DNA from: Raphidiopsis brookii D9
GTDB taxonomy: Bacteria; Cyanobacteriota; Cyanobacteriia; Cyanobacteriales; Nostocaceae
Assembly (NCBI GenBank): GCA_000175855.1
Contig: ACYB01000042.1
Span: forward strand, 150,001 to 182,000
Length of the DNA stretch: 32,000 nt
Reading direction: 5' to 3'
The notes under the pieces were generated by a model. It was not told the origin of the DNA, did not search any database, and worked only from the letters and a program-made list of their open reading frames with translations. Both the position numbers and the translations under genes were made by a program. Shown here piece by piece: positions 1 to 32,000 of this stretch. Every line of letters begins with the position of its first letter. The first letter of the stretch is position 1.

Positions 1-1262
1 CTTTAGTGACAGGTGAAGAAGTCGCTATCAAGGTACAACGCCCTAACCTGAGACCAATCATCACAAAAGACCTATACTTAATGCGGTGGGCAGCTAGCTG
101 GTTAAGTCCCTGGTTACCTCTCAATCTTGGTCATGACTTAACACTAATTGTGGATGAATTTGGCACCAAATTATTTGAAGAGATAGACTACATGAATGAA
201 GGGCGTAATGCAGAGAAATTCGCCCATAATTTTCGCAACAACCCGCAAGTAAAAGTACCAGTTATTTACTGGAGTTATAGTAGTCATCGAGTTTTAACCC
301 TGGAATGGATTAATGGTTATAAACTCACGGATACCGAAAGGATTCGTCAAGCTGGTTTAAATCCTGAAGGTATTATTCAAATTGGGGTTACTTCTGGTTT
401 ACAACAGCTATTAGAATATGGCTTTTTCCATGCGGATCCCCATCCGGGTAACTTATTTGCAGTGGATGATGGTCGCATGGCCTACATTGACTTTGGCATG
501 ATGGATCAGTTGGAGGAAACAACTAAGGAAACCTTGGTGGATGCGCTGGTGCATCTTGTGAATAAGGACTACGCCGATCTAGCGGAAGATTTTGTCAGTT
601 TGGGTTTTTTAGCCCCCGGGACAAATATTAGTCCTATTGTTCCAGCGTTAGAAGCGGTTTTGGGGAATGCTATTGGTAAGAATGTTGGGGATTTTAACTT
701 TAAAACTATCACCGATGAATTTTCGGAATTAATGTATGATTACCCCTTTCGAGTCCCCGCCAAATTTGCTTTGATTATTCGCTCCCTGGTAACCCAGGAA
801 GGAATTGCGTTGAGTCTTAACCGCAATTTTAAAATTGTGGAAGTTGGCTATCCATACATAGCACGTCGTCTACTGACTGGTGAATCACCTGCTTTAAGGA
901 GACGGTTATTGAACGTACTATTTAAAAATGGTAAGTTCCAATGGCAAAGGTTAGAAAATTTGATTTCCATTGCTCGTACAGATGGGGAGTTTGATGTGGT
1001 TCCCACCGCGAAAATGGGTTTACAGTATTTACTTTCTGAAGAAGGTAAATTCTTACGTCGTCAATTGGTTTTAGCGTTGACCGAAGACGACCGTTTGCAT
1101 ACTGATGAGATACAAAGATTATGGGAGTTAGTCAAAGATGATTTACCGCCCAATCGTTTATTCAACGTAGCTCTGAATATGTTGACCGAGTTCTCTCGGG
1201 AAAGTGTAGCAGCTATTTTACCCAGAGCAGGTTCTTTTCTTTCCTCTGTTATAGCTGAATAA
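1..1262 (+). CDS. ABC1/UbiB-family atypical protein kinase, 5'-truncated by the window edge
   Basis: The frame is open from nt 3. The translation carries VAIKVQRP (ATP-binding Lys), the HADPHPGN catalytic loop and IDFG, all typical of ABC1/ADCK kinases. Stop at 1260-1262. Confidence 0.85.
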   Translation, partial: LVTGEEVAIKVQRPNLRPIITKDLYLMRWAASWLSPWLPLNLGHDLTLIVDEFGTKLFEEIDYMNEGRNAEKFAHNFRNNPQVKVPVIYWSYSSHRVLTLEWINGYKLTDTERIRQAGLNPEGIIQIGVTSGLQQLLEYGFFHADPHPGNLFAVDDGRMAYIDFGMMDQLEETTKETLVDALVHLVNKDYADLAEDFVSLGFLAPGTNISPIVPALEAVLGNAIGKNVGDFNFKTITDEFSELMYDYPFRVPAKFALIIRSLVTQEGIALSLNRNFKIVEVGYPYIARRLLTGESPALRRRLLNVLFKNGKFQWQRLENLISIARTDGEFDVVPTAKMGLQYLLSEEGKFLRRQLVLALTEDDRLHTDEIQRLWELVKDDLPPNRLFNVALNMLTEFSRESVAAILPRAGSFLSSVIAE

Positions 1263-1310
1263 TAGCCTAGTTCGTTTTTGTTGATTAGTTTTTAAAAATC
1301 AGGAGTTTTC

Positions 1311-1685
1311 ATGTATTACTATCCTCTCCAACCACCTTATATTTTGCTACTGGTAGGTTTTCTGGCCGCGTTAACTTCTGGTTTTGCTTTGTCTGGTACC
1401 CTAAAGGTAATTGTGCAAAAATGGCCAGCTAATCAAATAGAACCCATTAAATCAGCTGGTTCTTTGAAAAAATTGTTATTGCCATTTATAGGAATTACAG
1501 GGGGCGTTTGTTTATTTATGTCTTCTGGGTTAGAAATATTTGGTTTTCCCTCCCCCCTCGCTTTGGGTATAGGTCTACCATTGAGTTTGGCAACTTGTTT
1601 GTTTGTCTGGTTCCAACTGGGTAGTTTACTAGAGTTTGTTAGTAATCGTGGAATGCAATCTCTTGATTTAGATTCTTGGTCTTAA
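1311..1685 (+). CDS. hypothetical small membrane protein (about 3 hydrophobic segments)
   Basis: 124-aa ORF with an AGGAG-like sequence just upstream and three hydrophobic stretches. No recognisable catalytic motif. Confidence 0.5.
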   Translation: MYYYPLQPPYILLLVGFLAALTSGFALSGTLKVIVQKWPANQIEPIKSAGSLKKLLLPFIGITGGVCLFMSSGLEIFGFPSPLALGIGLPLSLATCLFVWFQLGSLLEFVSNRGMQSLDLDSWS

Positions 1686-1709
1686 AGGTTCTCCAGAATC
1701 GTTGTTAAA

Positions 1710-1730
1710 TCTCTCCTCTTAGAGGAGAGA
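1710..1730 (+). terminator. perfect 9-bp stem / 3-nt loop hairpin downstream of the 124-aa ORF
   Basis: tctctcctc-tta-gaggagaga, 25 nt after the stop. It is followed by ggtttaataattt, which is only a weak T tract. Confidence 0.35.
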
Positions 1731-1772
1731 GGTTTAATAATTTCTATATAAGATATAAATGAGGCAAAAATA

Positions 1773-2546
1773 ATGCAAATCATTCAATTATCAGCACTGT
1801 CTGATAACTATATATTTCTCCTATACGATTCATATCATAATATTGCTGCTGTTGTCGATCCCGCTCAACCAGAACCAGTTATAGAAAAACTTACGGAATT
1901 ACAATGCAATTTGGTCGCCATTTTTAATACCCATCATCATCATGACCATGTGGGAGGTAATCAGAAATTAATTGAAAAATTTCCCCAGGTGACCATATAT
2001 GGTGGTATTCAAGACCGAGGAAGAATTCCGGGACAGCAGGTATTCCTACAAGCAAATGATATTGTTAAATTTGGCGATCGCCAGGGAATAGTATTATTCA
2101 TACCTGGTCATACTCGTGCTCATATTGCCTATTATTTTCCCCCTGTCACACCCGGTGAAACGGGAGAGTTATTTTGTGGTGACACTCTTTTTGCTGGTGG
2201 TTGTGGTCGTCTATTTGAGGGTACACCAGCACAAATGGTAGGGTCTTTGACTCAACTGAGAGCTTTACCTGATAACACTCGCGTCTGGTGTGCTCATGAG
2301 TACACCTGGAATAACCTACGCTTTGCGCTAACAGTAGATAGTGAAAATCAAGAATTACAAAAACGTTTTACAGAAGTAACAGCTCTTCGCCAACTTCAGC
2401 AACCTACAGTTCCTTCTATTCTAGGTATAGAAAAACAAACAAATCCCTTTTTACGTTGGGATCAACCCTCATTACAATTAGCTGTCAAGAGTAGTGACCC
2501 CATACAAACCTTCGCTAAAATTCGGGGAATGAAAGATAAATACTAA
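1773..2546 (+). CDS. gloB: hydroxyacylglutathione hydrolase (glyoxalase II, metallo-beta-lactamase fold)
   Basis: 257 aa with the THHHHDHVGG metal-binding motif. Overall layout is GloB-like, including the C-terminal NPFLR segment. Confidence 0.9.
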   Translation: MQIIQLSALSDNYIFLLYDSYHNIAAVVDPAQPEPVIEKLTELQCNLVAIFNTHHHHDHVGGNQKLIEKFPQVTIYGGIQDRGRIPGQQVFLQANDIVKFGDRQGIVLFIPGHTRAHIAYYFPPVTPGETGELFCGDTLFAGGCGRLFEGTPAQMVGSLTQLRALPDNTRVWCAHEYTWNNLRFALTVDSENQELQKRFTEVTALRQLQQPTVPSILGIEKQTNPFLRWDQPSLQLAVKSSDPIQTFAKIRGMKDKY

Positions 2547-4285
2547 AGCAAGGACATTTTTTCTAAACACTGTTTTCTCCATTGAGCATCCCTTTTTCTG
2601 TTGGTGGGAATTTCTAAAACCCTAATTCCCTCAGTTGGCAAAATTCTCAATCTTTCTTCTAACTGATGCCAAGAAATAATTAGTTCATAGTCAACACCAT
2701 AGGTAACACATAGATCGGCAAAGTTAATATTTTGGGGGGTGGCAAAAAAATCTTCAAAGGGCGGATCAAAATTGGCAATGGGCAACATTTCAAAAATACC
2801 ACCACCATTATTATTGATTAACACAATGGTCAAATGTCCCAGGAACTTATTTCTGAGCAAAAAACCATTGGTGTCATGTAATAGAGCCAGGTCTCCTGTA
2901 AGCATTACACTACCGAGACTTGTGTGATGTTGATGGGCTATTCCCAAAGCGGTGGAAAGACTACCATCAATACCATTAGCACCTCGATTAAAGTAGGGTT
3001 TGATTCTTAAACTGTTGGGTTTCCAAAAGAATTCCACATCTCGTACTGGCATACTATTGGCAATAAATAATGGAGTGTTTACTGGAAGTAAGTGAGAGAT
3101 TAACCAAGCAGCTTTACTTTCGGTTAACTCTTCGGTTTTTAAAAACATATCATCAATATTTTTCCTTACTGCTGCTTCCATTGCACACCATTGTTGTAAA
3201 TACTGTTGTAAACATAAACTCGCCACACTATCCCACACTCCTTCTCCCCCAAAGTCTAAATCCTCCACACATATTCTCAGGTGTACGGTTTTTCCATGCA
3301 GAGGATCTATATTTTCAAAAGAACTATCAATGACAAAACGCTGGGCATTGACCTCCATTAACCAATGGCGTAATTCTTTACTAGTGGGCATTTCCCCAAT
3401 TTGAATTATTATTTGTGGAGTTAATTCCTGACGCAGTTGTGGATTACGTAAAATCAGATCGTATGTGGAAATTAAATAAGGACATAAATCCGCATAATTC
3501 CTCACCGGAGAAAGTCCTTCTGCGAGAACTGGCCATTGTAAGGTTTGAGAAAGACAAGAAATGGCCCGACAATATTTTTCCGGGTCTTGAGGTTGTGCTA
3601 CCCCTGCAATAATAATACCCCGTTCATATTTTTTCCATTCTAAGGGTAATGGATAATTGACAGTTGGTAAGGGGGTGGGAATGATTCCCTTGAAAAATTC
3701 TGCAGTGTCTAATATAAAATCAGTTCCATCAGCAACTGGTGCAAGAGGATCCCGAAAAGGTATATTTAAATGTACAACTCCTCCCCTAGGAAACTGACAA
3801 CGTTTCCAAGCATGAATTATGGTTTGTCGCAAATAACTTAACATTTGTATTTCAGCAATGGGAGTTGCTAACTCCGTTTGCCAATTGGGATAATTACCGT
3901 ATAATTTGACCTGGTCAATAGTTTGTCCAGAATGACAATCTCGTAATTCTGGTGGTCTATCAGCAGTCAGGAGTAACAGGGGTACACGACTTTCCTTGGC
4001 TTCGATTACTGCAGGGTAAAAATTTGCCCCCGCTGTTCCAGAGGTGCACACTAGCACTACAGGTTTTCCCCTAGCTTTCGCCCTTCCCAGGGCAAAAAAA
4101 GCTCCTGAACGCTCGTCCAGAATTGGTATAGATTCAATATCTGATGCTTGTTGACAAAAGGCCAAGGTTAAGGGAGTGGAACGAGAACCAGGACATAAAA
4201 TGGCAAAATCCAATCCCAAATGCTTTAGGGTTGAGACTACTACATAAGACCACAGCTGATTGACATTTTTAAAAACCAAGTGCAT
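2543..4285 (-). CDS. menD: 2-succinyl-5-enolpyruvyl-6-hydroxy-3-cyclohexene-1-carboxylate (SEPHCHC) synthase, phylloquinone pathway
   Basis: 580 aa. The N-terminus has PGSRSTPL and the C-terminus has the ThDP motif GDLALLHDTNG...NNNGGGIF. Its stop overlaps the gloB stop by 4 nt (convergent). Confidence 0.9.
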   Translation of the reverse strand: MHLVFKNVNQLWSYVVVSTLKHLGLDFAILCPGSRSTPLTLAFCQQASDIESIPILDERSGAFFALGRAKARGKPVVLVCTSGTAGANFYPAVIEAKESRVPLLLLTADRPPELRDCHSGQTIDQVKLYGNYPNWQTELATPIAEIQMLSYLRQTIIHAWKRCQFPRGGVVHLNIPFRDPLAPVADGTDFILDTAEFFKGIIPTPLPTVNYPLPLEWKKYERGIIIAGVAQPQDPEKYCRAISCLSQTLQWPVLAEGLSPVRNYADLCPYLISTYDLILRNPQLRQELTPQIIIQIGEMPTSKELRHWLMEVNAQRFVIDSSFENIDPLHGKTVHLRICVEDLDFGGEGVWDSVASLCLQQYLQQWCAMEAAVRKNIDDMFLKTEELTESKAAWLISHLLPVNTPLFIANSMPVRDVEFFWKPNSLRIKPYFNRGANGIDGSLSTALGIAHQHHTSLGSVMLTGDLALLHDTNGFLLRNKFLGHLTIVLINNNGGGIFEMLPIANFDPPFEDFFATPQNINFADLCVTYGVDYELIISWHQLEERLRILPTEGIRVLEIPTNRKRDAQWRKQCLEKMSLL

Positions 4286-4314
4286 TAAATGAATTCTAGA
4301 ACCGGAATATTTTT

Positions 4315-4686
4315 ATGGACTGTATTAATTTAACAGGGATTCGCAGTTATGGCTATATTGGCTACTTACCAGAAGAAAAGATTTTAGGACAGTGGTTTGA
4401 GGTGGATTTAAAATTGTGGATGGATCTTTCCCAAGCTGCTGTTACTGATAATATACATCATACTGTGGACTACCGCAGTGTAATTGATTTGGTGCAAAAT
4501 CTGGTCAAAACCTCTAGTTTTGATTTGTTGGAGCGTTTAGCAGGAGCTATTGCTAGTGAGATTCTCCAATACAATGATATAATTAGTCGGGTACAAGTTA
4601 CCGTTATTAAACCCACACCACCTATTCCTGACTTCACCGGTAGAATTAGTGTGGAAATGACTAAGTTTGATACTCCCCAGCCCTAA
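4315..4686 (+). CDS. folB: dihydroneopterin aldolase
   Basis: 123 aa. The stretch GIRSYGYIGYLPEEKILGQWFEVDL...TVDYRSV is typical of the FolB family. Confidence 0.8.
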   Translation: MDCINLTGIRSYGYIGYLPEEKILGQWFEVDLKLWMDLSQAAVTDNIHHTVDYRSVIDLVQNLVKTSSFDLLERLAGAIASEILQYNDIISRVQVTVIKPTPPIPDFTGRISVEMTKFDTPQP

Positions 4687-4700
4687 AGAGTTGGGGAGTG

Positions 4701-5117
4701 TCAATGCTCAAGAAAAACCTTAGCATGAGCGTATTTTTCCAACCGCCTTAAGTCTTTGGGACCGGGATTGGGTATCCTATCAGGGAGCATGTTGTCAGTC
4801 AAGTCAGCTAACTTCACCACCCGGGCCAAATCATTGGACTTCACACGGGCCAAGTAGGTATGGTAATCATCGTCAGGAAGCTTGGTGATGGCCTTGACAG
4901 CATCGATCACAGCCCCATTGAAACCCTCAGCAGCCAACCGGTTAAAGTCCCACTCCGAGCAGTCTTCGACTACGTCGTGAAGGGCGGCGACGATTTTGGC
5001 ATCACCATCGCGGACGTTATCCACTACCCGTAACACGTGACCGATATAAGGAGCCCCGGCCTTGTCTTTTTGTCCAGCATGGGCAGCAGTGGCAATCATA
5101 AGAGCTTTTTTCAACAT
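4701..5117 (-). CDS. stand-alone RelA/SpoT-type HD-domain hydrolase (small alarmone hydrolase-like)
   Basis: 138 aa. It carries GHVLRV (His), LHDVVED (HD motif) and VKLADLTDNM (equivalent to KLADRLHNM in Rel/SpoT hydrolase domains). A GAGG Shine-Dalgarno sequence lies upstream. It sits 30 nt downstream of thrB on the same strand. Confidence 0.75.
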   Translation of the reverse strand: MLKKALMIATAAHAGQKDKAGAPYIGHVLRVVDNVRDGDAKIVAALHDVVEDCSEWDFNRLAAEGFNGAVIDAVKAITKLPDDDYHTYLARVKSNDLARVVKLADLTDNMLPDRIPNPGPKDLRRLEKYAHAKVFLEH

Positions 5118-5147
5118 GGAACCTCATAGGATTTAATAGCTATTTGA

Positions 5148-6071
5148 TTATTTAATCCCTGCACTGTAGCTTATCCCATTAACTTCAATGGGAAGGGGCA
5201 ACACTGTAGATGTTATCCCTATCTCTAGCCAAGCATCGGTCATAGCTTGGACTACTCCAGGGGAGTGCATACGGTCTGTTAGTGCTAATAAGGTTGGACC
5301 TGCTCCACTAATTACCATACCATGGGCACCAGCTTCTATCACAGCATTCTCTACATGATCATAACCGAGAATTAGAGATTGACGATAGGGTTGATGTAAT
5401 TTGTCTTGTAAGGCGGCTTGTAACCATTCTTTCTGATTGGTAGCTAGGGCCTGCAATAACAAACCAAAATGGGAAGCATTAAAAACTGCATCGTCACGAC
5501 TAATTTCTGTTGGCAAAACTTTGCGGGCTTGGGATGTGGATAATTCAAAGTCGGGGATGGCTACTACTGGTATAATCTCAGGGTGCCACTGCACTGGACA
5601 AATTTCCCAACCTCTGCTGCTAGTTGCTGCTAACTGACATCCCCCCAAAAAGGCAGGAACAACGTTATCCGGGTGACCCTCCATTTCAATAGCTAATTTT
5701 ATCACATCCTGTGGAGATAGGGGCGAATCAGCTAGAATGTTACCCCCCACTAGCCCCCCTACTATGGCCGTAGCTGAACTACCTAAACCCCTGGCTAGGG
5801 GAACACCTAAATTAATCTCAATTTCCACCCCTGGGGGTGTTTTATTGATACGCTCATACAGCTTAACAAATGCTTGATAGATTAAGTTACTGCTGTCAGT
5901 TTGAACCTTTTCTGCTTCCTTACCATGAACTTTAATACACAAATCGGAATCACTCAGGGTAAACTTAAATTCATTGTACAATTGCAGTGCCGCACCAATA
6001 CAGTCAAAACCAGGGCCTAAGTTGGCAGTGGTAGCTGGGACTTTAACGATAACATGAGAAATTATGGACAT
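5148..6071 (-). CDS. thrB: homoserine kinase
   Basis: 307 aa. It has the GHMP-kinase motif PLARGLGSSATA and an N-terminal PATTANLGPGFD stretch. Confidence 0.9.
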   Translation of the reverse strand: MSIISHVIVKVPATTANLGPGFDCIGAALQLYNEFKFTLSDSDLCIKVHGKEAEKVQTDSSNLIYQAFVKLYERINKTPPGVEIEINLGVPLARGLGSSATAIVGGLVGGNILADSPLSPQDVIKLAIEMEGHPDNVVPAFLGGCQLAATSSRGWEICPVQWHPEIIPVVAIPDFELSTSQARKVLPTEISRDDAVFNASHFGLLLQALATNQKEWLQAALQDKLHQPYRQSLILGYDHVENAVIEAGAHGMVISGAGPTLLALTDRMHSPGVVQAMTDAWLEIGITSTVLPLPIEVNGISYSAGIK

Positions 6072-6274
6072 GGAAATAAATGAGAAGACTTTAAGCCATC
6101 ACCCAAATACTTTGATTCTTGGATTGAACCATAAAATGGCAAGCATAAGATTAGTAGATGGTAATATTTCTCTATGGATACATACCGCAAAAAATTATCG
6201 GAAATAGTAAAAACATTGTTACAAAATTTTGTACAATGTCATCATCAAACAAATGAGTATTTTTCCCTATTGAC

Positions 6275-7915
6275 ATGATGGTGGATAATTTCCCTTGGTT
6301 GACGACGATTATCGTCCTCCCCCTGCTGGCAGCCTGCCTGATTCCCTTAATACCAGACAAGGACGGTAAAACAGTTCGTTGGTATGCGTTAGGTGTGGCT
6401 ATTGCCGATTTTGCGTTAATTTGTTATGCTTTCTGGACACACTATAATTCAGTTGATACGGGTTTTCAACTAGTAGAGAGTTATAATTGGATGCCCACCC
6501 TAGGACTCAAGTGGGCAGTAGGAGTAGATGGTATTTCTGCACCTTTGGTACTGTTGGCGGGTTTTGTGACCACCCTTTCTATGTTTTCGGCCTGGCAAGT
6601 AGACCGCAGGCCACGCCTATTTTACTCGTTGATGTTGGTGCTATATGCAGCACAAATAGGAGTGTTTGTCGCCAAGGACTTGTTGTTATTCTTTATCATG
6701 TGGGAAGTGGAACTAATTCCCGTATATTTATTAGTTTCTATTTGGGGTGGTCAAAAAAGACGTTACGCCGCTACAAAGTTTATCATATACACCGCAGCTG
6801 CTTCCATCTTTATACTAATAGCTGCTCTGGCCATGGGGTTATACGGTGGAGCTAATCTCAGTTTTGATGTTAGCGACCTAGCCAGCAAAAACTACCCTCT
6901 TACCCTACAATTACTGCTGTATGCAGGACTATTTATTGCTTTTGGAGTCAAGTTAGCAATTTTCCCCCTTCATACCTGGTTACCAGATGCACATGGGGAA
7001 GCATCTTCTCCTGTGTCAATGATTTTGGCAGGAGTGCTGCTGAAAATGGGTGGTTACGGACTAATTCGCCTCAACATGGAATTATTACCGGATGCTCACA
7101 TTTATTTTGCACCAGTAATAGCAGTTCTGGGTGTGGTGAATATTATTTATGGTGCATTAAACTCCTTTGCCCAAACGAATATGAAACGACGTTTGGCTTT
7201 CTCATCCATTTCTCACATGGGTTTTGTCCTCCTCGGTTTGGCTTCCTTTACTGATTTGGGTATGAATGGAGCAATGCTACAAATGCTATCCCATGGATTA
7301 ATTGCCTCCGTTCTCTTCTTTTTAGCTGGTGTTACTTATGACCGTACTCATACCATGGTAATGAAGGATATGGGCGGTGTTGGTCAAGCTATGCCCATAG
7401 TATTTGCGTTGTTTACCATGGGTGCCATGGCTTCCCTAGCTTTACCGGGAATGAGTGGTTTTGTGGGAGAGCTTTCCGTATTTGTCGGTGTAGCAACTAG
7501 TGATGTTTATACATCTACTTTCTGTACAGTGACAGTTTTCCTCGCAGCTGTGGGTGTTATTCTCACACCGATTTATCTGCTTTCCATGTTACGTCAGGTA
7601 TTTTATGGTAAGGATGCAGCTTTGACGTGCGATATCACTAATGCGGGAATGGAGAATCAGGAAGACGAAGGAACCGCCTGTTTTGGTACTGATTGTCTTT
7701 TACCTAATCAGTCAATTTACAGTGATGCCAAACCTAGGGAAGTATTTATAGCAGGTTGTTTCCTGGTATTAATTATTGGCATTGGTTTATATCCCAAGGT
7801 ATTTATGCAAATGTATGATGCTAAAACCGTGGCTGTCAATGCCCATATTCGTCAGTCTTATACTGTTATCTCCCAAAGTTCTCCCAGTATTTACGCTTTG
7901 GCAAATCTCAGGTAG
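6275..7915 (+). CDS. ndhD: NAD(P)H-quinone oxidoreductase (NDH-1) subunit 4, NdhD1/D2-type
   Basis: 546 aa polytopic membrane protein. The N-terminus [12 protein letters not shown]...[16 protein letters not shown] and the [11 protein letters not shown] motif are typical of NdhD/NuoM. Confidence 0.9.
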
Positions 7916-7933
7916 ACCCCATGACCCCCCGTC

Positions 7934-9764
7934 CTAAAAGTTGCTATAGTTGATTATGGACTCCTGCATTTTCTCGACAACTTTTTCGACGGGTATCACA
8001 CCTAGTTCACCAGATGCACGCGTGCGAATACTCAGAGAATTAGTTTCCACCTCTTTGGCACCTACTACCGCCATCACCGGTATTTTATCTTTCTCCCCAT
8101 TACGGATTAGTTTGGCCAGGCGATCGCCACTTAGGTCTGCTTGAGCTCTAATTCCCAACTCTGTCATTTTCCTAGCTATTTCTTTGGTGAACTCAATTTG
8201 TTGTTCACCAACTGGTAGCAGTCGAATTTGTACTGGTGCTAACCAGAGGGGAAAATCTCCTGCATATTCTTCAATTAAAATGCCAATCAGTCTTTCTAGG
8301 GAACCAAAGGGAGCTCGGTGAATCATAACTGGGCGTTTTCGGGACCCATCCTCCGCTACATATTCTAGGTCAAACCTTTCCGGTAGATTGTAGTCCACCT
8401 GTACTGTTCCCAATTGCCATTCTCTTTCTAAAACATCGCTGAAGATAAAGTCCAGTTTTGGACCATAAAAAGCTGCTTCCCCTATACCTTCAAAGTGATC
8501 CATTCCCAACTGCTGCACCGCACGACGAATTGCTCCCTCTGCTTTATCCCAAACTTCGTCCCCACCAATGTATTTATCACTGGTCGGATCTCTAAAACTC
8601 AATCTCGCTTTAAAATTCTTAAGTTGTAAACTTCTAAATACGGTCAAGATTAAATCTACAACATTTAAAAACTCTCCATCTAATTGCTCTGGTGTGACAA
8701 ATAAATGGGAATCATCCACGGTAAAACCTCGTACACGGGTTAAACCTCCTAACTCACCGGACTGCTCATAACGGTAAACTGTGCCAAATTCTGCCAAGCG
8801 CATGGGTAATTCTCGGTAAGAACGCAGTTCACTTTTATATATTTGAATATGAAATGGGCAGTTCATGGGTTTGAGGACAAAACCCTGGTCTAGGGCTTTT
8901 GATTCCTCATTTTCAGCCATCATGGGAAACATATCTTCTTTGTATTTTTGCCAGTGTCCCGATGTTTTAAATAAATCTACTCTGGCAATATGGGGGTAAC
9001 CACTGGTAAATAACCCCTTTTTAACTGTTCTTTTTTGAGGAAATCTTCTAAGATGCTTCTCAATAAGGTACCTTTGGGGGTCCATAAGGGTAAACCTGGA
9101 CCTACAGGGTCAGAGAAAATAAATAAACCCAATTCTTTACCAATTTTACGATGGTCACGTCTTAAAGCTTCTTCTTTGCGACGTTTATATTCTCCTAGCT
9201 GTTCGGGGGTTTCCCATGCAGTGGCATAAATACGCTGCAATTGAGCTTTAGTTTCATCACCACGCCAGTAAGCACCTGCAACGCTTTCTAGTTCGATAGC
9301 TTTGGGATTGATATCCTTAGTGTTTTCTACATGGGGACCTGCACATAAATCCCACCATTCATCCCCTAAGTGATAAATAGTGATTGGTTCTTGTTTAATA
9401 TCTGCCAAAATCTCTAATTTATATGGCTCCTGAATTTTTTCGATCCGTTTTTTAGCTTCCTCTCGACTGACTTCTTCCCGTATCAAGGGTAATTTACGGT
9501 TAATAATCTTCACCATTTCTTTTTGAATGGCTTTTAAATCTTTATCGCTAAAGGGTTCTGGGTTATCAAAGTCATAGTAAAAACCATTCTCAATCCACGG
9601 ACCTATGGTCACTTGCGCCTTGGGAAACAGCTTTTGTACTGCCATGGCCATGATATGGGAAGCACTATGGCGAATTTTTTTTAAGGTCTCTGATTCGCTG
9701 GTCTTGGGTAAATAAATTTTTCCGTTGGTTTTTCTAGATTTTGAGCTTCTTGATTTGACGACAT
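7934..9764 (-). pseudogene. thrS: threonyl-tRNA synthetase interrupted by two 1-nt frameshifts; possibly intact if these are sequencing errors
   Basis: It reads in three frame segments: 9764-~9719, ~9718-8995 and 8994-7934. It has the editing-domain HxxxH (RHSASHIMAMA), class II motif 2 (YRYEQSGELGGLTRVRGFTVDDSH), motif 3 (GSLERLIGILIEEYAG) and a C-terminal anticodon-binding domain. The frames join if the T5 run at 9717-9721 and the G5 run at 8992-8996 (+ strand) are each read as 6. Confidence 0.85.
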
Positions 9765-9962
9765 CGGCTGTTGGTAGCTTTTAAATTAATGTTGACAGAA
9801 CTAGTTTTGATAAGAAATATCCTATGATTCTCCTAATTTACCAAAATATCCGCTCGGAGGAAGCTCTCTTGTTCTATTTTTTCTTTGAGAAAATTTACAG
9901 ATTGTAAAGTTTTATAAATAGAGTTAATATAAGAGTGACCTTTAGAAATATACTTCTCATAT

Positions 9963-10274
9963 ATGTCAGAATCTAACTTTTCGCCCTCCCAACTTTTACA
10001 ATCGCTCCTAGAACCACTTTTAGAGGATTTTGAATATTGGTTTGCCCGCTCCCAGCAATTGTTGGAAAATGAGAAAATCTCATTTATGACCGAACAGGAA
10101 CAGTCCGATTTACTTGACCGAGTTAAACAAGCACAACTGGAGGTAAATACATCCAAGATGCTATTTAATGCTACTGGTAAACAGGTGGGACTAGATATGG
10201 CAACCTTAGCCCCTTGGCATCAGCTTTTAGGTGAGTGCTGGAGGGTGGGAATGCGATATCGTCAAATAAAATAA
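9963..10274 (+). CDS. conserved-looking soluble hypothetical protein (helical, acidic)
   Basis: 103-aa ORF with coding-like composition. I could not assign a motif with confidence. Confidence 0.5.
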   Translation: MSESNFSPSQLLQSLLEPLLEDFEYWFARSQQLLENEKISFMTEQEQSDLLDRVKQAQLEVNTSKMLFNATGKQVGLDMATLAPWHQLLGECWRVGMRYRQIK

Positions 10275-10565
10275 CACCAAAGAGAAAATTTCAGATTTAC
10301 AATCTTAACATTATTTTCATAAAAAAATAATGTGTCCCGTGCTACGTTGGTGCTAACACTTTTGAAAAAACTGGCACATAGACTATTTTACTTTTCTTAT
10401 TTCTGCCAATTAGAAAAGTCTAGGGAATTATAGCCATAGCTACCTGGGCGAAGGTAAGCCAGAATGCCTGTCCAGCAATCACTTTCAGCTATGTTCTATG
10501 GCGTTCTGGCCAAATACATACAATATAAAACTTTAAAATTTATTATCTTAGTGGAGGATAAGTTG

Positions 10566-10883
10566 ATGTTACACTTACTGTACATTGTAGCTTTTACAGC
10601 TTTAGCATTTATTGCTGTCAGTAATTTAATTAGAAACCTGATTATGTTCAGTTTTGACAGGGAACGTTCTTATCCTCACAAAATCGGGGTTAATGAAGGT
10701 GGTTTTGGTTATTATGGAAGCAAGTCCATACCTCATCCGGAGTTGTTAGATGATTCGGGTAATTTAATCAAGGAGCCACTTTTAGTAATGCGTTCTATTA
10801 ATGTGGAGGATGCACGTCAGCATTTAGATGCACTGTATGAATCTTCTCCTGGGAATAAAATTGAGAGTTCGGAAGATGCTTAG
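10566..10883 (+). CDS. small hypothetical membrane protein
   Basis: I chose the internal ATG at 10566 because GGAGGA (10553-10558) sits 7 nt upstream. The N-terminus MLHLLYIVAFTALAFIAVSNLIRNL is a single TM helix. The longer ORF from 10464 has no ribosome-binding site. Confidence 0.5.
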   Translation: MLHLLYIVAFTALAFIAVSNLIRNLIMFSFDRERSYPHKIGVNEGGFGYYGSKSIPHPELLDDSGNLIKEPLLVMRSINVEDARQHLDALYESSPGNKIESSEDA

Positions 10884-11084
10884 TTATTTGTAGTTATCGG
10901 TTACCGGTGGGTTTATCTATCAGTTAGAGGTATACCCCAGGTAAGCGATTGCATTTCAGACGGTTTATAAGCGGTGAAGATGGTTAACAAAGGTAAAGTA
11001 ATTGGAGTGTCAATTGATCAGTTTTTGAGTTAGGATCTGGGGAAGTGCTTTCTCATGGTCTAAATTGGACGTTTAAGAATATTC

Positions 11085-13055
11085 ATGAGCATTTCGACTT
11101 CCGTGCTGAGTGATTTGCTACAGTCACTATCTCATCTACGTCCCCAGTTATATTTCAAGGCTTCACTAACCGCACTTTCCCATGCGATGGAAGACCAGAT
11201 TTTGGGGACTATCTTGGGTGAACCACTAATTATTGCCAGTTTCCAGCGAGAGCGGTTTTATCGTCAAGAAGCTCATCGCTATGAGCGTCTTGGTGAGCGT
11301 AGCAGTCAGGTATATGTATTGTCTGCACTAGAAACTGAGTTTACTAGTAGTTCAGGATCTTATGAAAAAGTTGCTTTTACACCAGAGGATGCTTTAAGCA
11401 AAGAGTGGCACTTGGTTGTGATTGCAGATAATTATGCTACTTGTTTAGTGTGTCGAGAAAGTGTTAAATCGGTTGTTAAAAGTCAGCAAGTACCAGAGAC
11501 GAGTTCTGTCCTGGATATGGATACCTCAAGAAGATTTGAGGGGATTTGGACAGCTGACAGGACTGTTAGTATTAAAGCAGCGGACTTATTATTAAGCAGA
11601 ATTGTGGCCTATCGTCCTGATTTGAAGGACAAGGTGGTTGATGTACGTAAACGGTTTAATATTAAAGAATTGACAAAATCCGTTCAGAGAAAGAAGATAG
11701 GGGGACGGGAAATTGATACGGATCCTTTTGTTAGACGATTAGTAACTTATTTACAGGCCAGTCAGTATAAGTTACATAAGGCCTACCGCTCTCTTACTGT
11801 TCAAGCTAGGAAAGAAAGACTGATTAATTCTATTAGTATGGCTATTAGGCGCTCACTGGATCCAAAACAAATTTTGCAAGTCGCTGCGCAGGAATTGGGA
11901 GATCATTTAGCAGCGGGTCGTTGTTTGATTTATCGTGCTCAGTCTAGTGATGTGAGGGCAAATATTGAACATGAATTTCTGGATCAGGGTTTATCATCGG
12001 TTTTAGGACAAACCTGGGATTTACAACGTCACTCTCTATTTCAAGAAATTGTGGATAAACAGGAGGGAGTATGTGTGGGTGATGCGACAACCGATCCACG
12101 AGTTAAAGATTCTCCTTACTTGTCCTCTATAGCAGGTAAATTTAATATTCGTTCCTGGTTGATGGAACCTGTATTATTTCAGGGGAGATTGCTGGGTATT
12201 GTGGAACTACACTATTGTTATTTTCCTACCTGTGATTGGCAACCAGGAGAGCTAGATTTAGTCAAGGCGATCGCGACTCAAGTGGGTTCAGCTTTAATTC
12301 AAGCCGAATCATTTACTAATTTGGAAGAGCTAAATAAACAACTAGAGGCTTTAGACCGAACTCGCAGCAATCTAATTGCTATTACTGGACATGAGTTGCG
12401 AACTCCCCTTTCCACCATTCAAGTGTGTTTAGAAAGTTTGGCCACTGAGCCAGATATGCCCAACGATTTACGGCAAGTGATGTTAAATACAGCTCTTGCA
12501 GACTCAGAGAGAATGCGTAAACTAGTGCAAGACTTCCTCACCCTTTCTAATTTGGAAAGTGGGAATGTGGAATGGCATACAGAATCTTTAATTCTCAAGG
12601 AGTGTGTGGATTTAGCATTAAGTCGCATGCGTATAAGGTCTAACAAAGAAAAATCCCCCCAGGTAAGTAGTGAGATTCCCCTAAATTTACCCTTGGTGAA
12701 AGCGGATGGAGATTGGCTAGTGGAAGTATTAGCCAAACTGATAGATAATGCTTATAAATTCACTTCCCCCTCGGGAAGGATTACAATTAAAGCTAAACAA
12801 AATCGTAGTGACCAAGTATTGGTTACTGTAGGTGATACAGGTCGGGGCATTGATCGGGATGCGTTGGAAATAGTATTTGACCGGTTTTATCAAGAGGAGG
12901 GAGCCTTGAGGCGAACTACTGGAGGAACAGGATTGGGTTTAGCGATTTGTCGTCAAATAGTTAATGCTTGGGGGGGAAGAATTTGGGCTGAGTCAGAGGG
13001 TAAAGATAAGGGAAGCCAATTTCATTTTACTATTCCTATCATGCGGGGAAGATAG
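11085..13055 (+). CDS. sensor histidine kinase: N-terminal DICT-like sensory region, GAF domain, HisKA, HATPase_c
   Basis: 656 aa. It has the H-box HELRTPLSTI, N-box LIDNAYKFT, G1 VGDTGRGI and G2 GGTGLGLAICRQIV. A central GAF-like segment is present (LDPKQILQVAAQELG...GRLLGIVELH). The N-terminus (LYFKASLTALSHAMEDQIL...IASFQRERFYRQEAHRYERL) resembles DICT domains as I recall them. Confidence 0.85.
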   Translation: MSISTSVLSDLLQSLSHLRPQLYFKASLTALSHAMEDQILGTILGEPLIIASFQRERFYRQEAHRYERLGERSSQVYVLSALETEFTSSSGSYEKVAFTPEDALSKEWHLVVIADNYATCLVCRESVKSVVKSQQVPETSSVLDMDTSRRFEGIWTADRTVSIKAADLLLSRIVAYRPDLKDKVVDVRKRFNIKELTKSVQRKKIGGREIDTDPFVRRLVTYLQASQYKLHKAYRSLTVQARKERLINSISMAIRRSLDPKQILQVAAQELGDHLAAGRCLIYRAQSSDVRANIEHEFLDQGLSSVLGQTWDLQRHSLFQEIVDKQEGVCVGDATTDPRVKDSPYLSSIAGKFNIRSWLMEPVLFQGRLLGIVELHYCYFPTCDWQPGELDLVKAIATQVGSALIQAESFTNLEELNKQLEALDRTRSNLIAITGHELRTPLSTIQVCLESLATEPDMPNDLRQVMLNTALADSERMRKLVQDFLTLSNLESGNVEWHTESLILKECVDLALSRMRIRSNKEKSPQVSSEIPLNLPLVKADGDWLVEVLAKLIDNAYKFTSPSGRITIKAKQNRSDQVLVTVGDTGRGIDRDALEIVFDRFYQEEGALRRTTGGTGLGLAICRQIVNAWGGRIWAESEGKDKGSQFHFTIPIMRGR

Positions 13056-13160
13056 AAAAAAGCAGTCCAAGGTTAATACGGGAATATCATCACCCAGGTA
13101 GTTCTTTTAACAGCAATCGCAAAGATTTGCAAATTTTCCTCCCCCCAGATTTGAGAAAGT

Positions 13161-13178
13161 GTTACAGTGTGTGAAATA
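13161..13178 (+). promoter_or_regulatory. candidate HLR1-like direct repeat (RpaB-type site) upstream of psaD
   Basis: GTTACAGT-gt-GTGAAATA compared with the consensus (G/T)TTACA(T/A)(T/A)-N2-(G/T)TTACA(T/A)(T/A) matches at 13 of 16 positions. Candidate -10 boxes are TAATAT (13183-13188) and TAGTAT (13206-13211). The psaD ATG is at 13245. Confidence 0.3.
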
Positions 13179-13244
13179 ATCGTAATATGGGATAAGTTAG
13201 GGTGTTAGTATGCCCTAAAAACGTCGAGAGAAAACCCTAATCCT

Positions 13245-13661
13245 ATGGCAACTCTAACTGGACAAACACCCCTATTTGGCGGTAGTACTGGCGGACTACT
13301 TAAAAAAGCAGAAGTAGAGGAAAAATACGCTATTACCTGGACAAGTCCCAAAGAGCAAGTTTTTGAAATGCCCACCGGTGGTGCAGCAACTATGCGCACA
13401 GGCGAGAACCTGCTTTATATTGCCCGCAAAGAGTATGGCATTGCTTTGGGTGCCCAACTGCGCAAGTTCAAAATAACCGACTACAAGGTTTACCGGATTC
13501 TCCCCAGTGGGGAAACTACTCTGATTCACCCCGCAGATGGTGTGTTCCCAGAAAAGGTAAATAAAGGTCGGGAAATGGTGCGCCATGTACCCCGCAGAAT
13601 TGGTGAGAACCCCAGTGCTGCAGCACTTAAGTTTAGTGGTAAAGCTACCCACGACGCCTAG
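13245..13661 (+). CDS. psaD: photosystem I reaction centre subunit II
   Basis: 138 aa. It is near-collinear with the Nostoc/Anabaena PsaD sequence as I recall it ([12 protein letters not shown]...[24 protein letters not shown]...[12 protein letters not shown]). Confidence 0.95.
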
Positions 13662-13682
13662 AATCTGTTGGTGCTAGTTGAT

Positions 13683-13736
13683 AATGGGTAATTGGTAATG
13701 CAAGACCGTCTTTACTAGTTACCCATTTGAATTTTT
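13683..13736 (+). terminator. rho-independent terminator candidate for psaD
   Basis: A 16-bp stem (13683-13698 pairs with 13712-13727, including 2 G-U pairs) with a 13-nt loop. It is followed by tgaaTTTTT (13728-13736). Confidence 0.5.
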
Positions 13737-13771
13737 AAATATGTAAAACTTTATATATAAAACTTTAACCT

Positions 13772-15286
13772 ATGATTTTTCCCGATTTTCAGGAATTTAT
13801 ACAACTAGCTCAGCAGGGTAATTTTGTCCCGGTTTATCAAGAATGGGTTGCTGATCTGGATACCCCTGTTTCCGCTTGGTACAAGGTTTGTGCAGGTCAA
13901 CCCTATAGCTTTTTACTGGAGTCGGTGGAAGGTGGGGAAAAGGTGGGGCGTTATAGTTTATTGGGTTGTGACCCTCTTTGGATTTTGGAAGCAAGGGGAG
14001 ACCAAACTACTCAGATCTATCGAGATGGAAAACAACAGGTTTTTCAGGGGGATCCCTTTAGGGTTTTGGCTAACTGTTTGGCACCCTATCATCCAGTGAA
14101 ATTACCAGAGTTGCCTTCGGGAATTGGCGGTTTATTCGGGTTTTGGGGTTATGAACTCATTAATTGGATTGAACCAACAGTACCTATACACACTCAGGAT
14201 GGTCGCCATATTCCTGATGGACTGTGGATGCAAGTGGACCATTTGTTAATATTTGACCAGGTAAAACGCAAAATTTGGGCGATCGCCTACGCTGATGTGA
14301 GGGAAGGTGTAGAGGAGAGTTACCAAAAAGCATGCAATTGTATTAAACAAATGGTAGAGAAATTATCTTTGCCTTTAACGACGGAAAACACTCAATTAAC
14401 CTGGAAATCACCACAGAATAGACCGAAGGTGGATATTAAAGAGTACAGCAGCAATTTTACCCGGGAGCAATTTTGTGCCAGTGTGGAAAAAGCAAAGGAG
14501 TATATTAGAGCTGGGGATATCTTCCAAGTAGTAATTTCCCAAAGATTAGGGACAGAATACCAGGGGAATCCTTTTGGGTTATATCGTTCCCTACGTCAAA
14601 TTAACCCTTCACCTTACATGGCATTTTTTAATTTTGACGATTGGCAGATCATTGGTTCCAGTCCAGAGGTGATGGTCAAAGCAGAGAGAGATGAGGGGGG
14701 AGGAATAATGGCCACGGTTAGACCACTTGCTGGAACAAGACCAAGGGGTAAAACCACCAAGGAAGATGGAGAGTTAGCAGAGGATTTATTAGCAGATCCC
14801 AAGGAAGTTGCTGAACATATTATGTTGGTGGATCTGGGACGTAATGATTTAGGAAGGGTTTGCCAAAATGGCACGGTTAAGGTTGATGAACTAATGATTG
14901 TTGAACGTTATTCCCATGTGATGCACATAGTTAGTAATGTGGTAGGTAAATTGGCGGAAGATAAAACCGCATGGGATTTATTAAAAGCCTGTTTCCCCGC
15001 AGGGACAGTTAGTGGAGCACCAAAAATCCGGGCTATGCAAATCATTAACCAGTTAGAACCAACCCGCAGGGGAGTCTATTCAGGAGTATATGGCTATTAT
15101 GACTTTGAAGGACAATTAAATACTGCTATATCTATTAGAACTATGGTACTAAAAGATGGGACTGTTAGTGTTCAAGCGGGTGCAGGGTTAGTTGCGGACT
15201 CCCAACCAGAAAAAGAATATGAGGAAACTTTAAATAAGGCTAGAGGTTTATTGGAAGCAATTAGATGCTTGAAAGAGGTTACCTAG
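13772..15286 (+). CDS. trpE: anthranilate synthase component I
   Basis: 504 aa. It has LLESVEGGEKVGRYS and the chorismate-binding C-terminus (GAPKIRAMQII...GAGLVADSQPEKEYEET). Confidence 0.9.
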   Translation: MIFPDFQEFIQLAQQGNFVPVYQEWVADLDTPVSAWYKVCAGQPYSFLLESVEGGEKVGRYSLLGCDPLWILEARGDQTTQIYRDGKQQVFQGDPFRVLANCLAPYHPVKLPELPSGIGGLFGFWGYELINWIEPTVPIHTQDGRHIPDGLWMQVDHLLIFDQVKRKIWAIAYADVREGVEESYQKACNCIKQMVEKLSLPLTTENTQLTWKSPQNRPKVDIKEYSSNFTREQFCASVEKAKEYIRAGDIFQVVISQRLGTEYQGNPFGLYRSLRQINPSPYMAFFNFDDWQIIGSSPEVMVKAERDEGGGIMATVRPLAGTRPRGKTTKEDGELAEDLLADPKEVAEHIMLVDLGRNDLGRVCQNGTVKVDELMIVERYSHVMHIVSNVVGKLAEDKTAWDLLKACFPAGTVSGAPKIRAMQIINQLEPTRRGVYSGVYGYYDFEGQLNTAISIRTMVLKDGTVSVQAGAGLVADSQPEKEYEETLNKARGLLEAIRCLKEVT

Positions 15287-15417
15287 TTCAGTGTAGGATT
15301 GATTCTCTTGCAGAATTTTTCTACCAGCCATATTTAAAGCTCATAAAAGTAGTAAGAAAGCGGGCTAACCCGTTTGTGGTTAACCCGTTTGTGCTTTGGG
15401 AACGCGCAGATAATTAA

Positions 15418-15768
15418 TTATTGCAACACTAACTTAACATTAGCATTCTGCAAACCACGCTGTTTTACTTCGGCTAAGGTCTTGTTAACCGCGTATTTTT
15501 GGTTAATAGAGTTAATCAGATCAGTCTGGTTGTGCTTCTTAGCAACACCCCATAAATCAGCAATGAGGTCAAAGGAACCATCGCTATTACGAGACCAACC
15601 TAAATCGTACTCGCCTTCCAATACCGCAACAATGTCCGAACGTACACGCTGACCATTATAACCACGTACATCAGCCTCAGTTTTTACAGTAATACCTAGG
15701 TCGCTTAGGGAAGCTTTGAGAATTTCGGCATCGGTAATCTTAGTACGCAGAGTGCTAAAATGAGACAT
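15418..15768 (-). CDS. ycf35: Ycf35/DUF1257-family protein
   Basis: I set the start at the ATG at 15768 (MSHFSTLRTKITD...), which is preceded by GGAGGAAACCC. The protein is 116 aa. This family is typically found next to ycf46 in cyanobacteria. The family name is from memory. Confidence 0.7.
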   Translation of the reverse strand: MSHFSTLRTKITDAEILKASLSDLGITVKTEADVRGYNGQRVRSDIVAVLEGEYDLGWSRNSDGSFDLIADLWGVAKKHNQTDLINSINQKYAVNKTLAEVKQRGLQNANVKLVLQ

Positions 15769-15924
15769 TTGGGTTTCCTCCAATAAGAAGATTGATGAGA
15801 AAAACGACAACGGTTTCTTTTTCACCAAAGCCGCATTAATCTGGGATTAATTGGGAAGCGGCTTAACTCGTAACCCGTTAGCCCGTGGACTAACCTTTCC
15901 CCTCTGGTTTACAGAGGAAAGCTT

Positions 15925-17436
15925 TTAAAACTCCAATCGCTGATACTCAGCTACGGAGGATGCTGCTGGTCTAGCACGCTGTCTGGCCCAGTCCCTTAAG
16001 GCTGTGACCTGTTCTTGCATCGTCCTTGACAACGGCAATGTAGACTTCAATGCAGCAATAATATCTAATTGGGTGAACTCCCGATCCTGAGCAAAGGCCT
16101 CATACATGGCCGCAATTATTGCCTGCTCTATTTCAGCACCGGAAAAACCATCTGACATCTTGGCTAGTTGCTCTAGGTCAAATCTAGCAATTTCCTCTCT
16201 CCTTTTGGTTAGATGAATCCTAAAGATATCCTGACGTTCTTCCGGTGTGGGTAAGTCCACAAAGAAAATTTCATCAAAGCGACCTTTTCTTAAAAACTCT
16301 CCTGGCAACCTTTCTACTCGGTTAGCTGTTGCCATAACAAATACTGGAGACTTTTTCTCCTGCATCCAGGTCAAGAAGGAACCAAAAATTCTACTTGATG
16401 TCCCTCCATCAGAATCGCTAGACCCCGTACTACCTGCGAAGGATTTATCCAGTTCGTCTATGAACAAAATAGTTGGGGAAATAGATTCTGCTGTTTTTAA
16501 AGCATTACGCAGGTTCGCTTCGCTCCGACCCACCATGGAGCCATCATATACTCTCCCCATGTCCAATCTTAAAATTGGCAACCCCCATAACCGGGAGGTG
16601 GTTTTGGCTATCAGTGACTTCCCGCAACCAGGAACTCCTAAAATTAACATCCCTTTCGGTTGTGGTAATCCATACTCCCTCGCCCTCTCTGTAAAGGCGT
16701 TAGACCTCTGTTTCAGCCACTTCTTTAATTCCTCTAACCCACCTACCGCTTCGATAGTTTCATCTTCTTCAATGTATTCTAAAATGCCATTACGGCGAAT
16801 TAGCTGTTTCTTTTCTGATAAAACTATATCAACTTCATCTTCTGTCAGCCTCCCACTTGTTACCTGGGCCTTTCGATATACTTTCTCGGCTTCGTCCTTG
16901 GTCAGTCCTAAGGCCGCTCTCAGTAGTTTCTCTCTAGCCTCGGTAGTTAAACGCCGCCCCCTATTCTGCTCCTGGTGGGCAGTGAGAACTTTACTTAACT
17001 CGGTCATGTCTGGCAGTTGGAAGTCAATAACAACAACCTCTTTCTCCAATTCTATCGGTATTTGTTGCATCGGAGACATTAAAATAATGTTCTTTTGCAT
17101 ACCTTTAAAACTGGCGATCGCATCCCGTAGGGATCTGGTTGTTGCCGGAGCATCAATAAAAGGATGTAAATCTTTAAAAATAAATATACCAGGTTCTTTC
17201 TGTCTAATCGCCCACTCAATAGCCGCCTCTGGGGATACGGTGTTGTGCTGGTTTGTACTCCTAGTCTGCCCGTATTCCACAATGCCATGGGTTACAGTCC
17301 ATACGTAAACCCGACGTTGGGGTTTTAACGACTGAGCCATCGTATAAATTGCCTGCTCTGCCCGTTCTTCCTCGGAGGTCACAAGGTAGATTAAAGGGTA
17401 TTGAGCTTGAATAAGTATGTTTAGCTCTTCTTTCAT
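15925..17436 (-). CDS. ycf46: AAA+ ATPase, Ycf46 family
   Basis: 503 aa. It has Walker A GVPGCGKS, Walker B ILFIDELDK, sensor-1 MATAN and the Arg finger region RKGRFDE. A family-specific N-terminal domain of about 230 aa precedes the ATPase core. Confidence 0.85.
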   Translation of the reverse strand: MKEELNILIQAQYPLIYLVTSEEERAEQAIYTMAQSLKPQRRVYVWTVTHGIVEYGQTRSTNQHNTVSPEAAIEWAIRQKEPGIFIFKDLHPFIDAPATTRSLRDAIASFKGMQKNIILMSPMQQIPIELEKEVVVIDFQLPDMTELSKVLTAHQEQNRGRRLTTEAREKLLRAALGLTKDEAEKVYRKAQVTSGRLTEDEVDIVLSEKKQLIRRNGILEYIEEDETIEAVGGLEELKKWLKQRSNAFTERAREYGLPQPKGMLILGVPGCGKSLIAKTTSRLWGLPILRLDMGRVYDGSMVGRSEANLRNALKTAESISPTILFIDELDKSFAGSTGSSDSDGGTSSRIFGSFLTWMQEKKSPVFVMATANRVERLPGEFLRKGRFDEIFFVDLPTPEERQDIFRIHLTKRREEIARFDLEQLAKMSDGFSGAEIEQAIIAAMYEAFAQDREFTQLDIIAALKSTLPLSRTMQEQVTALRDWARQRARPAASSVAEYQRLEF

Positions 17437-17539
17437 ATCTATCGCGACCTACTTGAGACCTTATAGAAACACTACAGTTATAGTTATCAGAACAACGGAA
17501 AGGGTTAAAAGTTTCCACTCATCCATTCACAATTTTTAA

Positions 17540-17899
17540 CTAGCAAGGTACTAATTCTTCCTCAGTCCTGGGATGGGTTTGACTTTCAATACACAGATCC
17601 TCTTGTCCAATAATTCCCGGTTGGCGACCCAAGGCTATTAATTCCCCATCCTTTAAAACCAGTGAACTTAGACAACTAGGACAGGGATAAACTCTGTGGG
17701 TTCCTCCGTAAATTGACTCTTCCAGTTCAGCTATCACCTCCGAATGAGCCAGATAGAAACTGATTGCTCGCTCTGCTAAACCTGACATCGTTTCCGAGTC
17801 CATAACTGAGCGAATCTTGAGCTTCCTGTGTAATTCGGCCGATAAGTGCAACGTTACTTTTTGTTTTGTTTCCTGCTTTGTGTGCATATTACTATTCAA
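17540..17899 (-). CDS. hypothetical protein with N-terminal ribbon-helix-helix-like segment and C-terminal H/C-rich tail
   Basis: 119 aa. KVTLHLSAELHRKLKIRSVMDSETMSGLAERAISFYL fits a strand-helix-helix (CopG/Arc-like) pattern. The tail HRVYPCPSC...C...C could bind metal. It lies 103 nt upstream of ycf46 on the same strand. Confidence 0.5.
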   Translation of the reverse strand: MNSNMHTKQETKQKVTLHLSAELHRKLKIRSVMDSETMSGLAERAISFYLAHSEVIAELEESIYGGTHRVYPCPSCLSSLVLKDGELIALGRQPGIIGQEDLCIESQTHPRTEEELVPC

Positions 17900-18080
17900 C
17901 TGTCTTACCCGGGTATGTAAATCACCTTACCTCTTATTTTTTTTCTTGTCAAGCCATCAAACCAGTTTAACGCCTATTTTGTTACATTTCTTAACAATGT
18001 TCATTTTGGGAAAATTGATGGCGTGGGGAATTCATAGCGCAGGATACAAAAATCTGATAGATTTAGCTATCAGCGAGTAA

Positions 18081-19247
<1,167 letters not shown>

Positions 19248-19422
19248 CTGACACTAGAGATTAGTAAGGATTGATATGAGTCCCTGTTACTTTAACTTGC
19301 CACTAGGCACAAAGAAACAAAACTAGGATAGACAAGGTTGGGGGGGAGAGTTCAAAGATTCCATAATACATAATATTAAGATATAAATGTTGAGAATACT
19401 GACAGTATCCCCCACCTATTTT

Positions 19423-20535
19423 ATGAAAATTGCCCTATTCACCGAAACTTTTTTACCCAAGGTTGATGGCATTGTCACCCGTCTGTCTCACACAGTTGAC
19501 CATCTACAACGAGATGGACATCAGGTTATGCTGTTTTGTCCGGAAGGAGGTATTAAAGAATATAAAGGAGCAAAAGTGTATGGAGTTAGTGGTTTTCCCT
19601 TACCTCTTTATCCAGAGTTAAAATTGGCACTACCCCGTCCTGCTATTAGTCATGTATTACAACAGTTTGCTCCAGATCTAATTCATGTGGTAAATCCAGC
19701 AGTTTTAGGACTATCAGGGATTTTGCACAGTAAATTGCACAAAATCCCTTTAGTAGCCTCCTATCATACACATTTGCCACAGTATTTACAACATTACGGA
19801 CTAAGTTTCCTAGAAGGGCTACTATGGGAACTACTCAAGATTGCTCACAATCAAGCAGCTTTGAATCTGTGCACCTCCACAGCCATGGTTGAAGAATTAG
19901 CAGCCCACGGAATAGAAAGACTCGATTTGTGGCAACCGGGGGTGGACACAGAACTCTTCCATCCTGATTTAGCCAGTCAGGAAATGCGCTCCTATCTATC
20001 CCAAGGTTATCCAGATAGTCCTTTACTATTGTATGTAGGTCGCCTTTCAGCAGAGAAAGAGATTGAACAGATTAAACCTATTTTGGAAGCCATTCCCCAT
20101 GGACGTTTAGCCCTGGTGGGGGATGGACCCCATCGACAAAACTTACAAAATCACTTTGCCCACACTAATACCCATTTTGTAGGTTACCTCAAGGGTCAAC
20201 AATTGGCCTCGGCCTTTGCTAGTGCCGATGTGTTTGTCTTTCCCTCCCGTACGGAAACCTTGGGATTAGTATTATTAGAAGCCATGGCTGCGGGTTGTCC
20301 AGTAATTGCCGCTCGGTCTGGGGGGATTCCCGACATTGTCACTGATGGTGTGGATGGTTACCTTTTTGACCCTAGTTCACCTATTCAACAAGCTATTGAC
20401 CTCACAATTAAGTTGTTAAGAGAAAAACAGGAGATTGCCACTATGCGTAGTAATGCCCGTAAGAAGGCAGAGCAAATGGGATGGTCTGCTGCTGTAAGAC
20501 AACTACAAGAGTACTATCAGAGAACATTAAATTAA
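19423..20535 (+). CDS. sqdX: sulfoquinovosyl-diacylglycerol synthase (GT4 glycosyltransferase)
   Basis: I set the start at MKIALFTETFLPKVDGIVTR, the typical SqdX N-terminus. It has the GT4 motif ETLGLVLLEAMAAGCPVIA. It follows sqdB. Confidence 0.85.
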   Translation: MKIALFTETFLPKVDGIVTRLSHTVDHLQRDGHQVMLFCPEGGIKEYKGAKVYGVSGFPLPLYPELKLALPRPAISHVLQQFAPDLIHVVNPAVLGLSGILHSKLHKIPLVASYHTHLPQYLQHYGLSFLEGLLWELLKIAHNQAALNLCTSTAMVEELAAHGIERLDLWQPGVDTELFHPDLASQEMRSYLSQGYPDSPLLLYVGRLSAEKEIEQIKPILEAIPHGRLALVGDGPHRQNLQNHFAHTNTHFVGYLKGQQLASAFASADVFVFPSRTETLGLVLLEAMAAGCPVIAARSGGIPDIVTDGVDGYLFDPSSPIQQAIDLTIKLLREKQEIATMRSNARKKAEQMGWSAAVRQLQEYYQRTLN

Positions 20536-20822
20536 GAATCAGATTCACTTTCCGGTGGGAAACTTTTACCTATTCTGAGTTGTTTCTTAGAGCGTTTTAA
20601 TTGTTTCCACAGAGACTTGATTTGTTCATAAGCATCCTCAGGAGGAAGTTTACCACCGGTTTCTAAGTTACAAATATAACTAACTCTCTGAGCAAACTCC
20701 TGGAGATTGGCATTAAAAACTAGATTTTCGGGTTGTACATGACCATAGTAGCGACCACGGGGATAGAGGAAATCATCTTTTTTGTCCACTATTTTTTTCT
20801 CCATATACTTAATTAATCTCAT
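20532..20822 (-). CDS. hypothetical protein
   Basis: 96-aa ORF with an alternative start at M7 (20804). The C-terminus is basic. Its 3' end overlaps the sqdX stop by 4 nt. No assignable motif. Confidence 0.4.
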   Translation of the reverse strand: MRLIKYMEKKIVDKKDDFLYPRGRYYGHVQPENLVFNANLQEFAQRVSYICNLETGGKLPPEDAYEQIKSLWKQLKRSKKQLRIGKSFPPESESDS

Positions 20823-21017
20823 GCTTTCTCAAACACAATGACGGACAAAGGCTCTTATGCGTATTTTTTTGGTAAGAAAATGCTAAACGTTAAACTAAGA
20901 TTATGACAAATTTTTTTAGTTATTGGTTAATTAGTTTAGTTAATTTGGCGTATAACCAAATCAGATAATAAAATAGTTAGGCTCAAAAACATAGCTCTGG
21001 GAAAATAATCTACCACC

Positions 21018-21752
21018 ATGTCAGTTAACACTAATAAAAAGCTATACGAAGGTAAAGCCAAAATCATCTACACCACAGAAGAATCACAGGTTTTATTAGC
21101 TGAATTTAAAGATGATGCGACTGCATTTAATGCGCAAAAACGAGGTAATATCCAAGGAAAAGGGAGTATAAACTGTACCATTTCTAGTAAATTGTTTCTC
21201 CGCATGGCACAGGAGGGTATAGAAAACCATTTTATTGACAGTCCAGGTGCTGGGCAAATGAGGGTAAAAGCCTTGAAAATTTTGCCCTTGGAAGTAGTGG
21301 TGAGAAATATTGCAGCTGGGAGTCTTTGTCAACAGACGGGATTAGAGTTAGGCACAGTATTGGAAAGACCTCTAGTGGAATTTTACTATAAAGACGACAA
21401 ACTAGGGGATCCCCTGCTGACCAGGGAGCGCCTTTTGTTGCTGAAATTAGCCACGGAGGAACAAGTGGAGCAAATTATCCATCTGGCATTACAAATCAAC
21501 ACTTTTCTCCAGGATTTATGGCAACAGTGTAGTATCACTTTAGTGGACTTCAAACTCGAATTTGGTTTAGACCGGAAACATAAACTGTTGTTAGCGGATG
21601 AAATTAGTCCTGATACCTGTCGTTTGTGGGACATGTCAGAAGTGGATCCTATTCATCGCGTCCTGGATAAAGACAGATTTCGTCGAGACTTGGGTAGGGT
21701 GGAAGATGCCTACCAGGAAGTTTTGACCAGACTGCTAAAAGTTATACCCTAG
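21018..21752 (+). CDS. purC: phosphoribosylaminoimidazole-succinocarboxamide (SAICAR) synthase
   Basis: 244 aa with LYEGKAKIIY, VVVRN and LADEISPDTCRLWD motifs. Confidence 0.9.
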   Translation: MSVNTNKKLYEGKAKIIYTTEESQVLLAEFKDDATAFNAQKRGNIQGKGSINCTISSKLFLRMAQEGIENHFIDSPGAGQMRVKALKILPLEVVVRNIAAGSLCQQTGLELGTVLERPLVEFYYKDDKLGDPLLTRERLLLLKLATEEQVEQIIHLALQINTFLQDLWQQCSITLVDFKLEFGLDRKHKLLLADEISPDTCRLWDMSEVDPIHRVLDKDRFRRDLGRVEDAYQEVLTRLLKVIP

Positions 21753-21815
21753 GTTAAGCCAGAACTTAACAAGTGCTAGTAGTGACTAAATTAAATTGTG
21801 TGTGGTGGTTAAAAG

Positions 21816-24097
21816 ATGAGTAAAAAACATTTATCTCCTGTATTTTTGGTAACGGTAGCTATAGCTGCCAGCTTGGAAAGTTCCTTGAGTGCTAGTGGAC
21901 AAGTTTCCAGTCAGTCTCAACAGGTATTAGGTGGAGCAAGTATTAAAGCAAGCCAGTTATCATCTAGTAACCTATATGTTAACGGTGAGACTTTTATTGG
22001 ACAAACAGCACCAGCAACTCCTAATGGCAATGGGAATGCAGTAGATAATAATCAACCTGATAGTCAGCCAGCTAATCCTAATCAACCTGATAGTCAGCCA
22101 GCTAATTCTAATCAACCTGATAGTCAGCCAGCTAATCCTAATCAACCTGATAGTCAACCAGCTAATCCTAACCAACCTGATAGTCAACCAGCTAATCCTA
22201 ACCAACCTGATAGTCAGCCAGCTAATCCTAATAATACAGAAGAACCAGCAGAACCTAGAGTACTGATTTCAGAAGTGGTGGTCAAGTCAGCGGTTGGACA
22301 ACTCCCATCGGAAATAGAAACCCAAGTTTACCAGGTTATTCGTACTAAAGCTGGACAGACTACAACCCGGTCACAATTACAAGAGGATATTAACGGAATA
22401 TTTGCCATTGGGTTTTTTACTAATGTACAAGCAGTTCCAGAAGATACGCCATCAGGTGTTAGAATAACTTTTATAGTTAGTCTTAATCCCGTACTTACCA
22501 AAGTAGAACTAAATGCCAATCCTGGTGCTGGAGTGGCTTCTGTTATAGCTGCTGATACCGTCGATAAAATCTTTAGTCAGCAATATGGTAAAGTAATTAA
22601 CCTACGTGATTTGCGAGCTGGGATCGCGCAATTAACCAAAGAGTATCAAGACAAAGGTTACGTACTGGCTAACTTAATAGCAGCTCCCAAAGTTTCTGAG
22701 ACAGGAGTGATCACCTTACAAGTAGCTGAGGGAATAGTAGAAAATGTCCAGGTTGCCTTTCGCAATAAGGAAGGCCAAGATGTGGACGACAAAGGTCGAC
22801 CCATTCGGGGAAGAACACAAGACTATATTATTAAGCGGGAAATGCAATTAAAACCTGGTCAAGTGTTCAACCGCAATATCGTCCAAAAAGACCTACAAAG
22901 GGTTTTCGGACTCGGTTTATTTGATGATATTAATGTGTCCCTCAACCCTGGAACAGACCCAAGTAAAGTTGTTGTTGTAGTAAATGTGACTGAGCGTAAT
23001 AGTGGTTCCATCGCCGTAGGGGGAGGTATTAGTTCTGCCAGTGGATTATTTGGCACCATTAGCTACCAAGAACAAAATCTATCAGGTAGAAACCAAAAGC
23101 TGGGATCAGAACTGCAAATTGGACAACGAGAACTCTTATTTGACTTGCGATTTAGCGATCCTTGGATTGACGGCGATCCCTATCGTACTTCCTATACAAC
23201 CAATGTTTTTCGCCGTCGTTCGATTTCTCTGGTGTTTGAAGGTAAGGACAGCAACATAAAAACCTTTAACCCTGATAATACTACTGATGTAAATAGTCAG
23301 GCAACCCCCCGCATTGCCCGCTTGGGCGGCGGAGTTTCTTTCGGTCGTCCCCTTTCCACCAATTTATATGAGAATTCAGAATGGTTTGCCTCCCTAGGTT
23401 TGCAATATCAAAGGATTTCCAGTCGTGATGCCAATGGTAATATTAGACCCCAAGGGGCAGTTTTTGATAACAGTGGCAATCGACTCAGCCCAACTATTCC
23501 TCTCACCCAGTCCCCCACCGGTGAAGATGATTTGTTCTTGTTACAATTCAGCGCCCAAAGCGATCGCCGGAACAATGCATTGCAACCAACTAATGGTTCT
23601 TACTTGCGTGTGGGACTAGATCAATCTGTACCCATAGGACAAGGTAGTATACTAATGTCTAGGGTGAGGGCCAACTACAGTTACTACGTACCCACAAAAC
23701 TGCTGGGATCTAAAAATCCAGAAACCCTTGCTTTTAACCTACAAGGGGGTACAATATTAGGTGATTTACCACCTTATGAAGCCTTTAGCCTGGGGGAAGT
23801 AATTCCGTGAGGGGTTACGATGAGGGTAAGTTGGCAGCGGGACGTACTTATGTCCAAGCGTCAGCAGAATATCGTTTTCCTATATTCTCAGTGGTTGGTG
23901 GGTCTCTATTTTTTGATTGTGGTAGTGATCTGGGCAGTGCTACCAGAGCAGCTGAAATCCTCAATAAGAATGGGAGCGGTTATGGTTATGGCTTGGGATT
24001 GCGTATTCAGTCACCACTGGGTCCTATTCGCATTGACTATGGTATAAGTGATAAAGGTGATAGCCGGATCAACTTTGGTATAGGGGAAAGGTTCTAA
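21816..24097 (+). pseudogene. bamA: Omp85/BamA-family outer-membrane protein (Toc75-like) with one 1-nt frameshift near the 3' end; possibly intact if this is a sequencing error
   Basis: It has a signal peptide, a Pro/Gln-rich repeat region, POTRA-like segments and a beta-barrel. ORFs 21816-23810 and 23807-24097 join as ...PPYEAFSLGGSNSVRGYDEGKL... if the G5 run at 23792-23796 is read as G6. The protein ends ...GIGERF, a typical C-terminal Phe for outer-membrane proteins. Confidence 0.85.
22050..22229 (+). repeat. 6 x 30-bp tandem repeat encoding NQPDSQPAN(P/S)
   Basis: The unit aatcaacctgatagtcagccagctaatcct is repeated head to tail six times. Each unit carries 1-2 substitutions at most (t/c at 22106, g/a in cagcca/caacca, t/c in aat/aac). 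Confidence 0.95.
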
Positions 24098-24139
24098 TAA
24101 GGAAGAGACGTAACTAGTTGCGTTAATATCAAAAAATCA

Positions 24140-25678
24140 ATGTCTTGTCTAAGTGTATCTATCGCCCGTTTAGTTAATAGTGGACCGAATAACTTTGCCG
24201 TTTGGGTAGTGAAAGCTCCCTATCCTAGCGGTTACGTTTTGCGTGACTGTATTTTTCCACCTCAACTTGCTGAAATTTGGGTAGAATGGCAGCAAATGTT
24301 TGGTGGTTTTGTAGACACCCATCACCTGGGGAAAGGATTGGTTGGGTCTGGGATGGGACAAACCACGGGTTCTTATAGTAATCGGTTAATGCAATCTTTA
24401 GGGATCAGTTTATGGCGTTGGCTATTTGATGGAGAAATTCTTAGCAGTCTAGAGCGCAGTCGTGGTCTAGCTATGGGAAGTAGTCAAAGATTGCGGTTGC
24501 AATTAGAAGTTCGTGAACCTGAATTGATTGGTTTGCCATGGGAAATTATGCAACCCGAAGCGGGTCATTCGGCAATCTCTCTCAACCAGGAGGTTTTGTT
24601 TAGTCGCACTATCAATCAGGTTGAACCAATAGCAAATTTATCAGCAGATTCCTCTTTAAACGTGTTGTTGGTTTTGGGGTACAATAGCAATCTAGAACTG
24701 GAAAAAGAGGCTACCATTCTGGAGAAAATCCTCCTAGAATCTAGTCCTCCTGGTGGGTATTACATATCAAACTGTTTGGTCAAAAAACTATTACAACCTA
24801 CACCAAAGCAGTTGATACAAGAACTGGAAACTAAGGCGTATAATGTGATTTTTTATGCAGGTCATGGTTTGCCCAATCCTGAGGGTGGGTTGTTGTATTT
24901 GACAGAGGAGCAGTCCATTAATGGTATAGAACTGGGTCAAGTGTTAGCTCATAGTGGAATTAAACTGGCAGTATTCAATGCCTGTTGGGGTGCACAACCA
25001 GCAGTGCATCACAAAGCAATACCCACTAGTAGTCTGGCAGAGGTTTTAATTTGTCATGGTGTGCCTGCAGTTTTAGCCATGCGTGACGAAATTGCCGATC
25101 AGGAAAGTCGTAGTTTTATTCAGGGGTTTACTCAGGCATTGCGCATGGGTGAAGCGATTGATGCAGCTGTAGCAGTGGCTAGACAAAAATTATTAGCTAT
25201 TTACAAGTTTAATCAGCCAGCATGGACTTTACCGGTTCTCTATCTACACCCAGATTTTTCAGGTCAGTTGATTAGAAGTGTTGATGAGGGAATTACAGAA
25301 TTGCCAGATCTAACTACTGGAATAAATGTTCCCCAGTTCAGTGCTGTTTTGCGCTCAGTTTCCCCCCAGGGTCAAAGTTGCTCCCTACGTTCCGATGTGA
25401 CTCGCATTGGTCGCACTAAGGATAATGACCTTGTGATTCCCCAAGTTTATGTTTCTAAGCACCATGCAGAAATACTTTGTAGAACCGTACTGGATGGTTC
25501 TCAACCAGTTGTTACTTACTATTTACAAGATTGCTCTACTTACGGAACAACTTGGTATTTAAATGATTATGGTTGGCAACGGGTTTTAAGGGAGGAGGTG
25601 GTGTTAACATCGGGAATGAAGTTAAAGTTTGGCAGTGCGAAGGGGGAAACATGGGAGTTTATGATTTTTGATGGTTAG
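24140..25678 (+). CDS. CHAT-domain (caspase-like) protease fused to a C-terminal FHA domain
   Basis: 512 aa. The CHAT entry motif is LRLQLEVREPELIGLPWEIM. The putative dyad is His242 in FYAGHG (24863-24865) and Cys282 in FNACWG (24983-24985). The C-terminal FHA signature is RIGR...VSKHHAEI...STYGTTW...LKFG. Confidence 0.8.
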   Translation: MSCLSVSIARLVNSGPNNFAVWVVKAPYPSGYVLRDCIFPPQLAEIWVEWQQMFGGFVDTHHLGKGLVGSGMGQTTGSYSNRLMQSLGISLWRWLFDGEILSSLERSRGLAMGSSQRLRLQLEVREPELIGLPWEIMQPEAGHSAISLNQEVLFSRTINQVEPIANLSADSSLNVLLVLGYNSNLELEKEATILEKILLESSPPGGYYISNCLVKKLLQPTPKQLIQELETKAYNVIFYAGHGLPNPEGGLLYLTEEQSINGIELGQVLAHSGIKLAVFNACWGAQPAVHHKAIPTSSLAEVLICHGVPAVLAMRDEIADQESRSFIQGFTQALRMGEAIDAAVAVARQKLLAIYKFNQPAWTLPVLYLHPDFSGQLIRSVDEGITELPDLTTGINVPQFSAVLRSVSPQGQSCSLRSDVTRIGRTKDNDLVIPQVYVSKHHAEILCRTVLDGSQPVVTYYLQDCSTYGTTWYLNDYGWQRVLREEVVLTSGMKLKFGSAKGETWEFMIFDG

Positions 25679-25774
25679 CACCGAGATTGTTTTTATTGTT
25701 TTTGCGGAAATTCCTAGCTGCTAACTGTAGCTCCTTAATAATACCAATTATGCGGATGAAGTTTGAGGCCCAAT

Positions 25775-26401
25775 ATGACTAATAATACAGGTGATTTAGA
25801 TAATCAGAAACCTTTCCTTCCCTCCGTGGATTGGGAATTGTTGACAGCAATATTAGAACCGGAAAATGAAACTTATCCTTGGAATCTCGCAAGTGATCAA
25901 GTAGATGCTTATTTTCAAAAACTAGCAGCACCACTGTACTCTGACCCACTATTTATGGAAAGTCTCGAGCAACAAGGGGAAAATTTCTATAATTCTCTTG
26001 ATCAGATCTGGTCTCAGGTTTATAACTCTAAAGCTGATCGTGATGAAAGACCACGCACTACCCTAAGTGATATTTTTGGTACGTTTGTTCCCTCCCACTA
26101 CCTTGATCAGATTATGGAAGCAGCAAAGAAAACCTTCCATAATATGGAACATTCTACCATTGAGAAGATTGTGGATTGTGTTCGATCCTTGTTACCTAAT
26201 TGGGATATGGAAGACCTATTAGTTTTGGCACGTCCTATTGCTTATTCCATGAGAAGTGGTCAGTCGGACTACAACTTACCAAATCGCAATTGGACTGAAT
26301 TATCAGAGGTAGAACGGGCAAAGATTTGTTTAGTAGTGGCTGACTATGCCTTAAAAGCAGTTTCTACGCAAGCAGCAGAAAATGGAGTTACAAGAAAATA
26401 A
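25775..26401 (+). CDS. acidic hypothetical protein (orphan)
   Basis: I prefer the ATG at 25775 over the TTG at 25763. The protein is 208 aa, Asp/Glu-rich and has no TM segment. It carries a YPWN motif. Its stop lies 1 nt from the stop of the convergent FHA-PrsW gene. Confidence 0.5.
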   Translation: MTNNTGDLDNQKPFLPSVDWELLTAILEPENETYPWNLASDQVDAYFQKLAAPLYSDPLFMESLEQQGENFYNSLDQIWSQVYNSKADRDERPRTTLSDIFGTFVPSHYLDQIMEAAKKTFHNMEHSTIEKIVDCVRSLLPNWDMEDLLVLARPIAYSMRSGQSDYNLPNRNWTELSEVERAKICLVVADYALKAVSTQAAENGVTRK

Positions 26402-26402
26402 C

Positions 26403-27761
26403 TTATTTAGGATCCAGAAACCGGGTGGCAAAATTATGCGATCGCGTAGGTGATAATACTCGAGCTTTGAGGATAGCAGCCATCAAGAAAGCATAGGACA
26501 AAACACCCACAATTACTAATAGTAGAGCATTAATGGAACCGGTAGCATTCCAGAGAGCATGGAGAGCGGAGGCGGTGAAATAACCAACACCCAGGATTTG
26601 CCAACTCATGCGGGGTTTGAGGGTAGCCAAACCGATGAAATAGCCCAAATAACCACTATAGGCCATGTGTCCAGCTACGGAACCCAAAATCCGGGGGATA
26701 AGTAACTGTAAACCAATCAGTTGACCAGTACCTAGTCCCGATTGCTGACTAATATTTTGGGTGATTATAGGAACATATTGACCAAGGGTCTCTAGGAGAG
26801 TAAATCCCACCGCTGATGCAGTCCCTAGAAGAATACCATCTAGTGGTTCCTCAACCCCTATTCTTTCCCTCCAGGGGGATGGTAGGGATTTGCCTAAAAA
26901 ATAGGCGCCTATTACGGGTAAGGTCTTGAGTAGTTCCTCCATTAACCCAGCTCCGAAAAACATTCTGATCAATAATTCTGTGAATGTGTCACTATCGGAG
27001 GGTGAGGTGCTACCAGGAAGAATTTCTCGAAAAACAAATATAAATAAATCTAATAATGGACTGACTAAAATCAACATGGTACTTAGGGCCATAGCCATAA
27101 GTATCCACCATGGTTTTTGTTTGCCACAAATTCGATAAACGAAATAATAAGCAGCTGAGCCAATATAAGAACCAACAATTACTTGATTAGCTTGGGGGTA
27201 ACCTATGGTAGCAAACATTAACACGACAAAAATAACTGTTAGTATTCCTGGTATAAGATATGCTTTGCGAGTTAAGTCCTTACCTGTGGAGATTATAGGA
27301 AATAACTGGGTGAAACTAACTCCATCATGCTTTGATAGTTGTTGAGTTGTTTTTCCTGGTACTATAACTGTAGGTGGGTTAACTGGGACATTTCTGGACA
27401 CAGGTATAGTTTCACATTCAAAAACAAATTGAGGACCATCATAACCCAAAGAAATGTGGTCGCCATTTTGTAGCTCTTGAGATCCCCGTAGTAGTTTTCC
27501 ATTGAGAAAAGTGCCATTAGCACTGTTCAAATCACAAATGGTCCAGGTGAACTTACTTTCTGGAGAGGGGGGACGAACAACCGCATGACGACGGGAGACC
27601 ATTCTATAGGTTATAGGGTCCAAGACAACCTCACAACTGGGGTCACGTCCCATAACCATTTCCTGATGGAAAAGCAGTGGGTAGCAGGATTCTGGACTGG
27701 AAACCGCTTCCCTAGACATCAGTCTCAAAAATACATTCTGTCTTGCGTTTTTGCCGATCAT
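26403..27761 (-). CDS. N-terminal FHA domain fused to a PrsW-family intramembrane protease
   Basis: 452 aa. The FHA signature is MGRD...VSRRHAVV...DLNSANGTFLNG...NGDHISLG (about residues 30-115). It is followed by about 7 TM segments carrying the PrsW/CAAX-type motifs EELLK (275-279), FTLLE (320-324), His365 and HALWN (401-405). Confidence 0.8.
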   Translation of the reverse strand: MIGKNARQNVFLRLMSREAVSSPESCYPLLFHQEMVMGRDPSCEVVLDPITYRMVSRRHAVVRPPSPESKFTWTICDLNSANGTFLNGKLLRGSQELQNGDHISLGYDGPQFVFECETIPVSRNVPVNPPTVIVPGKTTQQLSKHDGVSFTQLFPIISTGKDLTRKAYLIPGILTVIFVVLMFATIGYPQANQVIVGSYIGSAAYYFVYRICGKQKPWWILMAMALSTMLILVSPLLDLFIFVFREILPGSTSPSDSDTFTELLIRMFFGAGLMEELLKTLPVIGAYFLGKSLPSPWRERIGVEEPLDGILLGTASAVGFTLLETLGQYVPIITQNISQQSGLGTGQLIGLQLLIPRILGSVAGHMAYSGYLGYFIGLATLKPRMSWQILGVGYFTASALHALWNATGSINALLLVIVGVLSYAFLMAAILKARVLSPTRSHNFATRFLDPK

Positions 27762-27792
27762 TTACTTAGGAATTGATGAGAAGGTTGTTCGC

Positions 27793-28278
27793 TTATTCAT
27801 TAGTTATCAGTGAACTTGTAGCTGGATCCAAATCAAATTCCGCCATTGCTCTGGGAAAATTTTTATTTTCATGACTGGGGAGACTTAACTTGACCAGTAC
27901 AAATCTTTGTAATGGAGTTAAATCTTGCCACTGCTCCAGGGCGATCATAGCACCTAGGGTCTCTAATTTTTCAATAAGTTGTTTAGGTAGGGTGGTAGAA
28001 TCTAACCAAGGGGGATGGGGATCTGTAGGAAGCAAAGAAGGATAGGTTCCTGTGTATTTAAAAACCAATTCCTTTAAATAGTTTTGGTAGTTTTGTATTT
28101 CACCTGGTGTAAAGCAGGGTAATGTAACTAGAGTATCACGTTCTGAGAGACTAATCTGATGCCAATGAGCCAATTTTAGTTTAACTCCACATGTATCCAG
28201 CTTGTAACGGACTATCATGGGTATACAACGAAGGGTAGACATAAAATCAGCTTCAAATTGAAAAAATTCGGTAGACAT
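27793..28278 (-). CDS. narM: nitrate reductase-associated protein (NarM-like)
   Basis: 161 aa. FQFEADFMSTLRCIPMIVRYKLDTCGVKLKL matches the nitrate-reductase-associated family as I recall it. It lies downstream of narB on the same strand. Confidence 0.6.
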   Translation of the reverse strand: MSTEFFQFEADFMSTLRCIPMIVRYKLDTCGVKLKLAHWHQISLSERDTLVTLPCFTPGEIQNYQNYLKELVFKYTGTYPSLLPTDPHPPWLDSTTLPKQLIEKLETLGAMIALEQWQDLTPLQRFVLVKLSLPSHENKNFPRAMAEFDLDPATSSLITNE

Positions 28279-28321
28279 AACGGGAAATTTAGGATTGTTA
28301 TGAGCAGTTATTGTTGTTCAA

Positions 28322-28771
28322 CTAACTTTTACGACGACTTTGGATAATTAGATAGCTAATAGATAGAGATAGTATGGCAATTCCCAACCCAATAATATCA
28401 ATTCCTGTCACTTTTTCCAAGTCTAGGATAATGATTTTTCTGGCAACAGCAATTAAAGAAGTAACAATCACTAATTCTACTTGAAAAACATGCTTTTTCA
28501 GGTAGGCTGTAATGTTTTCTAAAATTTCTAAAGCAATGAGAATATTTAAAAACAAACCGAATATCTTAAATAAAATGGTGTTAAACTTGCCGTAGGGAGC
28601 ATCAAATAACTCTTTTAGGAGAAAAACTGTTAAGTCCGCAATAGCCACAAGAATTACGACCACCATTAAAATAGAAAGAATCTTAGAAACTATCACCACA
28701 ATATTTTCAATCAAGTGCATGAAATTATCATCACTGGTAAAAGTTTTCAGTTGCCTAAAAAACCTCTTCAT
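28322..28771 (-). CDS. PsiE-like (phosphate-starvation-inducible E family) membrane protein
   Basis: 149 aa with 4 TM segments. LNILIALEILENITAYL and TSLIAVARKIIILD are typical of the PsiE family. Confidence 0.55.
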   Translation of the reverse strand: MKRFFRQLKTFTSDDNFMHLIENIVVIVSKILSILMVVVILVAIADLTVFLLKELFDAPYGKFNTILFKIFGLFLNILIALEILENITAYLKKHVFQVELVIVTSLIAVARKIIILDLEKVTGIDIIGLGIAILSLSISYLIIQSRRKS

Positions 28772-28871
28772 TGGATTTACACCACCCCATCAAGTAAACA
28801 AATTATTACTGGCAAATTCTCCTGTAGGAGAACTCACCGAGTATCTTACCACTATGAGGATAGGACTTTCT

Positions 28872-31002
28872 CTAGGATTGAATAGGAATTATGGGAATTA
28901 ACTGTACAGCACAGGCTTTCAATTCTGGTTGAAAAGAGTCCGGACAAGACGCAGAATGGGTAAGAGCATTAGCTTCAGAATTTTCTGCCCATAGTTTACC
29001 CCAATGTATAGGGACAAAAACAGTACCAGGGGAGATAGTCAAAGTAATTTTAGCAGGAAATTCCGCTGCACCACGACGGGAACGAACCATAACTAACTGA
29101 TGATCAGCAAGCTGTAACTTGAGCGCATCACGGGGATGAATTTCCAAAAAGGGCTCAGGGTGCATTTGACAAATCTTATCAATTCTTCCTGTACGTGTTT
29201 GGGTATGCCAATGACCATATAATCTTCCTGAAGTGAGAATAAAGGGATATTCAGGGTCTGGAGGTTCAGCTAAGCCATGGGAAAAACATGCGGCAAACTG
29301 AGCTTTGCCATCATGAGTATAAAAATGTAAATCTGTATATAATCGTTTAACTTCCTGATAATTATCTTGAGAGAAAGGCCAATGAGTTGGGCCATTAGTA
29401 GTTAAAAACTCATGACTTAAACCCGACATATCGCAGGGACGATGAAGAGTTAATTGGACAAATTCCCGATAAACCTCACTAGAATCCTGAAAATTAAAAC
29501 TGATGTGAAAAACCCAACCTTCTACCAACCTCAGCGAAGATTTCCCAATCAGATTTAGCCAATTGCGGAGGATTTTTAAAAGCAGAACATAGGGTGATGC
29601 GACGTTCCGAATTAGTCATCACCCCAGTTTTTTCACCCCATTGAGCAGCGGGTAATAGAAGATGAGCATAGTTAGCAGTTTCTGTGGGATAATAGGCATC
29701 CTGATAAATAGTAAAAGGGGATTGTAACAATGCTTTTTTAGTTCTTTCTAAATCTGGCATACTTACAGCTGGATTAGTTGCTGCTATCCATAATAGCTGC
29801 ACATTACCAGACTCCAAAGCCATAATCATTTCCCACACATTTAACCCAGGAATAGGTGAAATAGTACCTGGTGGTAAACCCCAAAATTCCTCCACTTCTA
29901 ACCGATGTTGTGGATTTTTAATTAATCTGTATCCGGGCAATAAATGTGCTAAACCACCCGCTTCCCTACCACCCATAGCATTAGGTTGACCCGTTAAAGA
30001 AAAAGGACCTGCACCTGGTTTTCCCACCTGTCCTGTGAGGAGATGTAAATCAATAATACTTCTTACCTTAGCAGTCCCTTCAGAAGATTGGTTCACACCC
30101 ATTGACCATAAAGAAAGAACAGATTGGGCTTGACCCCAATATTTAGCAGCGGTTTCTAAATCTGCCAAAGAAATACCACATCGACTGGTAACAAGATCCG
30201 GAGAATAATAATTAATGACCTGGATATAATCTGGGAAATTGCTAGTGTAATTATCCACAAAATTTACATCCCAAGAATTCCATTTCACCAATAGATGGGC
30301 AATACCATTCAACAAATCAATATCAGTACCTGGAACAATGGCTAAATGTAAATCAGCTGTTTTAGCGGTGGGAGTGGAACGGGGGTCAACCACCACCATT
30401 TTCACGTGAGGATTTTTCTTATGATATTTAGTTAATCGATTAAAAATAATGGGGTGACATTCTGCAGTATTGGTACCTATTAAAAAAACGCAGTCAGTTA
30501 ATTCCAAATCATCATAACAGCAAGGAGGACCATCAGCACCAAAACTTTGGAGATATCCAGATACTGCACTAGACATACAAAGACGGGAATTAGCATCGAA
30601 GTTATTAGTTCCTAAACAACCTTTCAGTAATTTTTGGGCAATATAATAATCTTCAGTTTGAAACTGTCCAGAGCCGTACATACAGATAGATTCTGGACCA
30701 TAACTAACTAAAGTTTGTTGAATATGATTTGTAATGATAGTGAAGGCTTCCTCCCAGGAAATCAGGCGAAAATCTTGTGTTAAAGATTCTCGAAACATGG
30801 GATATTGCAATCTATTTTTACATATTGCTTCCGCAACAGTTGCGCCTTTAACACATACCATTCCTTGACTAGAAGGATGAGATTTATCTCCACGAACACG
30901 CCAATTATCTGTAGTGAAACTTGGAGGTTGGGTAAGGGAAGAGACTTCCAGTCCACAACCCACACCACAATAGGGACAAAGTGTTTTGATAAATTCGGTC
31001 AT
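28872..31002 (-). pseudogene. narB: assimilatory ferredoxin-nitrate reductase (Mo-bisMGD) with one 1-nt frameshift; possibly intact if this is a sequencing error
   Basis: The N-terminal 4Fe-4S motif is [12 protein letters not shown]...VCVKG. ORFs 29494-31002 and 28872-29528 join as ...[22 protein letters not shown]... if the A4 run at 29496-29499 (+ strand) is read as A3. Confidence 0.9.
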
Positions 31003-31025
31003 ATTGGTAGATAAAAGTCGATAAA

Positions 31026-31892
31026 CTATTCTTCAACATGAGCACAACGACGATAGAGAAAATCCAGAGCATAGTTCCTCAAATGATAATATTCTGTACT
31101 TTCCATAATTTGACGACGCTGACGAGGACGAGAAAAAGGAATATCTAGTATTTCACCAATATTAGCAGCAGGTCCATTTGTCATCATGACCAATTTATCA
31201 GCTAGAAAAAGGGCTTCATCAATATCATGAGTAATCATTAACACAGTAACCTGATGATCTGACCAAATTTGCAGTAGTTCCTCTTGTAATTCTTCCTTAG
31301 TAATTGCATCCAAAGCACCAAAAGGTTCATCCAAAATCAGAACTTGAGGACGAATAGCCAAAGCACGAGCAATAGCCACCCTTTGTTTCATACCTCCTGA
31401 TATTTGATGGGGTTTCTTTTGAGCAGCTTCCGTCAGTCCTACCATACCTAAATGTTCTATGACTATAGACCGTTTTTCAGCCTGACTTTTATGAGGAAAT
31501 ACAGAGTCAACAGCAAGATAAACATTTTCAAAAACACTTAGCCAGGGAAGTAGACAATAGTTTTGAAAAACCATCATCCGGTCTGGTCCTGGTTCAGTAA
31601 CAGGTTCACCTTGCAACCAGACCATACCATTGGTAGGTTGATTGAATCCAGAAATCATATTTAACAATGTGGATTTACCACAACCAGAATGTCCAATGAA
31701 ACAAATAAATTCTCCTTCTTGGACTTTGAGACTAATGTTGTCTAAAACAGTATATGGTCCCTCGGCGGTGGGGTAAATTTTGTTCACACCGTCAATGAAT
31801 AGGAAGTCCCGTGATTTTTGGTGAGACTGTGGATTACCTAAAGCTTGAAGCTGAGTATTTTTAGGGAGATTCAATGTGGTCATGACTTTCAT
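31026..31892 (-). CDS. nrtD: nitrate/nitrite ABC transporter ATP-binding subunit (short type)
   Basis: 288 aa. It has Walker [10 protein letters not shown], the signature [15 protein letters not shown], Walker [12 protein letters not shown] and the H-loop ITHDIDEA. It lies 23 nt upstream of narB, as in nirA-nrtABCD-narB operons. It lacks the NrtA-like C-terminal extension found in NrtC. Confidence 0.8.
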
Positions 31893-31948
31893 CCTTTAAT
31901 TTAGTTAATTCGGTGTTAAGTAAGTGTTAATTCAGTGAGTGGATGGCA

Positions 31949-32000
31949 CTAGACCAGAGCTTCTTCAACTCGCACCTGAGATTTAATGGCTAAACCTGTA
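31949..32000 (-). CDS. nrtC: 3' end of an upstream gene, presumably nrtC (17 codons only)
   Basis: The minus-strand frame is open to the window edge and ends ...TGLAIKSQVRVEEALV*. The identity is inferred only from the expected operon order. Confidence 0.3.
   Translation of the reverse strand, partial: TGLAIKSQVRVEEALV

What the first reader, a model, noticed from the sequence alone, without database searches (positions are those of the whole stretch)
24140..27761. Two FHA-tethered proteases of different catalytic classes converge on an acidic orphan gene
The sequence shows three adjacent genes. The first is CHAT (caspase-like Cys protease)-FHA on the + strand. The second is a 208-aa acidic protein with no recognisable domain, also on the + strand. 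The third is FHA-PrsW (polytopic intramembrane metalloprotease-like) on the - strand. The last two genes end 1 nt apart. Both FHA domains keep the canonical Arg / Ser-x-x-His phosphothreonine-binding residues. From established knowledge, FHA domains read pThr marks written by Hanks-type Ser/Thr kinases. CHAT proteases act in heterocyst development (HetF) and in prokaryotic conflict or defence systems. PrsW is the site-1 protease that triggers sigma-W release in B. subtilis. My inference is a phosphorylation-gated proteolytic switch pairing one soluble and one membrane protease, possibly acting on or with the orphan protein. I know of no described system with this pairing. No kinase or phosphatase gene is present in the window.
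Basis: partly seen in the sequence, partly recalled or inferred. Interest (0 to 1): 0.75.

Follow-up and report, generated by a model that had tools for sequence, protein, structure and literature searches.

The report
Conserved phospho-signalling protease gene cluster
Three neighbouring genes in a filamentous cyanobacterium (a HetF-like protease, a small acidic protein of unknown fold, and a membrane protease) are part of an undescribed gene cluster that other cyanobacteria keep together with a protein phosphatase, which suggests a phosphorylation-controlled protein-cutting switch that nobody has tested.

Summary
The window (Cylindrospermopsis raciborskii) encodes CHAT-FHA (24140-25678, +), a 208-aa acidic orphan (25775-26401, +) and FHA-PrsW (26403-27761, -). 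The last two stop codons are 1 nt apart.

They are conserved in 91-120 orthologues.

Linkage is real but graded. In 80 Nostocales loci, CHAT-FHA precedes the orphan in 80 and FHA-PrsW converges on it in 72. In 46 non-Nostocales lineage groups the figures are 29/37 and 19/38. PrsW is never adjacent without CHAT-FHA.

A new finding is a membrane-anchored zinc-ribbon PP2C phosphatase directly upstream of CHAT-FHA in 73/80 Nostocales and 14/29 other loci. It has been displaced from this window.

The orphan is a family of filamentous cyanobacteria. It is all-helical, has no Pfam, NCBIfam or PDB relative, and has no conserved Thr. It does have an invariant Arg motif that resembles the HetF cleavage site in PatU3.

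Best reading: a pThr/FHA/PP2C-controlled proteolysis module whose core is a HetF-paralogue protease and its partner protein. It is not a catalogued defence system, is not on plasmids, and is not described in the literature searched.

Caveat: housekeeping genes ndhM and def are co-conserved too, so part of the linkage may be ancient synteny. The mechanism is inferred.

The parts
24140..25678 (+). CHAT-FHA: a soluble HetF-paralogue clan-CD cysteine protease. It has a conserved N-terminal region (1-85), a CHAT domain (about 90-380, His242/Cys282), a linker with conserved T386-E-L-P389, and a C-terminal FHA domain (about 405-512, G424-R425, S439, H442).
   Evidence: Pfam CHAT 5e-18 and FHA 1.6e-11. 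NCBIfam HetF model matched over positions 71-388 at 140 bits, far below the 1200 cutoff. No TM segment. H242 and C282 conserved 120/120, S439 118/120, H442 120/120, R425 109/120. T386 118/120 and P389 120/120.
25775..26401 (+). Acidic 208-aa partner protein (the 'orphan'), from an uncharacterised cyanobacterial family. Its N-terminus is predicted disordered and carries an invariant Y34-P35-W36 motif. It then has about 8 helices, with invariant D147, R153-P154, R160 (A-Y-S/A-M-R|S/G) and W173.
   Evidence: No Pfam, NCBIfam or PADLOC hit. 289 representative clusters in a profile search. Every named source calls it a hypothetical protein and is a filamentous cyanobacterium. AF2 model with a 122-sequence alignment has pLDDT 74.7 and is all-helical. 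No PDB fold match: best E about 2, TM below 0.25. Conservation. pI 4.54.
26403..27761 (-). FHA-PrsW: a polytopic membrane protease of the PrsW/CAAX (glutamic-type) superfamily. It has an N-terminal cytoplasmic FHA domain (R39, S56, H59, N82), a near-invariant juxtamembrane linker (QLFPIIS-T159-GKDL-T164-RKAYL), and a protease core (E275-E276-x-x-K279, H365, H401-x-x-x-N405).
   Evidence: Pfam PrsW-protease 7.6e-38 and FHA 2.3e-17. NCBIfam B. subtilis-type PrsW equivalog scores only 19.5 against a cutoff of 225. All listed residues conserved 91/91. Linker conservation. Orthologues across Nostocales are 72-80% identical.
26399..26405 (.). Tail-to-tail junction. The stop codons of the orphan (TAA, +) and FHA-PrsW (TAA, -) are separated by a single base, and there is no terminator-like hairpin between them.
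   Evidence: Sequence read directly. The terminator scan finds nothing here. In other genomes the gap is 14-320 bp.

Best explanation
The three genes are the part retained in Cylindrospermopsis of a conserved cyanobacterial module. The full module is: membrane PP2C phosphatase, then CHAT-FHA protease, then acidic helical partner, facing a convergent FHA-PrsW membrane protease.

Proposed mechanism (inferred, not shown):
1. An unlinked Hanks-type Ser/Thr kinase phosphorylates conserved threonines in juxtamembrane or linker segments. Candidates are K-T-Q-[V/I]-[I/L] in the PP2C protein, T159/T164 in FHA-PrsW and T386 in CHAT-FHA.
2. The FHA domains read these marks. This recruits or releases the two proteases at the membrane.
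3. The PP2C erases the marks.
4. The tightest pair is the HetF-like CHAT protease and the partner protein encoded just downstream. I propose the partner is the protease's dedicated substrate or pseudosubstrate regulator, cut after the invariant Arg160 (or Arg153). This would parallel HetF cutting PatU3 after Arg117 and separase-securin.
5. FHA-PrsW is a second, membrane-embedded output of the same phospho-signal.

The family appears restricted to filamentous cyanobacteria and the protease is a HetF paralogue. The controlled process is therefore most likely linked to cell division, filament or envelope biology.

Shown: gene linkage, intact active sites and pThr pockets, and the phosphatase neighbour. 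Inferred: everything about who phosphorylates, binds or cleaves whom.
For: Linkage in Nostocales: CHAT-FHA lies upstream on the same strand in 80/80 loci, FHA-PrsW is convergent in 72/80, and PP2C is upstream in 73/80.

Linkage outside Nostocales (46 lineage groups, GC 0.38-0.58): CHAT-FHA adjacent in 29/37, FHA-PrsW in 19/38 and PP2C in 14/29. Both proteases are present in 17 groups, and PrsW is never present alone. As a control, the Nostocales right-hand neighbours NarM, PsiE and narB appear in none of those loci.

L086 carries all four genes at 47-56% identity to the window or Nostocales versions, in a different flank. In Phormidium the order of the orphan and CHAT-FHA is swapped but they remain adjacent.

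Active sites and pThr pockets are conserved 91/91 to 120/120. PP2C catalytic motifs are conserved (DGIGGH, GTT, HVGDSR, SDG, DNVT).

Conserved Thr residues lie in otherwise variable linkers. The clearest is PP2C T565, 88/89, with I/L at +3.

The CHAT domain is specifically HetF-like. HetF is a proven Arg-specific protease with a dedicated substrate (PMC9457339). The orphan has invariant Arg153 and Arg160, with Y-x-x-R followed by S/G at the end of a helix before a variable loop.

Zhang et al. 2012 independently predicted that FHA-fused PrsW proteins are signalling peptidases (PMC3482391).
Against: No Hanks kinase is linked in any locus.

The housekeeping genes ndhM and def are co-conserved at the edges of the block (68/80 and 17 lineages). 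Some of the linkage could therefore be inherited gene order with no shared function.

FHA-PrsW is adjacent in only half of non-Nostocales lineages and is unlinked in about five Nostocales genomes that still encode it elsewhere. Some orphan homologues stand alone (L083-L085, L125, L142).

The orphan family has no conserved Thr.

The phosphate-contacting Arg of the CHAT-linked FHA is replaced in one sub-lineage that still keeps PP2C and PrsW. The two FHA domains are not similar beyond the core motif, so they need not read the same mark.

Intergenic gaps of 100-400 bp between CHAT-FHA and the orphan do not prove co-transcription.

The substrate idea rests on analogy only. No complex prediction or experiment was possible.
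Confidence: 0.55

Rival explanations
1. Inherited synteny without shared function. The genes sit in an old, slowly rearranging block (ndhM-PP2C-CHAT-FHA-orphan / FHA-PrsW-def). The two FHA proteases serve different pathways, and only CHAT-FHA and the orphan, or none of them, work together.
For: ndhM and def, which have no obvious tie to proteolysis or pThr signalling, are co-conserved. FHA-PrsW adjacency falls to 19/38 outside Nostocales and is broken in several Nostocales genomes that keep the gene elsewhere. This window itself has lost the PP2C neighbour. The two FHA domains are dissimilar.
Against: Cyanobacterial gene order is generally fluid: the Nostocales-specific neighbours NarM, PsiE and narB appear in none of the non-Nostocales loci. 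Yet PrsW, when adjacent, always accompanies CHAT-FHA (17 vs 0). Three of the four proteins carry pThr-signalling domains (FHA, FHA, PP2C), a thematic coherence that chance synteny does not predict. Adjacency of CHAT-FHA and the orphan survives an order swap.
Confidence: 0.25
2. FHA-PrsW works like B. subtilis PrsW. It would be a site-1 protease that cleaves a membrane anti-sigma factor (an RsiW analogue) to release an ECF sigma factor, with the FHA domain merely gating it, independently of CHAT-FHA and the orphan.
For: It is a member of the Pfam PrsW-protease family with the complete EE...K / H / H...N motif set. JGI annotates the orthologues as 'RsiW-degrading membrane proteinase PrsW'.
Against: The NCBIfam PrsW equivalog model scores 19.5 against a cutoff of 225, so it is not an orthologue of the B. 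subtilis enzyme. No sigma or anti-sigma gene recurs near it in 80 + 64 loci. Its only recurrent signalling neighbours are CHAT-FHA, the orphan and PP2C.
Confidence: 0.12
3. An anti-phage or conflict system in which a CHAT caspase-like effector and a PrsW protease are triggered by infection.
For: CHAT proteases and PrsW domains do occur in conflict systems (established knowledge; PrsW in polymorphic toxin processing, PMC3482391).
Against: PADLOC gives 0 hits for all four proteins. The genes are single-copy, highly conserved (FHA-PrsW 72-80% identity across Nostocales) and syntenic in the core chromosome. The orphan is absent from plasmids, and CHAT-FHA has only 24-28% identical paralogues there. 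Window GC content is unremarkable. Zhang et al. explicitly separate FHA-fused PrsW from the toxin-associated ones.
Confidence: 0.03

Closest known systems
HetF-PatU3 proteolytic pathway of Anabaena sp. PCC 7120 (PMC9457339)
   Same: The CHAT domain is specifically HetF-like (NCBIfam HetF model, 140 bits over the protease region) with the same His/Cys dyad. HetF is an Arg-specific protease with one dedicated substrate. The family is found in filamentous cyanobacteria.
   Different: The window protein is soluble and ends in an FHA domain, where HetF has a TM segment and periplasmic TPRs. It scores far below the HetF equivalog cutoff. The putative partner is encoded next door, whereas PatU3 is not next to hetF, and it has no detectable similarity to any annotated family. 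No substrate has been shown.
Separase-securin (clan CD, family C50)
   Same: A CHAT/separase-type cysteine protease is paired with a small acidic partner that could act as a pseudosubstrate or chaperone. In eukaryotes this pair is controlled by phosphorylation.
   Different: Securin is largely disordered, whereas the orphan is predicted mostly helical. The comparison is an analogy only, with no homology detected.
B. subtilis PrsW (site-1 protease of anti-sigma RsiW) and the PrsW/CAAX glutamic-type intramembrane protease superfamily
   Same: Pfam PrsW-protease domain with the complete catalytic motif set.
   Different: It is not an equivalog of B. subtilis PrsW (19.5 vs 225 bits). It carries an N-terminal FHA domain, and no sigma or anti-sigma gene is linked. 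FHA-PrsW fusions were noted but not studied in PMC3482391.
Actinobacterial fhaA-fhaB(fipA)-pstP-rodA-pbpA-pknA-pknB cluster, and the T6SS TagH(Fha)-PpkA-PppA switch
   Same: A conserved cluster combines FHA-domain proteins with a membrane-anchored PP2C phosphatase. Both FHA domains give weak hits to the FhaB/FipA and TagH models. The likely logic is a pThr mark being written, read and erased at the membrane.
   Different: No kinase is in the cluster. The FHA domains are fused to proteases, where those systems fuse them to scaffolding or secretion proteins. The lineage differs (cyanobacteria), and this window lacks the phosphatase.

Membership tests
CHAT domain proteases (Pfam PF12770, clan CD) | Profile match above the curated cutoff | tested here: met
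   65.9 bits vs cutoff 24, residues 90-353.
CHAT domain proteases (Pfam PF12770, clan CD) | Catalytic His...Cys dyad at the aligned positions | tested here: met
   H242 and C282 align to the His and Cys of PDB CHAT protein 8rot_B. Both are conserved 120/120.
HetF (NCBIfam NF045509, equivalog) | Full-length match at or above the equivalog cutoff (1200 bits) | tested here: not met
   140.5 bits, covering only model positions 71-388 of 836. This is a paralogue, not HetF.
HetF (NCBIfam NF045509, equivalog) | Architecture: CHAT plus TM segment plus periplasmic TPRs (PMC9457339) | tested here: not met
   No hydrophobic segment is present, and the C-terminus is an FHA domain.
FHA domain (Pfam PF00498) | Profile match above the cutoff in both proteins | tested here: met
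   44.9 and 63.6 bits vs cutoff 20.7.
FHA domain (Pfam PF00498) | pThr-pocket residues (Gly-Arg, Ser-x-x-His, Asn) | tested here: met
   FHA-PrsW: R39, S56, H59 and N82 conserved 91/91. CHAT-FHA: G424 120/120, S439 118/120, H442 120/120, R425 109/120, lost in one sub-lineage.
FHA domain (Pfam PF00498) | Actual binding of a phosphothreonine peptide | not testable with these tools
   Needs biochemistry. Candidate ligands are listed.
PrsW-protease family (Pfam PF13367) | Profile match above the cutoff, with the EExx[K/R], H and HxxxN motifs | tested here: met
   130.5 bits vs cutoff 23.5. E275, E276, K279, H365, H401 and N405 conserved 91/91.
B. subtilis-type PrsW (NCBIfam NF033739, equivalog; RsiW site-1 protease) | Equivalog-level match, with a linked or identifiable anti-sigma substrate | tested here: not met
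   19.5 bits vs cutoff 225. No sigma or anti-sigma gene recurs in 144 loci. A genome-wide search for a substrate was not possible.
FHA / Hanks-kinase / PP2C signalling cluster | PP2C phosphatase encoded next to the FHA proteins | tested here: inconclusive
   Met in 73/80 Nostocales and 14/29 other loci. Not met in this window.
FHA / Hanks-kinase / PP2C signalling cluster | Hanks-type Ser/Thr kinase encoded in the cluster | tested here: not met
   No kinase is among the recurrent neighbours or in the window.
Known anti-phage defence systems (PADLOC-DB v2) | Match to any defence-system protein model | tested here: not met
   0 hits for CHAT-FHA, the orphan, FHA-PrsW and PP2C.

The most novel reading that the evidence does not exclude
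A module specific to filamentous cyanobacteria in which phosphothreonine marks, erased by a dedicated membrane PP2C, gate two proteases of different classes. One is a HetF paralogue that cleaves, or is held in check by, its neighbouring acidic partner in a bacterial separase-securin-like pair. The other is an intramembrane PrsW. Together they would control cell division, septal or filament integrity, or differentiation. This would be a second regulated-proteolysis pathway alongside HetF-PatU3, and the first FHA-gated intramembrane protease to be assigned a role.
Probability: 0.25. Interest if true: 0.8.

Novelty: new variant of a known kind. Interest (0 to 1): 0.62.

Why it matters
Regulated proteolysis by HetF is the only CHAT-protease pathway with a known substrate in cyanobacteria, and it couples cell division to differentiation. 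This work defines a widely conserved paralogous protease with a genetically linked candidate partner, a linked phosphatase and a second, membrane-embedded FHA-protease. It also supplies concrete residues to mutate: C282, E275/E276, the FHA Arg and Ser residues, orphan R153/R160 and Y34-W36, and the conserved Thr sites. That makes two open questions directly testable in Anabaena or Nostoc genetics. The first is how Ser/Thr phosphorylation is converted into irreversible outputs in multicellular cyanobacteria. The second is what FHA-fused PrsW proteases do, a class predicted in 2012 and still uncharacterised. It also gives a first functional context to a family of hypothetical proteins found across filamentous cyanobacteria.

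Tried and rejected
- **Literature.** Seven full-text searches found no study of these genes. They covered PrsW+FHA+cyanobacteria, CHAT+FHA+Anabaena, HetF+FHA, guessed locus tags (alr0615-all0618, all1765-1770, Npun_1519-1523) and FHA+PP2C+PCC 7120. The locus tags were guesses, so absence is weak evidence. I could not map the genes onto the 'filamentous-only' list of Stucken et al. 2010.
- **Defence-system reading.** Rejected: PADLOC gives 0 hits, and plasmids carry only remote CHAT paralogues and no orphan.
- **NtcA control from the neighbouring nitrate cluster.** GTA-N8-TAC sites are no more frequent than chance and none lies in a relevant intergenic region. The promoter and terminator scans are uninformative.
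- **The orphan as the pThr ligand.** Rejected as a conserved feature: no Thr is conserved in 122 sequences.
- **The N-terminal 40-270 and C-terminal regions of the PP2C protein.** No Pfam match even at E = 10.
- **First metagenome scan.** It failed because the 34-sequence alignment was too diverse. It worked after restricting to the DLQVLARP subtype, which biases that sample towards one branch of the family.
- **Taxonomic identity of the orphan-only loci L083-L085.** This could not be established.


Full report
**1. What is in the sequence.**
The window comes from Cylindrospermopsis raciborskii. The middle protein is 100% identical to hypothetical protein B7O87_12350 of strain CENA303.

- 24140-25678 (+, 512 aa)
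- 25763/25775-26401 (+, 212/208 aa; homologues start at the second Met)
- 26403-27761 (-, 452 aa)

Pfam confirms CHAT plus FHA in the first protein and FHA plus PrsW-protease in the third. All four matches are well above the curated cutoffs. The middle protein matches nothing, and NCBIfam agrees.

Two details from NCBIfam matter:
- The CHAT domain is specifically HetF-like (140 bits over model positions 71-388) but far below the HetF equivalog cutoff of 1200. The protein is therefore a HetF paralogue, not HetF.
- The PrsW part scores only 19.5 against the B. subtilis-type PrsW equivalog (cutoff 225). It belongs to the superfamily but is not an orthologue of the RsiW protease.

A solved CHAT protein (8rot_B) aligns its His and Cys to the same columns.

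The middle protein is acidic (pI 4.54). The two convergent stop codons read TAA-c-TTA, 1 nt apart, with no terminator-like hairpin.

The window has no Hanks kinase or PP2C. It holds only an ABC1/UbiB-type kinase (6-1262) and a DICT-CHASE6-GAF histidine kinase (11085-13055).

**2. Is the neighbourhood conserved? Nostocales.**
A pattern scan with an alignment of orphan homologues found relatives in 210 species genomes, and 80 loci were fetched. Nearly all titles name heterocystous genera. Results from tblastn on the 80 loci:
- CHAT-FHA lies directly upstream on the same strand in 80/80.
- FHA-PrsW is convergent in 72/80.
- Three of the eight exceptions are truncated contigs. In five, the gene is absent from the 8-kb flank. 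Those genomes still encode FHA-PrsW on another contig, for example Desmonostoc vinosum, Anabaena FACHB-1237 and Cronbergia.

NarM, PsiE and narB further to the right are also syntenic (55-57 of 80). Nostocales synteny alone is therefore weak evidence of function.

Clustering all ORFs of the 80 loci gave the main new finding. A protein of about 750 aa lies directly upstream of CHAT-FHA, on the same strand, in 73/80 loci. It has an N-terminal zinc ribbon, a PP2C Ser/Thr phosphatase domain (Pfam PP2C_2 and PP2C) with the catalytic motifs conserved, one TM helix and a variable Pro-rich C-terminus.

This window has no copy. In Cylindrospermopsis the left side was rearranged, and Omp85/BamA and purC sit there instead; neither appears in any of the other 80 loci.

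**3. Is the neighbourhood conserved? Outside Nostocales.**
A profile search of 1.84 billion representative proteins found 289 orphan-family clusters. Named members come from these taxa:
- Phormidium
- Kovacikia and other Leptolyngbyaceae
- Okeania
- Trichodesmium
- Geitlerinemataceae
- Spirulina
- Nodosilinea
- Trichothermofontia
- Leptolyngbya

All are filamentous, and all entries are 'hypothetical protein'.

Gene-context look-ups gave a range of arrangements:
- **L086:** all four genes (PP2C, CHAT-FHA, orphan, convergent FHA-PrsW) at 47-56% identity to the window or Nostocales versions, GC 0.53, in a different flank.
- **L081/L082:** a Leptolyngbyaceae-like contig with only CHAT-FHA and the orphan.
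- **L087 (Phormidium CCY1219):** the orphan precedes CHAT-FHA. The order is swapped but the two remain adjacent.
- **L083-L085:** three loci where a longer orphan homologue stands alone.

A metagenome scan with the non-Nostocales subtype (motif DLQVLARP) added 64 loci. After collapsing near-identical loci into 46 lineage groups and counting only groups with enough flank:

| Neighbour of the orphan | Groups where adjacent |
|---|---|
| CHAT-FHA | 29/37 |
| FHA-PrsW (convergent, 14-320 bp away) | 19/38 |
| PP2C (upstream) | 14/29 |

Both proteases are present in 17 groups, CHAT-FHA alone in 8 or 9, and FHA-PrsW alone in none. NarM, PsiE and narB occur in none of these loci. The PrsW link is therefore deeper than ordinary Nostocales synteny.

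Peptide deformylase (17 lineage groups, beyond PrsW) and ndhM (9 groups, and 68/80 Nostocales loci, upstream of PP2C) are co-conserved as well. The ancestral order looks like ndhM - PP2C - CHAT-FHA - orphan, facing FHA-PrsW - def. Some of the linkage may be inherited gene order with no shared function.

**4. Are the proteins functional?**
Across 120 CHAT-FHA and 91 FHA-PrsW orthologues drawn from all loci:

| Site | Conservation |
|---|---|
| CHAT His242, Cys282 | 120/120 each |
| PrsW E275, E276, K279, H365, H401, N405 | 91/91 each |
| PrsW-linked FHA R39, S56, H59, N82 | 91/91 each |
| CHAT-linked FHA G424, H442 | 120/120 each |
| CHAT-linked FHA S439 | 118/120 |
| CHAT-linked FHA R425 | 109/120 |

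The R425 replacements (S, M, F, G) are confined to one non-Nostocales sub-lineage, which nevertheless often keeps PP2C and PrsW. The two FHA domains resemble each other only at the core motif (BLASTP E = 0.33). They are not recent duplicates and need not read the same mark.

**5. The orphan.**
In a 122-sequence alignment the invariant or near-invariant residues are Y34-P35-W36, W79, P106, D147, R153-P154, R160, W173 and S177.

No threonine is conserved. FHA domains are specific for pThr (established knowledge). The orphan is therefore unlikely to be the conserved FHA ligand.

AlphaFold2 with the deep alignment gives pLDDT 74.7. The N-terminus is of low confidence and contains the invariant YPW motif, which is typical of a docking motif. 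About eight helices follow. Foldseek against the PDB finds nothing (best E about 2, TM below 0.25).

HetF, the closest characterised relative of the neighbouring protease, cleaves its single known substrate PatU3 after Arg117, in the sequence ...N-Y-R|S-P... (PMC9457339). The orphan's invariant A-Y-[S/A]-M-R160|[S/G] lies at the end of a helix, just before a loop of variable length. This makes it a reasonable candidate P1 site. It is an inference from analogy, not a result.

**6. Candidate phospho-sites.**
Scanning the three other families for conserved Thr outside the folded domains gives three candidates:
- **PP2C protein:** T565 (L036 numbering) is conserved 88/89 within K-T-Q-[V/I]-[I/L]-P-E. 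It lies about 14 residues before the TM helix, in an otherwise unconserved region. Its +3 hydrophobic residue is typical of FHA ligands.
- **FHA-PrsW:** T159-G-K-D (90/91) and T164 (85/91), inside a near-invariant juxtamembrane segment.
- **CHAT-FHA:** T386-E-L-P389 (118/120 for T, 120/120 for P), in the inter-domain linker.

These are leads for experiments.

**7. How it most likely works.**
Shown:
- A conserved cluster of two catalytically intact proteases, each fused to an intact FHA domain.
- A partner protein of unknown fold, tightly linked to the soluble protease.
- A membrane PP2C linked in most genomes.

Inferred:
- An unlinked Hanks kinase writes pThr marks on juxtamembrane or linker threonines.
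- The FHA domains read them and thereby position or activate the proteases.
- The PP2C resets the system.
- The CHAT protease acts on, or is restrained by, its neighbour, in the manner of HetF-PatU3 or separase-securin.
- FHA-PrsW is a second, membrane output.

Given the HetF relationship and the apparently filamentous-only distribution, the process is probably related to division, septum or filament biology. I put about 0.55 on the four genes forming one functional pThr-proteolysis module. I put roughly 0.35 on the more specific claim that the orphan is the substrate or regulator of the CHAT protease.

**8. Rivals.**
- Pure inherited synteny, with PrsW acting independently (0.25).
- A B. subtilis-like PrsW/anti-sigma pathway unrelated to the CHAT pair (0.12).
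- A defence system (0.03). This is disfavoured by 0 PADLOC hits, chromosomal core-genome conservation and absence from plasmids.

**9. Known or new?**
The individual parts are known families. FHA-PrsW orthologues are routinely annotated, and Zhang et al. 2012 already remarked that FHA-fused PrsW proteins are probably signalling peptidases (PMC3482391).

I found no paper on any of the following in the searchable library:
- the CHAT-FHA protein
- the orphan family
- their linkage
- the PP2C neighbour

I rate this a new variant of a known kind: an FHA/PP2C phospho-signalling cluster whose readers are proteases. Interest is moderate to high (0.62). The reasons are that the module is widespread, coherent and experimentally tractable, and it extends the HetF paradigm. 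The mechanism, however, is still inference, and part of the linkage could be ancient synteny.

Noticed in passing
window 7934-9651 (thrS), 21816-24097 (omp85/bamA), 28872-31002 (narB): Three genes are each split into two overlapping ORFs in different frames. Every junction sits on a homopolymer run of 5-6 bases. narB is a single frame in other genomes, and thrS is essential. These are most likely indel errors in the assembly, not pseudogenes, so other ORF boundaries in this genome deserve caution.
   Followed up: partly
L001-L080, about 1.8-4 kb upstream of the orphan (e.g. L036:3866-6124); also L086:326-2713: A zinc-ribbon, PP2C-phosphatase, TM protein of about 750 aa lies directly upstream of CHAT-FHA in 73/80 Nostocales loci and 14/29 other lineages. 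It is absent from this window. Its residues 40-270 and its C-terminal region match no Pfam family.
   Followed up: yes
PP2C protein of L036, residue T565 (K-T-Q-[V/I]-[I/L]-P-E); window FHA-PrsW T159/T164; window CHAT-FHA T386: Isolated, nearly invariant threonines lie in otherwise variable juxtamembrane or linker segments. They are candidate phosphothreonine docking sites for the FHA domains.
   Followed up: partly
window 21816-23810 (Omp85 N-terminal region): The Omp85/BamA-like protein carries about seven tandem copies of the decapeptide N-Q-P-D-S-Q-P-A-N-P before its POTRA domains.
   Followed up: no
L087:3436-5916 (Phormidium sp. CCY1219): The gene order is inverted relative to all other loci: the orphan comes first and CHAT-FHA follows, on the same strand. 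Adjacency is kept despite the rearrangement.
   Followed up: partly
L090, L091, L101, L106, L107, L111, L121-L123, L127, L140 (CHAT-FHA orthologues): In one non-Nostocales sub-lineage the phosphate-contacting Arg after the conserved Gly of the CHAT-linked FHA is replaced by S, M, F or G, with an Arg two residues earlier. Ser and His are retained, and PP2C and PrsW are often still adjacent. This may be a shifted or non-canonical pThr pocket.
   Followed up: partly
L001-L080 upstream flank; L088-L151: ndhM and a gene of the Npun_R1517 family lie upstream of PP2C, and peptide deformylase lies beyond FHA-PrsW in non-Nostocales. All are co-conserved with the cluster, which points to an unusually old syntenic block in cyanobacteria.
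   Followed up: partly
window 27793-28771: NarM (nitrate reductase maturation protein) and a PsiE-family membrane protein sit between FHA-PrsW and narB. This trio is syntenic in about 55 of 80 Nostocales loci but in none of the non-Nostocales loci.
   Followed up: partly
window 20532-20822 (-) and 19387-20535 (+): A DUF7219 gene overlaps the 3' end of a convergent GT4 glycosyltransferase gene by 4 nt. This is a second tight tail-to-tail junction in the window.
   Followed up: no
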